Positions 1 through 64,000 of a stretch of DNA of 64,000 bases are shown here, piece by piece; position 1 is the stretch's first letter, and each line of letters starts with the position of its first letter. The stretch spans positions 2,624,001 through 2,688,000 of the forward strand of contig OZ243916.1 of assembly GCA_965213675.1 (NCBI GenBank), given 5' to 3'. Source of the stretch: an uncultured Candidatus Binatia bacterium. Its GTDB lineage: Bacteria; Desulfobacterota; Binatia; UBA9968; JAJDTQ01. Below the pieces are notes generated by a model. That model made no database searches. It was not told the DNA's origin and saw nothing but the letters and a program-made list of their open reading frames with translations. The translations under genes were made by a program, and so were the position numbers.

Positions 1-82
1 AGGTGAGCATGGGCTGCTACCGAAAAAGGGCTGACCAACACTCGGGAATGCGTGCGCCCCTACGCCAGCGCGTTTTGACGAC

Positions 83-1324
83 ATGGTTCCTTGGGAAGGA
101 GTCGGGTTGAACTCAGAATCGGGTGACGCAAGATCCGCCCTTCGTCCCGGTGAATTCGTTCCGCTCATCGCCCTTCTGATATCCCTCGTCGCGCTGGCTA
201 CCGACACGATGCTGCCGGCGATGCCCGCCATCGGGCATGATTTCGGGGTGCAGCGCCGGAACGATGTCCAGTACGTCATCACGGCGCTGCTCCTCGGCCT
301 CGCCGCCGGTCAGATTGTTTTCGGCCCGCTCTCTGATCGTTTTGGACGCAAACCCGCCATCCATGCCGGCCTTGGCCTGTTCATGGCGGGTTGTCTCATG
401 AGCGTCTTTGCGCCCGTCTTCGAGGTGATGATCGCGAGTCGCGTCGTGCAGGGCTTCGGTTTGGCGGGGCCGCGCATCGTGATCATTGCGCTGGTGCGCG
501 ATCAATACGAGGGACCGCAAATGGCTCGACTCATGTCGTTCGCCATCGCCGTGTTCATCCTCGTTCCCACCATCGCTCCGGCCCTTGGACAGGGCATCCT
601 GTGGCTGGCAGGCTGGCGCGCGATATTCGTCACCTTCTTCGTCGTCGCCGCCATCGGTTTCGCCTGGTTCGCGCTCCGGCAGCCGGAAACCCTGCCCGCG
701 GACCGCCGGCGCTCCCTCTCTCCGCGGACCGTCGGGGGAGCCGTCCTTGAAGTCCTGAGAATCCGGACCGCACGCGGATACACCCTCGCCACCGCCAGCG
801 CGTTCGCGCCGTTCATCGCCTACCTGAGTTCCGCCCAGCAGATATTCCAGGACGCGTACCAGGTCGGCGCCCTGTTCCCGGTCTATTTCGCCATGCTGTC
901 ACTGGTCATCGGAGGCGCCTCGCTCATGAACGCCCGCCTTGTGGTGAGGTATGGGATGAGCCGGATCACGCGGGCGGCAGCGGCGTCCATCACGCTGGTC
1001 TCCGTCGCTGGGTGGGCGGCGGCCTTCGCCTTCAGTGGACTCCCCCCGTTGTGGCTGTTCATGGCCTACCTGCTCGTCGTCTTCGGGAGCTTTGGGCTCC
1101 TCCTCGGCAATCTCAATGCGCTTGCCATGGAGCCGCTGGGCCACGTCGCCGGAGTGGGAGCGGCGGTGGTCGCTTCCCTCCCCATCTTCGTCGCAGTGCC
1201 GTTTGGAGCGTTCGTGGGCCAAACCTTCGATGGCACGATGTATGCCCAGATTTCCGCATTCGCGGTCTTCGGAGCGGGGGCCTTCGTTGCGATGAAATGG
1301 GCGGAGCCTGGGACAAACTCGTAG
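83..1324 (+). CDS. Bcr/CflA-family MFS multidrug efflux transporter
   Basis: 413 aa, ~12 hydrophobic segments, MFS motif A 'GPLSDRFGRKP', 'TDTMLPAMP' typical of Bcr/CflA. Confidence 0.9.
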   Translation: MVPWEGVGLNSESGDARSALRPGEFVPLIALLISLVALATDTMLPAMPAIGHDFGVQRRNDVQYVITALLLGLAAGQIVFGPLSDRFGRKPAIHAGLGLFMAGCLMSVFAPVFEVMIASRVVQGFGLAGPRIVIIALVRDQYEGPQMARLMSFAIAVFILVPTIAPALGQGILWLAGWRAIFVTFFVVAAIGFAWFALRQPETLPADRRRSLSPRTVGGAVLEVLRIRTARGYTLATASAFAPFIAYLSSAQQIFQDAYQVGALFPVYFAMLSLVIGGASLMNARLVVRYGMSRITRAAAASITLVSVAGWAAAFAFSGLPPLWLFMAYLLVVFGSFGLLLGNLNALAMEPLGHVAGVGAAVVASLPIFVAVPFGAFVGQTFDGTMYAQISAFAVFGAGAFVAMKWAEPGTNS

Positions 1325-1366
1325 ACTCCTGTCCGTGTAGGGGCGTCCGCCGCCCGCGCCCGGGGC

Positions 1367-1849
1367 ATGCGGGCAAGCCTTGCGTCCGATGCGCGCATTC
1401 AGCGCCAGATCGCCGAGATGGCGACGCTGCTGGAGAGCGCGCGGCGGGCCGTGGAGCGGCCGGAAATGCTGCGCGGCAACGCCGGTTCAGTGGAATTGAC
1501 GTTTATCCTGAATCAGGCGATATACTTGAGCACCGAGGCCGCCAGGGACATCGCCGAGGTGTGGCCCTCCACCAAGGGCACTTGGGGATACGAGGAAGAG
1601 GACCAGGCGGCCGCCAACCTGTGGGGGCATGGACTCGGGCTGGCGCAGTACGACACCCTGGTGGTATCGCGCATCTACTCCCTGGACCACCCGGTGGTGA
1701 TCGAACCGGGCATGAGCTTCGCCCTGGAGACCCAGCACGGCAAGCCGCTCCAGTGGGGCGTGCGGCTGGAGGAAATGTTGGTGGTGACCGAGGAAGGACC
1801 GCAGGTCACCACGCAGTCCCCCATTGAAAAGATCACCGTGGTCTGTTGA
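1367..1849 (+). pseudogene. Chimeric remnant: acyl-CoA dehydrogenase-like fragment fused to the C-terminal part of an M24 peptidase
   Basis: N-part 'IQRQIAEMATLLESARR...NQAIYLSTEAA' is ACAD C-terminal-like; C-part 'GHGLGL...FALET...GVRLEEMLVVT' is the M24 C-terminus; only 160 aa. Confidence 0.6.
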
Positions 1850-1879
1850 GGGGGGCGATCCACGAGTCCGCACGAGGGG

Positions 1880-3589
1880 ATGCAACAGAACTTCATGGTC
1901 AAGGCGCACAGGAAGATTTGCGAGGTCCTCGCCGAGGCGCGGGTGGATTTCGTCTTCGGCATACCCGGCGGCAGCGCCATGCGCATATTCGATTCGCTGT
2001 CCCACTACGCGGATCGGGTGCGTCCGATCCTGGTCCGGCACGAGCAGGCGGCCTCGGTCATGGCCGATATCTACGGCCGGCTGACGGGCAGGCCGGGCGT
2101 GGTGCTCGGCCAGGGGGCGTTCATCGGCACCAACGCTATCTTCGGAACCCTGGAGGCCCACCTGGCGGGCTCGCCCATGGTGGTGCTCGCGGATACCACC
2201 GAGGGCGGCGATTTCTCGCTGAACCCCCGTAACGCCAGCGGCTGGGGGCACTATGGCGGGTTCGACCTGAAGAACCTGTTTTCCGGCATTACCAAGTTCT
2301 CCGTCCTCGCCGCCACTCCCAAGGAAGCGGTGCTGGGCCTTCAGATGGCCATCAAGCACGCTACCACCGGGCGTCATGGGCCCACCGCGGTGATCATGCG
2401 CCAGGCCGCCATCGCGGGCGAGTTGGATCCGGACAAGCCGCCGCGGGTCCACTCCACCGAGCACTGGCTCCAGGGGGAACCGACCATGCCGGCGGTGGCG
2501 GAGTTGATATCGGCCATCGAGCTGCTGGAGGCGGCTGAGCGGCCCGTCATCATCGCCGGCAACGGGGTCCACGCGGCGAAGGCCTACGATGAGCTGGCGG
2601 CCATGGCCGAGCTGCTGGGAAGCCCGGTGGCCACGACGTACAACGGCAAGAGCGCATTCCCGGAGAACCACCCGCTGGCCCTCGGCATGATGGGCCGGTA
2701 CGGCCAGCCGGTGGCCAACGGCGTCATCCAGGACGCGGACACGATCCTGGTGGTGGGCTCCCGGCTGGCCCCCAACGACACCAACAGCGAGCTACTCATC
2801 GACTGCGACCGGCAGACGCTGATCCAGATCGACATCGAACCCAGGAACGCCGGCTGGTCCTATCCCGTGGCGGTGGCGCTCATCGGCGATGCCAAGGCCG
2901 TGTTGAAGCAACTGTTGCAGACGGGCGGGGAGGGCCTTCAGCGGAACGGCTGGCAAGGGGCGGCGCGGCTGGAGCAACGCAAGCGCGCGGAAAACTACTT
3001 CGAGAATGCCGCCCTTCACGCCGGCGCCGTGCCCATCATGCCCCAGCGGCTGGTCAAGGATCTCAACGAAGCACTGGACCCGGAGACCATCGTCACCCTC
3101 GACGCCGGCAGCAACCGGGTGTGGATGGCCCACTACTATCAGACCCGTGCGCCGGGGACCCTGTTCGTGCCCGGCGGGCTCGCGGGCATGGGCTGGGGCG
3201 CTCCCGCCGCGGTGGGGGCCAAGCTCGTGCACCCGGACAGGCCGGTGGTGAGCGTGAGCGGCGACGGCGGGTTCTCCATGTCCGTGCACGTCATCGCCAC
3301 CGCGGTGCAGTACGACCTGCCGGTGGTCTTCGTGGTCATGAACAACTCGGGCCTGGGAATGATCGCCACCGGTGACCTGGGCGGCGATTCGCCCGCCACC
3401 TTCAACGACACCGACTTCGCCGCGGTGGCCCGGGGCTTCGGTGCCGAGGGTCTGCGGGTGGAGAACCCCGCCGAAATTCAGGACGCGGTAAGGGAGGCCG
3501 TGAAGAAGGGAAGGCCCACGGTGGTGGACGTGATCACCGACGGCACCGTAGGGCTCGAGAGCATCAGCAGCGGCGCCACCGTGGGATGA
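1880..3589 (+). CDS. Thiamine diphosphate-dependent enzyme (acetolactate synthase large subunit-like)
   Basis: 'VFGIPGG', catalytic 'RHEQ', ThDP motif 'GDGGF...NN'. Confidence 0.9.
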   Translation: MQQNFMVKAHRKICEVLAEARVDFVFGIPGGSAMRIFDSLSHYADRVRPILVRHEQAASVMADIYGRLTGRPGVVLGQGAFIGTNAIFGTLEAHLAGSPMVVLADTTEGGDFSLNPRNASGWGHYGGFDLKNLFSGITKFSVLAATPKEAVLGLQMAIKHATTGRHGPTAVIMRQAAIAGELDPDKPPRVHSTEHWLQGEPTMPAVAELISAIELLEAAERPVIIAGNGVHAAKAYDELAAMAELLGSPVATTYNGKSAFPENHPLALGMMGRYGQPVANGVIQDADTILVVGSRLAPNDTNSELLIDCDRQTLIQIDIEPRNAGWSYPVAVALIGDAKAVLKQLLQTGGEGLQRNGWQGAARLEQRKRAENYFENAALHAGAVPIMPQRLVKDLNEALDPETIVTLDAGSNRVWMAHYYQTRAPGTLFVPGGLAGMGWGAPAAVGAKLVHPDRPVVSVSGDGGFSMSVHVIATAVQYDLPVVFVVMNNSGLGMIATGDLGGDSPATFNDTDFAAVARGFGAEGLRVENPAEIQDAVREAVKKGRPTVVDVITDGTVGLESISSGATVG

Positions 3590-3634
3590 TGCCGGTGCTG
3601 AGTGCGGCGGCCTGGCGCGCCATGAAGAGAGTCT

Positions 3635-3760
3635 TCAGGTGATCAGCCCGTACAGCTTTCCGGCGTTCTCGCACGTCACCTTGCGCCGCACCTCCGGATA
3701 GAACCCCCCAGATCCTTCTCGATGGTCTTCTACGAATCCGGCCAGATCCCGTCTGGATGC
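3635..3760 (-). pseudogene. C-terminal remnant of an amidohydrolase
   Basis: Ends 'EVRRKVTCENAGKLYGLI', matching the amidohydrolase C-termini in this window (e.g. KILWDNCARLYG). Confidence 0.5.
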
Positions 3761-3812
3761 GGGTAGTCGGAGCGCCACATATTGACGGCCGAACGGCGCT
3801 GGAGTTGACAGA

Positions 3813-4913
3813 ATGGGCAGAATCAAGAACCTCGACGAGATCAAGGCCATGGTGCGCGAGCGCACCGGGAAGCGCACGGTCTTCCGCGGCGCCCGGATCG
3901 AGGACGTGGAGCCGGTTCTCGACCGGCTCACGACCAAGGACCCGGAACTCTGGGCGGCGGAGTGGTCGCGGGCGGCGGCGCCCTACGAGGAAGCCGGCGA
4001 TACGCACGAAGCGGCGGGACGGAGGGCGGAAGCGCGGGAGGCCTTCCTCATGGCCTACGTGTACTACACCATCGGGCGCTATCCCGTGCCGCACTCGCCG
4101 GGGAAGCAGGAATGCGCGCGCAAGAGCGTGGCGTTGTACCTGCGGGCGGCGCGCCACTTCACGCCGGCGCTGGAACTCCTGGAAATTCCCTACCGCGAGG
4201 ATCGGATGATCCGGGCTTTCCTCCGAAAGCCCCAGGGCGTAGTCCCTTGCCCGGTGGTCATCAACTTCGGCGGCATCGACTCCTACAAGCCGGAATGCCA
4301 CGAGTACGACGAGGCGCTGCTGAACGCGGGGCTGGGAGCGTGCGCCATGGACATGCCCGGCGTGGGGGAGGCTCCGATCAAAGGCTCCACCACCGCCGAG
4401 AGCCTGTTCAGCGCAGTCATCGACCATCTGTGTGAACGCGAAGACGTGGATGCGCGGCGCATCGGCATACTGGGCCGGAGCTTTGGCGGCTACTGGTCCG
4501 CCAAGATGAGCTTCGTGGAACCCGAGCGGTTGCGCGCCGCGGTGGTATGGGGCGGCGGCGTCCACTACAACTTCCAGCCGGATTGGGTGCGCGGGTCCAC
4601 CAACGCGGAGAGCTACCTCATGGACCACGAGATCTGCCGCGCCAGCGCCTTCGGCCTCCGCAACATCGATGAGCTGGCGGCGTTCTTCCCCTCCCTTTCG
4701 CTCAAGACCCAGGGGCTGCTGGACAAGCCCTCCTGTCCCATGCTGATCGTCAACGGGAAGAACGACCTGCAAACGCCCATTCAGGACCTGTATCTGCTTT
4801 TGGAACACGGCGGTCCCAAGACCGCCCGGGTCTTTCCCGGAGGCCACATGGGCCAGACGCCGCAGACCCTTCCCACCATCGTCCGCTGGCTCCAAAGGGA
4901 GCTGCGAAAATAA
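3813..4913 (+). CDS. Alpha/beta hydrolase, FrsA / 2,6-dihydroxypseudooxynicotine hydrolase-like
   Basis: 'GGIDSYK', 'DMPGVGE', nucleophile 'GRSFGG', 'NGKND', 'GGHMG'. Confidence 0.8.
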   Translation: MGRIKNLDEIKAMVRERTGKRTVFRGARIEDVEPVLDRLTTKDPELWAAEWSRAAAPYEEAGDTHEAAGRRAEAREAFLMAYVYYTIGRYPVPHSPGKQECARKSVALYLRAARHFTPALELLEIPYREDRMIRAFLRKPQGVVPCPVVINFGGIDSYKPECHEYDEALLNAGLGACAMDMPGVGEAPIKGSTTAESLFSAVIDHLCEREDVDARRIGILGRSFGGYWSAKMSFVEPERLRAAVVWGGGVHYNFQPDWVRGSTNAESYLMDHEICRASAFGLRNIDELAAFFPSLSLKTQGLLDKPSCPMLIVNGKNDLQTPIQDLYLLLEHGGPKTARVFPGGHMGQTPQTLPTIVRWLQRELRK

Positions 4914-5070
4914 TCGTGCGGACGATCGTTCGGCTCTTGCAATGGCGCGCGATCCGCATTACTAGTGGACTCTACAGCCATCGAACCGCTGGACCGAGGA
5001 CCCATGCGGCCGGCGGTATATTTTTTGCGATTCATTCGGACTACCGTTCATTACCAAAAAGGAGGAAACC

Positions 5071-6186
5071 ATGTTGATCAAGAAGGAGAGGATCGACACT
5101 TTTGACGATTGGGTGGATGCGTTCCATCAGTGGCATGACGATATCGGCTATCCCACGGAGTTGATCGGCGGCGACTATACCTTCGAGACCAAGCTCGACG
5201 ACGTGGAGAGCAACGAGATCGAGTTCGGCGAGTACGCCGGACGGCCCAAGTGGGAGAAGGTGACGGACATCCCCGACCAGCGTATCCAGGACGCGCTGGC
5301 CCACCTCATCGAGTTCCAGGGGGACACCGAGTTCGCCTCGGTGGAGCAGCAGACCAACCTCATCGAGCGCGCGCCCACCGAAGTGGACCTGAAGAACCTG
5401 ATCCGCATCAACCGGGAAGAGATGCGCCACGGCTGGCAGATGGCCTACGTGCTGGTGACCCAGTTCGGCGAGTCCGGCAAACGCCAGTCCCAGCGGCTGC
5501 TGGAGCGGCGCGCCTCCGAGGGTTCGCGCCTCCTGGACTCCTTCAATCAGCCCGTGCGCAACTGGCTCGACTTCTTCGTCTACACGAGCTTCATCGACCG
5601 GGACGGCAAGTACCAGTTGAACATGCTGAGCCGGAGCGCCTTCGCCCCGTTGGGCCGGAGCACCCTGCCCATGCTGAAGGAAGAGGCCTACCACCTGGCC
5701 CAGGGCAACATCGGCCTCATGCGCATCGTCAAGGCTGGCAAGATCCCCATGCCCATCATCCAGAAGTACTTCAACAAGTGGATCTCCACCGCCTACGACC
5801 TGTTCGGCCAGGACGAGTCCAGCTCCGCCCACTGGGCCTATGTGTGGGGCCTCAAGGGACGCTACGACGAGCACCTGTACGACGAGCCGGCGGACATGGA
5901 TCGCCTGAATGAGCTGTCGCGCACGACCTTCTTCAAGGAGGTGCAGGCGCTGGTGGACGCGCTGAACCACAACATCGCCGACGATCAGCCCAAGCTGACG
6001 ATACCCAGCGACAAGTTCCGCCGCTACATCGGCAACCATGCCGACAAGCCCTACAGCATCACGGGTGAACTGCTCTCCGACGAGGACTACGCAAGGCACC
6101 TGGAGGAAGTGATGCCCACGGATACCGACGACGAGTTGGTCATCGGCCTGGAAAAGGAAGGCGGCTGGATCCTCGACCCGAGATAA
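5071..6186 (+). CDS. BoxB/PaaA-like diiron (ferritin-like) aryl-CoA epoxidase subunit
   Basis: 'QGDTEFASVEQQ', 'EEMRHGWQM', 'DRDGKYQL', 'EEAYH' diiron ExxH motifs; RBS AGGAGG. Confidence 0.8.
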   Translation: MLIKKERIDTFDDWVDAFHQWHDDIGYPTELIGGDYTFETKLDDVESNEIEFGEYAGRPKWEKVTDIPDQRIQDALAHLIEFQGDTEFASVEQQTNLIERAPTEVDLKNLIRINREEMRHGWQMAYVLVTQFGESGKRQSQRLLERRASEGSRLLDSFNQPVRNWLDFFVYTSFIDRDGKYQLNMLSRSAFAPLGRSTLPMLKEEAYHLAQGNIGLMRIVKAGKIPMPIIQKYFNKWISTAYDLFGQDESSSAHWAYVWGLKGRYDEHLYDEPADMDRLNELSRTTFFKEVQALVDALNHNIADDQPKLTIPSDKFRRYIGNHADKPYSITGELLSDEDYARHLEEVMPTDTDDELVIGLEKEGGWILDPR

Positions 6187-6238
6187 TCCGGGAACGACGT
6201 TCAAACGAAAACGACGCGATTCCGCAAACGGCGCGGGC

Positions 6239-7501
6239 CTACGAATCCACCTCGATGCCGTAGGCCCGCGCCATCACGACAATGGGGTGCACCGGCTTGT
6301 GGCCGGTGCCCTGCTCCACCTGAACCGCTGACAGCGGACAGTCCGTCACCGTACAGGCGTCATCCGACCGCATGAACTTGAACAGCGGCCGGCCCACCTT
6401 CATGGACGCCTCGAAATTCTCCTTCTTGACGCTCCAGGTGCCGTCGTGGCCGCTGCAGCACTGCATGCGGGAGACTTCCGCGTCGGGGATGAGCTGCATC
6501 AACTCCTGGGCCTTGAAGCCGATGTTCTGGGCCTTGAGGTGGCACGGCTGGTGGTAGCGGATCTTGCCCGCGGCCTGGGTGAAGTCCACGTCCAGCTTGC
6601 CGCTCTCGTTCAACTGCACCAGGTATTCCGACAGATCCAGGGTGTTTTCCGCCACCAGCCGCGTGTCGTCGGTGGGCAGCATGCGCGGGTAATCCTGCTT
6701 GAGCATGTAGCTGCAGCTCGCCGTGGGCACCACGATCTTGTAGCCCTGGCGCACCGCCTCGCTCAGGCTCTTGACGTTGGCTTCGATCTTCTGCACCGCC
6801 TCGTCCAGGAGCCCCACGTCGATGAACGGCATGCCGCAGCATTGCTGCTCGGGAACCGCGCACTCGACGCCGTTCTTCTCCAGCACGCCCACCGCAGCCT
6901 TGCCGATGTCGGGCTCGTTGTAGTTGACGGTGCAGGTGTAGAAGAGCGCCGCCTTCTCCGTACCGTTCCCCTTGGCGGCCGCCGGGCGGCGGCGCAGCCA
7001 CTTTGCGAAGGTCTGCCCGTGGTAGGTCGGCAACAGCCGGTCGCGGTGGACCCCCAGGTACTTCTCCATCAGACCGCGCACGAACGGGGTCCGGTTCGCC
7101 CAGTTGACCAGCGGCGCCATCCAGCTCGCCAGCCGACCGGCCCGGTCGGTGTCGCCCATGAGCCGGTCGGCCCAGCTCACACCCTTGTCCTTGGCCTCCA
7201 CCAGTGTCGCCCGCATCATGGTCCGGGGAAAGTCGATGTCCCACTCGTGCGGCGGCACGTACGGACAAATGGGATCGCACAGCTTGCACTGGTAGCACTG
7301 GTCCACCACCGTCTTCATCTGCTCGTCCTTGAGCGCGGTGGCGTCACCGAAGTTCTCGTCCATCATCTGGAACAGGCTCACGAACGACGGACACAGCGTG
7401 TGGCACAGCGTGCAGCCGTAGCAGATGTCGAACACGCGATCGAGTTCCGTGCGCAAGGCTCCCTTGTCCCAGAACGCCGGTGTCTTGGGTTCAAAGCTCA
7501 T
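6239..7501 (-). CDS. Fe-S oxidoreductase with two CCG domains (GlpC/HdrD-like)
   Basis: CxxCxxCxxxCP twice, 'QQCCGMP', 'YHQPCH', 'CCSGHDG'. Confidence 0.85.
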   Translation of the reverse strand: MSFEPKTPAFWDKGALRTELDRVFDICYGCTLCHTLCPSFVSLFQMMDENFGDATALKDEQMKTVVDQCYQCKLCDPICPYVPPHEWDIDFPRTMMRATLVEAKDKGVSWADRLMGDTDRAGRLASWMAPLVNWANRTPFVRGLMEKYLGVHRDRLLPTYHGQTFAKWLRRRPAAAKGNGTEKAALFYTCTVNYNEPDIGKAAVGVLEKNGVECAVPEQQCCGMPFIDVGLLDEAVQKIEANVKSLSEAVRQGYKIVVPTASCSYMLKQDYPRMLPTDDTRLVAENTLDLSEYLVQLNESGKLDVDFTQAAGKIRYHQPCHLKAQNIGFKAQELMQLIPDAEVSRMQCCSGHDGTWSVKKENFEASMKVGRPLFKFMRSDDACTVTDCPLSAVQVEQGTGHKPVHPIVVMARAYGIEVDS

Positions 7502-7637
7502 GGGTGTGGTTTCCTCCGGTGTGATGTTCGCATCAAAACGGGATGGGAGGTGATTTTAAGGGTTTCGTCCACTAAAAGTAAGAAACGAGACCAAATTTAT
7601 ACGGGCAACTCAATTTGGTCCGCGCCCTAACGGGTCA

Positions 7638-8777
7638 TTAATCGAGCTGCTGCCGCAGGATCCGAAAGATCAGCCCGTAGAACCGGCAACAGGACGGCAG
7701 GGTCGTCGTCACGAACTCGCGTATCGAGCGCACCGGAAGCCGCGCGTCCACATGGCTCACCACCTTCAGGATGGCGACGTGGACGCGGCTCGGGTCGGGC
7801 GCCGCGTCGGCCAGCCGCAGGCTCTCGGTCGAAGGGAGCAGCGGGTCGGTGTCGCCGTGGCCGATGAGCACCCGCGCGCCGACCCGCGGCATGATCGTGC
7901 GCAGGGAAAGGCTCTCCAGATAGCTTCGCACGGCGGGCTCCGTCGCCTCCATCAGGCTCCGGACCCGATCCGGGTCCTGGTTGCGGATCAACTCGTACAC
8001 GGCCCGTCCGTCTTCGGTGAGCCGGTCCGGCGAGATCACCGGCGCCGCCCCTTCCCAGTTGGTGGCGCCGCCGGCGTCGGCCTCCCGCTCCATGGCATCG
8101 AGCAGACCGGACAGCACCCGGCGATCCTCCTCCGCCGTCAAATGGATCAAGAGATTCTTCACGAACACGTACCGCGCATAGATATCAGGCGCCTGGAGGT
8201 GCCGGTAGCCTTGGTATTCGTCCCGGCCGGTAGTCAGATAACGGACCACGTTAACGGTGTCGTAGTAGCCGCCGAAAGACACCACGAACTTCACCCGTTC
8301 CCGGATGGACGGGTCGGCCGCGGCCTTCAGAATCGGACCCGCGGCAAAGCTGATCCCGAACAGGCCTGCGCGGGTGTCGTCCACCTCCTCCATCGACAGC
8401 AGGAAACGGAAGGCCGCCACGATGTCGTCGGCCTCCTTCATTTCCAGCCGAAGCGACTTGAGGCCGTCGAGCTCGGGTACCAGCACGGCGAATCCGCAGC
8501 CGGCCAGTTCGTTCGCCAACGCCACCAGACGCGGGTCGTCCTTGCCCGTTTCGAGCACCCCGTGGCTGACAAGCAGGCCGGCGCGTGGCCGGGCATCCGG
8601 CACGATGTAGAGATCAGCGGCCATCCGCCGGTCGCCCGCGGCAATGGCCAGGGTCCGCACGGTTGGTCCGCGCCTGCGCAAACCTCGCAGAAGCTTCCTC
8701 AAGCCCTCGCCGCCCAACAGATGCAGCAACAGCGCCAAGCTCAGGAACGCAACCTGAACGTATGAAAGAATGAACAA
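7638..8777 (-). CDS. Alpha/beta-fold hydrolase, N-terminal hydrophobic segment
   Basis: 'VSHG', 'GISFAAG', 'GHGDTDPLLP', 'SHV'. Confidence 0.7.
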   Translation of the reverse strand: MFILSYVQVAFLSLALLLHLLGGEGLRKLLRGLRRRGPTVRTLAIAAGDRRMAADLYIVPDARPRAGLLVSHGVLETGKDDPRLVALANELAGCGFAVLVPELDGLKSLRLEMKEADDIVAAFRFLLSMEEVDDTRAGLFGISFAAGPILKAAADPSIRERVKFVVSFGGYYDTVNVVRYLTTGRDEYQGYRHLQAPDIYARYVFVKNLLIHLTAEEDRRVLSGLLDAMEREADAGGATNWEGAAPVISPDRLTEDGRAVYELIRNQDPDRVRSLMEATEPAVRSYLESLSLRTIMPRVGARVLIGHGDTDPLLPSTESLRLADAAPDPSRVHVAILKVVSHVDARLPVRSIREFVTTTLPSCCRFYGLIFRILRQQLD

Positions 8778-8904
8778 GGGCGGAGCCCCGCCGGCGTGGT
8801 GTCTATGGCTGCGACCCGCGGCATCGACAGATCCCCGTAGCCGGCGCCGTTGCCGGCTACGGGAAACCTCGTCGATTTCCTCGCGGGTTCACGCGGAACC
8901 CGCG

Positions 8905-10017
8905 CTAGTGATGCGCGGCCTCACCCTCCAGGGCGAGGTTGATGTGGTGGTGGGACTTGGACACCGGGCCGATGCCCTTGGCGAGGGTGGTCCAGTGCTC
9001 GCCCTCGTCGTCGCTGTAGAAGATGTCGCCGTCGGTGGTGCCGGCGAATATGGCGTAGCCGCCGTTCCACGCGTCCATGCACATGGCCTCGATATTGGCG
9101 CGGATGTGCTCGGGAAGGCCTTCCCCCAGGATGTCCCAGGTGTGGCCGCCGTCACGGCTGCGCGCCACCCGGGCGTCCGCGGTGTGAAGCTTGCGCCATG
9201 TGCCCGGGCCGGTCTTGGCGCCGGCCACGAACAGCAGGTTCGGGTCCTGCGGGTGGACGAAGAACGGGTCCACGTAGCCGATGCGGAAGTCCCGCGGGGT
9301 CATGTTCTGCCAGGTGGCGCCGCCGTCGCCGCTCACGCAGAAGCCCGCCATGACCTCGGGGCCGCAGTTGGTGGTGGGCGCCGTGCCATAGAGCTTGTCC
9401 GGATCGTTGGACGGAATGAACACCCGGTGCGCGTCCGGATTGATGTTGTCGATGATGCTCCATGTCTGGCCGCCGTCGGTGGTGCGCAGGAAGCCGCCCA
9501 CTTCCACCGCCACATGGATCACGTCGGGGTCCGTGGGATGGAACGTGATGCTCTTGGCGTGGGCCTGATGCGGCTCGGCCGGGAACGTCCACTTGTCCAC
9601 CCCCGGAACCTGCCGGAAGCCCGGCAACTCGTTCCAGCTCTTGCCGAGATCGTCGCTGTAGTAGAGATGCGCCGGCTGCGTACCCGCGTAGACCCTGGGC
9701 TTGCCGTCCACCACCTGCGTGGCCAGCGAGTAGATCTCCTTGTCGCCGATGCCGCTGTCCCGCTTCTCCCAAGTGCGGCCCTCGTCAGTGCTGGTGTAGA
9801 TTTCGCACCCGTAGGTGCCCGCCAGCAGCGTCCCGGTGGCGGGCTCGAAGATGACGGCGCTGACGTGCTTCCCGGGCAAGTACACGTTGTCCTGCTGCCA
9901 CGAGCCGTTGTCCCGGCGGAACGAGAAGACGCCGTCCACCGTGCCGACGAGCAGCTTGTTGTTGGCGGTTTCGCCGTGGGTGAGCAACTGGCCTCCAGGG
10001 GATAGACATACAAACAT
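8905..10017 (-). CDS. BNR/Asp-box beta-propeller protein (WD40/YVTN/BNR-like)
   Basis: Repeated S/T-x-D-x-G-x-T/S-W motifs; ATG at 10017 with AAGGAGG RBS (ORF-track start 10131 is too long). Confidence 0.8.
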   Translation of the reverse strand: MFVCLSPGGQLLTHGETANNKLLVGTVDGVFSFRRDNGSWQQDNVYLPGKHVSAVIFEPATGTLLAGTYGCEIYTSTDEGRTWEKRDSGIGDKEIYSLATQVVDGKPRVYAGTQPAHLYYSDDLGKSWNELPGFRQVPGVDKWTFPAEPHQAHAKSITFHPTDPDVIHVAVEVGGFLRTTDGGQTWSIIDNINPDAHRVFIPSNDPDKLYGTAPTTNCGPEVMAGFCVSGDGGATWQNMTPRDFRIGYVDPFFVHPQDPNLLFVAGAKTGPGTWRKLHTADARVARSRDGGHTWDILGEGLPEHIRANIEAMCMDAWNGGYAIFAGTTDGDIFYSDDEGEHWTTLAKGIGPVSKSHHHINLALEGEAAHH

Positions 10018-10405
10018 GGCGGTCCTCCTTCGTGTCCTTTTCTTGTTCGCTCTTCGTGTCTTGATGGCGCGCCACCGGCGCGGACGAGTCTCAAGCCAGT
10101 CCTGCCGTCGATGGACGGGTTGTCGCTTCATCCTACTGAAGGTCCCTTTCCTGCGTCAAGCCGATGGACTCACCCACTTGTCGCCGATCTCGCCCGCGGA
10201 AGGATGGGGGGCCACGGCGTCAGCGTCTCCTGCCGCACCCAGGAAAGCGATCGCGCCGGGCGCCCTGGACCACGCGCGGGGTTGAATTTCCCAGCGCCTT
10301 GTTATTAGTTCTGACACCGGACAGGACGATGCACGACGTTCTCGTGGCGTCCCGAAGGCGGTTGGAACCAAGCAGGACCAAGATAATTTCTGAAGGAGGA
10401 AGTAC

Positions 10406-11161
10406 ATGTACACGACCGATCAATACGAGGGCATGCTGGCCGAGACCATCACCATTCAGGGTCACAACGGCGACACCATCAACGCCTACTACGCCCGCCC
10501 GCTGGGCGCCGGGCCGTTCCCCGGCGTGGTGGCCATCCACCACATGCCCGGCTGGGACGAATGGTACCGCGAAGCCACGCGCAAGCTCGCGCACCACGGC
10601 TTCGCCACCATCTCGCCCGACCTCTATCACCGGGCCGGCGCCGGCACGCCCGAGGACGTGGCCGCCAAGGTCCGCGCCGACGGCGGCGTGGGCGACGACC
10701 AGGTGGTGGGCGACCTCACCGGCGCCATGCAGTACCTGCGCTCCATGCCCTACCACAACGGCAAGGTGGGCATCTGGGGCACCTGCTCGGGCGGACGCCA
10801 TGCCTTTCTCACCGCCTGCCGCGCCCAGGGCTTCGACGCGGTGGTGGAATGCTGGGGCGGCCGTGTGGTGGCCAGCGGCGACGCACTGACCGAGAAGCAG
10901 CCCGTCGCCCCCATCGACTACACCGCCGACCTCTCCTGCCCGATCCTGGGCATCTTCGGCAACGACGACAAGAGCCCGTCGCCGGAGCAGGTGGATCAGC
11001 ACGAGGCCGAACTCAAGAAGCACGGCAAGGACTACGAGTTTCATCGCTACGACGGCGCCGGCCACGGCTTCTTCTACTACGACCGCCCGGTCTACCGTCA
11101 GGAGCAGGCCGTGGACGGCTGGAAGAAGCTCCTGGATTTCTTCGGGAAGCAACTCGGGTAA
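10406..11161 (+). CDS. Dienelactone hydrolase family protein
   Basis: 'GTCSGG' Cys nucleophile, 'FGNDD', 'GAGHGF'; RBS AAGGAGG. Confidence 0.9.
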   Translation: MYTTDQYEGMLAETITIQGHNGDTINAYYARPLGAGPFPGVVAIHHMPGWDEWYREATRKLAHHGFATISPDLYHRAGAGTPEDVAAKVRADGGVGDDQVVGDLTGAMQYLRSMPYHNGKVGIWGTCSGGRHAFLTACRAQGFDAVVECWGGRVVASGDALTEKQPVAPIDYTADLSCPILGIFGNDDKSPSPEQVDQHEAELKKHGKDYEFHRYDGAGHGFFYYDRPVYRQEQAVDGWKKLLDFFGKQLG

Positions 11162-11260
11162 GAGCGGCATCCATCGCGGCGGCCCGGAACGCGCCTGGGG
11201 CAACGGCCCTTGGCGTGCCCGGGCCGCGCGGGTTTCCGAAGAACGCGAAAGGAGACGACC

Positions 11261-11581
11261 ATGTGCACCATGATCGCCAGAAAGGTGACGATGGAGGGTA
11301 GCGGCAAGCACTCGGAGGACTGGTTCAAGGTCAACCAGGCCAACGTGGCCTATGACCATCCCTACCACGTCTTCCGGGAACACTCCCTGAACATCGATTT
11401 CGTCAATGAGGACGAGGGCACCGGCGCCCGCGTGGCCGTGGAGTTGAGCGTGGACTCGGCCCGCAAGCTGGTGGACACCATTCTGAACGTGCTGAACGAG
11501 GCGGACCGAGACGGTTGGATCGACGAGAACGAAGGACCGGAAGCGCACATGCCTCCGGTGAAAAGTTCGGGAACCCTGTAA
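11261..11581 (+). CDS. Small conserved protein (DUF6295-like)
   Basis: 'MCTMI...GSGK...WF...YDHPYH...EHSLNIDF...RVAVEL'; RBS AAGGAG before ATG 11261; family name from recall. Confidence 0.65.
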   Translation: MCTMIARKVTMEGSGKHSEDWFKVNQANVAYDHPYHVFREHSLNIDFVNEDEGTGARVAVELSVDSARKLVDTILNVLNEADRDGWIDENEGPEAHMPPVKSSGTL

Positions 11582-11721
11582 GGGCGCCCGGCGGTCGCCC
11601 GGGCCGGGACCTCCCGCCACAGGGGTGACCGCCGGGTGTCCCTACGCGGACCATCCTGCACCGGCCATCCCACTCCTCGCCACCCTGGGCGCCCGGCCGG
11701 CCACCCTGTACCGGCCCCTAC
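11578..11721. repeat. Cluster of GTAG-type REP-like palindromes
   Basis: GTAAGGGCGCCCGGCGGTCGCCC and inverted copies ending CCCTAC between convergent genes. Confidence 0.6.
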
Positions 11722-12755
11722 GCTTGGGCCGGTACAGCGGCGATCTCGCTCACCGGCACCCCATAGAAATCCGCGGCATTCCGGCACAGGATGCGCTGCT
11801 TGTTTTCCTCGGTGAGGTCGTCGCGCCGGCGCAGCTTCTCCACCGAGTGGGGCCAGTCCGTGTCCCAGTGGGGGTTGTCGGATGAATACAGCAGGCAGCG
11901 GTCGCCGATGTGGCGGATGGCGTCGGGGATGGTGAGTTCCTCGCACTCCACGCCGAAGTAGCACCGGCCACTCTTCACGTAGTCGCTGGGCGCGCGCGTG
12001 CACAGCGGTGCCTCCACGTCGCCGCGCTTCTCCCACTCCTCGTCCAGCCGGTCCATCCAGTAGGGCACCCAGCCCGCGCCCGACTCCAGGAATCCCACCG
12101 TGAGCCCGGGATAGCGCTCCAGCACGCCGCCGAAGATGAGCTGAGTCATGGCGATCATCTGCTCGAACGGATGGGTCACCGCGTGGATGGCCAGGAACTT
12201 GTCGAAGCGGTCGGTGCCAGCGGCGTCCCGCGGTTGGCTGTGTATGGCCAGGGGAACCTTGAGCCGCTCCGCCGCGGCGTAAAACGGGTCCAGCTCCCGG
12301 TCCGAGAGCTTGCGCCATGCCACGTAGGTGGGCACCTGCACCGCCACCATGCCCATCTCCACCAGCCGCTCCAGTTCCTCCACGGCGCTCTCCACCTCTT
12401 GCAGCGCGACGATGCCCACGCCCTTGATGCGCTCGGGCGAGGCGCCGCAGAACTCGCTCAGCCATCCATTGTAGGCATGGGCCAATACCCGCGCCCGGTC
12501 AGGATCACGCACGTTGCCGATGCCCAGCCCCGCGGTGGGAAAAAGCACCGCGCTGTCGATGCCCTCGGCGTCGATGTCCGAAAGTTCGCGCTCCGGGTCC
12601 GCCACCCGATGCCCCATGCGCCCCAGGTTCCGATCCCAGCCGTCGTGCGGGTACAACTCGCGGGCCGCGCTGTAAGGCTCCGGGATCCGCTCCCGGTAGG
12701 CGGTCATGGGTTCGGTCAGGTGGCCGTCCGCGTCGATAACAGGATATCCGATCAT
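11718..12755 (-). CDS. Amidohydrolase_2 family protein
   Basis: 'IDADGH', 'LAIHS', 'FLESGAGW', 'SSDNPHWD'; ATG 12755 with GGAG RBS. Confidence 0.9.
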   Translation of the reverse strand: MIGYPVIDADGHLTEPMTAYRERIPEPYSAARELYPHDGWDRNLGRMGHRVADPERELSDIDAEGIDSAVLFPTAGLGIGNVRDPDRARVLAHAYNGWLSEFCGASPERIKGVGIVALQEVESAVEELERLVEMGMVAVQVPTYVAWRKLSDRELDPFYAAAERLKVPLAIHSQPRDAAGTDRFDKFLAIHAVTHPFEQMIAMTQLIFGGVLERYPGLTVGFLESGAGWVPYWMDRLDEEWEKRGDVEAPLCTRAPSDYVKSGRCYFGVECEELTIPDAIRHIGDRCLLYSSDNPHWDTDWPHSVEKLRRRDDLTEENKQRILCRNAADFYGVPVSEIAAVPAQA

Positions 12756-12822
12756 TCCGTGCTCTCCTTGCAGTCCGTTGTGCGCCAAGCGTCCGTCTGA
12801 CCAAGCCGATCATGGCGGCGGC

Positions 12823-12906
12823 AAGGGCGACCGGGGGTTCGTAGGGGCGACCGGCGGTCATTCGGGGCGACCAGCGATTGGCCGAGGCGACCGGTGGTCA
12901 CCCAAC
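12823..12906. repeat. Degenerate tandem GTAG-type REP-like units
   Basis: Four GGCGACC(G/A)G units including GTAGGGGCGACCGGCGGTC. Confidence 0.55.
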
Positions 12907-12928
12907 GCCGTCCCTGCGGCACCGGCCG

Positions 12929-14005
12929 CTACAACCCATAGAACCGCCGCGGGTTGTCCTCCACGATCTTCGTGTGCATCGCATCGCTGATGCCGCCGGT
13001 CTCCTTGAGCGCGGTGAGCGCTTCCAACTCAGTGGAAGAATCGGCGTGGCCATAGTCCGTGCCGATCATCAGCATGCCCTCGCCGGCCTGCCGCAGCAGG
13101 TACGGCACGTCGTCGCCGATCTGGCAGGTCACGTACAGCCCGTACTCTTCCAACAGGTCTGCGGGCAGTTTGTTGTCCACCGTATCCAGCCGGCGGCGCA
13201 ATTCGTACACCACCCACGGGATCCACGATGCCGCGGTTTCGATGAAGCCGAAGCGCAGATCGGGAAATGTCCTGGGCACCCCGGAACTCACCAACCGGAA
13301 GAAGGCGCCGACGTTGAAGATGCGGTACTGATTGAAGAACTCGCGGCTGCCGTCGGGGCTGGCCATCATGTCCACAAGGTCGGCGTTGCCGTTGGACTGG
13401 TGCAGCCCGATGCACAGGTCCAGCTTCGACGCCTCCTCATAGATCGGGAAGAAGTACGGGTCGTCCACGGGCCGGCGACCCTCCATGGGCCGCATGAAGA
13501 TGCCGCAGGCGCCGTTCTCCTTGGCGAAGCGCAATTGATCCATGGCGTCCGGCATGCTGAGAAACGGCAGTACGCACATCCAGCGCAGCCGCCCCCTGCC
13601 TTCCTTCCAGATATCCGCCAGCCAGCGATTGTAGGCGCCGCAAAGGGCCACATCCACCTCCGGCCGCTCGGTGCACTGGTCCAGGAAGATGCTGGTGTAG
13701 AGGATCTGCACGTCGATGCCCAACTCGTCCATGTGCGCCAGCCGCGCCGCCACGTTGGCCACGTCGCGGGTCTCCATGCTGGTGGTCATCTGCCGCCCCG
13801 TCCTGCGCGACCGCTCCTCCAGCGCCTCCTCCGTAAATGCGAACCGGAACAACCCGCGAATCTTCCCGTCGATGACCCAGTTCTGCCGCTGCGTCCCGTC
13901 GTCCGGGTCGAACAATGCCGGCCGGTACTTCTGCTCCGAGGGCGTGAGATAGTCCCAAGTACGCGGGCTCTCGACGACATGCGCGTCAGCGTCTACCCAT
14001 CCCAT
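12929..14005 (-). CDS. Amidohydrolase_2 family protein
   Basis: 'VDADAH', 'FGFIETAASW', 'GTDYGHAD'. Confidence 0.9.
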   Translation of the reverse strand: MGWVDADAHVVESPRTWDYLTPSEQKYRPALFDPDDGTQRQNWVIDGKIRGLFRFAFTEEALEERSRRTGRQMTTSMETRDVANVAARLAHMDELGIDVQILYTSIFLDQCTERPEVDVALCGAYNRWLADIWKEGRGRLRWMCVLPFLSMPDAMDQLRFAKENGACGIFMRPMEGRRPVDDPYFFPIYEEASKLDLCIGLHQSNGNADLVDMMASPDGSREFFNQYRIFNVGAFFRLVSSGVPRTFPDLRFGFIETAASWIPWVVYELRRRLDTVDNKLPADLLEEYGLYVTCQIGDDVPYLLRQAGEGMLMIGTDYGHADSSTELEALTALKETGGISDAMHTKIVEDNPRRFYGL

Positions 14006-14246
14006 TGGATCGCTCTCCTTCCGTGGATAGCTGTAAGATGCGGTCCGAGACTATCCGGGATGAAGCGGGGGCGTCAACCGGAATCGGCCTACCTCAAACG
14101 CTCGACACCCGGGCAGATGTCGAAGCCTCGATCGAAACTCAGGATCCGATGAATCCCGGCTCGACGCATCACGGCCACGTGAAGTGCATCCCGAGCCGAA
14201 AGCCCTTCCACGGTATCGAGAAGCCCCTTCAATGAGGGAGGCCCCG

Positions 14247-14549
14247 ATGAGTCACCCCATCTATCGTGTGACTTCCTTTGAAGTTGAAGCGCCGTACACG
14301 CTACGCATTCGTTTCGACGACAAGACGGAGCAGGTCATAGACTTCCAGGCCGTATTGGAGGGCGAACTGTTCGGTCCCCTTCGTGATCCGTCCCTTTTCG
14401 AACAAGTCCGAATCGATCCGGAAGTCCATACCCTGATTTGGCCGAACGGCGCCGACTTCGACCCCGCCACCCTGCACGACTGGCCTATTCAACTTCCGGA
14501 ACTGAAGAAATTGGTCGAGCGTTGGTCGCTCGCGAGTGCAAGGCATTGA
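14247..14549 (+). CDS. DUF2442-domain protein (putative antitoxin)
   Basis: 'YTLRIRFDD...F.PLRD...F.QV...[15 protein letters not shown]'; GGAGG RBS before ATG 14247. Confidence 0.8.
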
Positions 14550-14666
14550 CGCGTCGCTACGTCCGTTCCGGTGAGTCGCCCGGAACAACTCAACGACGGC
14601 TCTGGCCACACTTTCCATCGATTCTCTCACCCACGAACCTCAAGGGGTTGGTTAGAAGCACCCACG

Positions 14667-14680
14667 CAACACTTCTGTTG
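14667..14680. promoter_or_regulatory. Candidate HicB operator palindrome
   Basis: CAACA-cttc-TGTTG about 30 bp upstream of hicA, overlapping a TTGAGG-N17-TAACCT promoter-like element. Confidence 0.4.
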
Positions 14681-14709
14681 AGGTCGACGCCTTTGTCGTG
14701 TAACCTTCG

Positions 14710-14898
14710 ATGAATGCTCAAGAACTCCGTCGCTGGCTCAGAAAACGTGGCTGCACGTTTCATATCCACAAGGGTGGCAGCGGTCATGTCACAGTTCGAC
14801 GAGGACACCGCACGTCGCAGTTGCCGATGCACGGAGGCAACAGGGAATTGGGACCAAAACTGGTGGCCAAGATCAAGAAGGACCTTGGGGTGGACTGA
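14710..14898 (+). CDS. hicA: HicA-family toxin
   Basis: 62 aa basic, 'GGSGH...LPMHG...ELG...IKKDLG'. Confidence 0.85.
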   Translation: MNAQELRRWLRKRGCTFHIHKGGSGHVTVRRGHRTSQLPMHGGNRELGPKLVAKIKKDLGVD

Positions 14899-15314
14899 TG
14901 CTCGCGTATCCAATCGTAATTGAGGATGACGAGGGCGCCCTGCTCGCCACCTCCCTGGAATTTCCGGAACTCACGACCTTCGGGACTGACATGGAAGATG
15001 CCCTGGCACGGGCGGTTGACGCGCTGGAGGAAGCGATAGCAGCCCGTATTCACGCCGGCCAGGATATTCCACCGCCGTCACCCGGCCGTCAGGTAGCTGT
15101 GCTACCGACGCTCACCGCCATCAAGGTGATGCTCTATCAAGAGATGCGGGAGCAGGGCGTCGGCAAGGCGGAACTGGCGCGCCGCCTCGGCTGGCACCTG
15201 CCACAGGTGGATCGGATACTGGACATCCACCACCACTCCCGAATGGATCAGGTGGACGCGGCCATGGGGGCGATGGGACGGCATCTGGAAGTCAGGGCTT
15301 CAGCCCGACGATGA
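14898..15314 (+). CDS. hicB: HicB-family antitoxin with C-terminal HTH
   Basis: 'YPIVI...FPELTTFG...EDALARAVDAL...KAELARRLG'; TGATG coupling to hicA. Confidence 0.85.
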   Translation: MLAYPIVIEDDEGALLATSLEFPELTTFGTDMEDALARAVDALEEAIAARIHAGQDIPPPSPGRQVAVLPTLTAIKVMLYQEMREQGVGKAELARRLGWHLPQVDRILDIHHHSRMDQVDAAMGAMGRHLEVRASARR

Positions 15315-15394
15315 GAGGCTCCGCTCTGCCACGACCCCACCGGAACGGAACCGCGGTTCACACAGCGGATCAACTCCGCCCAACGGAGGTCACC

Positions 15395-16510
15395 ATGCCA
15401 GGCGTCGTCGACGCGGACACGCACATTATCGAGCATCCGGAGATGTGGGAGCTGTTCGATCCGGAGATGTATCAACGGCGGCCGGTGCTGGCGTCGACCA
15501 CGGTGGACAGCGTCTACGGAGAAAACAACCAAGTCTGGCTCATCGACGGCATGGCGGTGCCCAAGCGATTCGGCAAGGGTAGCGCGCTGGTGGCGGTGGG
15601 CGGATCGGATCGGGAGAACGGCCGGACGGACATTGCCGCGTCGGTGCGGTACCTCACGGACCCGGTAGCGCGGGTACGGGACATGGACAAACGCGGGGTG
15701 GATGCGGAGGTGGTGTACCCGACCCTGCTGCTGGGCTACCTGGAGGTGGCCGTGGCCCTCGAGGTGGCCATTTGCCAGGCCTACAACCGCTATCTCGCCG
15801 AGGCCTGGAAGACGGCCGGGGACCGGCTGCGCTGGGTAGTGGTGCCGCCGCTCCGGGCCATGGACGCCTCGGTGCGGGAGATCGAGGCGGCTCGGGACCA
15901 CGGCGCGGTGGGGGTGTTCTTCCGCGGGGTGGAGGGCGACCGCTCGCTGGCGGAATCGTATTTCTTCCCCGTGTACGAAGCAGCCAACCGGCTCGGCATG
16001 GCCATCTGCATCCACACCGGCGCGGGCGCCCCGGAGATCACCAAGGTGTTCGACCGGAACTTCAGCCACAACCTTCCCCACGTGCGTTCGCTGCCGCTGT
16101 TCGCCTTCCGCGACCTCGTGGCCCACAAGATCCCGGAACGTTTCCCGGATCTGCGTTTCGGCTTCATCGAAGCCTCAGCCTCCTGGGTGCCCTACGTGCT
16201 GCACCACCTGCAACGCGCCAGCGGCGCCCGACTCAACGCCGGCGGCGACGCCGACGCGAACCTCGACTGGGGACCCAACCTGTTCCGCGACTACCGGCTC
16301 TACGTAGCCGCGGAGGCGGACGAGGACCTGCCCTACCTGCTGACGCACATCGGCGAGGACCACATCATCATGGGATCCGACTACGGCCACCAGGACCAGT
16401 CCCGGGAGGACGGCATGGTGGCGGTGATGCGGCGCAAGGAGAACGTCCCCCCGCAGGTGGTGGAGAAGATACTCTGCGACAATCCGCGGACGTTCTACGG
16501 CCTCGACTGA
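15395..16510 (+). CDS. Amidohydrolase_2 family protein
   Basis: 'VDADTH', 'ICIHTG', 'FGFIEASASW', 'GSDYGHQD'; ATG 15395 with GGAGG. Confidence 0.9.
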   Translation: MPGVVDADTHIIEHPEMWELFDPEMYQRRPVLASTTVDSVYGENNQVWLIDGMAVPKRFGKGSALVAVGGSDRENGRTDIAASVRYLTDPVARVRDMDKRGVDAEVVYPTLLLGYLEVAVALEVAICQAYNRYLAEAWKTAGDRLRWVVVPPLRAMDASVREIEAARDHGAVGVFFRGVEGDRSLAESYFFPVYEAANRLGMAICIHTGAGAPEITKVFDRNFSHNLPHVRSLPLFAFRDLVAHKIPERFPDLRFGFIEASASWVPYVLHHLQRASGARLNAGGDADANLDWGPNLFRDYRLYVAAEADEDLPYLLTHIGEDHIIMGSDYGHQDQSREDGMVAVMRRKENVPPQVVEKILCDNPRTFYGLD

Positions 16511-16564
16511 CGGTTGAGATTTGCGCGCCCGCGCAATAAGTTCAAGGCAGGTTTGGAGGACCAC

Positions 16565-18025
16565 ATGAGCAAGGACATCACCTTCGTCGACACCACCCTG
16601 CGCGACGGGCACCAGAGCCTGTGGGCGGAGAACATGACCACGGGCATGATGCTTTCCGTGGCCGAGCAGATGGACCGCGCCGGCTTCGAGGCCATGGAGC
16701 TGATCTCCGGGTCGCACCTCAAGAAATGCGTGCGGGAGCTGAAGGAGGACCCGTGGGAGCGGGTCCGCCTGGTGGCCGCGCGGATCACGGAGACGCCGCT
16801 CCGGGTCATCGCCGGCCGGGTCAACACCTTCGAGTTCAACCCGCTGTGCATGTACCGGCTGTTCATGGAGCGCATGGCCGCCAACGGCATCCGCGAGGCG
16901 CGCATCTCCGAGGAGTGGAACGACTTGGCGGGGTGGACGCGCAAGGTGGAGGTGTCGCGGGAAGTGGGCATCAAGCCCATCATCAACATGATCTACTCGG
17001 TGTCGCCCAAACACAACGACGCGTACTTCGCCCAAAAGACCCGCGAGGCGGCCTCGCTGGACGTGCCGCTCATCTGCCTCAAGGATCCCGGCGGCCTGCT
17101 CACGCCCGAGCGCATGCGCACCCTGGTGCCGGTGATGTACGAGAACTGCAACGGCATCCCCATCGAGTTGCATACCCACTGCACCACCGGCCTGGGGCCC
17201 CTGTGCTGCCTGGAGGCCCTGGACCTGGGCATCCGCAGCATCAACACCGCGGTGCCGCCACTGGCGGACAGCTCCTCCAATCCCGATGTCTTCAACGTCG
17301 CCCGCAACGCCCGGGCGCTGGGCTACAACCCGCTCGTGGACGAGTCGGTGCTGGAGCCCGTTTCCGAGCATTTCATGAACGTTGCCCGGCGCGAGGGATT
17401 CCCCATCGGCAAGCCCGTGGAATACGACTACGCGCAATACCAGCACCAGGTGCCCGGCGGCATGCGCTCGAACCTGCAGCATCAACTCGACAAGGTGCGC
17501 CTGGGGGATCGCTTCCCGCAGGCGCTGGAAGAATCCATCCAGGTGCGCGCCGACTTCGGCTATCCCATCATGGTGACGCCTCTGTCCCAGTTCGTGGGCA
17601 GCCAGGCGGCGCTCAACGTCATCGTGGGCGACCGTTACAAGGAGGTCACCGACCAAGTCATCCGCTACGCCCTGGGGCGGGCCGGCGAGGAAGGCGCCCG
17701 GCTCATGGACCCCAACGTCAAGGACAAGATCCTCGACCGGCCCCGGGCGCGGGAGATCGCGGCGCAGGAACCGCACGAGACGCCCCTCTCGGAGATGCGC
17801 GCCCGGCTGGGCGGCGACGGCGTGTCGGACGAAGAGCTGTTGCTGCGCTGGCTCCTGAGCGAGGACGAGATCGCCCAGATGCGCGCGGCCGCGCCGCCCC
17901 AGGCCTACGTGAGCACCCGGCCGCCGATGGTGGCGTTGATGGAGCAACTGGCGAAAACGTCCGACCTGGCGCACGTCAGGGTGACCCAAGGCGACCGCTC
18001 GGTGACCCTCAACCGGGCCGAGTGA
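16565..18025 (+). CDS. Carboxyltransferase (pyruvate carboxylase subunit B / oxaloacetate decarboxylase alpha-like), no biotinyl domain
   Basis: '[11 protein letters not shown]', 'EDPWER', 'CLKDPGG', 'HTH', 'HQVPGGM', '[10 protein letters not shown]'. Confidence 0.85.
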
Positions 18026-18077
18026 ACGCAGACGGAATGGACCCAACCCGCGTCATCGCAACACAGGAGGAGCCGCC

Positions 18078-19706
18078 ATCGCCACTCATCGCCTAACCGA
18101 GCTGCCGGCGTGGCAGGATCTCGCCGCGCACTACGACAAGATCAAGGACGTGCACCTGCGGGCGCTGTTCGCCCAGGACGCGACCCGCGGCGAGCGCTTC
18201 GCGGTCGAGGGCGCGGGGCTCTACCTCGACTACTCCAAGAACCGCATCACCGACGAGACCCTGGACCTGCTGCTGAAGCTGGCGCGGGCCACCGGAGTCA
18301 AGGAACGCGTCGACGCCATGTTCGGCGGCGAGCGGATCAACGTCACCGAGGGGCGGCCGGTGCTGCACGTGGCGCTGCGGGCGCCGCGCGGCCAGAGCAT
18401 CCTGGCGGACGGCGAGGATGTGGTGCCGGACGTGCACGCCGTGCTGGACCGGATGTCATCCTTCGCCGACCGCGTCCGCTCCGGTGAATGGAAAGGTCAC
18501 ACCGGCAAGCGCATCCGCAACGTGGTCAACATCGGCATCGGCGGCTCGGACCTGGGGCCGGTGATGGCGTACGAGGCCCTCCGCCACTACAGCGACCGCT
18601 CCCTCGACCTGGGCTTCGTCTCCAACGTCGACGCCACCGACTTCGCCGAGACCACCCAGGGCCTGGACCCCGCGGAGACCCTGTTCATCGTCAGCTCCAA
18701 GACCTTCACCACCCTGGAGACCCTGAAGAATGCTCACACCGCGCGGGAATGGTGCCTGGCCGCGCTCAAGGACGAGGCCGCGGTGGCCAGTCACTTTGTG
18801 GCCGTGTCCACCAACCACGAGGAAGTGCGCCGCTTCGGCATCAACACCGACAACATGTTCGGTTTCTGGGACTGGGTCGGCGGGCGCTACTCCTACGATT
18901 CCGCCATCGGCCTGTCGCTCATGGTCGCGGTGGGGCCGGCGCACTTCCGCGCCATGTTGGGCGGCCTCCGCGCCATGGACGAGCACTTCCGCGCCGCGCC
19001 CTTCGAGAAGAACCTGCCGGTGCTGCTGGGGCTCCTGGGCATCTGGTACAACAACTTCTTCGGTGCCGAAACCTATTCCATCCTGCCTTACGACCAGTAC
19101 CTGTGGCGCCTGAGCGCCTACTGCCAGCAACTCGACATGGAGAGCAACGGCAAGCACGTCACCCTCGACGGCGAAGCCGTGGACTACCAGACCGGCCCGA
19201 TCATCTGGGGCCAGCCGGGCACCAACGGGCAGCACGCCTACTACCAGTTGATCCACCAAGGCACGAAGCTCATCCCTTGCGACTTCATCGGCTTCTGCCA
19301 AAGCCTCAACCCCCTGGGGAACCACCACGACCTCCTCATGGCCAACCTGTTCGCCCAGACCGAGGCCCTCGCCTTCGGCAAGACCGCGGACGAAGCCGCC
19401 GCCGAAGGCATGCCCGCCTTCCAGGCGCCGCACCGCGCCTTCGAGGGCAACCGCCCCACCAACACCATCCTCGCTGAGCGGCTCACCCCGGAGACCCTCG
19501 GCAAGCTCATCGCACTCTACGAGCACAAGGTGTTCGTTCAGGGCTCCATCTGGGGCATCAACTCCTTCGACCAGTGGGGCGTGGAACTGGGCAAGGCCCT
19601 GGCGCAACGCATCGTGCCGGAACTGGAGAACGCGGAGATGCCGGAACTGGACCACGACAGCTCCACCAACGCGTTGATCCGGCGCTACCGGCGGCTGCGG
19701 GGATGA
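18078..19706 (+). CDS. pgi: Glucose-6-phosphate isomerase (apparent ATC start codon)
   Basis: 'DYSKN', 'GIGGSDLGP', 'WDWVGGRYS', 'DMESNGK', 'GTNGQH', '[10 protein letters not shown]'; frame open upstream to RBS AGGAGG + ATC at 18078. Confidence 0.95.
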
Positions 19707-19961
19707 GCGGGCCGTAAACAATGGCTTGGCCGTCGATACGAAATCCCCTTGTCTGCGATCCACCACAATCACCACGGGTTCATGGTCCTCGCAAATCTTC
19801 ATACGCAGACTGCCGACTGTTTCCATGTTGACGGCAAACACCCGGCTACTGAGCTGATCCTCCGAAGTTTGGGATCCGGACAGCTCGGGCTTCATCGACG
19901 AGGTGGACGTGCGGAACCTGCGCCGGGAGGCTGACGTGGGCACGCAGGTGGTGTCAAAGCG

Positions 19962-21482
19962 GTGACCTTCATCAGACCGACGCTGGAGCAGATGCGGGCC
20001 GTGGCCGGCGATCTCGGCATTGATTTGTCGGACGACGAACTGGCCGGTTATCTGGAGCGGATGGAAGGACTCTCCCGCGCCTATGCGGCGGTGGACGAGG
20101 AACCGGAACCGGCGCCGACGGCTCGGCGGCGCTCCTGGCAACGCCCGGAGCCGGATCTGAACCGCTGCAACGCCTGGTTCGTGAAGACGTCCATCCGGGA
20201 AGCGTACCGCGGCCGGCTCGCGGGCAAAACCCTGGCGGTGAAGGACTCCATCTGCGTGGCAGGGTTGCCCACGATGAACGGCGCCTCGTTCGTCGTGGGC
20301 TACGTACCCGACGTCGACGCCACCGTGGTCACCCGGGCGCTCCGCGCCGGCGCCGAGATCGTCGGCAAGACCAACTGCGAGTACCTGTCCCTCTCGGGCG
20401 GCAGCCATAGCGGCGCCAATGGACCCGTCATCAATCCGCACAAGGCCGGCTATTCCGCGGGCGGCTCGTCATCGGGCAGCGCCGCGGCCGTAGCGGCCGG
20501 CGACGCGGACATGGCCTTGGGTTGCGACCAAGCCGGTTCCATCCGGGTGCCAGCGGCCTGGTGTGGCATCATCGGGCTCAAGCCCAGCCACGGGCTGGTC
20601 CCGTACACCGGCATCCTGGGCCTCGACCCGGCCGTGGACCACTGCGGCCCCATGACCCGGGACGTGGACACCAACGCCCTGCTGCTGGAGGTGCTGGCCG
20701 GACGCGACGGCATGGACCCGCGTCAACCCGGCTCATGGCAACCGGTGCGATACACCCGCGCGCGCCGGGCCGGCGCCAAGGGCTTGCGAGTGGCCGTGGT
20801 AAAGGAAGGCTTCGGACACCGCAACGCGGAAGCCGAGGTAGACGAGAGCGTGCAGGCCGCGGCCGGCGCCTTGGCTGCCGCCGGTCTCGATGTCGCCGAG
20901 GTATCGGCGCCCGTTCACAAACGGGCTTGGCTGCTGGCCCAGCCCATCTACGTCGAGAGCCTAGCCCGCTCACTGGGCATGTGCGGCATCATGCCCGGCG
21001 CGGAGGGTCTCGGCTCGTCAAGCCCTGCCGAGCCCTTCGCCGCCTGGCGTCAACGCTGGCGGGAGCTGCCCGAGAACGTGATGGCCCTGCTCCTGTTCGG
21101 CGGCTTCGTGCGGCGCCGCCACCCGGGACGCTACTACGTCAAGGCGCAACAGCTTCGCCGCGCCATCCGCCGGGGCTATGACGAGGTCTTCGCCGATCAC
21201 GACCTGTTGCTCATGCCCACCACGCCCATGGCAGCCACACCCCTGCCCACCGCCGGCGCCGATGCCGCCGAGCGCGCGCGGCGCGCCAGCGAAATGCTGG
21301 CCAACACCGGCCCTTTCAACGTCACCGGCCACCCGGCCATCTCTCTGCCCTGCGGCGCCACCAAGGACGGCCGGCCCGTGGGAATGATGCTGGTGGGCCG
21401 GCTCTTTGACGAGGTCACGATCTATCGAGCCGCGTATGCGTTCGAGGAGGTGCGACGAAAGACGAACCCGCGCTTGCCGTGA
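19962..21482 (+). CDS. Amidase signature family protein
   Basis: 'AVKDS', 'GGSSSGS', 'DQAGSIRVP', 'NVTGHPAISLP'. Confidence 0.9.
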   Translation: MTFIRPTLEQMRAVAGDLGIDLSDDELAGYLERMEGLSRAYAAVDEEPEPAPTARRRSWQRPEPDLNRCNAWFVKTSIREAYRGRLAGKTLAVKDSICVAGLPTMNGASFVVGYVPDVDATVVTRALRAGAEIVGKTNCEYLSLSGGSHSGANGPVINPHKAGYSAGGSSSGSAAAVAAGDADMALGCDQAGSIRVPAAWCGIIGLKPSHGLVPYTGILGLDPAVDHCGPMTRDVDTNALLLEVLAGRDGMDPRQPGSWQPVRYTRARRAGAKGLRVAVVKEGFGHRNAEAEVDESVQAAAGALAAAGLDVAEVSAPVHKRAWLLAQPIYVESLARSLGMCGIMPGAEGLGSSSPAEPFAAWRQRWRELPENVMALLLFGGFVRRRHPGRYYVKAQQLRRAIRRGYDEVFADHDLLLMPTTPMAATPLPTAGADAAERARRASEMLANTGPFNVTGHPAISLPCGATKDGRPVGMMLVGRLFDEVTIYRAAYAFEEVRRKTNPRLP

Positions 21483-21661
21483 GAGCCCCAGCCGTGAACG
21501 GGGCTGGCTGGGTTGCGGCCGAGCCCCTCGCCCGCGGCCGTTCGGATGTCCATGGTCACAGGCTGCCTCCCGTTTGCTCAGAATCGAAAGTCGCCGCGAA
21601 AGGACCGTTGCCAGCGCCGCGTGGCTGGTTTTTGGCGGCGTCTGTATGTTTTCAAAACAAC

Positions 21662-21691
21662 TTGACAACGGCCGGGCGTGTCGAGTACGGT
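21662..21691 (+). promoter_or_regulatory. Sigma70-like promoter
   Basis: TTGACA (21662-21667), 18 bp, TACGGT (21686-21691). Confidence 0.55.
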
Positions 21692-21696
21692 AGCCA

Positions 21697-21762
21697 ACTA
21701 CTCCCCCTGTTCGCTTCGGCGACAGGGCGCAAGGCTGCCGCAAGGCAGCCTTAGCTTTTTTT
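21697..21762 (+). ncRNA. Candidate ~65-nt two-hairpin small RNA / terminating leader upstream of the NYN gene
   Basis: Hairpin 1 CCCTG(T)TCGC-TTCG-GCGACAGGG (21705-21727); hairpin 2 AAGGCTGCC-GCAA-GGCAGCCTT (21731-21752); T7 at 21756-21762. Confidence 0.55.
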
Positions 21763-21774
21763 GGGCCGGCACTC

Positions 21775-22398
21775 ATCCGTACCAACATCTATATCGACGG
21801 TTTTAATCTCTACTATCGTGCGCTTCGGGGTACGCCTTACCGTTGGCTCGATATTGGGAGGCTGGCGCGGACCCTGCTTTCCCGTCATCACATATGCCGG
21901 ATACGGTACTTCACCGCCTTGGTCGCCAACCGCGCTGGCGACTCCACCCAGGCGCAACGGCAACAGGCTTACATCCGCGCCTTGCAGACCATACCCGACT
22001 TGACCATCCATTACGGCCATTTCCTTGCGAAAACCAAGCGGAGACCGCTCGCTCGCCAACCAAATACCGGCCCACGCACCGTCGAGATACTGGACACCGA
22101 GGAGAAGGGTTCAGACGTCAATCTCGCCTCCTACCTGTTGCTGGACGGCTTTGAAGGAGAATACGAGATGGCCGTCGTGATCTCCAACGACTCCGACCTG
22201 GAACTTCCCGTCCGAATGGCACGGACCAAGCTCGGAAAGGAGGTAGGAGTCTTCGACCCGAGCCGCAGACGGAGCTTTCAGTTGCACGACGCGGCGTCTT
22301 GGTACAGACCGCTACGCGAGGGTCCACTGCGCGCCAGTCTTTTCCCTGATACCGTCCGGGACGCGCATGGCTCCATAACCAAACCAGCAGGCTGGTAG
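21775..22398 (+). CDS. NYN-domain (LabA/DUF88, PIN-like) ribonuclease; apparent ATC start
   Basis: In frame with ORF 21919: '(I)RTNIYIDGFNLYY...YFTA...EEKGSDVNLA...ISNDSDL'; no ATG/GTG/TTG between the upstream TAG (21691) and the DGFN motif. Confidence 0.85.
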   Translation: MRTNIYIDGFNLYYRALRGTPYRWLDIGRLARTLLSRHHICRIRYFTALVANRAGDSTQAQRQQAYIRALQTIPDLTIHYGHFLAKTKRRPLARQPNTGPRTVEILDTEEKGSDVNLASYLLLDGFEGEYEMAVVISNDSDLELPVRMARTKLGKEVGVFDPSRRRSFQLHDAASWYRPLREGPLRASLFPDTVRDAHGSITKPAGW

Positions 22399-22497
22399 GC
22401 CAACGTGTTCAAGAAGATAGCTTCAATCTACGGTTGCGCCTTCTCCGGAGGCACCGTGTAACGCCTGCCAAAGGACCCCGATTGGATCGAGGGTTCT

Positions 22498-22791
22498 TCA
22501 AGATACGTCACAACGACAGCGGCGGGTCCCGGAAGACCTCTTTGCGGTGCCATTGAACGAAGTCGGGGTCGGGGTCCAAGGTTCGATTCTTCGGCGGGCG
22601 CAACCGCTTGCCATGGAAGTCATCGAACAATTCCGAGGGGTTGACGTCGCTGGAGACGAGTATCCTGAAGTCGTCGTCCACGGGATCGAGGCCGAGGGCG
22701 CCGCGGTCGAACAGCTTGTGGTCGGACCAGCACAAGGCCAACCCGTTGAACACTTCATCCGGGCCGCCCGCGGCATGCCACTTGATATGCG
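22498..22791 (-). pseudogene. HNH endonuclease C-terminal remnant, 5' part removed at the IS3 junction
   Basis: 'HIKWHAAGGPDEVFNGLALC..HKLFDRG...FVQWHRKEVFR'. Confidence 0.75.
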
Positions 22792-22854
22792 TGGTCTTAC
22801 CCGGGTTTGGTGGACATCTGATAAGAGGCGAAGATGGCCTCGGAGGTGACGACC

Positions 22855-23142
22855 ATGACACGGAAGAGACGGAAGTTTTCGAAGGAGTTCAAGCAGGAAA
22901 CGGTCAAGCTGGTCAAGGAAGGACCGCGCTCGGTGGGAGAAGTCGCGCGTGATTTGGACTTGACGGAATCGGCGGTACGCAACTGGGTGCGGCAGTTCGA
23001 CGTGGACGCTGGTGTGCGCGAGGGGGTGAGCACGGGCGAGCTCGAGGAGGTACGCCAGCTGCGGTCGGAGAACCGGCAGCTACGGATGGAGCGCGACATC
23101 CTAAAAAAAGCGACGGCCTTCTTCGCCAAGGAATCGATGTGA
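22855..23142 (+). CDS. IS3 transposase OrfA
   Basis: 'RRKFSKEFK...EVARDL...LRMERDILKKA'. Confidence 0.9.
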   Translation: MTRKRRKFSKEFKQETVKLVKEGPRSVGEVARDLDLTESAVRNWVRQFDVDAGVREGVSTGELEEVRQLRSENRQLRMERDILKKATAFFAKESM

Positions 23143-24002
23143 GGTTCGCGTTCATCGAGGCGGAGAAGGCCAGATTTCCCGTGACCATGATGTGCCGGCT
23201 GCTTGAGGTTTCTCGAAGCGGGTTCTACGCTTCGCGTGGGCGTCGTGAGAGCACGCGGGCAGGGGAGGACCGCCGCTTGCTGGTCCACATCAAGGCGAGC
23301 CACACGGCGTCGCGTGGGACCTACGGCAGCCCGCGGGTGCACCGGGACCTGGTCGAGGACGGCGTGGCAGTCGGACGGCACCGCGTAGCGCGTCTGATGC
23401 GCCAGGAGGGCCTTCGCTCCAAGCGCCGGCGCCGCTACCGGGTGACCACCCACTCGGACCATCACCACCCGGTGGCAGCCAACGTGCTGGAGCGCGACTT
23501 CACCGCCGATGCCGAGAACTGCAAGTGGGCAGCGGACATCACCTACGTGTGGACGCGCTGTGGCTGGTTGTACCTGGCGGTGGTGCTTGACCTGTACTCC
23601 CGCCGGGTGGTCGGATGGGCGATGTCCAATCGCCTCACACGGGAACTCGCGTTGAACGCCTTGGGCATGGCTCTGACCCACCGGCCTCGGCCCGAGCTGC
23701 TGCTGCACCACTCTGACCGCGGCAGTCAATACGCTTCGGCCGACTACTGGCGCCTGCTCGATGCCCACGGCATCCAATGCTCCATGAGCCGGCGCGCCAA
23801 CTGCTGGGACAACGCCGTCGTGGAGAGCTTCTTTGCTACCCTGAAGACCGAGCTTATCCACCACGTCGACTACCCCACTCCAGCCGAGGCAAGGGCCGCG
23901 ATCTTCGAGTTCATCGAGGTGTTCTACAATCGGCAACGTCGCCACTCCACCCTCGGCTACCAGACATCAGCTGGCTTCGAACGGATGGCACCGGCAGCTT
24001 AA
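23139..24002 (+). CDS. IS3 transposase OrfB (DDE)
   Basis: 'WAADITY', 'HSDRGSQY', 'DNAVVESFF'. Confidence 0.92.
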   Translation: MRFAFIEAEKARFPVTMMCRLLEVSRSGFYASRGRRESTRAGEDRRLLVHIKASHTASRGTYGSPRVHRDLVEDGVAVGRHRVARLMRQEGLRSKRRRRYRVTTHSDHHHPVAANVLERDFTADAENCKWAADITYVWTRCGWLYLAVVLDLYSRRVVGWAMSNRLTRELALNALGMALTHRPRPELLLHHSDRGSQYASADYWRLLDAHGIQCSMSRRANCWDNAVVESFFATLKTELIHHVDYPTPAEARAAIFEFIEVFYNRQRRHSTLGYQTSAGFERMAPAA

Positions 24003-24036
24003 CTAATCTGTCCACCAAACCCGGGGAACGCCAGCA

Positions 24037-24601
24037 TGTACCTGGTGGCGGTGATGGACTGGGCCACCCGCCGGGTGCTCTCCTGGCGGCTGTCGAACAC
24101 CCTCGATGCCCGCTTCTGTGTCGAGGCCCTCTCAGAGGCTCTGGAACGCTACGGTCCTCCCGAGATCTTCAACACGGACCAAGGCAGCCAGTTCACCAGC
24201 CTGGAGTTCACCTCCGTGCTCAAGGACGCCGGCATTGCCATCTCCATGGACGGCAGGGGCCGGTGCATGGACAACATCTTCATCGAGCGCCTGTGGCGCT
24301 CCCTCAAGTACGAGGCCGTCTACCTGCACGAGTTGACCGACGGCTTCGCCGCCCAAAGGGCCATCGCCAACTGGCTCCACTTCTACAACACCCAAAGACC
24401 TCATTCCGCCCTCGCCGGCTCCACCCCGGCGGAGGCCTACGAACCAGGACTCCACAGGCCGGACCTCACACCCCGCCCGCCCCTCTGACAGTTCCATCGG
24501 AACACGAAGACGTGATAAACGGGACCTTGGCGGCATGATCGATCGTCTGGAATACACCTTAACTCCGCCGCCTTCCTGTCCTACAAACCAGGACCACCTC
24601 A
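24037..24601 (+). mobile_element. 3' fragment of a second IS3-family element, inverted near-identical copy of the 25074-26405 element
   Basis: 'YLVAVMDWATR...NTDQGSQF...DNIFIERLW'; terminal ...CCAGGACCACCTCA at 24601. Confidence 0.88.
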
Positions 24602-24740
24602 GTCCGTGCCCGCCCAGTCGTCCACGGCATCCGGAAGAAGCAGCTGCTGCGAACGATCATCGCCTGGAATGTGTGTCATGTCCCCATCATACCAAACTCG
24701 CCCGCTCCCCGTGATGGCAGGTCGAGTTCTCACACGGGCT
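24602..24740 (-). mobile_element. Left end and N-terminus of an IS1182-like element, truncated by the IS3 end
   Basis: ATG 24679: 'MTHIPGDDRSQQLLLPDAVDDW'; end motif AGCCCGTGTGAGAACTC (24740-24724). Confidence 0.65.
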
Positions 24741-24743
24741 ATG

Positions 24744-24770
24744 CGCCGGGACCCCAACGGGGTCCCGGCC
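24744..24770 (-). terminator. Hairpin downstream of the Zn-ribbon gene
   Basis: GCCGGGGACCCC-aac-GGGGTCCCGGC. Confidence 0.45.
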
Positions 24771-24775
24771 TCTGT

Positions 24776-24925
24776 CTAACACCGATTGTACGTTGTACTC
24801 TGGCCGCGACCGCAGTTGCCACAGGGCGGCAATCGGTCATCGGGGTCGTTCAGATACACACTCCAGTTGCAGTTGGTGCAGCAATATCTACCTATACCGG
24901 GTTTCTCGCCAATGTTGTAAGCCAC
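24776..24925 (-). CDS. 49-aa zinc-ribbon microprotein
   Basis: GTG start with AGGAGG RBS; 'MAYNIGEKPGIGRYCCTNCNWSVYLNDPDDRLPPCGNCGRGQSTTYNRC' has two CxxC pairs. Confidence 0.75.
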   Translation of the reverse strand: MAYNIGEKPGIGRYCCTNCNWSVYLNDPDDRLPPCGNCGRGQSTTYNRC

Positions 24926-25057
24926 TGAGAACCTCCTATTCGTCACTTCTCCCCCAAGATAACGGGGTGCCTCCGGCCTTGACCAGGGAGTTGTAAGTGC
25001 GCCACAAGGTGGGTTGACCTTCGTCCCTAGGGTGTGGAAACGCCAAGTCATGTGCAT

Positions 25058-26509
25058 CTAGCACTTCTTCTTGTGAGGTGATCCTGGTTTGTAGGACAGG
25101 AAGGCGGCGGAGATAAGGTGTATTCCAGACGATCGATCATGCCGCCAAGGTCCCGTTTATCAGGTCTTCGTGTTCCGAAGGAACTGTCAGAGGGGCGGGC
25201 GGGGTGTGAGGTCCGGCCTGCCTCTGGAGTCCTCGTTCGTAGGCCTCCGCCGGGGTGGAGCCGGCGAGGGCGGAATGAGGTCTTTGGGTGTTGTAGAAGT
25301 GGAGCCAGTTGGCGATGGTCCTTTGGGCGGCGAAGCCGTCGGTCAGCTCGTGCAGGTAGACGGCCTCGTACTTGAGGGAGCGCCACAGGCGCTCGATGAA
25401 GATGTTGTCCATGCACCGGCCCCTGCCGTCCATGGAGATGGCAATGCCGGCGTCCTTGAGCACGGAGGTGAACTCCAGGCTGGTGAACTGGCTGCCTTGG
25501 TCCGTGTTGAAGATCTCGGGAGGACCGTAGCGTTCCAGAGCCTCTGAGAGGGCCTCGACACAGAAGCGGGCATCGAGGGTGTTCGACAGCCTCCAGGAGA
25601 GCACCCGGCGGGTGGCCCAGTCCATGACCGCCACCAGGTACAGGAAGCCACTCTGGACAGGGATATAGGTGATGTCGGAGGTCCACACGTGATTGGGCCG
25701 TTCGATGGCGACGCCCTTGAGCCGATAGGGATAGACCCGGTGCTCGGGGTGCGGTCGGGTGGTGCGCGGCGCCTGGTAGATGGCCTGGAGCCCCATCAGG
25801 CGCATCAGACGCCGCACCCGGTGACGACCCACTCGGACTCGCTCCCGCCACAGATGGCGGACCATCTGGCGGCTGCCGTAGAAGGGGTACTCCAGGAACA
25901 GCTCATCGATCCGGCGCATCAACGCCAGATTCTCCGCGCTCTCGCCCTTGGGCCTGTGGTACACAGAGGATCGGCTCACTCGAAGCAGATGGCATTGACG
26001 GCTCAAGCTGAGCTTGGGATGGCCGGGCTCGATCATCCCCCGGCGCTTCTCCCGGCTCACCACTTGAGCCCCTTGGCCAAAAAATCCCGCTCCACCGTCA
26101 GCTCCCCGATCTTCGCGTGCAGGTCCCGGACCTCCCCCTCGTGGTCTCCTCGTGCCCGCTCGGCTCCCTTCGAGAACACCTCCTTCATCCCCTCCACCGC
26201 ACGCTGCTTCCACGTGCTCACTTGGTTCGGATGGACCTTGTGCCGCGACGCGAGCTCCTGGATCGTCTTGTCTCCGCGCAGCGCCTCCAGCGCTACCTTC
26301 GCCTTGAACTCTCCGCTGAACCGTCGTCGTGTCCTCATTGCGTATCCCTCCCTGAGTCGGTGGAATACACCTTAGCTACCTGTCCGTTTTTCCGGGACCA
26401 CCTCATTGATCGGCTTGGGGGCCGATCGCTTATGAGCCTTGACGGTTACCGGTTTCGGTCCCGGCTTTTTGCCTGTCCTCGTTGGGCGGCAAACCACCTT
26501 CTTGGCCAT
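25058..26509 (-). pseudogene. 38-aa Lys/Pro-rich microprotein gene interrupted by the IS3 element
   Basis: AAGGAGGT RBS + ATG 26509; removing the IS and one TTG gives MAKKVVCRPTRTGKKPGPKPVTVKAHKRSAPKPIKKKC then TAG (25060-25058). Confidence 0.7.
25074..26405 (-). mobile_element. Complete IS3-family element (1332 bp) with 3-bp TSD
   Basis: Ends TGAGGTGATCCTGG.../...CCGGGACCACCTCA; TTG duplicated at 25071-25073 and 26406-26408; orfA 26057-26338, orfB ending 25137. Confidence 0.92.
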
Positions 26510-26737
26510 ACGCACCACCTCCTTCCTATAGGGAATTGAGGCGAGGGTTACCTAACGCTTCCCGACGACGCCCGGTAGAGGTCGCGGCGGGTTTCTCAAC
26601 CTCCGCCATTTCAAGCTGAGGCAGGACCGACCTCCCCAAACACCGGCTCATTCACCTCATCCTCTGTAAATCATCCACCCGATTCCTCGCATGATGGTCT
26701 TCTCATTGGCGATATCGCCAGGTATACTTTGGCTACT

Positions 26738-26800
26738 AAGGTAAGGTATGGCCTCAATGATGTCAATACTCGACACGCAATATATGTCTAACTCGACATA
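26738..26800 (-). promoter_or_regulatory. Divergent promoter with candidate XRE operators
   Basis: Minus strand TTGACA (26766-26761), 17 bp, TACCTT (26743-26738); TGTC-N7-GACA (26761-26775) and TATGTC-N6-GACATA (26783-26800). Confidence 0.65.
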
Positions 26801-26802
26801 CT

Positions 26803-27153
26803 ATGGCCTCTCCTTCTGAAATCTTTCGGCAGCGTTTGAGGGCGGCCAGGGGTACACGCGACTGGAGTCAAAGCGATTTGGCCCAGCGCGCTGGCTTGCC
26901 GCCTAGTTCGATAGCGCACTTTGAAACCGGATCACGCAAGCCATCTTTCGACACCTTGCGGCGACTCGCTAGTGCATTGGAAGTTACGACCGATTACCTT
27001 TTGGGAAGAGTCGAGGAACCTGGTCTTGCCGAAGCCGGAGACCCGTTATTCCGAGATATCGGTAATCTCACCGGCAGCGACCGCGAACTAGCCAGGGACT
27101 TCCTCAAGATGTTGGCGGACCGCAACGCAGCCAAACACAAGGAAGGCAAATGA
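26803..27153 (+). CDS. XRE-family HTH transcriptional regulator (CapH/ImmR-like)
   Basis: 'RLRAAR...SQSDLA...IAHFETGSRKPSFDTLRRLA..LEVTTDYLLGR'. Confidence 0.92.
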   Translation: MASPSEIFRQRLRAARGTRDWSQSDLAQRAGLPPSSIAHFETGSRKPSFDTLRRLASALEVTTDYLLGRVEEPGLAEAGDPLFRDIGNLTGSDRELARDFLKMLADRNAAKHKEGK

Positions 27154-28013
27154 GTGTGGCGTTTGGTCTGGAGATGGCCGAAAGGGAAGGGGAAGCCATA
27201 GTCGGTAGGCTAGGCATTCATTCCCTGCCCATAGATCCTATCGAGATTGCGAAACACCACGGCATCGCGGTTGAACCAAAACCCGACGCCGCTGAGGGTG
27301 TGTCCGGAATGCTCCTTCGTCACGGCGACACCTTTGGGATTCTCTATGCCACTCACATCGCAAGCAAGGGTTTCCAGAGGTTCAGCATAGCCCATGAGCT
27401 TGGGCATTATTTCCTTGATGGACACATAGATCATGTCCTCAAAGACGGCCCTCACAGCTCAAATGCAGGTTTCTCTTCCCCCAACCCTTACGAACGGGAA
27501 GCCGACAGTTTTGCGGCTGGCCTGCTGATGCCGGGTCACCTATTCCGCAAAGAGCTGAACCAAGAAGCCCCAGGGCTAGCTACAATTGAGGCATTGGCCG
27601 ATCTCTGTCAGACATCCCTAACAGCGACTGCAATTCGGTACGCCAAATTGACCGAAGACGCGGTCGCCGTGGTCGTGAGTACCGGCAAAGCCATCAATTT
27701 TTGTCGGCTCTCGGATGCCATGACGTCGTTGGCTGAGATCACATGGCCAAAAAAGGGCGATCTTGTTCCGTATGGCACCGCTACTGCGGACATCAATGCC
27801 GATCCTGCCCGGGTCGCCCTGTTGGACCGCGCAGAAGCGGAAATCGACATCCTGGACTGGTTGGGCGGTCAACGGTCCGTGCAAGGGACAGAACAGGTCA
27901 TGGGACTCGGCAGCTACGGCAGGACCCTTACTGTTCTTTCTGTAGATGACATGTGTGAAGAGGACGAAGAAGAAAGCCTAACCGAGAGTTGGACTCCACG
28001 TTTGCGTCGATAA
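27150..28013 (+). CDS. ImmA/IrrE-family Zn metallopeptidase (CapP-like)
   Basis: 'RFSIAHELGH', 'EREADSFAAGLLMP', 'TSLTATAIRY'; ATGA overlap with XRE. Confidence 0.9.
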   Translation: MSVAFGLEMAEREGEAIVGRLGIHSLPIDPIEIAKHHGIAVEPKPDAAEGVSGMLLRHGDTFGILYATHIASKGFQRFSIAHELGHYFLDGHIDHVLKDGPHSSNAGFSSPNPYEREADSFAAGLLMPGHLFRKELNQEAPGLATIEALADLCQTSLTATAIRYAKLTEDAVAVVVSTGKAINFCRLSDAMTSLAEITWPKKGDLVPYGTATADINADPARVALLDRAEAEIDILDWLGGQRSVQGTEQVMGLGSYGRTLTVLSVDDMCEEDEEESLTESWTPRLRR

Positions 28014-28076
28014 GCTCGCGCGGGCTTGGGCGTGACGCGGTCATCACTGCTTTGAATAGCGCACGGAGTCTATCCA

Positions 28077-28946
28077 ATGGCTAAAGAGGAAAGCGTAACC
28101 GTCTACCGGGCTCTCAGCTTGGGGGCTGGAGCCCAGAGTTCAGTTCTAGCGCTCTTGCTTTCTCGGTCCGATGCTCGCTTGGCCAAGCTTGGTTATCGGA
28201 AACCCGACGTCGCCATCTTTGCCGACACTGGATGGGAGCCTGAGTACGTTTACCGCCATCTGGACTGGCTAGAAAAACAACTGACCTATCCATTAGTCCG
28301 GGTATCCGAGGGCAATCTAAGGACGAACCTGAAGCGAGGTCGAACTGTATCGGGTCATCGTTTCGTTGATGTACCCCTATTCACGATCGATCCGGGTGGC
28401 AAGAAGGGGATGCTGCGGCGGCAGTGCACGAACCACTACAAGATACGGCCCATCTATCGACGAATTCGGAGGCTTGCTGGTGGACAACCTGGCCGACCGT
28501 TTCCCAGAGATACCCATGCCGAAATGTGGCTTGGTATTTCCCTGGACGAGGTGGGCCGCATGAAGCCGAGTAGGGAGTCGTGGGTCGAACATCGCTGGCC
28601 TCTTGTCGACATCGGCATGACGCGTGAGGATTGCATCGACTGGTTCAACTCTGAGTATCCAGAACGCCATCTGCCTCGGTCAGCCTGCGTCATCTGCCCC
28701 TACCGCTCAGACGACCACTGGTCGGAACTCAAGGAGCGTGAACCGGCGAGCTACAAGGAAGCCATCGAGTTCGACCGCTGGCTTCGGAGAAGCACCGACA
28801 CCCCTATACGGAAGCTGTTGAATGGCCGACCGTACCTGCACGCGGCTCGCCGTCCCCTCGCCAGTGTCATGGAAGACCGGGAGACGGGCCGCGCGACCAG
28901 CATCGACAACTTCAACAACGAGTGCGAGGGCCTCTGTGGTGTCTGA
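28077..28946 (+). CDS. PAPS-reductase-like PP-loop (HUP) protein, Cys-rich
   Basis: 'SLGAGAQSS', 'FADTGWE', 'RQCT..YKI.PI', 'GISLDE', 'RSACVICPY', C-terminal 'ECEGLCGV'. Confidence 0.75.
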   Translation: MAKEESVTVYRALSLGAGAQSSVLALLLSRSDARLAKLGYRKPDVAIFADTGWEPEYVYRHLDWLEKQLTYPLVRVSEGNLRTNLKRGRTVSGHRFVDVPLFTIDPGGKKGMLRRQCTNHYKIRPIYRRIRRLAGGQPGRPFPRDTHAEMWLGISLDEVGRMKPSRESWVEHRWPLVDIGMTREDCIDWFNSEYPERHLPRSACVICPYRSDDHWSELKEREPASYKEAIEFDRWLRRSTDTPIRKLLNGRPYLHAARRPLASVMEDRETGRATSIDNFNNECEGLCGV

Positions 28947-28956
28947 GACAGGAACC

Positions 28957-30186
28957 GTGACAATCAGGCCAGAATATCCCTTGTACCCATACCAAAGACA
29001 AGTTCTGGCCGACATTCTCCGTGCACTATCATCTCCTGAACCTCGTGTGGTCGCTCATCTTCCTACCGGCGCCGGCAAGACTCGGATCGCAGCACACGCC
29101 GCTTGTCACCTCCTCAACGAAAGGGACACCGAAGACTCTCTCGTCATCTGGCTGGCAGCCACAGAGGAACTTTGCGAACAGGCGGCCGACCAACTGTCAG
29201 ACGCGTGGACGCATCTGGGCCGGCGCGAGGTCTCCATTCATCCCTATTGGGGAAGCCAGTCAACTGACTTGCGACGTCTCCCCTCCGGTTTCTTGGTGAC
29301 CGGCCTTGCCAAGCTACGCTCCATTGCCTTCCAAGACAACACCCTTCTCGCGCACCTAGCCCAGTGTGCCGCGGCCGTCATCTTTGACGAAGCTCACCAG
29401 GCGATCGCCAACACCTACTCCTACATTACAGACCAGCTTTGCAGTGTAAGGCCACCCCTTCTCGGCCTCACAGCCACTCCCGGGCGGACCGCGAATATCA
29501 CGGATGCCGACTTTCGGCTTGCAGAGATGTTCAAGCACAACAAGGTTTCTATAGATCCAAGGGGGCACGACAACCCAGTTACCTATCTGATTCAAAACCA
29601 CTACTTGGCCGATCCACGCTTCGTGCCAATCGGCTTCGATTCGGACACGACGATCACTGAGCCCCTGCCCGGGGCCGACTACAGCACAGAGGATCTCAAG
29701 GACATGGGCCGGAGCCGCCAACGCACACGCAAGATCGTAGAACTAGCCGAGGATGCAGCGGCACGCCATCCCCGCACTATAGTGTTTTGCCCGTCTGTCG
29801 AAAGTGCTCTGGAATGCACCGACCTCCTTCACGCAAAGGGTGTCATTGCTGATGTTGTCACCGCTGAGACCCCCATAGAAGTTCGTCAAACCGCCATCTC
29901 AGCCTTCCGAAGTGACCGCAGGGAACACATGGTGATATTGAACTACGGTGTACTGACCGCCGGGTTCGACGCTCCGCGCACCCGATGCGTCATCATCGCG
30001 CGGCCAACAACGTCGCTAGTGCTTTACTCACAGATGGCCGGGCGGGCGATGCGCGGCCCTAAAGCCGGTGGAAATTCAAAGGCCGAGATACTCACGGTGG
30101 CAGACACGAACCTACCGGGGTTCGGGTCCGTGACTGATGCCTTCACAAATTGGGAGCACCTATGGTCAACCAACTCGCCGAATTAG
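28957..30186 (+). CDS. SF2 DEAD/DEAH-box helicase (ResIII-like)
   Basis: 'LPTGAGKT', 'DEAH', 'TATP', 'GFDAP', 'QMAGRAMRG'; GTG start 28957 (or 28939). Confidence 0.9.
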   Translation: MTIRPEYPLYPYQRQVLADILRALSSPEPRVVAHLPTGAGKTRIAAHAACHLLNERDTEDSLVIWLAATEELCEQAADQLSDAWTHLGRREVSIHPYWGSQSTDLRRLPSGFLVTGLAKLRSIAFQDNTLLAHLAQCAAAVIFDEAHQAIANTYSYITDQLCSVRPPLLGLTATPGRTANITDADFRLAEMFKHNKVSIDPRGHDNPVTYLIQNHYLADPRFVPIGFDSDTTITEPLPGADYSTEDLKDMGRSRQRTRKIVELAEDAAARHPRTIVFCPSVESALECTDLLHAKGVIADVVTAETPIEVRQTAISAFRSDRREHMVILNYGVLTAGFDAPRTRCVIIARPTTSLVLYSQMAGRAMRGPKAGGNSKAEILTVADTNLPGFGSVTDAFTNWEHLWSTNSPN

Positions 30187-32015
30187 AACACGCAGACCGC
30201 AACCTTTTTCCGAGCAATTTCACGATAAGGGCGCTGCGGGATAGCCGGTACCACAACACCGCCTACGCCATTGCTGAACTGATTGACAACTCCGTTGAAG
30301 CACACGCCGAGCAAATAGACCTCCTCTGCATGGAGCGGGTGCAAAACACCGCCCTCCAAAAGCGTCGACGAGTATCCGAGGTGGCCGTCATCGATAACGG
30401 GGTGGGAATGGATGTCAAAACGCTCTTCGAGGCCCTGAAATTTGGAGGAGGAACCCGTCACCACGCAGACCGAGGGATCGGAAAATATGGAATGGGCTTG
30501 CCCACGTCGTCAATGTCTCAGTGCAAAAGAGTAGACGTCTGGACATGGCAGGAGGACATAGATTCGGCGTGGCATTCCAGTATTGACGCCGACGAGATCG
30601 AGCAAGGGGACCACAGAGCTCCGCTCCCCGACCGAGACACACCCATACCGAAGGTGTGGTTAGAGGCGGCCAGCGACCGCATACTCAACCATCGCTCCGG
30701 TACAATTGTCGTATGGACAAAGCTCGATAAGATCCAATGGCGCACCGGCGGCACCATCCTTCGGCACACCGCGCGAGAGGTCGGTCGTATCCACCGCTAT
30801 TGGATTGATGCCGACATGACCAAGATACGCATCGGGTATTTTCTCAACAACCGACCGACAAATATCGAAAACGAAGGCCATATTGTGGCCAACGATCCTC
30901 TCTACTTAATGACTCCTTCCTCGACACCCGCACCATGGGACAACAAGCCAATGTTCAAGCAATGGGCGACACCTACCGAATATACGGCCACTGTGGACGA
31001 CAAAGAGGTGCCGATCCAGGTACGATACTCCATCGTCACACCCGAAGCACTACAGACCACCGTCGTTGCGCAGCTTCCCGGCGCGACAGACCACGGCAAA
31101 CACGCTAGACATAACATCGGGGTATCTGTTGTTCGAGAGGATAGGGAGATTGTACTCGAAACGGCCTTCCTCCGAGAGGGCGGGAGTGCAGAAAATCCAC
31201 AAAACCGGTGGTGGGGCTGTCAAGTCCAATTCGGTCGTGTTTGCGACGAGTTGTTTGGAGTAGACCACAACAAACAAATGGTCGCTAACTTTACCCACGC
31301 TGCAAAGACTCTCCTCCAAGACGACCGTCCGAATCAAGTCATACTTGACGAGTTGGGCGTCGACGATGACATCATCTACACCATAGTTGCAGACATCCGC
31401 GACCAGACCCGCGCAATGATGGCCACCATTAGACAAATGTTTGCACAACGACGACCTCAACCACATGGACCTACGACGAATAATCCCGAAAAGAAGGCGG
31501 CAAAGACCGCCACTGAGGCTGACCGAGACGCGATGGAATCTGGCAAGGAGAACCCCACCAAGACGGACCGGGATCGGGACGACATTCCGCCAGAGGATCG
31601 CGAGGCTGAACTTACCAAACAGTTCATGAACGCCGGGCAAACGGCTCAGGACGCCAAGACGCTCGCCAAACTGCTTGTGCAGGAGGGCCTTTCTTACCAA
31701 TTCAACTCGATGCAGCTCGACGGTTTCCAAATATTCAATGTTCGGTCGAACCAAGGGGTTCTACACATCAATCTGAACACCGATCATCCCATTTATGACC
31801 TCCTCAAACACATTGAAGACGACCTTCCTGAGGATGTCGACGAGAACAATCCCGCGTTCCAGGCCAGCGTGGCGATCAGATTGTTATTGTCATCGTGGGC
31901 TCGAATGGAGGATCAAACCGAATCACGCGAACAGCGCGCACACATACAGGACACCGCCATGAACTGGGGACGTCAGGTTGATAAAGCTATCAGCCAGTTG
32001 CGCGACAGAGACTGA
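30162..32015 (+). CDS. GHKL (HATPase_c_3 / MORC-like) ATPase
   Basis: 'AIAELIDNS', 'IDNGVGMD', 'GIGKYGMG', 'GTIVVW'; GGGAG RBS before ATG 30162. Confidence 0.88.
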   Translation: MVNQLAELEHADRNLFPSNFTIRALRDSRYHNTAYAIAELIDNSVEAHAEQIDLLCMERVQNTALQKRRRVSEVAVIDNGVGMDVKTLFEALKFGGGTRHHADRGIGKYGMGLPTSSMSQCKRVDVWTWQEDIDSAWHSSIDADEIEQGDHRAPLPDRDTPIPKVWLEAASDRILNHRSGTIVVWTKLDKIQWRTGGTILRHTAREVGRIHRYWIDADMTKIRIGYFLNNRPTNIENEGHIVANDPLYLMTPSSTPAPWDNKPMFKQWATPTEYTATVDDKEVPIQVRYSIVTPEALQTTVVAQLPGATDHGKHARHNIGVSVVREDREIVLETAFLREGGSAENPQNRWWGCQVQFGRVCDELFGVDHNKQMVANFTHAAKTLLQDDRPNQVILDELGVDDDIIYTIVADIRDQTRAMMATIRQMFAQRRPQPHGPTTNNPEKKAAKTATEADRDAMESGKENPTKTDRDRDDIPPEDREAELTKQFMNAGQTAQDAKTLAKLLVQEGLSYQFNSMQLDGFQIFNVRSNQGVLHINLNTDHPIYDLLKHIEDDLPEDVDENNPAFQASVAIRLLLSSWARMEDQTESREQRAHIQDTAMNWGRQVDKAISQLRDRD

Positions 32016-32020
32016 TTAAC

Positions 32021-32902
32021 ATGGACGGACGGCCAGGAGAAACGTTGCGCAGTGTTTGTTCACGTGCCAATCGTCTGATTGTCGCGGCACCATACATCAA
32101 GAACAACGCCCTTACCAAGGTAGTCGCCGAGGTGAGGCCGGAAACCTCCGTCGTCTGCATCACGAGATGGAGCCCACATGATATCGCTATGGGTGTGTCC
32201 GACACCGAATGTCGGACCTTTGTCGTGCAGCGTGGAGGATCGTTCAGACTTCACCCGTCACTGCACGCCAAATATTACCGGGCTGATGACACAGTGCTCG
32301 TCGGTTCCGCGAATCTGACAAATTCCGCTTTGGGCTGGTCGTCACAGGCTAATTTAGAGATTCTCTGCACGCCAGGAGACGACTTCGACGCGGACACCTT
32401 TCAGCGGCGCTTGTTCGAGGAGTCACGGGAGATCAGCGATGAAGAGTTCTCACATTGGGAGTCCATCACCGACTTGGGCGTTCAGATCATGCGCAGGGCG
32501 ACTGGTGACGTTCCCCGGCTCGATACTTGGAGACCGGCAACTCGTGACCCAACGCACTTAGAAGTCGCGTATCGCGCCGACTACGATCAGATAGCATCTC
32601 TCGACGAGCAAAGATCGGCACAGCGCGACATTCAGGCCCTCCGAGTTCCCCCAGGATTAACCAACCAACAGGTCCGCGCCTGGATCTCAGGCTGCCTCCT
32701 TGCGGCTTCCTTCACCAACACCGTACTCCGGCTGCGTAATGCAGAGGCTCCGGACATATTGCGTTCCTTGGCAGAGTTCTACAAACTCAGCGCAACCGAT
32801 GCACGAAGGGACATGGAAACTGTCGAGACTTGGCTTTCATTCTTTGCTCCCGCGACCCTCACTCGCATCCGAACCGCCCCGGGTTTACCGGAGCCGGATT
32901 AG
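32021..32902 (+). CDS. Phospholipase D-family (single HKD) nuclease-like protein; last ~10 aa come from an IS end
   Basis: 'VAAPYI', 'LHAKYYRADDTVLVGSANLT' = HxKx4Dx5GSxN. Confidence 0.82.
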   Translation: MDGRPGETLRSVCSRANRLIVAAPYIKNNALTKVVAEVRPETSVVCITRWSPHDIAMGVSDTECRTFVVQRGGSFRLHPSLHAKYYRADDTVLVGSANLTNSALGWSSQANLEILCTPGDDFDADTFQRRLFEESREISDEEFSHWESITDLGVQIMRRATGDVPRLDTWRPATRDPTHLEVAYRADYDQIASLDEQRSAQRDIQALRVPPGLTNQQVRAWISGCLLAASFTNTVLRLRNAEAPDILRSLAEFYKLSATDARRDMETVETWLSFFAPATLTRIRTAPGLPEPD

Positions 32903-33520
32903 TGTGAGTCAGGCCACCAGGGTCGACTCTTGGCACTGCTGATAGTACGTGTCTTCGAGTTCAGCCGGCGGCACATAGCCGACGCCTTCCAGGAGTCGGC
33001 GGTGGTTGAACCAGTCGACCCATTCGAGGGTGGCGAACTCGACCGCTTCGAGGTGGCGCCAGGGGCCGCGTTGACGGATCACCTCGGTCTTGCACAAACC
33101 GATCATGGACTCGGCCAGGGCATTGTCGTAGGAATCCCCGACGCGGCCCACCGACGGCTCGATCCCGGCGTCAGCCAGACGCTCGGTGTAGCGAATCGAC
33201 AAGTACTGGGTGCCACGGTCGCTCTGATATACTAAGACGCCGTCAGCGCCCACCGCGCGGGCATGGAGTGCCTGCTCGAGGGCGTCCAGGGCAAGGTCTG
33301 TGTGCAACGAGTCCGAGACGCGCCAGCCCACGATACGACGCGCATAGGCATCGACAACAAAGGCGACGTAGACGAAGCGACGCCAGATCGCCACATAGGT
33401 CAGGTCCGCCACCCACAACGCATTCGGCCGGCTAGCCTCAAACACCCGGTTCACCCGATCCGCGGGTCGCGTGGGCTCGTTCGCCCCCAGGGTCGTCTTC
33501 GACCGCCGACCCCGGACCAC
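32870..33520 (-). mobile_element. Truncated IS3-family (IS51-type) element: OrfB C-terminal part plus right end
   Basis: 'WVADLTY', 'SDRGTQY', 'YDNALAES'; end motif CGAACCGCCCCGGGTTTACCGGAG at 32870. Confidence 0.85.
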
Positions 33521-33554
33521 GCCACGAAGCGATGCGCTACGCGAAACTCGTATC

Positions 33555-33755
33555 TCACCCCGTCTCGAACTCCAGCCCGGTCAACTTTACACGCGATGAC
33601 CGCTCCGACAGGTGCTGTATTTCCACGCCAACCACCTCATTGGACTCGTTGTAGTCGAGCACAACACCCGGGGCGACTTCTTCCGATTCGACGATGGCGG
33701 AATCATCAAGGCGCAGGTGAAGCGCGTCGGCCTGTCTATCTACCCGTAGTCTCAT
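33555..33755 (-). CDS. DUF2283-domain protein
   Basis: 'MRLRVDRQADALHLRL...ESEEVAPGVVLDY....VVGVEI'. Confidence 0.85.
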   Translation of the reverse strand: MRLRVDRQADALHLRLDDSAIVESEEVAPGVVLDYNESNEVVGVEIQHLSERSSRVKLTGLEFETG

Positions 33756-34216
33756 GGTCTCCCATCCGTCATGTCACGCGCTACGAACACGCTTCCCCCG
33801 TGGCCCTTTAGCTTCAGTACGGGGTAGTCCGGCCAGCGCGGGGCGATGGTGTGGTGGGCGCAGTCGGCGATGAGGTCCAGGGTCTGCAGGACGATGTGCC
33901 CCACCAAGGCCTCGCTCATGGGAGGGCCAACGATGCAATCCGTGCTCATGAAACGGTCGCAGATCGTAATGGTCACGGGTCCTGCGACGGGGCGTTCTTC
34001 CTTCCTCTCGTCCGCGTAGGTGACCACGGCGGTCCGTCGGGTTCTCAATCCGAGCCGCTCGACGACATTCTGCGGCAAAACCAGCATGGCGGCCCCGGTG
34101 TCGACGATGGCGTCGACCCGGGCGCTGCGAATGCTCGCCTCGTCGTGCAGCCCCTGCTCGAAACCAACGCGATCACCCGCGTTTTCGAGTTCCACGTTGA
34201 CACTGATCTCACGCAT
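33752..34216 (-). CDS. Clan AA (retropepsin-like) aspartic protease
   Basis: 'AIVDTGA', 'TYADER', 'ALVG..VL..LDL'; ATG 34216. Confidence 0.8.
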   Translation of the reverse strand: MREISVNVELENAGDRVGFEQGLHDEASIRSARVDAIVDTGAAMLVLPQNVVERLGLRTRRTAVVTYADERKEERPVAGPVTITICDRFMSTDCIVGPPMSEALVGHIVLQTLDLIADCAHHTIAPRWPDYPVLKLKGHGGSVFVARDMTDGRP

Positions 34217-34578
34217 ACTGCCTCTAGCCCTTCGATTTGCGTGCCTTCGGGCCACTTTCCGGGCCTTCGTTGAAGGACTTCTCCCCGGCTTCGTCCTGCG
34301 TCGCCGCAATATGTTGGATCAATAGCCGAAACCGATTGGCCGCGCCACCTGAAACCAGCGCCGCTGCGGGCCTTGGGGCCACGGGCAGGGCCGTGCGTGC
34401 CGACCTTGCGGCAACTTCCCGGAGGAAGACGCGAGCAAGGAGAATGCGTGGCATCCTCTCCGTAAGATCATCGGCTCGGCCTGCCGGAACTTTAGTTGAT
34501 GCGGCCCGCAAGGCTCGTCTTTCTCCTTCCGGCAAGGATGGCAGCAGGACCTCGTCCTGTGGTACTCACGTCTTCCCC

Positions 34579-35505
34579 ATGAACTACACCAATCTCGGCA
34601 ACACCGGTCTCCGGGTGAGCGTCGTCGGGCTGGGTTGCGGCGGGCCGAGCCGGCTGGGACAGCGTGCCGGCAAGAGCCCGGAACATTCCGTCCGGCTGGT
34701 GCGGAGGGCGCTGGACCTGGGGGTGAACTTCCTGGACACCGCGGAGAACTACGACACGGAGGAAATCGTGGGGGCGGCCATCCGCGACATCCCCCGGGAC
34801 CGGGTGGTGATCTCCACCAAGAAGATCATGCCGGAGCCGGATGATCCCGACCCGGCGGGGTTCATGCGCGCTGGCGTGGAGGCGAGCCTCCGGCGGTTGG
34901 GCACGGATTACGTGGACATCTTTCACCTCCACGGCGTGAGTGAGAAGCGTTATGAGTTCGCGGCGAGTGTGATGGCGCCTGTCCTGATGGCGTTGAGGGA
35001 GGAGGGCAAGATTCGCACGGTGGGGATCACCGAGGAGTTCCCGGGAAACCCGCGGCACGAGATGTTGCAGCGCGGCTTGCGCGACCCTTGGTGGGACGTG
35101 GTGATGGTGGGGTTCAACCTGTTGAACCCGTCGGCGCGACGGAGCGTGTTCCCGCTGACGCTGGAGAAGGGCGTAGGCACCTTGGTGATGTTCGCCGTGC
35201 GACGCGCCTTGAGCCAGCCCGTGCAACTCGACAAGCTGCTGCGAGAGATGGCGCAGCAGCGCTTGGTGGAGCCAGGCGCCGACCTCGAATTCCTTGTAGA
35301 CAACCGCTGCGCCGGAAGCCTGACCGAGGCAGCCTACCGCTTCTGCGTGCACGAGCCGGGCACCGACGTGGTGCTGACGGGGACTGGCGATGAGAGACAC
35401 CTCGAGGCCAACATAGCGGCGGCCCTCAAGCCGCCGCTTCCCGCCGAAGCACTGGCGCGGCTGGAGGCGCTGTTCGGCGACGTGGACTCGGTTACCGGGA
35501 ATTGA
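34579..35505 (+). CDS. Aldo/keto reductase
   Basis: 'LGNTGLRVSVVGLGC', 'FLDTAENY', 'SLRRLGTDYVDIFHLH'. Confidence 0.9.
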   Translation: MNYTNLGNTGLRVSVVGLGCGGPSRLGQRAGKSPEHSVRLVRRALDLGVNFLDTAENYDTEEIVGAAIRDIPRDRVVISTKKIMPEPDDPDPAGFMRAGVEASLRRLGTDYVDIFHLHGVSEKRYEFAASVMAPVLMALREEGKIRTVGITEEFPGNPRHEMLQRGLRDPWWDVVMVGFNLLNPSARRSVFPLTLEKGVGTLVMFAVRRALSQPVQLDKLLREMAQQRLVEPGADLEFLVDNRCAGSLTEAAYRFCVHEPGTDVVLTGTGDERHLEANIAAALKPPLPAEALARLEALFGDVDSVTGN

Positions 35506-35635
35506 TGCAACGGCTGAACGTTCCGTTCCGCCCCGCCTGGATTCCCCTGCCCGATCAGGGTCGAGGACAAGCTTTCGCGGGACTAACGGGAGCGGGGTTT
35601 AGAGTGACGGAGTGTTTCGGGAACTGGGGTCGTCA

Positions 35636-36514
35636 TCACCCGAAGCGGCCGGTGATGTAGTCCTCGGTGAGGGGGTGGATGGGGTTGGTGAAGATCTGCT
35701 CGGTGGGGCCGACTTCCAGCAAGTCTCCCAAGTGAAAGTACGCGGTGCGCTGCGACACGCGCGCGGCCTGTTGCATGGAATGGGTGACGATGGCGATGGT
35801 GTAGTCTTGGCCCAGCTCGTGGATGAGGTCCTCGACGCGGGCGGTGGCGATGGGGTCGAGGGCGGAGCAGGGTTCGTCCATGAGGATGACTTCGGGGCTC
35901 ACGGCGATGGTCCTGGCGATGCACAGGCGCTGCTGCTGGCCGCCGGAGAGGCCGGTGCCGGGCTGGTGGAGGCGGTCATTCACCTCCTCCCACAGGCCCG
36001 CGCGCTTGAGGCTGTGCTCGACGATGCCCTCGAGATCGGACTTGGACTCCGCCAGCCCATGGATGCGCACGCCGTAGGCGATGTTGTCGAAGATGGACTT
36101 GGGAAAGGGGTTGGGCTTCTGAAACACCATGCCTACCTGGGCGCGCAGCGGCACCACGTCCATGTCCCTGGCATAGATGTCGTTCCCGTCGAGCTTGATC
36201 TCGCCGGTCATGCGGCAGCCGTCGATGGTGTCGTTCATGCGGTTGAGCGCGCGCAGGAACGTGGACTTGCCGCACCCGGAGGGGCCGATCATGGCGAGCA
36301 CCTGTTCCCGTCCCACGTCCAGGCTCACATTCCTGATGGCATGATTGTCGCCGTAGTGGACATTGACGTCGCGGCAGGTCATGCGCGGATCGTCGACGAA
36401 CGGTGTGCCCACGGTCTCGCGGCTTTCGCGCCGCTCGTCGAGCATGTCCACCTCGGCTCTTCGGAATGTCAGCGCTCCTGCATCCATCACTGCGACACCC
36501 GCTTGATCAGCCAT
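35636..36514 (-). CDS. pstB: Phosphate ABC transporter ATP-binding protein
   Basis: 'GPSGCGKST', 'FQKPNPFP', '[13 protein letters not shown]', 'DYITGRFG'. Confidence 0.95.
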
Positions 36515-36594
36515 AACCGCGTCTCCTGAACCGTTCCCGCGCCGCCTCCGGAACCCGACAAGGGTTCACGCGCCGGCACCTCCTGTTTGCCAGT

Positions 36595-37884
36595 TTACCA
36601 GCGTCTTTCAAAGCGTCGCCGCAGCACGATGGCCAGGGCGTTCATGGCCACGAGAAACGCCAGCAGCACCATGATGGCCGCGGACGCGCGCTCCACAAAC
36701 GCGCGCTCCGGGCTGTCCAGCCAGAGGAAGATCTGCACCGGCAGCACGGTCGCGGCATCGGTCACTTCCTGCGGAACGTCCACCACGAACGCGACCATGC
36801 CGATCATGAGCAGGGGCGCGGTCTCGCCGAGAGCCCGGGCCATGCCGATGATGGCGCCCGTCAACATGCCGGGCATGGCCAGCGGCAACACGTGATGCAC
36901 GATCATCTGCAACCTGGACGCACCCACCCCCAGGGCCGCTTCTCGAATCGAGGGCGGCACCGACTTGAGCGCCGCGCGGCCCGCGATGATGACGGTCGGC
37001 AACGTCATGAGGGTGAGCACCAAGCCTCCCACCAGGGGGGCCGAGCGCGGCAGGCCGAACAGGTTGATGAACACGGCCAGTCCGAGCAGTCCGAAGACGA
37101 TGGAGGGCACCGCCGCCAGGTTGTTGATGTTGACCTCGATGAGTGCGGTCACGCGATTCCGTGGAGCGAACTCCTCCAGGTACACCGCGGTGGCCACGCC
37201 CAGCGGAAAAGACAGCAACAAGGTCACCGCCAACGTGAGGAACGAACCCATGGCCGCGCCCCGGATGCCCGCCAACTCCGGCTCCCGGGAGTCGCCCGCG
37301 GTAAAAAACGTGACGTTGAACCGCGATTCGACGCGCCCACCATCCACGAGCCGATCGAACCAGGCGATCTGCCGGTCGGACAGACGCCGGTCCGCCTCGG
37401 GCAGCGCCCGGTCGACGTTGCCCTTGTACAGCATGTCGTAATCGTCGTTCGCGGGCGCCCACACCTCGGCGCTGGAACCCACCAGCGCGGGGTCCTCCAG
37501 GACCATCCGCCGGAGCTGGAACACGGTTCCCCGGCTGACCAGCATGGAGAGATCCCGCCGGGCACGCCGCCCCTTCACCTCGGGGAAAAGCGAACGTACC
37601 GACGCCTTGACCAAGGCGCCGTAGTCGGCGGACCCGAGGGTATCGGCATCGCCGGCCCCTTGCGGGTCGATCACCTGCGCATCAAAGTGGATCGGCAGCT
37701 TGACGAAGGTCTGCCAAAAGGCAGAGTAGCCCGTGACGATGATGTTGACAAACATCAACACCAGGAACGCGAGCCCCAGCAGTACGGCCCCGCGCCCGAA
37801 GTTCCGGAAACGTCGTTCGGCCCGGTTGCGCCGGTCGAGGGAGGCGCGCACGCGCTCGATGGTGCTGTTCGCGGACGCCGCCAT
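36595..37884 (-). CDS. pstA: Phosphate ABC transporter permease
   Basis: 'NINNLAAVPSIVFGLLG', 'ARALGETAPL'. Confidence 0.95.
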   Translation of the reverse strand: MAASANSTIERVRASLDRRNRAERRFRNFGRGAVLLGLAFLVLMFVNIIVTGYSAFWQTFVKLPIHFDAQVIDPQGAGDADTLGSADYGALVKASVRSLFPEVKGRRARRDLSMLVSRGTVFQLRRMVLEDPALVGSSAEVWAPANDDYDMLYKGNVDRALPEADRRLSDRQIAWFDRLVDGGRVESRFNVTFFTAGDSREPELAGIRGAAMGSFLTLAVTLLLSFPLGVATAVYLEEFAPRNRVTALIEVNINNLAAVPSIVFGLLGLAVFINLFGLPRSAPLVGGLVLTLMTLPTVIIAGRAALKSVPPSIREAALGVGASRLQMIVHHVLPLAMPGMLTGAIIGMARALGETAPLLMIGMVAFVVDVPQEVTDAATVLPVQIFLWLDSPERAFVERASAAIMVLLAFLVAMNALAIVLRRRFERRW

Positions 37885-37886
37885 GT

Positions 37887-39266
37887 CTACTCGTATTGCT
37901 CCCGGTATTTGCGCACCACCTGCAGGGCGATGACGTTCAGGCCCAGGGTCACGACGAACAGCATCAAACCCAACGCGAAGGCCGACAGCGTCTTGGGGCT
38001 GTCGAACTCCTGGTCGCCGGTCAGCAGGGTCACGATCTGAACCGTCACCGTGGTGACCGCCTGGAGCGGATTGGCCGTGAGGTTCGCGGCCAGACCCGCG
38101 GCCATGACGACGATCATGGTTTCACCGATGGCGCGGGATACGGCCAGGAGAACGCCGCCGACGATGCCTGGAAGCGCCGCCGGTATGACCACCTGTTTGA
38201 CGGTCTCGGACCGGGTCGCCCCCAGCGCATAGGCGCCGTCGCGCATGGCCTGCGGCACGGCGTTGATGACGTCGTCGGAAAGCGAGGATACGAACGGGAT
38301 GATCATGATCCCCATCACCAGCCCCGCGGCCAGAGCGCTCTCGGACGCCACGTCCAGGCCCACCTGCTCCCCCATCCCCCGGATGAACGGCGCCACCGTG
38401 AGGGCGGCGAAAAATCCATAGACCACCGTGGGGATGCCGGCGAGCACTTCCAGCAGGGGCTTCACCACCGCACGGACCCGCGGGCGCGCGTACTCGGCGA
38501 GATAGATGGCCGACATGAGGCCCACGGGCACAGCCACCACCATGGCAATGAACGAGATCAGCAGTGTTCCCGCGAACAGTGGCACCGCGCCGAAGGCTCC
38601 GGACGCGCCCACCTGATCCGCGCGAATGGCCATCTGCGGGCTCCAGTCCAGTCCGAAGATGAACTCGGTGACCGGAATCGCCTGGAAGAAGCGGAGCGAC
38701 TCGAACAGCACCGACAACACGATCCCCACGGTGGTGAGGACCGCGATGCTGGAACTGGCCATGAGGAAGCCCAGGATGATGCGTTCCACCGCGTTGCGCG
38801 CGCGCTTGCCGGGCCGGATGGTGCGCCAGGCCATGGCGCCGCAGAACACGGCCAGGGCCAGCACCGCCACGGTGATGGCGATGGCCGCGTAACCCTGGAG
38901 GCGAATGTAACGTTTCGCCGCGGCCAACATTTCCGGAGTCTTCTGCGAGGCGATATTGCCGGAGGCAAGATTGCGGATGTCGTTGATGATCAGGTTGAGC
39001 CGCTCGGGTGGCAGGCTCCGGATCTCCTGGGGCAGGTCCGACACCACGATATTCGTGACGATGGGTCCCTTCAAGGCCACGCCGACGGCCAACAGCAGGA
39101 GCGCGGGCACCGCAGCCCACAAGGCGGCGTAGAGGCCGTGGTAACCGGGGAGGGAGTGGAGGTTCCGGACGGTGCCCTGGGCCAGAGAGATGGACCGCCG
39201 CCAGCCCAGATAGTAGCTGACGGAGCTCAAGCCAAGCAGGGCCAGTATCAGACTTGGGGAACCCAT
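37887..39266 (-). CDS. pstC: Phosphate ABC transporter permease
   Basis: 'LAGIPTVVYGFF', 'SRAIGETMIV'. Confidence 0.95.
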   Translation of the reverse strand: MGSPSLILALLGLSSVSYYLGWRRSISLAQGTVRNLHSLPGYHGLYAALWAAVPALLLLAVGVALKGPIVTNIVVSDLPQEIRSLPPERLNLIINDIRNLASGNIASQKTPEMLAAAKRYIRLQGYAAIAITVAVLALAVFCGAMAWRTIRPGKRARNAVERIILGFLMASSSIAVLTTVGIVLSVLFESLRFFQAIPVTEFIFGLDWSPQMAIRADQVGASGAFGAVPLFAGTLLISFIAMVVAVPVGLMSAIYLAEYARPRVRAVVKPLLEVLAGIPTVVYGFFAALTVAPFIRGMGEQVGLDVASESALAAGLVMGIMIIPFVSSLSDDVINAVPQAMRDGAYALGATRSETVKQVVIPAALPGIVGGVLLAVSRAIGETMIVVMAAGLAANLTANPLQAVTTVTVQIVTLLTGDQEFDSPKTLSAFALGLMLFVVTLGLNVIALQVVRKYREQYE

Positions 39267-39383
39267 GGACTCATGGCGCCTTTACGAAAACCTTTACGAA
39301 CAAAAACGCCAGCCGTGACAACCGGCCGGCGGAGCGAACCGGCCGCAGCGCGCGCCGCGGCCGGGACCCACACCCACAGATGG

Positions 39384-40427
39384 TCACAGGGCCAGATTCG
39401 TGAGATTCTTCACGTCCGACGAGAACCTCTCCCGCTCCTTCCTGGGCATCGGGATCAGACCCTTGTCGGTGAGGTAACCCTCGTCGCCCCAGGCCTTCTC
39501 ACTGGTATACTCGGCGAGGAACTCCCTCATGCCGGCGATCACATCCAGATGGGCCTTCTTGATGTAGATGTAGAGCGGACGCGCGACCGGATAGCTGCCG
39601 TCGGCGATGGTCTCGAACTCGGGCTTGACGCCGTTGATGGACGCGCCCTGGAGCTTGTCCGTGTTCTGGTCGAGAAAGCTGAAGCCGAAGATCCCGAAGG
39701 CGTCGGGGTTGGCGTCCAGCTTCTGCACGATCAGGTTGTCGTTCTCTCCGGCCTCGACGAAGGCGCCGTCCTCACGCATGGTGCGGCAAGCGGCCCGTCT
39801 GGGCTTATTGGACATCTTCTTGATGGCGGCGAACTCCTTGCAGCCCGCGTCCATCACCAGCTCGACGAAGGCGTCCCGGGTGCCGGAGGTCGGCGGAGGG
39901 CCCAACACCTCGATCTTCAGGGCCGGAAGCTTGGGGTTGACGTCCTTCCAGGTCTTGTGGGGGTTGGCTTGGCGCTTGCTGCCGTCGCTGTTGGCCGGCA
40001 CGTCCTTGGCCAGGGCGAGGAAGAGGTCGCGCGGCGTGAGCCTCAGCGCCTTGCTCTTCTTCGAGTTGGCCACCGCGATGCCGTCGTAGCCCACCTTCAG
40101 CTCGACGATTTCCTTGACGCCGTTCTTGCCGCAGCGCTCGACTTCGGTCTTCTTGATGCGCCGCGAGGAGTTGGTCAGGTCGGGGTGCTCGACGCCGACG
40201 CCAGCGCAGAAGAGCTTGAGGCCGCCGCCGGAGCCGGTGGACTCCACCTTGGGCGTCTTGAACTTGGTGGTCTTGCCGAACTGCTCGGCCACCACGGTGG
40301 TAAACGGATAGACCGTGGACGATCCCACGATTTGGATGTAGTCGCGCTGCTGCGCCGCCGCCGAGGTCGCGAGACCCGCCACGGCCAGTGCAACGGTTGC
40401 CGCCGTCAACATGGCTTTCCGGAACAT
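39384..40427 (-). CDS. pstS: Phosphate ABC transporter substrate-binding protein
   Basis: Signal peptide, 'VGSSTVYP', 'STGSGGG', 'TSGTRDAF'. Confidence 0.92.
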   Translation of the reverse strand: MFRKAMLTAATVALAVAGLATSAAAQQRDYIQIVGSSTVYPFTTVVAEQFGKTTKFKTPKVESTGSGGGLKLFCAGVGVEHPDLTNSSRRIKKTEVERCGKNGVKEIVELKVGYDGIAVANSKKSKALRLTPRDLFLALAKDVPANSDGSKRQANPHKTWKDVNPKLPALKIEVLGPPPTSGTRDAFVELVMDAGCKEFAAIKKMSNKPRRAACRTMREDGAFVEAGENDNLIVQKLDANPDAFGIFGFSFLDQNTDKLQGASINGVKPEFETIADGSYPVARPLYIYIKKAHLDVIAGMREFLAEYTSEKAWGDEGYLTDKGLIPMPRKERERFSSDVKNLTNLAL

Positions 40428-40525
40428 GGGGAAACCCTCCTTTGGTTGAACCTTTGTCGCAGCCCGATCACCGACCCAAGGGTCGCATGACCACGCCAGT
40501 GTTGGCAGGAATCTATCGGACGGCG

Positions 40526-40587
40526 ATTATCACTGTATGACGGCTACATCACAGAGGAATTAAACGATTGTTACGAGTCTGTTACAG
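40526..40587 (-). promoter_or_regulatory. Pho-box array and -10 upstream of pstS
   Basis: Minus-strand 11-bp phased units CTGTAACAGAC|TCGTAACAATC|GTTTAATTCCT|CTGTGATGTAG|CCGTCATACAG, then GATAAT. Confidence 0.7.
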
Positions 40588-40648
40588 AGGACCGGGGCGC
40601 GAGGGCCCCGGAAGCGGCGGGAAAGCGAATTGACCCGGAGCGCGCCCG

Positions 40649-41194
40649 TTACACCGAGGGCGCGGCGGCGCTCCGCGGCTTGCCTTCCTCGCCGATCTCG
40701 TCCAGACGCCGCTGCAGCGACAGCCGGTCGAGAGAGGTCAGGGGCAGGTTCACGAAGATCGAGATGCGGTTGAAAAGCATGCGGTAGGCATCCGCGAAGG
40801 CTATATTTTGCTCGGCCTCGTTGCCTTCCACCGCCGCCGGGTCGGGAATGCCCCAATGGGCGGAAATCGGCTGGCCCGGCCAGAGCGGACAGACCTCCTG
40901 CGCCGCCTGATCGCAGACCGTGACGACGAACTGCAGCTCGGGAGCGCCGGGGGCCGCGAACTCATCCCAGCTCTTGGAACGGAGATCGTCGGTCAAGTAG
41001 TTGAGCTTCTTCAGCGTCTCGATGGTGTGCGGGTTGATCTCGCCCTTGGGGTGGCTCCCCGCGCTGAACGCCCGGAACCGCCCCCGCCCCAGACGGTTCA
41101 GGATGCACTCGCCCATGACGCTGCGGGCGGAGTTCCCGGTGCACAGGAACAGCACGTTGAACAGTTTCCCGTTGCTCGTTTTGTCTTCACTCAT
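40649..41194 (-). CDS. arsC: Arsenate reductase (LMW-PTP fold)
   Basis: 'FLCTGNSARS', 'VTVCDQAAQEVCP', 'HWGIPDP'; GAGGAGG RBS. Confidence 0.92.
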   Translation of the reverse strand: MSEDKTSNGKLFNVLFLCTGNSARSVMGECILNRLGRGRFRAFSAGSHPKGEINPHTIETLKKLNYLTDDLRSKSWDEFAAPGAPELQFVVTVCDQAAQEVCPLWPGQPISAHWGIPDPAAVEGNEAEQNIAFADAYRMLFNRISIFVNLPLTSLDRLSLQRRLDEIGEEGKPRSAAAPSV

Positions 41195-41928
41195 ACGCAC
41201 CTCCTCAACGGTGGGGGGGTTCTTGCGGGCCTTTCGGACAAGGCCGGCCGCGGTGGCGGCACCAGCCACCAGAACAACGCCGTGGCCGCGCCGGCGCCGA
41301 TGAACTGCATGACGATGAACGCCGGCGCATGCATCGGGTAGATCCCCGCGAAGGTGTCCGAGAGGGTGCGGGCGATGGTCACCGCTGGATTGGCGAACGA
41401 CGTGGAGGATGTGAACCAGTAGGCCGCCGTGATGTAGCCGCCCACGGCGAACGGCACCGCCGGGCTTCGGAGCCTGACGCAACCCTGGATCACCGACAGC
41501 AGCCCGAAGGTGGCGACGAACTCGCCGAGCCATTGCCCCGCCCCGACACGATGCTTCTGCGAGAAGAACACCGCGGGCTCGTCGAACATCAGGTTGGCGA
41601 CGATGACGCCGGCGACGGCGCCGATGATCTGCACGGCCACGTAGCAGGGGACGTCACGCCACGCCAGCCCGCCCAGGAAACCCTCGGCCACCGTCACCGC
41701 CGGGTTGAAGTGGGCGCCGGAGATGGGTCCGAAGGTCAGGATCAACACCGTCAGCGCCGCGCCCGTGGACACGGTGTTGGCGAGCAGCGCCACCGCCACG
41801 TTGCCGCCGGCCAGCCGCTCTCCCATGATGCCCGAGCCCACCACCGCGGCCAGCAGGAACGCCGAGCCGACGGCCTCGGCGGTCAGGCGACGCGGGAAGT
41901 CTTTCGGGTTGGTTTCGGGTTGTTCCAT
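41191..41928 (-). CDS. MIP/aquaporin-family channel (AqpS-like, arsenite efflux)
   Basis: 'SGAHFNPAVT' and 'SFANPAVT' NPA motifs; located between arsR and arsC. Confidence 0.88.
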   Translation of the reverse strand: MEQPETNPKDFPRRLTAEAVGSAFLLAAVVGSGIMGERLAGGNVAVALLANTVSTGAALTVLILTFGPISGAHFNPAVTVAEGFLGGLAWRDVPCYVAVQIIGAVAGVIVANLMFDEPAVFFSQKHRVGAGQWLGEFVATFGLLSVIQGCVRLRSPAVPFAVGGYITAAYWFTSSTSFANPAVTIARTLSDTFAGIYPMHAPAFIVMQFIGAGAATALFWWLVPPPRPALSERPARTPPPLRRCV

Positions 41929-42260
41929 GGATCGTCCCGGGAAGGCTCACAGACCGGTACGCCGCACGCCTCCGGGTTACCGCCGCAACAGTTCTCCGTG
42001 AGATAGCCGAGCAACTCGGTCATGGTTGCAAAGTTGGACCGGTAGATCAGCGAGCGCGACTCCCGCCTGAACTCCACCAGCCCGGCCTGCTTCAGCGTAT
42101 TGAGGTGAAACGACAGGGTGGCCAGCGGCAGCCCGAGCCGCTTCCCGATGTGGCCGGCGGGCAGCCCCTCCGGCCCCACCTCCACCAGCAGGCGGAAGAT
42201 ATCCAGCCGTGTGTCCTGCGCGAGCGCGGCCAGCGCGCCCACCGCGTCCTTATGTTCCAT
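41883..42260 (-). CDS. arsR: ArsR-family regulator with C-terminal Cys cluster
   Basis: 'ALAQDTRLDIFRLL...TLSFHL...LTENCCGG..EAC'. Confidence 0.88.
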   Translation of the reverse strand: MEHKDAVGALAALAQDTRLDIFRLLVEVGPEGLPAGHIGKRLGLPLATLSFHLNTLKQAGLVEFRRESRSLIYRSNFATMTELLGYLTENCCGGNPEACGVPVCEPSRDDPWNNPKPTRKTSRVA

Positions 42261-42418
42261 ATTTCCAGAATTATGGAATCTTGATGAGAAATTCAAGGGC
42301 GGGCTCCCACCCTGAACTGCGGCCTCCTGTGCCCTGGCGGCTGGCAGGGCCCGCGGATGTCCTGTAGACTGAGCCGATCCGTTTCAGGCTTGTCCCCGTC
42401 ATTCGAGGAAGGACGCCC

Positions 42419-42668
42419 ATGCCACGCCAAATGCTCCGCATCGCGACATTGCTGCTGTTTTTCGGTTTGGCCGCCATGGCCGGGGCGCAACAGGCCTCCG
42501 CGCAACGCTCGGTGGAAGAAATCGAGAAGATCGTCCGCGATGGCGGCCCGGGAACAGGGGCGCTATGTCGAGTTCCACGAGGCCCTGATGCGCGTCGAGG
42601 GGAACCTGGACGACCAAACCATCATGGCCGTCGCCTGTTCCGTTGGTCTCGACACGGAGCAGCTCGTC
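42419..42668 (+). pseudogene. DsbA (Com1-like) remnant with internal deletion and frameshift
   Basis: Signal peptide + 'EEIEKIVR', then in another frame 'AAREQGRYVEFHEALM...SVGLD'; no CxxC. Confidence 0.6.
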
Positions 42669-42678
42669 CGGTTTCGCC

Positions 42679-42985
42679 TTGACCGAGAAACTCGAAAGGA
42701 TCCGCGTGGTGCTGGTGCGGCCCAAGGGGTCCGGTAATATCGGCTCCGTCGCCCGGGCGATGAAGAATACCGGCCTTCGTGACCTGGCGCTGGTGGGCCG
42801 AGGGCGCACCGACAGCTTTTCGGCGCGGGCCATGGCGGCCCACTCCCGGGACATCCTCGACGGCGCCCGCCGGTTCGACACCCTGCGCGAAGCCGTCGCC
42901 GACTGCGGCTTGGTGGTGGGCACCACCTGCCGCAAGGGATTGTACCGCGACCACGTCGAACGCCCGCGCGAAGCGGCGGCGGTCA
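42679..42985 (+). pseudogene. TrmJ/LasT SPOUT RNA methyltransferase N-terminal fragment
   Basis: 'IRVVLVRP..SGNIGSVARAMKN.G...L..AV.DC.LVVGTT'; C-terminal half absent. Confidence 0.75.
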
Positions 42986-43004
42986 CGGGCATGTCGGCGT
43001 TCAT

Positions 43005-43290
43005 GCGTTCGCTGGGCCGCCGCCAATCAGGCCGTCTCCATGTTGCGCTCCATCTACCGCGGCTCCAGTATCTACCATGAGAGGTTGCGCAACCCGACCG
43101 AGCTCTGGATCGCCGCTGGCGGCCGCCTCAACCGCAAGCGCCAGAGGCGCATCTCCTCCCTGGCCGAGGTGTTCTCGCTCCACTGGGAGCCCATCGACCT
43201 GCACCGTGGCATCCTGCGTGTCGAGGAGAACAAGACGGGTGAGCGACTGGAGCTTCCGCCCATCCGCCAACTCGCAGCCGCGCTCGCGTT
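43005..43290 (+). pseudogene. Tyrosine recombinase/integrase fragment
   Basis: 'ANQAVSMLRSIY...NP...EVFSLHWEPIDL...RVEENKTGERLELP'. Confidence 0.55.
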
Positions 43291-43427
43291 GCCTGGGCTT
43301 CATGCCCCTTTCGCTTGCCGCCTTGGAGCCCCCAAGTACAATCCAGAGAGCCAGCAGTTCCAGGTGGGCGACTGGGAGGCGGTGGTTAAGGCGACCGGTG
43401 CCACCTCGAAGGACCCAGCGATTGTCT

Positions 43428-44663
43428 TCAGGCGATCAGGACAGCGCGAAAATCGTTGACGTTGGTGCGTGACGGGCCGGTCATCACCAGATCGCCGAGC
43501 CGCCGAAAAAATTCATAGCTGTCGTGCCGGGCCAGCATATCCCGCGGCTCCACTCCAACGGCATAGGCGCGCGCCAAGGTGTCGGGACCGATGAAGGCGC
43601 CGGCGGCGTCCGCAGAGCCGTCGATGCCGTCGGTGTCGCAGGCGATGGCATGGACATTCGGCGCGCCGTCGAGGGCCACGGCCAGTGCCAGGAGGTATTC
43701 GCAGTTGGGGCCGCCCCTTCCGCCCGGTCCGTCGACCATGACCGTGGCTTCGCCCCCTGAAATCAACACGCCGCAGCCCTGTTGCAGTGCCAGCTCCGCA
43801 TGTGCCGCACCCATTTCCCTCGCCTCGCCCTGAAGGTCGTCGCCGAGCTGGACTACATCGAGACCCATCTCACGCGCCTTGGCGGCAGCCGCCGCGAGCG
43901 CGTCCGCGGGACGCGCCACCAGCACATAGTCGGCCCGCGTCAGGCAAGAGTCCCCGGGCTTCACGGTTTCCCATCCACCCTCCTCCAGTGCCGTCCGTGC
44001 TCCCTCCGGAAACGCGACGCCATAGCGGCCGGCCACCGCCAGCGCGTCGGCGCAGGAGGTGGGGTCCGCCGAGGTCGGACCGGAACCGATGACCGTCGGG
44101 TCGTCGCCGGGTACGTCCGAGATGGCGAGGGTCACGACGCGCGCCGGGGCGGCCGTTGCTGCGAGGCGCCCTCCCTTGATGGCGGACAGGTGCTTGCGCA
44201 GGCAGTTGATCTCGGCGATGGGAGCGCCGGCGGCCAGCAACGCGCGGTTGATGGCCCGCTTGTCATCCAGGCTGAGGCTAGGTTGCGGTTCCACCAGCAG
44301 TGCGGACGCGCCGCCGGAAAGCAGAAACAGCAGCAGGTCGTCCGGCCCCAGCCCGGCGGCGGCCGAGAGAAAGCGCGATGCCGCGCCCTGCCCCGCCTCG
44401 TCGGGCAACGGATGGCCGGCTTCGACGACCTCGATTCGTTCGCAATCGACGCCATGGCCGTACCGGGTAACGGCGATGCCTTCGACGTCGTTCGGCCAGC
44501 TTTGCTCGACGGCCCGGGCCATGGAAGCCGCCGCCTTGCCGGCGGCCAGCACGAGGGTGCGGCCGGGCGGCGGCGAAGGCAGATGCGGCGGGACCACCTT
44601 GGCCGGGTCCGCGGTGGCGACCGCCGCCTCGAACAAGCCCCGGAGCAGGCTTCTTTCGTCCAT
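43428..44663 (-). CDS. Glycerate kinase (MOFRL / TtuD family)
   Basis: 'AGKAAASMA', 'AGHPLPD', 'LSGGASAL', 'SDVPGDD', 'DTDGIDG', 'TNVNDF'. Confidence 0.92.
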   Translation of the reverse strand: MDERSLLRGLFEAAVATADPAKVVPPHLPSPPPGRTLVLAAGKAAASMARAVEQSWPNDVEGIAVTRYGHGVDCERIEVVEAGHPLPDEAGQGAASRFLSAAAGLGPDDLLLFLLSGGASALLVEPQPSLSLDDKRAINRALLAAGAPIAEINCLRKHLSAIKGGRLAATAAPARVVTLAISDVPGDDPTVIGSGPTSADPTSCADALAVAGRYGVAFPEGARTALEEGGWETVKPGDSCLTRADYVLVARPADALAAAAAKAREMGLDVVQLGDDLQGEAREMGAAHAELALQQGCGVLISGGEATVMVDGPGGRGGPNCEYLLALAVALDGAPNVHAIACDTDGIDGSADAAGAFIGPDTLARAYAVGVEPRDMLARHDSYEFFRRLGDLVMTGPSRTNVNDFRAVLIA

Positions 44664-44668
44664 CCGGG

Positions 44669-44790
44669 TCACCGCCGTACACTCCCGCGCCGCGCGATGA
44701 CGATTCCCGTCAGAACGACGACGACGGCGCCGAGGAGCCCCAGGATCGCGAGCCGCTCGGTGCGAAGTACCACGGCAACCCGGTGGGCGG
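44669..44790 (-). pseudogene. Probable EamA/DMT transporter C-terminal remnant
   Basis: 'VAVVLRTERLAILGLLGAVVVVLTGIVIA'. Confidence 0.4.
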
Positions 44791-45082
44791 CCGGCGGTCC
44801 TTGCGATGGGTTAGTCATGAGGGATGAAGGTCGGGAGAGGGCAGTCGCCCTCTCCCGACCCGCGTCCATGGTAGACCCGAGGCCTACTTCTTCTTCCGCA
44901 ACAGGATGGGCCTCAGCGCGTCCTTGGCTTCCGCGTGAATTTCCATCCCTTGCCCTTCTACCCCTGCAAGAGCAAGTGATTTCATGCGATCTTAACCTGT
45001 CGCAGGTATGAAGCGCCATGGAAGGGGACACTCCATGAACCGTCCCGCCCGCCCCGGCAGGGACGCGACACCCTGAAACGAG

Positions 45083-45886
45083 ATGCAGCGTTCGACTCCG
45101 GAAACACGGGAACAGGCCGAGAACGCATCGCCGGATCTGCGGCCGCGCGACGTGGCGCTGGAAAACGTCGTCATGATGACCGGCCTGGGCCGTTACGACG
45201 ATGTGCGGCAGCTCCTGGCCGACCTCCACCCCGCCGACATCGCCGAGTTGATGGACCGCCTCGACGAGGCGCGGGTGCGGCAGCGGGTGTCCGGGCTGCT
45301 GCCCTCGGAGGCAGGTTCCGCGGTGTTGAGCCTGGTCTCGCCGGCGGCGCGTGACCACCTGGTGGCGAACCTGTCGGACCGGGAGCTGGCTGGGCTGGTG
45401 GAGGAGCTGGATACCGATGACGCCGCCGACCTGCTCGATACCCTGCCCGAGGAACGGACCCCCACGGTGCTGGCGGCGTTCCTGCCGGTCATCATCGCTA
45501 CCGCCGGCGCCGTGGGCCTCCAGTCCTCCACCCTGGTGGTGCGCGCCATCGCCCTGGATACCCTGTCCCTCCAGCGGGTCCTCTCCGTCATCGTCCGCGA
45601 AGCCGCCACCGGACTGGCCCTGGGCGCAAGCTGCGGCCTCATCGCCGCCGCGGCCAGCTATCTCATCAACATGGACAGTCCGGACATCCTCAAGCTGTCC
45701 CTCGCCGTGCTCATCGGCATGGTCATCTCCGTCACCGCCGCCGCCTGCGTCGGAACGGTGCAGCCCATCGTCTTCTACAAGCTCAACCGCGACCCCGCGG
45801 TCGCCGCCGGGCCCCTGGTCACCGCTTTCAACGACGTCCTGGGAACCACGCTCTACCTGCTTGTTGCGACGGCGCTTCAGGCGTAG
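45083..45886 (+). pseudogene. mgtE: MgtE magnesium transporter with large in-frame deletion (no CBS pair)
   Basis: MgtE_N 'LHPADIAE...LDTDDAADLL..LPEE' joined directly to TM part 'FLPVIIATAGAVGLQS...DPAVAAGPLVTAFNDV'; 267 aa. Confidence 0.75.
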
Positions 45887-45918
45887 CCGGCTCCTGGCGC
45901 AGAGCCGGCGTCCGGAAC

Positions 45919-46010
45919 CGTCATCCCGGACGCCCCAAGCCTCATCCCCGACACGCAAAGCGTCATCCCGGACGCCCCAAGTGTCATCCCGGACTTGATC
46001 CGGGATCCAG
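45919..46010. repeat. Three 21-bp tandem repeats ending in a REP-like palindrome
   Basis: CGTCATCCCGGACGCCCCAAG / CCTCATCCCCGACACGCAAAG / CGTCATCCCGGACGCCCCAAG / TGTCATCCCGGACTTGATCCGGGATCCAG. Confidence 0.8.
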
Positions 46011-46793
46011 GGGCGGGGAGGGGCTGCTCACACCGCATACAGTCAAGCGAATCACCATGGTCTCCTGCTTCCGCAGCGTGCAGCCTTGGCGCCCGCGGCG
46101 CAGGCAGTCGAGGTTGTGGTGGAAAACTCCCGCCTGGGCGCGGGCGAAGCCGGCGCGGCCGGAACCGCCTTCCCGGCTGCGCTGATACCGCTCCCAGTCG
46201 CAGTCGTTGGCGTCGCGCCAGTAGGCGTCGAGGACCTGCGCGGGCAGCGGTTTGAGCGCGGGCATGGTGTTGTAACGCGTCCCCGGCGGGTCGTCGCGGC
46301 CGGGCAGCCGCTGGCGTTCGCCGAGGAAACCGTGGAAGGAATAAAAGGCGTCCGGGCCGGGGAGGAACGCCAGCTCATACTCGACGCTCCCGGCCGGATC
46401 GGTGACGTCGTCCGCCGACATCATTGGCCGCTTGCCGAATCCCATCATGAAGGCCCTGGCGTCCGAGTCGAGGAATCGCACCGCGCGCCGCACCGTCCGC
46501 CCGGGGACGTGCGGATAGAGTTCGTTCGAGCGGATGACGACGTCGATGTCGAACCGTCCGTCCGGACCGGGCTCCACCGACTCTCCGACGAGGTAGGTGC
46601 GCAGGTAGTTGTGCTGTTGCACGTTGAGGGCGACGGGACGCTCGGCCGCGTCCAGCACCACGAACGCCGCGGTGTAGTGGTCGAGTTGGTGCCAGTCGTC
46701 CAGGTCCGCCACCAGCCGGAGGGGAATTGCCACCGCCAAGGGCATGGCCGCGGGCAGGCCGCTCACCCGAAACACCAAGTGGTAGGCGAGCAC
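45984..46793 (-). CDS. Hypothetical protein, probably a 5'-truncated fragment
   Basis: 269-aa ORF with coding-like composition; no recognisable motif. Confidence 0.45.
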   Translation of the reverse strand: MLAYHLVFRVSGLPAAMPLAVAIPLRLVADLDDWHQLDHYTAAFVVLDAAERPVALNVQQHNYLRTYLVGESVEPGPDGRFDIDVVIRSNELYPHVPGRTVRRAVRFLDSDARAFMMGFGKRPMMSADDVTDPAGSVEYELAFLPGPDAFYSFHGFLGERQRLPGRDDPPGTRYNTMPALKPLPAQVLDAYWRDANDCDWERYQRSREGGSGRAGFARAQAGVFHHNLDCLRRGRQGCTLRKQETMVIRLTVCGVSSPSPPLDPGSSPG

Positions 46794-47082
46794 GGTGAAT
46801 TCCTCGACCGCCCCGCCGTCTTCGCGCGGCGCCCCCAGGCCGGTGCGCTCGACAGCGGCGTAGTCTAACCAACAAAAAGCGGCTGAGGTGTCAAGACACG
46901 TCCGGACGCCACGCCGTGCTGGCCGCCACTATAGTCTCGGAACCACGCGCCGATGGATCTTGTGTGACCGAAGTCGAGCGATATGGATCATTCGAAACAA
47001 TACATTGACATCCCCGCGGTTTCCTGGTGCTATGGATCACGCATTGGCATCGGGCGCGGAGCACGTATGGAGACCGATCCCG

Positions 47083-47481
47083 ATGAGCCTGATCGTTACC
47101 GAAGTCTACGACGCCCTGATTGCCGCGGGTGCCCCCGATGACAAGGCCAGAGCAGCCGCCGGCGCGATTCCGATGGTGGAAACCCTCGCTACCAAACAAG
47201 ACATGGCTGACCTGAACGCCGCCTCCAAGCAGGACATGGCTGAATTCAGGACTGAAATGAAGCAGGACTTCACTGAATTCAGGACCGAGATGAAGCAGGA
47301 CTTCGCTGAATTCAGGACCGAGACCAAGCAGGAGATGACTGAATTCAAGGCCGAGACGAAAGGGGGCATCGTCGGCCTGAAGGAAGACGTCCATGTGCTG
47401 AAGCGCGATATGGCGGTCCTGAAGCTGGCATTCGCCCCTGCCGTTCTTGCCTTGCTTGTGAAGCTGGTCTTCTTCCCATGA
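47083..47481 (+). CDS. Coiled-coil protein with 11-aa repeats and C-terminal membrane anchor (DUF1640/CCDC90-like)
   Basis: 'EVYDAL..AGA...KARAAA...LATKQD', KQD-x-x-EFRTE repeats; TTGACA-N17-TGCTAT promoter at 47005-47033. Confidence 0.75.
   Translation: MSLIVTEVYDALIAAGAPDDKARAAAGAIPMVETLATKQDMADLNAASKQDMAEFRTEMKQDFTEFRTEMKQDFAEFRTETKQEMTEFKAETKGGIVGLKEDVHVLKRDMAVLKLAFAPAVLALLVKLVFFP
47194..47358 (+). repeat. Five 33-bp coding tandem repeats
   Basis: AAGCAGGAC...GAATTCAGGACCGAG... units. Confidence 0.85.
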
Positions 47482-47592
47482 CCCCTTCCTCCTGACCGGC
47501 GTCGACGCCTGCGCCGAAACGCGGACCGGTTGCCTCGACCTGCCCGATGGTAATATGCATGGGGGTGCAACCCCCACGAGGAGGCATCGCCC

Positions 47593-48561
47593 ATGGAAAC
47601 CCTGTTCAACAGCCCGGACAAGTTCAAGAACCGCTTCGCCACCGTCGACGGCTACAAGACCCACTACATCGAGGCCGGGGAAGGAAACCCTCAGAAGCTG
47701 CTGCTGGTGCACGGCGGCGCCATCGAGGTGGGCATGGGCTGCTACCGCTGGTACGCCAACATCATCCCGCTGGCAAAAAAATTCCACGTCTTCGCCATCG
47801 ACGAGTTGGGTCACGGCTACACCGACCCGCCGCGTGATCTCGACGACCTGAGCCACATCCGGGTGCGGGCGGACCACGTGTTGAACTTCATCGAGACCCT
47901 CGGTCTTGGCCCCGTCAACATCGCCGGCCAGTCCCAGGGCGGCTGGATCGTCACCTACATCACCCTCCTGCGGCCGGATCTCGTGCGAAAGCTGATCCTC
48001 ATCGACAGCGGCAGCACCGCCGGGCGGCCCGCGGAGGTGGCCTCTCTTCAGGCCACCGACGTGGACGGCGTAGCGGTGTCCGGGGACACCAACGAGCTGC
48101 CCTACCAAAAGGTGTTGTTCGAGCCCGGCACCATGCGCCCGAAGAAGGGGCTGACCGACACCCGGGAAGGCGTGCGCACCTATGCCAGCGCGTTCTTCTA
48201 CGACAAGTCCATGGTGACCGAGGAGTTCCTCGACCACCTGATGGAACTGTCCGGCAGGTGGAGCCAGCTCTACGACGACCACCGGGGCGAGAAATACTGG
48301 GCCAAGACCACCCTGGCCGGCCAGCGCCGGCAACTGGAGATCGACGGCCAGCACATCCGGGAACACGTGCACAAGATCGAGACGTCCACGCTGGTGGTGT
48401 GGGGCAAGAACTCGAACAAGGGCCTCGACATGGGGTACCTGCTCTACAAGCTCTTTCCCAATGCCCAGATGCACATCCTCGACAAGGCCAACCACTTCCT
48501 GTGGCTGGACCAGTGGGAAGATTTCAACGCGCTGGTGGAGTGGTTCATCGAGAAGGAATAG
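47593..48561 (+). CDS. Alpha/beta hydrolase (meta-cleavage-product hydrolase-like), paralogue 1
   Basis: 'LVHGG', 'DELGHG', 'GQSQGG', 'DKANHF'. Confidence 0.85.
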   Translation: METLFNSPDKFKNRFATVDGYKTHYIEAGEGNPQKLLLVHGGAIEVGMGCYRWYANIIPLAKKFHVFAIDELGHGYTDPPRDLDDLSHIRVRADHVLNFIETLGLGPVNIAGQSQGGWIVTYITLLRPDLVRKLILIDSGSTAGRPAEVASLQATDVDGVAVSGDTNELPYQKVLFEPGTMRPKKGLTDTREGVRTYASAFFYDKSMVTEEFLDHLMELSGRWSQLYDDHRGEKYWAKTTLAGQRRQLEIDGQHIREHVHKIETSTLVVWGKNSNKGLDMGYLLYKLFPNAQMHILDKANHFLWLDQWEDFNALVEWFIEKE

Positions 48562-48581
48562 GGGCGACCCGCGGTCGCCCC
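48558..48581. repeat. GTAG-type REP-like palindrome
   Basis: ATAGGGGCGACCCGCGGTCGCCCC. Confidence 0.6.
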
Positions 48582-48624
48582 CTGGTGGAACCACCGTACG
48601 ACCGTTCCCCGAGGAGGTACTCCA

Positions 48625-49611
48625 GTGGACACGCTGTTCAACAGCCCCGAGAAGTACCGGAAGCACGACGAGACCATCGACGGCTACCGCACCCACTTCA
48701 TTGAGGCCGGCGACCCGACCAACGACCGGCTTCTGCTGGTCCACGGCGGCAGCGCCGCCCTGGGCGCGGGCCTCTACCGGTGGTGGCCCACGGTGCTGCC
48801 GCTGGCCGAGAAGCTCCACGTGTTCGCCATCGACGAGCTGGGCCACGGTTTCACCGACCCGCCGCGAGACATTGCCAACCTGGGCCACGTACGCGTGCGC
48901 GCCGAGCACGTCATCCGTTTCATCGAGGAACGGGGGCTGGGGCCCATCAACCTGTGCGGACAATCCCAGGGCGGCTGGATCGTCACCTACATCACTATCA
49001 CCCGCCCGGAGCTGGTGAAGAAGCTCGTATTGGTGGACAGCGGCAGCACCGCGGGGTCCGGCTTCAAGACCGGCGCCAAGAACGACGCGGCAGACGTTCA
49101 GGAGATCGACGGAGAGAAGATCCAGACCGGGGGCGGCGAGCTGCCGTACTTCAAGAAGATCTTCGAGCCCGGCACCATGCTGCCCAAGGAGGGGCTGCTG
49201 GACACCCGCGAAGGCATCCGCATGTACACGGAGACTTTCGCATACGACCCTGGCATGGTCACCGACGAGTACGTGGACTACCTCGAGGAAACCTCCAAGC
49301 GCTGGACGGCCTACTACCTGGAGCACCGGGGCAAGAAGTTCTGGGACAAGAAGGACGTCAAGGGCCATCACGACATGTACTTCTTCGAAGGCAAGCACAT
49401 CCGCGACCACGTCCACCGCATCAAGAACCCGACGCTTTTCATCGCCGGCAAGAACTCGGTCAAGGGCATCGATCCGCAGTACGAGCTTTACAAACGCATG
49501 CCCAACGCGCAGATGCACATCCTGGACAAGGCCAGCCACTTCTGCTGGTGGGACCAAGTGCGGGATTTCAACGACCTGGTGCAGTGGTTCGTTACAAAAG
49601 GGGAGGACTAG
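48625..49611 (+). CDS. Alpha/beta hydrolase, paralogue 2
   Basis: 'GQSQGG', 'DKASHF'; GAGGAGG RBS, GTG start. Confidence 0.85.
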   Translation: MDTLFNSPEKYRKHDETIDGYRTHFIEAGDPTNDRLLLVHGGSAALGAGLYRWWPTVLPLAEKLHVFAIDELGHGFTDPPRDIANLGHVRVRAEHVIRFIEERGLGPINLCGQSQGGWIVTYITITRPELVKKLVLVDSGSTAGSGFKTGAKNDAADVQEIDGEKIQTGGGELPYFKKIFEPGTMLPKEGLLDTREGIRMYTETFAYDPGMVTDEYVDYLEETSKRWTAYYLEHRGKKFWDKKDVKGHHDMYFFEGKHIRDHVHRIKNPTLFIAGKNSVKGIDPQYELYKRMPNAQMHILDKASHFCWWDQVRDFNDLVQWFVTKGED

Positions 49612-49614
49612 TCA

Positions 49615-50604
49615 ATGGAAAGAGCAACCATCTTCAACAGCCCGGACAAGTGGAACAGCCGCTTCGTCACCGCGGACGGCTACAGGACCCACTACATCGA
49701 GGCCGGCGAATCCAACGCGGAACGGGTGCTCATGTGCCACGGCGGCGCCAACGAGATCGGCATGGGCAACTACCGCTGGTATCCGAACATCGTTCCGCTG
49801 GGCGAGCACCTTCACGTCTACGCCGTCGACGAGTTGGGGCACGGCCAGACCGACCCGCCGCGCAACCTGGACGACCTGGGCCACGTGCGCGTGCGCGCGG
49901 AGCACGTCATCAGCTTCATCGAGGCCCTGGAGCTGGCGCCGGTAAATCTCGTCGGCCAGTCCCAAGGCGGCTGGATCGTCACCTACATCACCATCAAACG
50001 GCCTGACCTGGTCAAGAAGCTGATCCTGGTCGACAGCGGCAGCACTGCGGGATCAGGCATCCGCAAGGCGGGCGAGGGGCGGCAAGTCATCGAGGTGGAC
50101 GGCCAGCAGGTGGAGGTGGACGGCAGCGGCGACCTGCCCTACTTCAAGGACGTGTTCGAGCCCGGAACCATGATGCCCAAGGAGGGGCTCACGACCACGC
50201 GGGACGGTCTCCGCAAGTACGTCGGGGCCTTCGTCTACAACAAGGACATGGTCACCGAAGAGTACCTGGACCACCTGATGGAGCTGTCCGCCCGCTGGAA
50301 CGACCTCTACATGGCGCACAAGGGGAAAGAGTACTGGGAGAAGAACGGCATGCAGGGCGCCAGCAAGATGTACTACTTCGACGGCGCCCACATCCGCGAC
50401 CACGTCCACAGGATCAGCGTCCCGACCCTGGTCATGTGGGGCCGCAACTCCAACAAGGGCATCGACCCCGGCTACGATCTCTACAAGAGCATCCCCAACG
50501 CCCAGATGCACATCTTCGACAAGGCCAGCCATTTCATTTGGCTGGACCAGCCCGAGGACTTCAACGACCTGGTGACGTGGTTTCTGGGGAGAGACTCGTC
50601 GTAG
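49615..50604 (+). CDS. Alpha/beta hydrolase, paralogue 3
   Basis: 'GQSQGG', 'DKASHF'. Confidence 0.85.
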   Translation: MERATIFNSPDKWNSRFVTADGYRTHYIEAGESNAERVLMCHGGANEIGMGNYRWYPNIVPLGEHLHVYAVDELGHGQTDPPRNLDDLGHVRVRAEHVISFIEALELAPVNLVGQSQGGWIVTYITIKRPDLVKKLILVDSGSTAGSGIRKAGEGRQVIEVDGQQVEVDGSGDLPYFKDVFEPGTMMPKEGLTTTRDGLRKYVGAFVYNKDMVTEEYLDHLMELSARWNDLYMAHKGKEYWEKNGMQGASKMYYFDGAHIRDHVHRISVPTLVMWGRNSNKGIDPGYDLYKSIPNAQMHIFDKASHFIWLDQPEDFNDLVTWFLGRDSS

Positions 50605-50816
50605 TTCTTTAAGTAGATGATATATAAGAATTATTTACGAAACTGCTCGCTGCCCTACCCACGCTCTTGCCCACGCCCCAATCGCTCCATCCGCCACCGC
50701 CGGCGCGCCCATGCGTCACCGGCGACCTCAGACCCCGCTACTCTGCCATCAACTTCATGGGCTGGCTGCCTGGACGTGTTAGACCCGCCTTTGCAGCGCG
50801 CCGGACAGGACGTCTA

Positions 50817-51089
50817 TTACGTTGGGAACCAGCGTCGAAGTTCGTCGGGTCGGTTGCTTGCGGCCAGCATGATGACGACCGGGAGCGGCAGATCGTCCTG
50901 GTTCTGCTGATGCGCGAACCCACGGTCTACGGTGAGCAACGCATCGAATCCGCTATCCGCCGCGAGGCCGAGGAGGGTGCCGTTTCCGGTGCCGGCCCAT
51001 CCCATCTGAGGGACAGTTCGAACCTCGAAAGTGGCTGGAAAGGACATCCGTAGGGGCCGGGGCACCGACTCGTCAAGCAGCAGCCTCAT
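50817..51089 (-). CDS. DUF5615 PIN-like toxin, possibly C-terminally shortened
   Basis: 'MRLLLDESVP...TV..MGW.G..NG.LL..A....FD.LLT.D....QQN'. Confidence 0.75.
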   Translation of the reverse strand: MRLLLDESVPRPLRMSFPATFEVRTVPQMGWAGTGNGTLLGLAADSGFDALLTVDRGFAHQQNQDDLPLPVVIMLAASNRPDELRRWFPT

Positions 51090-51297
51090 CCTGCTCGCCG
51101 ACCAGAATCATCCTGGCTTTTTCCAGCACCGCGACAGCTTGATCCCGGGACACCGAAGGGAAGTCCTGAAGAAAGTCGTCGAGCCGGTCACCCGCTTCGA
51201 GGTACTCCATGAGTATGCGCACCGGAACCCTCGTGCGGGCGAACACCGGGGTGCCTCCGAGGATGTCGGGATTTCTGTTTATCGGTTCATCGTTCAT
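51073..51297 (-). CDS. DUF433 antitoxin
   Basis: 'RNPDILGGTPVF..TRVPV..L...LEAG.....FL.DFPSV'. Confidence 0.88.
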   Translation of the reverse strand: MNDEPINRNPDILGGTPVFARTRVPVRILMEYLEAGDRLDDFLQDFPSVSRDQAVAVLEKARMILVGEQDEAAA

Positions 51298-52030
51298 GGT
51301 TACCACATCGCGGGTACGGCGTTCGGCTTCTCCTGCCTGACAGGCTGGTGTGGTGTCTGGTTGATTCGCGTCATAATCTGCGGGTCTTTTTCGCCGTCGG
51401 CTGCGTTGCTCTTCCTCGCGTGGTAACCGCCACTGCTCGTCATCGCGCCTTGCCGACAACAAAATATCCTCCGCAGATTATGACGCGAATCAACCAGACA
51501 CCACACTAGTCGTTGGGCCAAGAAATGCAACCTGCCGGCGGGGTCGAGCGCTCCCTTGAGCTGGGACGGGGACACCCGGGACTTTCTGCGGGGCTTCATG
51601 CGCACGAGCTCCGGCGTTCCCTCGTCGAAGCCAAGCTCCACCAGACGCTTCTTTCTCCAGCGCTTGCTTCGGTAACCCACCCGCACTGGCACCACCTCCC
51701 CCGAAAGAAGCGTGCCGCGGGAATACGCCGTGGTCTTGAAACGCGTGAGGCCTTCAACGCGCCGGTGGTCTTCAAGCTCGCCCGCACGGGATACGCCGTC
51801 GTATCGAGATCATGCGCGGCGGCACTCGAGATGAAAAAAACACCCGCGAGCGCGCTCAGCCACAAATTCCGCAACGCCGTCCGTGCTGATCGCCCTGCTC
51901 CGGAACTCGTCGGGTCCATGGGCCTGGTAAACCAAGCCGCCAGGGGGTAGGGCGACCCGGGGCGAGTGCGGCGCCTCCATCCGGCGGCAAGGGTTGGGTG
52001 CGTGGGGGACTTTGTCTGGAGACGGGCCGG

Positions 52031-53254
52031 TTAGAGCAACAGGCGGTCCTCGTATTCGACCCGGGACAGCACATGCGGCTCGTCTTCGGTGACCAGCACC
52101 ATGTCCTCGATGCGTACGCCGCCGCCGCCTCTCACGTCCGGGACCCACACCAGCGGCTCCACGGCGAAGACCATGTTGGGCTGGAGCTCGAACACGGTGG
52201 CGCCCGGCAGGGTCTCGCCGATGTAGGGCGGCTCGTTGGCGCCCATGCCGATGCCGTGGCCGATGAACAGGCTGAACAGGTGCTCGGCCAGACCGTAGCG
52301 ATCGATGCGGGCGACGATGGCGTCGGACACATCCTTGTTGGTGTTGCCCGGGCGCATCCGAGCGATGCCCGCCATGAGCCCCTCGTATACGGCGGTGTAT
52401 ATCTCCTTCTGACGGCGGGTAGGCTTGCCGACAATGGTGGTGCGGCCGATGTCGGCGAAGTAGCCGTTCCACATGGCGCCGATGTCGATGAAGCAGAGGT
52501 CGCCGTTGCGCATGATCTTGTCGGTGCAGATGCGGTGGGGCGGCGACATGTGCTCGCCCGAGGCCACGTACGGGGTGATCACGTGGGCCATCTCCCCGCC
52601 CAGGTGGAACAGCGTCTGCATGGCGTCGCCGGCCACCTCGCATTCGCGCCGCCCGGCGCGGGTCTCGTCCAGCGCGCGCTGGGTGACGCTATCGCCCAGC
52701 GCGCAGGACTCCTCGATGACCGCGATCTCCTCGTCCAGCTTGACCCAGCGCGCCCGCTGCATGACCACGTCGCCGTCCACCGGCTCGATCTCGGGGAGAT
52801 GATTCCGTAACGATTCGATGAGGCACAACGGCGCCTGATCGATGCCGAGGCGGCCGCCTGAGAGCTTGAGGTCGCTCAGGAGGGGCTTGAGGACGGAAGT
52901 GACGAACCCGTCCGTGAGCTCCCGCTGTTCCATGATGGGGATGGTGTGGACGCTCGACAGCCAGGGCATGCCGAATAGGGCCTTGTCGTGCTCGCCGCCG
53001 GAACACAGCAGGATCGGCTCCTCGCCCTTGGCCAGCAGCACGCCGTTGAGGGCGGTGGTCTTGCCGGTAATGAGCTGGGCCCTCAGGCTGGTGAGGTAGC
53101 GGACGTTCTCGTCCTTCCACAGCAGCAGCGCCGGGAGATCGGAATGCGCCAGCTCCCGCTGGGCCTTCTCGACGCGCATCCGCCGCAGCGCCGGAAAGTC
53201 GTAGCGGTCCTCCCAATCGACGTTGAAGGTTCCGCGTGCGTATCGGGTGAGCAT
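52031..53254 (-). CDS. M24 Xaa-Pro peptidase / creatinase-fold protein
   Basis: 'FIDIG...YFADIGRT', 'GHGIG', 'AVEP', 'GVRIEDMV'; ATG 53254. Confidence 0.88.
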   Translation of the reverse strand: MLTRYARGTFNVDWEDRYDFPALRRMRVEKAQRELAHSDLPALLLWKDENVRYLTSLRAQLITGKTTALNGVLLAKGEEPILLCSGGEHDKALFGMPWLSSVHTIPIMEQRELTDGFVTSVLKPLLSDLKLSGGRLGIDQAPLCLIESLRNHLPEIEPVDGDVVMQRARWVKLDEEIAVIEESCALGDSVTQRALDETRAGRRECEVAGDAMQTLFHLGGEMAHVITPYVASGEHMSPPHRICTDKIMRNGDLCFIDIGAMWNGYFADIGRTTIVGKPTRRQKEIYTAVYEGLMAGIARMRPGNTNKDVSDAIVARIDRYGLAEHLFSLFIGHGIGMGANEPPYIGETLPGATVFELQPNMVFAVEPLVWVPDVRGGGGVRIEDMVLVTEDEPHVLSRVEYEDRLLL

Positions 53255-53292
53255 GGGACGTCGGGGAAGGGCGACGGCGCCGGGCCTCCGCG

Positions 53293-54441
53293 TCAGCCCG
53301 CGGGGCCGGACACGCCGTACAGGCGGGCGCAGTTGTCCCACAGGATCTTCCTGCGCGAGCCATCGGTGACGTCGTCGATGGCCAGGAACGTGTTCATGGC
53401 GTTGGGCCAGTGGGCGTCGTCGTGGGGATAGTCCGTGGAGATCACGAGGTTGTCGTCTCCCACCCGGCTGATGACGTCGGTCACGAGACTCTCGTCCGGA
53501 TCCACGGACACGAAGCACTGCCGCATGAAGTAGTCGCTGGGCCTTTGGCTCAGGGGCTCGTCGAGCTGGTCCTTGCGGTCGTGCCAGCGCTCGTCCATGC
53601 GGTACAGCAGCCACGGCAGCCAACTGCAGTTGCCCTCCAGAAACACCGCCCGCAAGGCCGGGAAGCGCTCCAGCACCCCGCCGCCGCAGAAACTGCCGAT
53701 GGCCATCATCAACTCCACCGCCTTGCTGTAGGTGCTGACCAGAAAACCGTCGTTGGGGTGCCCCACGAAACGAAGCGCCGCGTGCTCCTGCCTCGGGAAC
53801 CCCGCGGGGTGGAAGCAGATGGGCACTCCCGTCCGCTCCGCCTGGGCCCACAGCGGGTCGAAATAGTGGTCGTGGATGTGATTGCCGTTGACCGGCTCCG
53901 GGACGAGGCACAGTCCGGCGGCCCCCAGTTCCGTCACTGCGCGCCGTGCCTCCTCTACCGCCAGGTCCACGTCGTGCAGCGTGATCAGCGCCGCGAACTT
54001 CATCCGCGCCGGGTCCTCCTTGCAGAAGTCGAAGATCCAGTCGTTCCAGGCCCGGCACAGCGCCATGGCGTATTCCGCCTCCAGGCCGTCGTCGCAGTGA
54101 AGCGGGAATGTGCGAAACAGGACCGCCACGTCCAGGCCTTCCACGTCCATGGCGTCGAGTTGCGAAACCGCGTCGTAGTCCCGTGCCATGGAGTTCCGGT
54201 AGTGGGGCGCAACCTTCTCGAACCGCTGTTCCTGGGCGTTCCGCGGCGAGCGGAGTTTGCCGCCGCCGGGACGCACCGGGGTGCCGTCGGCGAAGGTGAA
54301 GCGGATCTGCCCGTGACGCTTGCGCGGCTCGCCCCGTGGTATGCGATCGCCCCACTTGGGGGCCATGTACTTGAGATACAGGTCGTGGGGCTCGAAAACG
54401 TGCATGTCACTGTCGAGGACTCTGAAGCCGTTCTTCGTCAT
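53293..54441 (-). CDS. Amidohydrolase_2 family protein
   Basis: 'LDSDMH', 'ICFHP', 'FLEGNCSW', 'STDYPHDD'. Confidence 0.9.
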   Translation of the reverse strand: MTKNGFRVLDSDMHVFEPHDLYLKYMAPKWGDRIPRGEPRKRHGQIRFTFADGTPVRPGGGKLRSPRNAQEQRFEKVAPHYRNSMARDYDAVSQLDAMDVEGLDVAVLFRTFPLHCDDGLEAEYAMALCRAWNDWIFDFCKEDPARMKFAALITLHDVDLAVEEARRAVTELGAAGLCLVPEPVNGNHIHDHYFDPLWAQAERTGVPICFHPAGFPRQEHAALRFVGHPNDGFLVSTYSKAVELMMAIGSFCGGGVLERFPALRAVFLEGNCSWLPWLLYRMDERWHDRKDQLDEPLSQRPSDYFMRQCFVSVDPDESLVTDVISRVGDDNLVISTDYPHDDAHWPNAMNTFLAIDDVTDGSRRKILWDNCARLYGVSGPAG

Positions 54442-54463
54442 AGCGTGGGTCCTCGTGGGTGGC

Positions 54464-54493
54464 GTCCTTCGACTGCGCTACGCTCAGGACGCA
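54464..54493. repeat. 30-bp REP-like element, copy 1
   Basis: GTCCTTCGACTGCGCTACGCTCAGGACGCA. Confidence 0.65.
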
Positions 54494-54508
54494 AGTTACG
54501 ACAGGCTC

Positions 54509-55567
54509 CTAGTCTCCGAGTTCCGCCCACCGGCCGGCGCCGCCGAACCGCACGGCGTCCATGATCTGCTGACAGCGGTATGCGTCCTCGAAGTTGGGGG
54601 TGGGCGAGGTGCCCTCCTCGATGCCGCGCCGGAACCGGCGGGCCAGCACGCAAAAAGCCCCCAGGCGCGCATCCCGCTCGTCCAGCGCCACATGGAAACG
54701 TTCGGGCACGGGCAACTCCCGCAGCTCCTTGTCGTCGGCATGCCGCGCGCCGAAGACGGTGCCGTCGGGCGGCGGATTGGGGCCTGCGTGGGACAGGCTC
54801 AGGCTCCCCTCCGTGCCGTGAATCTCCATTCGCACCTTGGATCCCAGGGGCGCGGTGAAGTCGGCGGCCAGCGACGCCCAGCCGCCCTTCGCAAAATTCA
54901 TGAGAAGGCCGAAGGCGTCGTCGGAAGTATCGGCGCCGTGGGCGCCGTTCGCCGGCGTGAACACCCGGCCGCTGACGCTGGCGACGTCTCCGAACCAGTC
55001 CCGCAGACAATCGATATAGTGGGAGCCCAGACCGCCCAGCTGCCCGCCGCCGTAGGAATACTGTTGGCGCCAGTCGAAACCGGGCCGGCCACCGGGCGGA
55101 CCGCCCCTCATGAACAGGGTCACGGACGCGCTCTGGAAGTCGCCGATGTAGCCTTGCTCCAGCAATTCCTTGACATACGCGCGGGCCGGCGCGAAGCGGA
55201 ACTCGTGGGCGACCATGGCGGTCAGTTTGGTGCCGCGGGACTTGTCCAGCATGGCCTTGGCCTCCGCCTCGTCCATGGCGAACGGCTTCTCACACAGCAC
55301 GTGCTTGCCCGCGTCCAACGCCGCCGCGGCCATCTCGTGGTGGAGGTTGGGAGGGGTCACGATGCTCACCGCGTCGAGGTCCGGCTGCTCGAGCATCTCA
55401 CGGTAGTCCGTGTACGGGTGCGGTATGCCCAGGCTCGCCGCCGCCTCCCGGGCCCGCTCCTCCCTCCGGGAACAGATGGCCGCTACCTCGAAGCCCTCCG
55501 CCTGGAACGCCGGGGCCTGCACCTTCGCACCAAATCCCACGCCGATGACGCCGATGCGAATCACCAT
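54509..55567 (-). CDS. Gfo/Idh/MocA oxidoreductase
   Basis: 'IGVIGVGFG', 'GKHVLCEKP', 'GSHYID'. Confidence 0.92.
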   Translation of the reverse strand: MVIRIGVIGVGFGAKVQAPAFQAEGFEVAAICSRREERAREAAASLGIPHPYTDYREMLEQPDLDAVSIVTPPNLHHEMAAAALDAGKHVLCEKPFAMDEAEAKAMLDKSRGTKLTAMVAHEFRFAPARAYVKELLEQGYIGDFQSASVTLFMRGGPPGGRPGFDWRQQYSYGGGQLGGLGSHYIDCLRDWFGDVASVSGRVFTPANGAHGADTSDDAFGLLMNFAKGGWASLAADFTAPLGSKVRMEIHGTEGSLSLSHAGPNPPPDGTVFGARHADDKELRELPVPERFHVALDERDARLGAFCVLARRFRRGIEEGTSPTPNFEDAYRCQQIMDAVRFGGAGRWAELGD

Positions 55568-55583
55568 GAATCTCCCGTAAGCG

Positions 55584-55613
55584 GTCCTTCGATTTCGCTT
55601 CGCTCAGGACGCA
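55584..55613. repeat. 30-bp REP-like element, copy 2 (27/30 identical, direct orientation)
   Basis: GTCCTTCGATTTCGCTTCGCTCAGGACGCA. Confidence 0.65.
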
Positions 55614-55622
55614 TTTCTTCTC

Positions 55623-57107
55623 TCAAATATCCGATTTCAACGACAGGCCGTCCGCCACCGCGTTCTCGCATGCGGTCCCGGCGAAGAACCCGGGGTTCAT
55701 ATCGGTATAGAACCGGGCCGCGTTGGTGAACGCGAAATCGCGAAAGTCGTCTTCGTTGAGCAGTCCCCGCTCTACAAGCTCGTAAGCCTCCGGCACCACC
55801 TCGCGCATGTCGGCCACGTCCCAGTGGCCCAGATCCGAGCTCATCATGGCGTTCAACCGGGCGCCGAAGGGATTGGTCCGCGAGTTGAAGGCCCAAACCA
55901 CCGTCGGGTCGTCGGCCTCGCACCCGAAATAGAAATGCGGCACGAACAGGTCTCGAATGTCACGGGGCTCCTCGATCTCGCACCGGGCCCAATCGTCGAG
56001 GTTGTCCGGGTGCCTCAACTCATGCGCTTTACGGTAATTTCCGATGGCCGACGCGTCGGTCCCTTCGAAGAACCTGCGGATGTCCTCCAGCCGGTCCTTG
56101 ACCCGGTCACTGCCGTACTCCCCCACCAGCCGCAACAGTTCTTCCTGATCGAGATTCTCCGGGTTGAGGTTCTGGATGCCCTTGGGGCCCCGTTTCTCCC
56201 AGTGGCCGATCAGGTCCGCGTACAACACGCAGGCCCAGCCGACGCCGCATTCGAGAAAACCCAGCCGGATGCCGGGGAAGCGCCGGGTCACGCCACCCAT
56301 GAACAGCGACTTGCAGATGGCCTCGTTGGCCGCGGCGAAGTGGCCGATATGGTTGTAGGCGTAGTTGGAGATGGACTGGCGGGTGCCGATGCCCTGGGAA
56401 CCGGCGTGGGACGTGGGCACCGCCTTCAACTCGACGCACTTGGCCCACACCGGGTCGTAGTCGTACTCGCTGTCCAGCCCGAAGGTATCCAGGCGGTAGG
56501 CATACGGCGCCAGCTCCGGCCCGGCGCCCTGGGCCTTCGGAATGGGGCGGCGCTGATGCGTGAACACGATGACCTTCAGACCCAACTCGTTGACCGCGTA
56601 CTCCATCTCCTCAATGGCCTCGCGGGGATTCACGAACGGGATCACCGCGGCCGGGGTGATGCGGTCCGCGCAATCGCGGTAGATCTCCGCGTGGAACGTG
56701 TTGAGCGCCCGGCACGATACCCTCCGGAGCTCCTCGTCGCGGAATACCGGCGGCCCGCCCATGCCCTCGGTGGGATACAGCACCGCGTAGTCGAGCCCCA
56801 GCTCTTCCATCCTTTCGTGGAGCAAACGCGGCAGCGAGGCGGTGGCGCGGTCCAGGGTCCGCGTCGGCCGGGCCCACCACGGCGGACAGCGCGTCCAATC
56901 GTGGCGCCGCTCGCTTTCGGACATGTCGTGCCAGCGGTTGGTTCCCCGGGCCGCGGTGGCCTTCACGTAGCGCTCGACGATATCCGGGCCGCCCGCCTGC
57001 TTGAGATAGTCGAGATAGACCGGCGTGAGCTCCACCGTATGCCCGTCCGAGTCGATGATCGGGTGACCGAGGCGTGCGCGAATCTTTTCTGACGTTGAAG
57101 CCAGCAT
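55623..57107 (-). CDS. Long-type amidohydrolase_2 family protein
   Basis: 'IIDSDGH', 'FLECGVGW', 'FGCEADD', 'SSDLGHWD'; ATG 57107. Confidence 0.88.
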   Translation of the reverse strand: MLASTSEKIRARLGHPIIDSDGHTVELTPVYLDYLKQAGGPDIVERYVKATAARGTNRWHDMSESERRHDWTRCPPWWARPTRTLDRATASLPRLLHERMEELGLDYAVLYPTEGMGGPPVFRDEELRRVSCRALNTFHAEIYRDCADRITPAAVIPFVNPREAIEEMEYAVNELGLKVIVFTHQRRPIPKAQGAGPELAPYAYRLDTFGLDSEYDYDPVWAKCVELKAVPTSHAGSQGIGTRQSISNYAYNHIGHFAAANEAICKSLFMGGVTRRFPGIRLGFLECGVGWACVLYADLIGHWEKRGPKGIQNLNPENLDQEELLRLVGEYGSDRVKDRLEDIRRFFEGTDASAIGNYRKAHELRHPDNLDDWARCEIEEPRDIRDLFVPHFYFGCEADDPTVVWAFNSRTNPFGARLNAMMSSDLGHWDVADMREVVPEAYELVERGLLNEDDFRDFAFTNAARFYTDMNPGFFAGTACENAVADGLSLKSDI

Positions 57108-57137
57108 GGGACGCCATGTTATCCCAACACCGTCAAT

Positions 57138-57171
57138 AGTCAACATGTACCGGGAGTCAACATGTACCGGG
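57138..57171. repeat. Perfect 17-bp tandem duplication in a promoter region
   Basis: AGTCAACATGTACCGGG x2. Confidence 0.85.
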
Positions 57172-57372
57172 TGACCACCTCCTGCATCTTGGAGTCGACA
57201 GTGCTTTTCAGACAGTCTGACGATGAGTCCATCGCTTGGCGGGAGAAGACACGAGGGAAGGAGGTTCCATGAAACGTTGGATTGCATTCTGATGGCGTTG
57301 CTGGTGTCGCCTTTGCCGCACACGCCGCCGATACGTCTATTCTATTGGCTCGCCACGGCAGAACCGGCCACG

Positions 57373-58593
57373 TCAAACCACCCGCCACCAAGGCGTTGCC
57401 AGGACATCCGGGGCCAGCCATTCCGTGTTGTCTCCGGTGTGCAGCAGCAACCCCGCCCGGGCCCGACCGGGATACTCGGCTTGAAACGTCCGCAGATGCC
57501 GTGTGTCGCGGAGGCCGGGGCGGCGGCTTGCTTTGATTTCAATGGGCAAGAGGCCGTCGTCGGTTTCAACTACGAAGTCCACTTCTTCGCCTGCCGCGGT
57601 GCGCCAATGAAGGATTTCGGCCCGGGCGAGGCGGGCGTCGCGCCACACAAGCAGGTCGTTGAGCACCAGATTCTCAAGCCATGCGCCCGTAGGCTCGCCG
57701 CCCGCCAGATGCAGGGCAACGCCCGTGTCGCTCCAGTACAGCTTGGGAGCCTTCATTAACCGCTTGGTGCGGTTGACTGCATAGGCCGGCACGCGGACCA
57801 GCAGGCAAGACGTTTCCAAGAGGTTGAGATAGCGGTGCACCGTGGCCTGGGGCAAGGCCACGTCCCGCCCCAATTCCGTCTGGTTCACGGTCTGGCCGAT
57901 GCGGAGGCAAGCGGCGCGCATCAAGCGGCGGAAGGCCGGCAGCGCGGCCACAGAGGACAGTTGAAGCAGGTCACGTTCCAGGTACGTTCGCACGTAGCCG
58001 TCGAACCAGACGGCGCGCTCCTCGCCGGTTCCGAGATGTACCGCGGGATACGGAAAGCCGCCACGCCGTGCGAATGCCTGCCAACCTTCCGGGCCGGAGG
58101 CCGTGCCCTGCGTTACAATATCGGACCACGCCGCATCCGGGGCGGCAACCAGTTCTTCCCACATCCCGCAGGTGCCCAGGCCAAGCTGTTCGCGTCGCGA
58201 CATGGGCCACAGCGAGAGATAGCTGGCGCGTCCGGCCAAGGTTTCGGCGACCTGACGCATCAACAGCAGGTTCGCCGAACCTGTCAACAAAAAGTGCCCG
58301 GGACGGCGATGACGGTCGATCTCTCGCTTTACCGTGGCCAGAAGGTCCGGCACACGCTGCACCTCGTCCAAAGTGACCGGCGTCTTGCCGCCGACCAGCG
58401 CCAACGGATCGTGCCGGGCGGCGTCAAGCGCATCAAGGTCATCCAGCGAGACGTAGCGTCGCTTGCGGGGCGCCGATTCACCGGCCAGGGTGCTCTTGCC
58501 GGTCTGCCGCGCCCCCATGACCACGACCGCGGGCATGGTGCGGAGCCGTTGTTGGAGGGTGTGACCAACATGACGTGGAAGAAATCCATTCAT
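57373..58593 (-). CDS. AAA_14 ATPase with DUF4143 domain
   Basis: 'GARQTGKST', 'LDEVQ', 'LLTGSA', 'PKLYWSDTG', 'EVDFV...IEIK'. Confidence 0.88.
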   Translation of the reverse strand: MNGFLPRHVGHTLQQRLRTMPAVVVMGARQTGKSTLAGESAPRKRRYVSLDDLDALDAARHDPLALVGGKTPVTLDEVQRVPDLLATVKREIDRHRRPGHFLLTGSANLLLMRQVAETLAGRASYLSLWPMSRREQLGLGTCGMWEELVAAPDAAWSDIVTQGTASGPEGWQAFARRGGFPYPAVHLGTGEERAVWFDGYVRTYLERDLLQLSSVAALPAFRRLMRAACLRIGQTVNQTELGRDVALPQATVHRYLNLLETSCLLVRVPAYAVNRTKRLMKAPKLYWSDTGVALHLAGGEPTGAWLENLVLNDLLVWRDARLARAEILHWRTAAGEEVDFVVETDDGLLPIEIKASRRPGLRDTRHLRTFQAEYPGRARAGLLLHTGDNTEWLAPDVLATPWWRVV

Positions 58594-58761
58594 CCTATGG
58601 ATGATATCCATTCTTTGGCTGAATAGATACCCGGCGGAACACACTGATGGAGCCTCTTGTAGAAGCGGCCCTGACAGACCCGAATCCCCTTGACGCAGGT
58701 CGAGCAGAGACGATAAGGACCATAGGGCAAGGTAGGCGCAACCATTTGTTGGGAGCTTCCG

Positions 58762-59682
58762 ATGTCCAACGGGGCAGGTGCCGAAGCAGCAACCATAACG
58801 GGGCTTGGCCGCGTCGGCGGCGTGTTCGCCTCGGTCCGTGACTGGCTCGTCCGGTTTTCCGAAAACCGCATGGCCGTGGCGGGGTTCCTGTTCGTCTCCT
58901 TCGTCTTTATCGTGGCGGCCTTCGCGCCCCAGATCGCCTACTACGACCCCGACGAAGTGGACCTGACGGCGCGTTTGGTGCCGCTGTCCGCTGACCATCC
59001 CTTCGGCACGGACACATTCGGGCGCGACATCTTCTCACGCGTGGTCTACGGCGCCCGCATCTCGGTCATCGCCGGGCTCGGCTCCGTCACCTTGGCGCTG
59101 GCGGTGGGAGTGTTCCTGGGCGCGGTGTCCGGCTTCGCCGGAAGGGCCCTGGACAACGTGCTGATGCGGATCATGGACGCGGTGATGGCGTTCCCGGGAC
59201 TTCTCCTGGCCATCGCCCTTATGGCCGCGCTGGGGGCGTCCCTCACCAACGTGTGCATTGCCTTGGCCATTCGCTACACGCCCAATTTCGCCCGCTTGGT
59301 CCGGGCCTCGGTGCTCAAGGAGCGCGAGAAGGAATACGTGGAAGCGGCCATGGTGCAGGGGGAATCCGACCTTCGGGTACTGTTCCGACAGATCCTGCCC
59401 AACTGCATGGCTCCGTTGCTGGTGCAGGCGACCCTGGATTTCGCCCACGCCATCATCGCCGAGGCGTCCCTGAGCTTTCTGGGCATCGGCGTGCCGCCGC
59501 CCACCCCGAGCTGGGGCAGCATCCTGCACGCGGCACGCTCCATCATGGAGTTCTATCCCTGGGCCGCCATCTTCCCGGGGCTGGCCATCTGCTTTTCGGT
59601 GCTGGGCCTCAATCTTCTGGGGGACGGACTTCGCGACGTCCTGGACCCGCGTTTGAGCGAGGAGAGGTCCGGCAGTGCCTGA
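58762..59682 (+). CDS. Peptide/nickel-type ABC permease (DppC/OppC-like)
   Basis: 'HPFGTDTFGRDI', 'EASLSFLGIG', 'LLGDGLRDVLDPR'. Confidence 0.92.
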   Translation: MSNGAGAEAATITGLGRVGGVFASVRDWLVRFSENRMAVAGFLFVSFVFIVAAFAPQIAYYDPDEVDLTARLVPLSADHPFGTDTFGRDIFSRVVYGARISVIAGLGSVTLALAVGVFLGAVSGFAGRALDNVLMRIMDAVMAFPGLLLAIALMAALGASLTNVCIALAIRYTPNFARLVRASVLKEREKEYVEAAMVQGESDLRVLFRQILPNCMAPLLVQATLDFAHAIIAEASLSFLGIGVPPPTPSWGSILHAARSIMEFYPWAAIFPGLAICFSVLGLNLLGDGLRDVLDPRLSEERSGSA

Positions 59683-60643
59683 ACCGCTTCTGGACGTCCG
59701 GGACCTGGAAACCCGCTTCTTCCTCCGCAAGGGAGTCCTCACCGCTGTGGACCGGGTGTCGTTCCAACTGGAACAGGGGCAGACTCTGGGCATCGTGGGC
59801 GAAACCGGTTCGGGGAAGAGCGTGCTGGCGCTATCGCTCATGCGGCTCGTGCCGCAGCCGCCAGGCAGGATCACCCACGGGCAGATCCTGTTCAAGGGCG
59901 AGGACCTGCTGACCAAGACGGAACCGGAGATGCGCTCCTACCGCGGCAGCCGCATCTCCATGATTTTCCAGGAACCCATGGTGGCGTTGAACCCCGCCTA
60001 CACCGTCGGCGACCAGGTGGCGGAGGGGTACGTGATCCACGAGGGCGTACGCAAGAAGGAAGCCTACGAGCGCGCTGCCGAAATGCTCAACAAGGTGGGG
60101 ATCCCCAATCCCAAGGAACGGCTCAACAGCTATCCGCACGAATTCAGCGGCGGCATGCGCCAGCGCGTCATGATCGCCATCGCGCTGGCGTGCAACCCGG
60201 ACCTGCTGATCGCCGACGAGCCCACCACCGCCCTGGACGTGACCATCCAGGCACAGATCCTGGACCTGCTTCGGGAGTTGCTGGAGCAGTTGGGCAAGTC
60301 GCTGATCTTCATCACTCATGACTTGGGCGTAGCCGCGGTGCTGTGCGACCACATCGCGGTGATGTACGCCGGCAACATCGTGGAGCTGGCGGACCGGAAG
60401 TCCATCTTCGAAAACCCGCTCCACCCCTATACCCAGGGGCTCCTGCGGGCGCTGCCGCGCCGGGGCGAGCGCGAACGGCTGCTGGACCCCATACCGGGCG
60501 TGGTGTGCAACCTGCTGGACCCGCCCGCCGGTTGCAACTTCCGGCCCCGGTGCGACCAGGCCTTGGACGTGTGCGCGAGCGAAGATCCCCGCCTCGCCCT
60601 GGTCAAGAGCCGGCAGGTGGCCTGCCACCTCTACCCGGCTTGA
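59675..60643 (+). CDS. ABC ATP-binding protein (DppD/OppD-like)
   Basis: 'GETGSGKS', 'FSGGMRQR', 'DEPTTALD', oligo_HPY tail. Confidence 0.92.
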
Positions 60644-60650
60644 GGACGTC

Positions 60651-61622
60651 ATGCGGGAAGAACTCCTCAGAGTCGACGATCTGGCGAAGTATTTTTCCAT
60701 GACTTCATTCTTCTCGCTCTTCGGCGGCAAGGGCGCGGAGCTCAAGGCGGTGGACGGAGTCAGCTTTTCCATCGACAAGGGCGAAACCTTCGGGTTGGTG
60801 GGTGAGAGCGGCAGCGGCAAGTCCACCACGGCCCGGCTGATCACGCGGCTGGTGGACGCCACACGGGGGAAGGTGCATTTCGAAGGGCAGGATCTCCTGG
60901 AGATGCCCCGATCCGCGTTCCACAAGTTCCGCCGCCGCATCCAGATGGTGTTTCAGGATCCCTACACGTCGCTGAACCCACGCATGCGGGTGCGGGACAT
61001 TCTCGGCAACCCGGTCAAGCTCCACAACATCGTCCCCACCAATCAGGTGGGAGACCGGGTGGTGGAACTTCTGGAGCTCGTGGGCCTCCAGGCGGAGCAC
61101 CGGGACCGCTACCCCCACGAGTTCAGCGGCGGACAGCGGCAGCGCATCAGCATCGCCCGGGCCATGGCGCTCGAGCCCGACCTGATCATCGCCGACGAGG
61201 CGGTGTCGGCCCTGGACGTTTCGGTGCGCGCCCAGATCCTCAACCTGTTCCGGCAACTGCAGCGGACCAAGGGGTTGACCTACCTGTTCATCGCACACGA
61301 CCTGAGCGTCGTGGACTATTTTTGTGAACGCGTCGCGGTCATGTACGGCGGCAAGATCGTCGAGGTGGGCGCGGTGGAGGAACTCTTCAACAAGCCGGCT
61401 CATCCATACACGGAAGCGCTGGTGTCGGCCATCCCCGAGCCCGACCCCAGCCGGGAGTTCCGGCCCCGCGTGCTGCACGGCGAGATGGTCAATCTGATCG
61501 ACCGGCCGCCGGGGTGCGTGTTTTATGGCCGCTGCCCCATCGCCGAGCCTGTGTGCGCCGAGGTGGAGCCGCCGCTGGAGCGTAAGTCGGGCGGGCGCCA
61601 GGTGGCCTGCCACCTGCGCTAG
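60651..61622 (+). CDS. ABC ATP-binding protein (DppF/OppF-like)
   Basis: 'GESGSGKST', 'FSGGQRQR', 'HPYT'. Confidence 0.92.
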   Translation: MREELLRVDDLAKYFSMTSFFSLFGGKGAELKAVDGVSFSIDKGETFGLVGESGSGKSTTARLITRLVDATRGKVHFEGQDLLEMPRSAFHKFRRRIQMVFQDPYTSLNPRMRVRDILGNPVKLHNIVPTNQVGDRVVELLELVGLQAEHRDRYPHEFSGGQRQRISIARAMALEPDLIIADEAVSALDVSVRAQILNLFRQLQRTKGLTYLFIAHDLSVVDYFCERVAVMYGGKIVEVGAVEELFNKPAHPYTEALVSAIPEPDPSREFRPRVLHGEMVNLIDRPPGCVFYGRCPIAEPVCAEVEPPLERKSGGRQVACHLR

Positions 61623-61636
61623 AAGGAAGAATCGCG

Positions 61637-62587
61637 GTGCGCCAGTACATCATCAACCGCCTGCTGGTCCTCATACCGGTGCTCTTCCTGGTGTCGGTGA
61701 TCGTCTTCTCCCTGCTGCACATGATCCCGGGAGACCCGATAGACTTCATCTTCGCCACGGAGGACCTCAGCGACCCGACCGTTCGTGCCGATTTCGAAAA
61801 GATCCTCGGCCTCGACAAGCCGCTGTACGTGCAGTACCTGTTGTGGATCGGCAAGGTCCTGCTGGGCGACTTCGGCGAGTCGATCCACTACCACCGGTCG
61901 AACCTGGAATTGATCGCGGAACGTTTCCCGGCGACCATCCTGCTGACCATATTCGCCACCATCGTCTCCATTCTGATCTCCATCCCCGCCGGGGTCATCG
62001 CGGCCATCCGGCGCAACACGGCCAGCGACTACACCGCCATGTCCTTCGCGTTGCTGGGCATCTCGATCCCGAACTTCTGGCTGGGTATCCTGCTGATTCT
62101 CGCCTTCAGCCTTTATTTGCCCATCCTGCCGGCGTCCGGGTACCAGGCCTCCTTCACGGCCCCCTTGACGACGTTGTCCTATCTGATCCTCCCCTCCATC
62201 ACCCTGGGCACGGGCATGGCCGCCATCGTCGCGCGCATGACCCGTTCGGAGATGCTGGAGGAAATCGGCAAGGAGTACGTGCGCACGGCGCGGGCCAAGG
62301 GTCTGGCCGAGCGGCGGGTGATCTTCAAGCATACGCTCAAGAACGCGCTGGTGCCGGTCATCACGGTCATCGGCCTCCAGTTCGGCCGGCTGCTCGGCGG
62401 CACCGTCATCGTCGAGCACGTGTTCGCCTGGCCCGGGGTGGGCAGCCTGGTGGTGGGGGCGGTCTACAGCCGCGACTATCCGCTGGTGCAGGCGCTCATC
62501 CTGGTTTTCGCGGTGATTTTCGTGACGGTGAACTTCTTCGTGGACATCCTGTACAAGTACGCCAACCCCAGGATCACGCTGGAATAG
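61637..62587 (+). CDS. ABC permease (DppB/OppB-like)
   Basis: 'IPGDP', 'YVRTARAKGL', 'RDYPLVQ'. Confidence 0.92.
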   Translation: MRQYIINRLLVLIPVLFLVSVIVFSLLHMIPGDPIDFIFATEDLSDPTVRADFEKILGLDKPLYVQYLLWIGKVLLGDFGESIHYHRSNLELIAERFPATILLTIFATIVSILISIPAGVIAAIRRNTASDYTAMSFALLGISIPNFWLGILLILAFSLYLPILPASGYQASFTAPLTTLSYLILPSITLGTGMAAIVARMTRSEMLEEIGKEYVRTARAKGLAERRVIFKHTLKNALVPVITVIGLQFGRLLGGTVIVEHVFAWPGVGSLVVGAVYSRDYPLVQALILVFAVIFVTVNFFVDILYKYANPRITLE

Positions 62588-62679
62588 GTCGAACAAGGAA
62601 GTTGACCTCAAGGGTCGGAATGTGTGATGTGACTTTTTGGATGAAGGGCAACTTGGGAAACAAACAAGGAGGAGCAAGC

Positions 62680-64000
62680 ATGAGTACGAGACTATCGCTT
62701 TCGTTGGCCGCCCTGTTGCTGGCCTTCGGCTTGACCGTGCCCAACCACGCGGCTGCCCAGAAGTACGGCGGCACTCTGACCCTCGGCATGTACGCCGATC
62801 TGCATACCCCGGACCTGCACCGCACCGTCGGCAACCCCACAGCACAGATGGGCATTCTCGTGGCGGAGAGCCTGGTGGACTATGACGAGAAGTGCGACAT
62901 CGCGCCCGGGCTGGCCGAATCCTGGGACGTTACGGACGACGGCAAGGCGTACACCTTCAACCTGCGCAAGGGCGTCATGTTCCACAACGGCAAGGAGTTG
63001 ACCGCCGAGGATGTCAAGAAGAACTACGCGCATTTCCTGGACAAGAAGACCAAGTCCCCGCGGCGCGGCAACTTCAACTCCATCAAGGGGATGGAAGTCC
63101 TCGACAAGTACCGGATCAAGTTCACCCTCGCCAAGCCGGATAACGGCTTTCTGGTAAAGTTCCGTCCGCTGGTGGCGTTCATCACCCACTCGGACAGCTT
63201 CGAGTCCAAGCCGCCCAAGCCCATCGGCACGGGCGCGTTCGAATTCGTGGAGTGGCAGCCCAAGCAGCACGTGAAGCTGAAACGGTTCAAGAACTACTGG
63301 AAGAAGGACGCCAAGGGGAATCAGCTCCCCTTCGTGGACGAGGTCGTCATGCGGCCGATCCTGGACGACACCGTGCGCTACACCTCCCTGAGGGCCGACG
63401 ACCTCGACTGGGTGTGGACGGTGCCGTTCGAGCAGGCGCAGCCGATCAAGGCGAAGCCGCCCAAGGGAGTCACTCCTTCGTTCAAGCCCGGCGCGCGCTG
63501 GTTCTACCTGAACCTCAACCTGAACAAGGGTCCCCTCAAGGACGTCCGGGTACGCCAGGCCATCGCATACGCCATCGACAAACAGTCGCTGATGGACGGC
63601 ATCACCTGGGGTATCGCTTCAGCGGAGGCGCAGCCGTACTATCCCGGTTCCACGTGGCACTTCAAGGACGTCCCGGACCCCTACAAGGAAGGGAATCTGG
63701 ACAAGGCCCGCGAGTTGCTGAAGGCGGCGGGACACGAAAAGGGCTTGGACCTGGTGACCATCGTCCGAAACGAGACCGTCATCCTGAACCTGGCAACCCT
63801 CGCGCAGGCGCAGCTCAAGAAGGTCGGCGTCAACCTGAAGTTCCAGGTGATGGACCGCGCGGCGCATACCAAGAGGCAGCGGGCGAACGATTTCGACGTG
63901 AACCCCGGCCATCTCACCTACGTTCCGGACCCGGACGGCCTGTACTACCGGTTCTTCCGCGCGGGTCAGAGGAACAACTACGCCAAGTGGGACAACGCCG
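62680..64000 (+). CDS. Family-5 ABC substrate-binding protein (runs off window end)
   Basis: AAGGAGG RBS, signal peptide, 'KYGGTL', 'YTFNLRKGV.FHNG', 'PIGTGAF'. Confidence 0.9.
   Translation, partial: MSTRLSLSLAALLLAFGLTVPNHAAAQKYGGTLTLGMYADLHTPDLHRTVGNPTAQMGILVAESLVDYDEKCDIAPGLAESWDVTDDGKAYTFNLRKGVMFHNGKELTAEDVKKNYAHFLDKKTKSPRRGNFNSIKGMEVLDKYRIKFTLAKPDNGFLVKFRPLVAFITHSDSFESKPPKPIGTGAFEFVEWQPKQHVKLKRFKNYWKKDAKGNQLPFVDEVVMRPILDDTVRYTSLRADDLDWVWTVPFEQAQPIKAKPPKGVTPSFKPGARWFYLNLNLNKGPLKDVRVRQAIAYAIDKQSLMDGITWGIASAEAQPYYPGSTWHFKDVPDPYKEGNLDKARELLKAAGHEKGLDLVTIVRNETVILNLATLAQAQLKKVGVNLKFQVMDRAAHTKRQRANDFDVNPGHLTYVPDPDGLYYRFFRAGQRNNYAKWDNA

Follow-up and report, generated by a model that had tools for sequence, protein, structure and literature searches.

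A ~63-nt structured RNA and a NYN-domain ribonuclease gene occur together in many phyla, and comparison of their sequences suggests an undescribed pair that resembles RNA-antitoxin/toxin defence modules. We analysed the pair in a window of 64,000 nt (the whole stretch of DNA considered here) and in its relatives. Our preferred reading, which we judge to be evenly balanced between right and wrong, is that of a compact two-part module, in which the RNA would bind a NYN nuclease of the HEC-09 family and hold it inactive. A wider reading, which we advance tentatively and just short of that even balance, is that the modules found across phyla have a ~63-nt RNA (on some plasmids a tandem array) as antitoxin or controller of a NYN-fold ribonuclease, and that they may form a new type III-like toxin-antitoxin (TA) or abortive-infection family whose nuclease is doubly throttled, by a terminator and by an AUC/AUU start.

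The layout given in the preliminary description was found letter by letter: TTGACA (21662-21667) and TACGGT (21686-21691) are separated by an 18-nt spacer, two tetraloop hairpins follow at 21705-21727 (UUCG loop) and 21731-21752 (GCAA loop), and the T7 tract is separated by 12 nt from an ATC at 21775, the proposed start of the NYN gene (Table 1). Between the TAG at 21691-21693 and the stop codon at 22396-22398 the NYN frame stays open, and it has no ATG, GTG or TTG start, the first such codon being a TTG at 21919. The core of hairpin 2 pairs perfectly over 9 bp, or over 11 bp if one bulged A is allowed, and by sequence it has the shape of an intrinsic (Rho-independent) terminator (9-bp stem with 6 GC pairs, then T7). 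The 101-nt stretch folds at -44 kcal/mol, versus -28.6 +/- 3.1 for 200 shuffles (z = -4.95), none of which was as good. A generic promoter scan of the window called nothing at 21662-21691, where the -10 hexamer matches at only 3 of 6 positions, and a generic scan for terminator-like sites found 2, versus 1.9 in shuffles. Taken alone, the promoter and terminator of the window sequence are within chance, and their support comes from conservation.

Table 1. Features of the RNA-NYN locus (positions in the window)
Feature	Positions	Strand	Basis
Sigma-70-like promoter of the small RNA (TTGACA, 18 nt, TACGGT)	21662..21691	+	sequence; conserved spacing in family
Conserved ~63-nt two-hairpin RNA motif, whole covariance-model match	21699..21762	+	83.3 bits, E 1.7e-23
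CCCCC run (its two 5' C's unpaired); hairpin 1 with 9 bp, one bulge and a UUCG loop	21703..21727	+	fold
Terminator-like hairpin 2 (GCAA loop; 9 perfect bp, then 2 more beyond a bulged A)	21729..21754	+	fold, covariation
T7 tract (U tail that follows terminator-like hairpin 2)	21756..21762	+	sequence
12-nt spacer up to the start codon, with GGG as a weak purine patch	21763..21774	+	sequence
NYN-domain ribonuclease-like gene, 207 aa, HEC-09 family, probable ATC start	21775..22398	+	profiles, alignment
858-bp unit (promoter, RNA, NYN and 108 nt) that a co-occurring strain variant lacks	21649..22506	.	contigs

Contigs from four DNA runs (all of one study, possibly of the source samples and so not independent) carry the motif, the T7 tract and the ATC free of substitution or indel. 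A sequencing error at the ATC or T7 was rejected because these contigs show no indel, and so was a frameshift joining the GTG-21678 frame to NYN, since in addition the RNA of relatives lies in all three frames. An upstream coding extension of NYN was rejected for this latter reason, no frame relative to NYN being kept. A repeat or mobile element in the window genome was also rejected: at the DNA level the 114-nt stretch occurs once, and the remaining copies found in that genome by the covariance model all adjoin NYN paralogues.

The protein encoded at the locus matches Pfam NYN (PF01936; E 5.2e-10, 40.4 bits versus a cut-off of 24.2, residues 2-162) as its sole Pfam family, no family of NCBIfam, and the PADLOC HEC-09 profile over positions 3-202 of 203 (E 8e-41), a full-length match that places it in the same protein family. 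Its acidic motifs are intact as first described, D8, E110, D114, D124 and D139 being invariant and D141 almost so among 42 homologues. An AlphaFold2 model (pLDDT 94.8) gave 2qip (E 9.9e-9) and the MARF1 NYN domains 5yaa and 6fdl as best Foldseek matches, and as modelled the protein has a NYN (PIN-like) fold. The NYN/HEC-09 family is abundant (7,850 database clusters at E <= 0.001). In the main text of a preprint, HEC-09 is introduced as a candidate defence gene with a MARF1-like NYN domain and conserved aspartates, embedded in defence systems, which in E. coli protected against none of the phages tested (Payne et al., 10.1101/2024.01.29.577857). It is portrayed there as a protein only, and the terms 'ncRNA' and 'non-coding' are absent from that main text. 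To this description of HEC-09, the present analysis adds the RNA partner and the AUC/AUU start. Our literature searches found nothing joining NYN to type III TA, and nothing relevant on NYN with antitoxin, small RNA or phage defence.

By sequence comparison, the two-hairpin RNA is a conserved family rather than a chance fold. The covariance model found 90 full-length matches at E <= 1e-5, and upstream of homologous NYN genes, where the preliminary description had proposed to look for covariation, the structure was both kept and covarying. Paired cells amounted to 88.3%, versus 37-49% when the partners were slid, and of five measures taken over the whole structure, four were better than in any of 500 shuffles and one was reached by 3 of the 500. 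Stem 2 is paired in 99.7% of cells, with both sides changed in 9 of 11 pairs; this covariation could reflect a mere terminator role. Hairpin 1 reaches at least 6 bp in 82 of 83 distinct family members, from 54 different 5' strands, and 54 of these 82 have UUCG as its loop. The longest C-run within the first 14 nt measures 4-7 nt in 79 of the 83, and T59-T61 are almost invariant (alignment A1). The conserved single-stranded bases are those of the C-run, of a GGGYGCGA junction and of a YUGC-UUU tail, free variation between copies being confined to two short loops. Conservation also extends to the promoter: among 87 distinct sequences upstream of motif copies, 70 had TTGAC within 60 nt (versus 6.1% of random 60-mers from the same loci), 34-38 nt 5' of the motif start in 56 of those 70, and the full TTGACn-N16-19-TAnnnT pattern was present in 48 of the 87 (versus 0.3% at random).

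Identity with a known RNA family was rejected, since Rfam 15 gave no match at E <= 1 in positions 20500-23500 of the window and, at the loci of nine relatives, only sub-threshold chance matches overlapped the motif (isrD, 24.4 bits versus 37; Moco, 23.4 versus 36). The main texts of those Breaker-laboratory motif surveys that were covered here mention neither 'NYN' nor 'LabA'.

These features bear on whether the locus makes a functional RNA at all. It could merely hold a promoter and an insulating terminator on a mobile NYN cassette, conserved through horizontal spread; hairpin 2 with its T7 is of textbook intrinsic-terminator shape, and the cassette is mobile or variable. We consider this very unlikely, because compensatory changes are kept across proteins only 44-55% identical from about eight phyla, and because conservation extends to stem 1, the C-run and the UUCG loop, none of which a terminator requires. 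Moreover, a promoter firing straight into an insulator is sensible only if its product matters.

Linkage was assessed at 80 related NYN loci of public genomes from about eight phyla, and the covariance model found the full motif at 78 of them; one of the two others is truncated by a contig end and one has an N-terminally altered gene. The carriers include Chloroflexota, Acidobacteriota, Actinomycetota, Spirochaetota, Saccharibacteria and Verrucomicrobia, among others, as well as plasmids and one prophage. The RNA lies upstream on the same strand, as a 5' leader, at 70 of the 80 loci, and a purely cis role thus fits most copies. However, it is convergent at six, about 10-25 nt past the NYN stop codon, and divergent upstream at two; a Mycobacterium prophage again has the convergent arrangement (50.1 bits). 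At convergent loci each gene has a promoter to itself, the RNA with -35/-10 boxes of its own and NYN with a separate promoter. With its own promoter and its convergent and divergent copies, the RNA is a separate gene, not merely a leader, and this changing orientation favours a separately transcribed, trans-acting RNA partner over a 5' leader only. The whole promoter-plus-RNA unit is tandemly duplicated at three loci (L037, L044, L060), which we count as dosage support for an RNA-partner module. In the phylum sample, 4 of 10 motif matches are orphan RNA copies, three of them in one genome, beside an IS. Eight full-length HEC-09 genes were present in the 150 sampled genomes of the phylum: three have a strong motif, one has a weak motif in the right place, and the remaining four have two-hairpin elements recognised by eye only and unscored by the model.

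An autoregulatory or attenuating leader could account for the same-strand copies: a cis element whose 5' stabilising hairpin and terminator/attenuator would set NYN expression, with no relation to TA systems; in a variant, NYN might bind or cut the leader to control its own mRNA. RNase III and RNase E regulate their own mRNAs via their leaders, and E. coli rnc and rne have, like most NYN loci, a structured 5' leader (there autoregulatory) ahead of a ribonuclease gene. Where the motif is a leader, the start codon lies 12-25 nt past the U tail, and several minimum-energy folds, for example those of L014, L020, L043 and L057, pair spare 5' C's with the G-rich ribosome-binding region. Yet eight loci and one prophage have the RNA, promoter included, on the opposite strand, where it cannot belong to the NYN mRNA, and duplicated promoter-plus-RNA units and orphan copies fit poorly with a leader. 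Since NYN is nearly leaderless in convergent loci, pairing with the ribosome-binding site cannot explain the conservation of the C-run, and anti-Shine-Dalgarno pairing as its main function was set aside. To our knowledge, the rnc and rne leaders are immobile, are never separate opposite-strand genes and lack a terminator just ahead of the start codon, whereas the NYN RNA can be an opposite-strand gene, has a terminator-like hairpin before the start and belongs to a mobile or variable cassette. Overall, we regard a leader function of this kind as unlikely.

Conservation of the non-ATG start, a further check proposed at the outset, was found in the close clade, where ATC or ATT is kept at 28 of 30 loci, 18 of the 28 having no in-frame canonical alternative after the motif. 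In distant relatives, the aligned start codon is ATG, TTG or GTG at 42 of 49 loci, and this alignment makes the window ATC the probable NYN start. The initial impression of no clear ribosome-binding site was right for the window, which has only GGG, but not for relatives, which carry GGAGG or GGGA 9-13 nt 5' of the ATC/ATT (GAGGA is also seen in their spacers). Gene callers either cut NYN short or mistake the RNA, in three frames, for additional N-terminal coding sequence.

The window copy is at the edge of a defence island, with CapP-like, helicase, MzaB-like ATPase, PLD and HNH genes and IS3 copies as neighbours. Defence matches were found at most 4 kb away at 9 of 24 related loci (11 of 124 proteins), raw counts taken without a matched control set, and NYN homologues are present on 450 plasmid records. 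Co-occurring strains also differ by the 858-bp unit, which is either there in full or lacking altogether. Contigs of three of the four runs (X1, X3, X4; one sample) depart from the window after 21648, continue with 10 other letters and then with a 19-mer that is unique in the window, at 22507-22525; in X1, contig depth is about 51 to the left of the unit and 14 within.

Type III TA systems (ToxIN, CptIN, TenpIN; AbiQ-antiQ) consist of a promoter, an antitoxin RNA, an intrinsic terminator and an endoribonuclease gene, and the terminator sets the excess of RNA over toxin; they are found on plasmids, prophages and defence islands (see also PMC12283969). In its sequence layout, the window locus resembles them by an RNA gene directly upstream of the nuclease gene, with an intrinsic-type terminator between the two. 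In contrast, the RNA of the window and of most relatives is one two-hairpin unit instead of an array of repeats that the toxin cuts, the nuclease has a NYN (PIN-like) fold rather than that of a ToxN/AbiQ-type toxin, and the RNA gene may be convergent or divergent to the nuclease gene. The known type III toxin families are ToxN/AbiQ, CptN and TenpN; none of them is found at the window locus, where NYN is the only Pfam match, and the window has no tandem-repeat antitoxin. With these two defining features missing from the window, the locus would at most work like a type III system and is not a member of type III. The original proposal of a type III-like RNA-antitoxin is supported in part, by the conserved, covarying RNA and by the non-ATG start of the close clade.

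A tandem array was found only in the homologue of E. coli plasmid pUN_J9_5 (NYN 36.6% identical), where a 33-nt hairpin unit repeated 3.5 times is followed by a terminator and then by NYN; judged by sequence, this is the classical type III layout. The repeat unit was rejected as a scored homologue of hairpin 1, as the model does not score it and the likeness is by eye only. No such array was found in the small ColE1-type plasmids of Klebsiella, E. coli and Citrobacter (L129-L131), whose only comparable features are a hairpin resembling a terminator and some loosely repeated segments.

A precedent is RCd22 of Clostridioides difficile, which is reported to bind the AbiF protein directly, to neutralise this toxin in cis and in trans and also to lower its expression (10.1101/2025.04.15.648962). 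Both systems have a structured non-CRISPR ncRNA with conserved hairpin motifs upstream of an RNase-type gene. They differ in the nuclease (HEPN, Abi_2, in AbiF versus NYN here) and in their unrelated RNA motifs, and neutralisation is reported for RCd22 whereas the NYN module is known from sequence.

Instead of inhibiting the nuclease, the RNA could form a ribonucleoprotein with it as a positive cofactor that NYN would need in order to act (a scaffold, a specificity subunit or a sensor), or it could be a substrate matured by NYN. The linkage of RNA and NYN in all orientations would be the same, the conserved single-stranded bases suggest protein contacts, and the lack of defence by HEC-09 in E. 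coli, as given in the main text of the preprint, could reflect a missing or misexpressed RNA. However, with only two short loops varying freely, no segment is usable as a guide, and orphan RNAs exist without NYN. The terminator before the gene, the weak start and the extra RNA copies, for their part, follow the dosage logic of an inhibitor in excess. We find a positive cofactor quite unlikely.

For the preferred reading, an RNA that restrains the nuclease, we infer termination in vivo, RNA-protein binding, toxicity and a trigger, as follows. A sigma-70-type promoter would start the transcript a few bases before the conserved C-run, the UUCG-capped hairpin 1 and the GC-rich hairpin 2 would form, and most transcripts would probably end at the U's that follow. 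Read-through transcripts would carry NYN, which in this clade would be translated from a poor AUC/AUU initiation codon with a weak ribosome-binding site. We propose that terminator and poor start codon together would leave the RNA in large excess over the nuclease. The RNA would bind the nuclease and keep it inactive, in cis and in trans, as type III antitoxin RNAs and RCd22 do. If the short-lived RNA were lost, for instance on shut-off of host transcription by a phage, the nuclease would be set free and may then cut cellular or phage RNA, leading to abortive infection or addiction. Against this reading stand the lack of protection by HEC-09 in E. coli, the non-repetitive RNA at the window locus, the leader position of most copies, a covariation of stem 2 that a terminator might show as well, the orphan RNA copies, and those HEC-09 genes of the phylum sample whose motif is weak or unscored.

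If HEC-09 does have a dedicated RNA partner, its genes would have to be cloned and assayed with or without the RNA, minding the true start, and a PIN-like nuclease family would join the RNA-antitoxin world. Annotation pipelines gain a concrete fix for NYN genes that are truncated or given false N-terminal extensions, and the clade-wide AUC/AUU start offers a natural and directly testable case of near-cognate initiation.

The promoter-like site, two hairpins and T tract that the preliminary description had placed ahead of the NYN-domain ribonuclease-like gene (207 aa), and the ATC codon at the gene's start, were all recovered with every base in position (see table). The RNA stretch folds at -44 kcal/mol, against -28.6 +/- 3.1 for shuffled sequences (z -4.95; 0 of 200 shuffles as good). 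A generic promoter and terminator scan of the window sequence alone gave support not above chance; the case for an RNA rests on its relatives.

Features of the RNA-NYN locus and its surroundings (window coordinates)
Feature	Position	Strand	Basis or remark
Promoter-like site	TTGACA 21662-21667, 18-nt spacer, TACGGT 21686-21691	+	sequence
C-run	from 21703	+	sequence
Hairpin 1	21705-21727	+	sequence/fold; UUCG loop
Hairpin 2	21731-21752	+	sequence/fold; 9 perfect pairs, GCAA loop, 2 further pairs past a bulged A
T7 tract	21756-21762	+	sequence
Putative start codon ATC	21775	+	sequence, alignment with relatives
HNH endonuclease gene remnant	22508-22861	-	cut by an IS3-family element
IS3-family element cutting the HNH remnant	orfA 22834-23142, orfB 23139-24002
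Second IS3-type transposase gene, partial copy	24036-24488
Second IS3-type transposase gene, full inverted copy	25137-26213		peptide stretches identical to the partial copy
Defence-island-like gene row	27150-32899		CapP-like to PLD genes

Of 8,000 candidates scored in a search with the NYN protein, 7,850 proved related at E <= 0.001, and 80 loci from public genomes (NYN identity 44-83%) were compared, spanning Chloroflexota/Dehalococcoidia, Acidobacteriota, Actinomycetota, Verrucomicrobia, Saccharibacteria, Spirochaetia, Burkholderiales, Eremiobacterota and Marinimicrobia. A covariance model (63 positions, 20 pairs) derived from 71 upstream elements found a full-length match at E <= 1e-5 at 78 of the 80 NYN loci. 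One exception (L068) lies on a contig that starts 17 nt before the gene, where the motif tail is still visible; the other (L080) has an altered N-terminus and gave no motif, also when the model search was run with filters off. Covariation was counted over 83 distinct sequences out of 90 full-length matches: stem 2 is 99.7% paired, with changes on both sides in 9 of its 11 pairs, and four of five whole-structure measures lay above all 500 shuffles, the fifth being equalled by 3 of them. Overall, 88.3% of cells were paired vs 37-49% with partners slid, in an alignment that is fitted to the model and hence biased towards structure. Stem 1, blurred by register shifts, is only 71.6% paired in this alignment; folded sequence by sequence, it forms at least six pairs in 82 of 83 cases; its 5' strand takes 54 different forms, and 54 of the 82 have UUCG as the loop. 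Unpaired bases are also kept across the family: the 5' C-run, a GGG(C/U)GCGA junction, and (C/U)UGC followed by U's. The structure first read from a single sequence is thus conserved and covarying among NYN homologues; Rfam 15 contains no family for the two-hairpin motif. Hairpin 1 also comes in variants: L040, L046, L050, L052, L056, L063, L071 and other Anaerolineae loci carry an internal loop, AGUA opposite GAA, which we take to resemble a sarcin-ricin (bulged-G) motif, and L055 and L061 carry an additional insertion within the stem.

Of 87 distinct upstream regions, 56 have TTGAC at 34-38 nt ahead of the motif start and 48 have the full -35/-10 pattern, which turns up in 0.3% of random 60-mers drawn from these loci. 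Given this fixed distance, transcription should start at the motif. Such a unit could consist of a promoter and an insulating terminator whose product has no function, which we consider very improbable. At 70 of the 78 matched loci the motif lies upstream of NYN on the same strand; at two (L067 and L077) it is upstream on the opposite strand and weak (~30 bits), and at six (L034, L035, L041, L082, L083 and L084, where L082 and L084 are identical contigs of a single genome) it is directly downstream on the opposite strand. The RNA of these convergent loci is preceded by boxes of its own (e.g. TTGACT-N17-TACACT in L034) and its end lies ~10 nt away from the stop codon of NYN; NYN has a separate promoter there and is nearly leaderless. 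Mycobacterium phage prophiGD43A-1 shows the convergent arrangement too (NYN 45.9% identical, motif 50.1 bits), and a Leptospira plasmid has an upstream copy (33.9 bits). A Saccharibacteria locus (L033) and a prophage (L099) are among the confirmed carriers of the motif. The whole promoter-plus-RNA unit is duplicated in tandem in L037, L044 and L060. The RNA might act chiefly in cis, as an attenuator or autoregulatory leader of NYN, but this is unlikely: it changes strand and side and yet stays with NYN, which, from locus layout, is hard to explain for a mere leader and points to a trans-acting product. In L017 a second motif copy with promoter-like sequence (4655-4717) lies just downstream of NYN, and beyond it are fragments resembling a VapB/VapC (RHH/PIN) pair, not a second NYN.

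The NYN frame stays open between a TAG at 21691-21693 and its stop at 22396-22398 (+), and its first ATG, GTG or TTG is codon 49 (TTG 21919). Of 49 distant loci, 42 have ATG, TTG or GTG at the start position, the seventh codon before the invariant Asp of IDGFN. The close clade (n = 30: the window, L007-L032, L036, L039 and L072) has ATC there in 20 loci and ATT in 8, the other two having GTG and GTT, and 18 of the 28 ATC/ATT loci have no in-frame ATG, GTG or TTG between motif and start position. Contigs from four DNA runs, possibly the source samples, have the same letters as the window over the motif, T7 tract and ATC. The clade-wide occurrence rules out ATC as an error or a pseudogene mark. 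The unusual codon of the preliminary description is therefore conserved and, to judge from the alignments, ATC/ATT is a clade-wide near-cognate start of NYN; NCBI table 11 permits both. Public gene calls of the family are erratic (entries P0003-P0116), the protein being extended upstream or cut to 191 or 201 aa, both truncations occurring where a canonical start is absent. In the false N-terminal extensions the RNA is read in each of the three frames (CSLRRQGARLPQGSLSFF, PPVRFGDRAQGCRKAALAF and PLWASAPGREAAEWQPQLF), showing that nucleotides rather than a peptide are conserved; a conserved upstream peptide is thereby ruled out.

All three NYN paralogues of the window's own genome have a motif copy (83 bits in the window). 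The second module (L088, G000:C1:2975975-2976665; motif 45.5 bits, ATG 10 nt after the U tail) has a mid-gene frameshift in NYN, which means a pseudogene or a fault in the assembly; the third (L003, G000:C1:549389-550159, -) has a ~52-aa insertion between the two halves of its NYN and a diverged motif directly upstream (13.8 bits, E 0.0047). In a sample of 150 further genomes from the window's phylum, 6 contained the motif and 14 contained HEC-09-family genes. Eight HEC-09 matches were full-length: three had a strong motif, one (L111) a weak motif in the correct place, L104 and L105 a divergently oriented two-hairpin-plus-U-tail element, and L106 and L109 a different leader with promoter, two hairpins and U run, these last four folds being read by eye and unscored. 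Ten motif matches, including the own genome's two, comprise six adjoining NYN and four orphans, one beside masked sequence and three on three contigs of genome G081 with shared flanks. The G081 orphans consist of promoter and RNA; L095 and L096 share both flanks and L090 the upstream flank only, and in L095 the RNA lies between the dnaE 3' end and an IS4-like DDE transposase gene. To judge from these flanks and this neighbour, the RNA unit was apparently copied from place to place with no NYN alongside.

Proteobacterial plasmid homologues (30-37% identical) have hairpins and a strong terminator ~20 nt before the start codon. On E. coli plasmid pUN_J9_5 (NZ_CP075066.1), a 33-nt hairpin unit is repeated 3.5 times in tandem (TRF score 163; L103 586-698, record 4485-4597) between a promoter-like site and a terminator directly before NYN, an order that resembles the type III layout. 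The unit has a C-rich stretch and then a hairpin, by eye like the window's C-run and stem 1; the covariance model does not score it, and the array may have an iteron role.

The window protein matches the Pfam NYN domain (E 5.2e-10) and, over its whole length, PADLOC HEC-09 (E 8e-41). Its AlphaFold2 model (pLDDT 94.8) resembles the NYN-type structure 2qip and MARF1 NYN domains, and its acidic residues are invariant among homologues. That the RNA serves this protein as cofactor or substrate appears distinctly unlikely. In the main text of the preprint that defined it, HEC-09 is described as a NYN nuclease akin to MARF1 that occurs inside Hma defence systems and gave no protection from any phage tested, and the words 'non-coding' and 'ncRNA' do not occur there (10.1101/2024.01.29.577857). 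No RNA partner of NYN/HEC-09 genes was found in Rfam 15 or in the openly accessible main texts covered.

In the window, the RNA-NYN unit has a housekeeping amidase on one side and, on the other, a group of mobile and defence-type genes, including a CapP-like M78 peptidase (PADLOC E 2.9e-66), an SspD-like protein, a ResIII/DEAD helicase (PbeA-like), an MzaB-like GHKL ATPase and a PLD-family nuclease (DrmC-like). Within 4 kb of related loci, PADLOC matches (E <= 1e-10) were found for 11 of 124 neighbour ORFs, at 9 of 24 loci, a count without matched control that covers 124 of the 134 ORFs first listed, all ORFs of L018 and L083 being dropped for size; among the matches are type IIG restriction-modification enzymes or DrmD lying immediately upstream. 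Contigs of three of the four DNA runs (X1, X3 and X4, one sample) depart from the window at 21648 and, after 10 other letters, rejoin it at a 19-mer unique to 22507-22525; depth in run X1 is ~51 outside 21649-22506 and 14 inside. The contigs thus indicate a co-occurring strain that lacks exactly promoter, RNA and NYN (858 bp).

We give about an even chance that the locus is a type III-like RNA-antitoxin module, as first proposed, or an abortive-infection module, a reading that draws on sequence and analogy. Layout, conserved RNA and non-ATG start agree with the proposal, but the locus falls outside the type III families described so far: their toxins have a different fold from NYN and their antitoxins are repeated and processed, whereas the window RNA is not repeated and is not known to be processed. 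Type III toxin-antitoxin systems use inhibitor RNA in excess over toxin. The abstract on AbiF/RCd22, to which the RNA-NYN pair may be likened as an inhibitor RNA in excess over a nuclease, reports that the RNA works in cis and in trans through direct binding (10.1101/2025.04.15.648962). A type III-like module is favoured because the pair would share this signature with both: a short RNA predicted to be strongly expressed, a terminator placed ahead of the nuclease gene, a weak start codon and extra RNA copies would together keep an RNA inhibitor in excess over a dangerous nuclease.

Follow-up and report, generated by a model that had tools for sequence, protein, structure and literature searches.

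A conserved cassette of four same-strand genes occupies positions 28077 to 32902 of the window (the whole 64,000-nucleotide stretch of DNA analyzed here), behind CapH/CapP-type regulators and inside an IS-flanked, low-GC island. The genes encode a PAPS-reductase-like enzyme, an SF2 helicase, a MORC-type GHKL ATPase, and a single-HKD PLD nuclease, and they overlap or nearly abut. We lean toward reading the cassette as a compact, mobile anti-phage or anti-plasmid modification-restriction system derived from the Ssp (phosphorothioate) type.

Gene layout and recurrence of the cassette

The co-orientation and tight packing of the four genes claimed in the initial annotation were confirmed by the open reading frames, and the catalytic motifs that it called intact were read in all four translations. 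The PAPS-reductase-like gene (28077 to 28946, + strand, 289 aa) is followed by the helicase gene (28939 to 30186, + strand), the start of which is uncertain: it may be an ATG at 28822, a GTG at 28936/28939 (8-nt overlap), or a start at 28957 (10-nt gap), and the tblastn matches in most related loci open at residue 39 to 48 of the long helicase open reading frame. The GHKL gene (30162 to 32015, + strand) could start at a TTG at 30150 or an ATG at 30162; the database form has 617 aa, which fits the ATG and a 25-nt overlap with the helicase gene. The PLD gene (32021 to 32902, + strand) starts after a 5-nt gap behind the GHKL stop.

Of 30 related bacterial loci found by tblastn, 28 have the identical four-gene order, which puts it beyond chance and answers the question of recurrence that the initial annotation had raised. 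Both exceptions involve the GHKL gene, which is interrupted by the contig end in locus L008 and is cut at 144 aa, with no PLD gene after it, in locus L013. The loci come from at least six phyla, their sources by record title being Latescibacterota, Chloroflexota, Alphaproteobacteria, Acidobacteria, Gemmatimonadetes, and Binatia. Protein identities across them were 66 to 83% for the PAPS-reductase-like enzyme, 53 to 81% for the helicase, 42 to 78% for the GHKL ATPase, and 43 to 68% for the PLD nuclease, and the genes upstream of the cassette vary in almost every locus. Among 24 same-genus genomes, only one (G010) carries this cassette type, with a GHKL identity of 69% and unrelated flanks. In a quick tree, the GHKL protein of the window clusters with four Latescibacterota copies (SH-aLRT, 97), and the GHKL proteins linked to a PAPS-reductase-like gene of the cassette kind form a single clade (100), separate from those linked to Ssp genes. 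The cassette is thereby supported as a conserved, horizontally mobile unit. Viral contigs searched with the GHKL protein gave no relative, in a search sensitive to close relatives only. Apparent PLD fusions in two loci (L029 and L009) were ruled out, as a stop codon had been read through.

The GC content of the island is 0.54 to 0.58 compared to ∼0.65 in its flanks, with an IS3 gene on either side. Upstream, an IS3-family transposase gene (25137 to 26213, − strand; Pfam rve, 3.2e−25) sits among nested IS remnants, with inverted copies at 24037 to 24601 and 25074 to 25642. Downstream, a truncated IS3-family transposase gene (32909 to 33520, − strand; Pfam rve, 4.1e−23) begins 7 nt past the PLD stop and had no blastn match to the 24401 to 26600 stretch around the upstream IS. 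A composite transposon was rejected because the two IS3 genes do not resemble each other at the DNA level and the island is not framed by direct repeats. No tRNA genes were found within the window.

The PAPS-reductase-like enzyme

The first gene encodes a stand-alone enzyme of the PptA/SspD kind. The phrog_424 "PAPS reductase" profile matches residues 12 to 289, most of the protein's length, at 2.5e−41; the Pfam PAPS_reduct match was at 0.01. The protein contains an altered PP-loop, SLGAGAQS (residues 14 to 21), and cysteines at Cys117, Cys204-x-x-Cys207, and C-terminal Cys283-x3-Cys287. Of the 22 columns that are invariant among 45 family members, five are Cys, and the G-A-G-A-Q-S PP-loop is found in all 45, whereas SspD and DndC read S-G-G-x-D-S. 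The enzyme resembles SspD in length, and an alignment with a genuine SspD (24% identity) places the RxCT motif, the CxxC motif, and the C-terminal Cys pair in register. However, the PADLOC SspD match (4e−12) scored 44.4 bits compared to 454.8 bits for the SspD at locus L050. The bit score, the low identity, and the GAGAQS loop make it a homologue of SspD, not an orthologue. With PADLOC, DndC gave no match, and the cassette was therefore not assigned to the Dnd systems. On sequence grounds, the enzyme is assigned to the phage/plasmid "PAPS reductase" (PptA-like, phrog_424) family and not to DndC or SspD.

Structural comparisons were consistent with a PP-loop enzyme. The AlphaFold2 model (pLDDT, 92) has a PP-loop fold like those of TtuA, CysH, and LarE, and matches tRNA thiolases (TtuA and also NcsA) and a cofactor enzyme (LarE). 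A PDB search with the single sequence gave no relevant match; the family profile matched PptA best, with a weak and partial hit (E value, 0.0024; 20.7 bits; residues 129 to 239 only), in entry 21fy, which also contains the E. coli IscS sequence. ATP-pyrophosphatase chemistry is known for DndC and SspD. Because the PP-loop change is invariant, this chemistry may fail to apply here, and the mark may be something other than phosphorothioate; with the canonical Asp absent from the loop, we can only infer that the enzyme installs phosphorothioate. A complex prediction of the PLD nuclease with this enzyme scored 0.01 against a mark of 0.32, which counts neither way on binding.

Relatives of the enzyme at 30 to 43% identity were found in 44 phage records and 171 plasmid records, with matches spanning ∼85% of the protein. 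In three plasmid records inspected, conjugative or phage-like, the family member was fused to a C5 DNA methyltransferase, beside a ParB gene, or beside an ArdC-like zincin gene, and in none was it linked to the helicase-GHKL-PLD trio. The phage and plasmid members that lack the trio may serve counter-defense instead of self-marking. By extension, the cassette gene itself could be a counter-defense or self-protection gene traveling with an independent helicase-GHKL-PLD restriction enzyme, with no functional dependence between them, and the ParB, ArdC-like, and methyltransferase neighbors on plasmids would agree with such a habit. This is very unlikely, however, since the gene is linked in all 30 bacterial loci at a fixed position with overlapping reading frames, within almost entirely different flanks, and its sequences are as conserved as those of the trio, or more so.

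The helicase-GHKL-PLD trio and its link to Ssp genes

The three remaining proteins were assigned as follows. First, the helicase is an SF2 DEAH protein of the RadD/Rad25/type III Res-like kind (motifs TGAGKT, FDEAHQ, TATPGR, and QMAGRAMRG), with Pfam ResIII, DEAD, and Helicase_C matches between 3e−19 and 2e−13 (ResIII, 3e−19; Helicase_C, 2.4e−13), PDB matches to RadD (9e−22) and SauUSI (9e−10), and a PADLOC match to PbeA (5e−17). Second, the 617-aa GHKL ATPase (Pfam HATPase_c_3, 1.2e−21) contains the N, G1, and G2 boxes (ELIDNSVEA, DNGVGM, and GKYGMGL), and its best PDB sequence match is the human MORC2 ATPase (5e−5). Its C-terminal ∼420 aa match no known family; in the Protein Atlas, this part matched unnamed clusters, plus Morc6_S5 as a lead with a feature score of 0.77. 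Third, the PLD nuclease carries a single HKD motif (LHAKYYRADD...GSANLT), of which H82, K84, and GSAN at 95 to 98 are invariant in 23 sequences; its Pfam PLDc_2 match (3.3e−5) is below the gathering score (24.2 versus 27). Its AlphaFold2 model (pLDDT, 90.9) has a PLD domain at residues 1 to 149 and a helical C-terminal domain at 166 to 284. The PLD domain is structurally nearest to the restriction nucleases SauUSI (Z score, 15.1), BfiI (13.1), and NgoAVII and to Nuc (13.1). The C-terminal domain gave middling fold matches, the best being BrxA (6.1), 3bhw (5.9), and SspB (4.8). Profile searches of PDB and Pfam gave no sequence support for the BrxA/SspB likeness, which at Z scores of 4.8 to 6.1 may serve as a structural lead.

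A helicase matching RadD (NCBIfam, 5.6e−30) and an ATPase related to MutL and MORC could also point away from defense, to a repair or genome-maintenance module made up of a RadD-like helicase, a MutL/MORC-like ATPase, and a nuclease. This seems highly improbable: the RadD match reached 104 bits, far under the 720-bit cutoff, and the patchy horizontal distribution, the low GC, the flanking IS elements, and the defense-type regulators in front argue against a maintenance function.

The trio is not a new combination in itself, for it recurs beside sspBCD elsewhere. Trio genes with 26 to 47% identity come after canonical sspBCD genes, both on plasmids and in three same-genus genomes. Eleven of the 12 plasmid records covering at least 80% of the GHKL protein were inspected; in eight of the 11, an annotated PAPS-reductase-family gene lies within 9 kb, and six of these eight carry DUF4007 (SspB) as well. 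A good example is Pannonibacter, in which sspB, sspC, sspD, helicase, GHKL, and PLD genes form a single run. In one of the same-genus genomes (G015), the trio comes directly after genes matching PADLOC SspA (1e−124), SspB (5e−110), SspC (0), and SspD (3e−137). Given this repeated position, the trio appears to be a restriction partner of Ssp without a name of its own; it is reported that 83.9% of sspBCD modules have no known restriction partner (PMC8092258). The suspicion that the helicase and GHKL genes are a fragment of a known Dnd-associated locus was thus borne out as far as the trio neighbors sspBCD elsewhere, but it does not hold for the cassette itself, a variant that is complete and conserved rather than fragmentary. 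In this variant, a single 289-aa enzyme appears to stand in for SspB, SspC, and SspD.

Comparison with known systems bore out the earlier impression that the combination is no named system: the trio matches no family in PADLOC 2.0, as had been expected, the PADLOC SspD match to the PP-loop protein is weak (44 bits), and a literature search of main texts turned up no name for either the trio or the cassette. Ssp defense combines SspABCD with SspE or SspFGH; SspB, SspC, SspE, and SspFGH are all absent from the cassette. SspE, SspF, SspG, and SspH were not among the PADLOC matches listed at E values of ≤0.01 (for the helicase, the best 25 of 32), and identity with SspFGH was rejected because its composition, described as including a Walker A protein and an FtsK-like protein (PMC8092258), differs from helicase/GHKL/PLD. 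MORC-type GHKL proteins with an SFII helicase and a nuclease are a described restriction-modification theme (Iyer, Abhiman and Aravind 2008, PMC2292703). These MORC/paraMORC operons place an HATPase_c_3-type GHKL gene beside SFII helicase and nuclease genes, some of the HKD type, as in the cassette, but the text of that paper does not mention PAPS, PP-loops, or phosphorothioate. Both the PLD fold and the helicase of the cassette match SauUSI, whereas here, in contrast to enzymes of the SauUSI/PbeA type, the nuclease and the helicase are encoded apart, by genes on either side of the GHKL gene. PbeABCD was rejected since PbeA is described as an HKD-SF2 fusion working with a CxC ABC ATPase and DndE (PMC10853773), and these partners are absent here. 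DISARM was rejected on weak DrmC matches of the PLD nuclease (3e−8), with DrmA and DrmB not found by PADLOC, and Mza was rejected because the N-terminal GHKL part alone matches MzaB (65 bits against a cutoff of 850).

SauUSI gave the strongest fold match to the PLD domain and is also related to the helicase, a likeness that would suit a modification-dependent type IV enzyme as well, or a suicide nuclease set off by phage DNA or by DNA damage. The PAPS-reductase-like protein would then act on a nucleotide, tRNA, or protein, as its fold matches to TtuA, NcsA, and LarE would allow, and the reported response of CapH/CapP to DNA damage (bioRxiv 10.1101/2022.04.27.489752) would fit such a trigger. 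We consider this quite unlikely. The trio repeatedly adjoins the DNA-marking sspBCD genes, which favors discrimination by a DNA mark. In addition, no domain that reads modified bases was found, and the linkage of the PAPS-reductase-like gene is strict, holding in 30 of 30 bacterial loci. Between the two functions first proposed for the cassette, modification plus restriction therefore fits best, and abortive infection found no specific support.

Proposed function and control of the cassette

In a modification-restriction system, the four proteins could work as follows. The PptA/SspD-like Fe-S enzyme would take persulfide sulfur from a housekeeping cysteine desulfurase and write a protective mark, most likely sulfur based, on the cell's own DNA, replacing the SspB-SspC-SspD machinery. 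Helicase, GHKL ATPase, and PLD nuclease would together make up an ATP-driven restriction machine cutting unmarked incoming DNA, in which the helicase would translocate, the GHKL ATPase would act as a clamp or switch, and a PLD dimer would cut. It is possible, though doubtful, that one ∼290-aa PptA-like Fe-S enzyme of captured phage or plasmid origin and an ordinary cysteine desulfurase suffice for a protective DNA sulfur mark, with neither the SspB nickase nor the SspC ATPase, which would make the cassette the smallest known sulfur-based restriction-modification system, exchanged across phyla.

The polarity could also be the opposite one, as with SspE: a host mark would license the trio against invaders, and the trio alone would be inert rather than toxic. 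Both polarities exist among Ssp partners, since SspE requires phosphorothioate to act and SspFGH attacks unmodified DNA (PMC8092258), and a single inducible promoter for marker and nuclease would be safer with an inert trio. The sequences do not separate the two polarities, and no known sulfur-binding domain was found in Pfam and PDB profile searches; we regard the SspE-like polarity as unlikely.

Two further points stand against marking followed by restriction of unmarked DNA. First, an SspB- or SspC-like DNA-targeting partner is missing from the cassette and the source genome, which leaves site finding by one small enzyme unexplained. Neither SspB nor SspC had a PADLOC match among the six island proteins, and the models PDLC02769 and PDLC02780 found neither in the source genome (97.7% complete); control genomes were likewise without a match, whereas locus L050 matched at 5e−110 and 0. 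The initial statement that SspB/C, DndD/DndE, and a cysteine desulfurase are lacking is accurate for the cassette, and for SspB and SspC genome-wide, but the genome carries a DndC-like gene and a cysteine desulfurase gene ∼350 kb away. That locus also contains GmrSD, SNF2, and ParB genes, and none of the seven open reading frames scanned there encodes a DndD/DndE-like ABC ATPase. This separate DndC-like locus could in principle supply a mark. Second, placing marker and nuclease under a damage-inducible repressor is awkward for constant marking.

The trio is a concrete, clonable candidate for the missing restriction partner of most sspBCD modules. The cassette is also a natural experiment on the role of the phage "PAPS reductase" family, as its enzyme sits where SspBCD sits in sister loci. 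If the enzyme does mark DNA alone, the biochemistry of DNA backbone modification would be simpler and a compact four-gene defense tool would be at hand; if not, the trio would still be an unnamed Ssp-linked effector deserving a catalogue name.

The regulators lie directly upstream of the cassette at 26803 to 28013. The first gene (26803 to 27153, + strand) encodes a CapH-like XRE repressor of 116 aa (PADLOC capH, 3e−28; Pfam HTH_3, 1.3e−15), and the second (27150 to 28013, + strand) encodes a CapP-like M78 (ImmA/IrrE) metallopeptidase of 287 aa with the HExxH motif present as HELGH (PADLOC capP, 2.9e−66, spanning 4 to 241 of 242 profile positions; Pfam Peptidase_M78, 1e−14). These strong model matches resemble the pairs that regulate CBASS, DISARM, and other operons. 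CapH/CapP regulators are reported beside known or putative defense operons, with capH/capP encoded on the other strand from the operon they regulate, whereas here they are co-oriented and upstream (bioRxiv 10.1101/2022.04.27.489752). The pair lies outside the conserved cassette: among related loci, a capH-like gene occurs in only L002 and L049 (the latter in G010), and the capP-like gene is missing in G010 and in all 33 loci searched. In the source genome, CapH/CapP would raise transcription of the operon after DNA damage.

A conserved control region precedes the capH-like gene (26699 to 26802, + strand), homology with the same-genus genome G010 beginning at 26699. It contains a promoter-like TTCTCA-17-TATACT at 26700 to 26728, although the region contains no more such sites than expected by chance, and the palindrome TTGGCGATATCGCCAG sits between the promoter hexamers. 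Two TGTC-N7-GACA boxes are conserved in the alignment of the window with G010 and are candidate CapH operators.

A low-GC island with six co-oriented genes

Between ~26 and 33 kb of the window the GC content falls to 0.54-0.58, compared to ~0.65 on both flanks. The region contains six genes on the same strand (26803-32902), encoding an XRE repressor, an M78 metallopeptidase, the 289-aa PAPS-reductase-like protein P0003, the SF2 DEAH helicase P0004, the GHKL ATPase P0005, and the single-HKD PLD protein P0006. Judged by its relatives, P0004 starts at GTG 28939 (8-nt overlap) or at 28957 (10-nt gap), and P0005 starts at ATG 30162 with a 25-nt overlap with the preceding gene (617 aa in its database form); P0006 begins after a 5-nt gap. 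With starts chosen as in the relatives, the gene spacings in the initial annotation were correct, and all the motifs it listed could be read in the translations. In family scans the helicase matched ResIII, DEAD, and Helicase_C, and the GHKL protein matched HATPase_c_3 (1.2e-21); the PLD protein matched Pfam PLDc_2 at 3.3e-5, under the gathering score. P0003 gave only 0.01 for Pfam PAPS_reduct, 4e-12 for PADLOC SspD, and 2.5e-41 for the phage/plasmid family phrog_424, and the two regulators were recognized by PADLOC as capH (3e-28) and capP (2.9e-66).

One IS3-family transposase gene lies on each side of the island (25137-26213 and 32909-33520). A composite transposon was considered and rejected because the two genes share no nucleotide match. 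The stretch at 24037-25642, adjoining an IS3 transposase gene, consists of nested IS remnants; it includes a 569-nt inverted copy (24037-24601 versus 25074-25642) and a 102-nt inverted repeat of 97% identity (24500-24601 versus 25074-25175). Two other ORFs adjoin the island. One (33752-34309, minus strand) encodes a retropepsin-like aspartyl protease domain (gag-asp_proteas, 1.3e-8), and the other (21919-22398, plus strand) a weak NYN ribonuclease domain (2.5e-5).

Conservation and spread of the four-gene cassette

When one genome per species was scanned, 33 loci with P0003 relatives were recovered. The initial annotation had proposed that P0003, helicase, GHKL, and PLD genes form one system, and their order indeed recurs in 28 of the 30 bacterial loci. 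The exceptions are L008, where the contig ends inside the GHKL gene, and L013, where the GHKL gene is cut at 144 aa and the PLD gene is missing. As labeled, the bacterial loci belong to Chloroflexota (17), Latescibacterota (6), Alphaproteobacteria (3), and one each to Acidobacteria, Gemmatimonadetes, Binatia, and "uncultured bacterium." Upstream of the cassette, nearly every locus has a different set of genes. A quick maximum-likelihood tree built from 33 GHKL proteins (L008 kept, L013 excluded as truncated) places the window's protein with four copies from Latescibacterota (SH-aLRT 97) and intermixes phyla in several of its clades. The cassette is a conserved, mobile unit. At least 120 clusters (90% identity) in the protein collection match the GHKL protein at 67-80% identity, all of them unnamed or labeled "hypothetical protein."

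Among 24 other genomes of the genus, only G010 carries this type of cassette, with 69% identity in the GHKL protein; its locus (L049) and L002 gave the same identity values and were counted once. The window and G010 have DNA in common only over 26699-27199 and 28063-32850, with unrelated flanks, and therefore capP is missing in G010. The stretch from 26699 to the start of capH, conserved with G010, contains two TGTC-N7-GACA boxes and a promoter-like site that encloses a palindrome; promoter-like sites are no more numerous in the island than expected by chance. Among the related loci compared, L002/L049 is the only one besides the window with capH, and none has capP. CapH/CapP are thus an add-on, outside the core of the cassette. 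Such pairs are described as regulators of CBASS that respond to DNA damage and whose relatives adjoin DISARM and other putative defense operons on the opposite strand, whereas the window's pair is co-oriented with the cassette (bioRxiv 10.1101/2022.04.27.489752).

The three archaeal loci (L031-L033, Nitrosopumilaceae MAGs) have only the first gene in common with the cassette, at 48% identity. There it is a DUF6339-PAPS-like fusion followed by a DndB-family gene (for instance, L033 9215-12361), and the three ORFs upstream of the fusions matched no Pfam family. These fusions are the nearest non-cassette relatives of P0003.

P0003 and the PLD nuclease

P0003 and the genuine SspD from the same-genus genome G015 have 24% sequence identity, and the SspD model scores P0003 at 44 bits compared to 455 bits for that SspD. 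The motifs F-x-D-T-G, R-x-C-T, and C-x-x-C align between the two, as does, by eye, a C-terminal Cys pair. The PP-loop differs: it reads G-A-G-A-Q-S in P0003, S-G-G-R-D-S in SspD, and S-G-G-K-D-S in the DndC-like protein of the window's own genome. All 45 family members compared (37 to 83% identity) keep G16, G18, Q20, and S21, as well as C117, C204, C207, C283, and C287. A profile alignment to Vibrio CysH places the PP-loop segment on F-G-I-Q-A-A, a weak match (E 0.83). The AF2 model of P0003 is confident (pLDDT 92.4), with TM values of ~0.4 against the PP-loop enzymes TtuA, CysH, LarE, GMP synthase, and NcsA. The best solved match of the family profile is "PptA" (PDB 21fy, E 0.0024, residues 129-239), an entry that also contains the E. 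coli IscS sequence.

At E up to 0.001 the family comprises 4100 representative clusters (1184 at 1e-30), and it is typical of mobile elements, being found in 171 plasmid records and 44 phage records, with hosts that include Pelagibacter, Geobacillus, Thermus, Salisaeta, Synechococcus, Mycobacterium, and others. In the three plasmid records inspected, the relative forms a fusion with a C5 DNA methyltransferase (on a phage-like plasmid), lies beside a ParB gene, or lies beside an ArdC-like zincin gene; the helicase-GHKL-PLD trio is absent from all three. In the Mesorhizobium plasmid MesoLjLa5 (L042 5398-6717), the relative (43% identity) is the C-terminal half of an annotated DNA cytosine methyltransferase, and phage-like replication and methyltransferase genes surround the fusion gene.

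The PLD model (pLDDT 90.9) has two domains. For the N-terminal one (residues 1-149), the nearest folds are nuclease domains from SauUSI (Z 15.1), BfiI (13.1), Nuc (13.1), NucT, and NgoAVII. Its helical C-terminal counterpart (166-284) best matches three structures: BrxA (Z 6.1), the BrxA-like 3bhw (5.9), and SspB (4.8). This apparent likeness is kept as a lead only, because such values may arise by chance for helical folds and sequence profile searches gave no support.

The trio beside sspBCD and the proposed descent of the system

The GHKL protein matched 51 plasmid records in tblastn; 12 of them span 80% or more of the query, with identities of 32-36%. Eleven of the 12 were inspected, leaving out H6, which is from the same species as H7. 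In eight (H1, H2, H3, H4, H7, H8, H10, and H11) an annotated PAPS-reductase-family gene lies within 9 kb, and six of these (H1, H3, H4, H8, H10, and H11) also have DUF4007, that is, SspB. H12 encodes a cysteine desulfurase as well as proteins labeled hypothetical whose sizes fit SspB, SspC, and SspD; H5 has a cysteine desulfurase in an incomplete gene table; and H9 has none of these genes in the stretch seen, with an FtsK/SpoIIIE-domain gene set instead. The third gene of H4 and H9 is unrelated to the window's PLD gene, and their helicase is only 26% identical. The order in Pannonibacter is sspB-sspC-sspD-helicase-GHKL-PLD. The same layout occurs in three same-genus genomes: G015, where PADLOC detects SspA (1e-124), SspB (5e-110), SspC (0), and SspD (3e-137), and gives the trio weak generic matches like those of the window's trio; and G007 and G022, as read from ORF sizes and tblastn only. 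The possibility that helicase and GHKL are just a fragment of a known Dnd-associated locus therefore holds in that the trio adjoins sspBCD elsewhere, but not in that all four genes keep their order in the 28 bacterial loci.

The gene content is most simply read as a modification-restriction system descended from Ssp, where an enzyme captured from a mobile element would stand in for SspBCD. Several points speak against this reading. First, the PP-loop of P0003 is altered. Second, the cassette has no DNA-targeting partner. Third, marker and nuclease would be under one inducible control. Finally, the P0003 family is free-standing in phages and plasmids.

The Ssp-linked helicases (L050 10654-12312, L052 10801-12411) have ~130 extra N-terminal residues, which matched no Pfam family and are lacking in the window's cassette-type helicase. 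The Ssp-linked helicase of G007 (L051 7452-9109) is in two frames and probably frameshifted; with L013, it is an example of module decay. A variant module on Agrobacterium (L039 5705-17964) and Aminobacter (L038 7415-11865) plasmids pairs a helicase of 26% identity with a GHKL ATPase of 33-35%; where the cassette has PLD, the third gene is an unrelated one of 359 aa. In Agrobacterium it is followed by two genes labeled hypothetical and one with an FtsK/SpoIIIE domain.

The initial annotation could assign the combination to no named system. This stands: the trio has no family in PADLOC 2.0, full-text literature searches gave no name for trio or cassette, and NCBI and JGI label the GHKL protein "hypothetical protein." Iyer et al. 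2008 (PMC2292703) present MORC, SFII helicase, and nuclease as a general theme, common to the trio, but their account has no PAPS-like genes. SspFGH, described as combining a Walker-A protein with an FtsK-like one and as otherwise having "no significant homology" (PMC8092258), is unlike the trio in composition. PbeA is described as an HKD-helicase fusion working with a CxC ABC ATPase (PMC10853773).

Two further loci on a related theme, the first of them of sulfur type, lie outside the window in the same genome. The first, on the minus strand of contig C1 (~2997800-3006150; L060 3800-12153), has the order cysteine desulfurase (Aminotran_5, 2e-82), DndC-like PAPS reductase (PADLOC DndC, 7e-112), GmrSD (DUF262/DUF1524), SNF2 helicase, ParB_N protein, and HTH_ParB protein; a near-duplicate of its DndC gene is on contig C18. 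In the second, on contig C21 (L061 5508-15882), a 1029-aa protein combines ParB domains with an SspD-like PAPS domain at its N terminus (1.3e-12). Its gene is divergent from those for an SNF2 helicase (1056 aa) and a GHKL-like protein with a sacsin domain (1022 aa). Here too a PAPS-like enzyme accompanies an SF2 helicase and a GHKL ATPase, in a non-orthologous form, and the theme therefore recurs.
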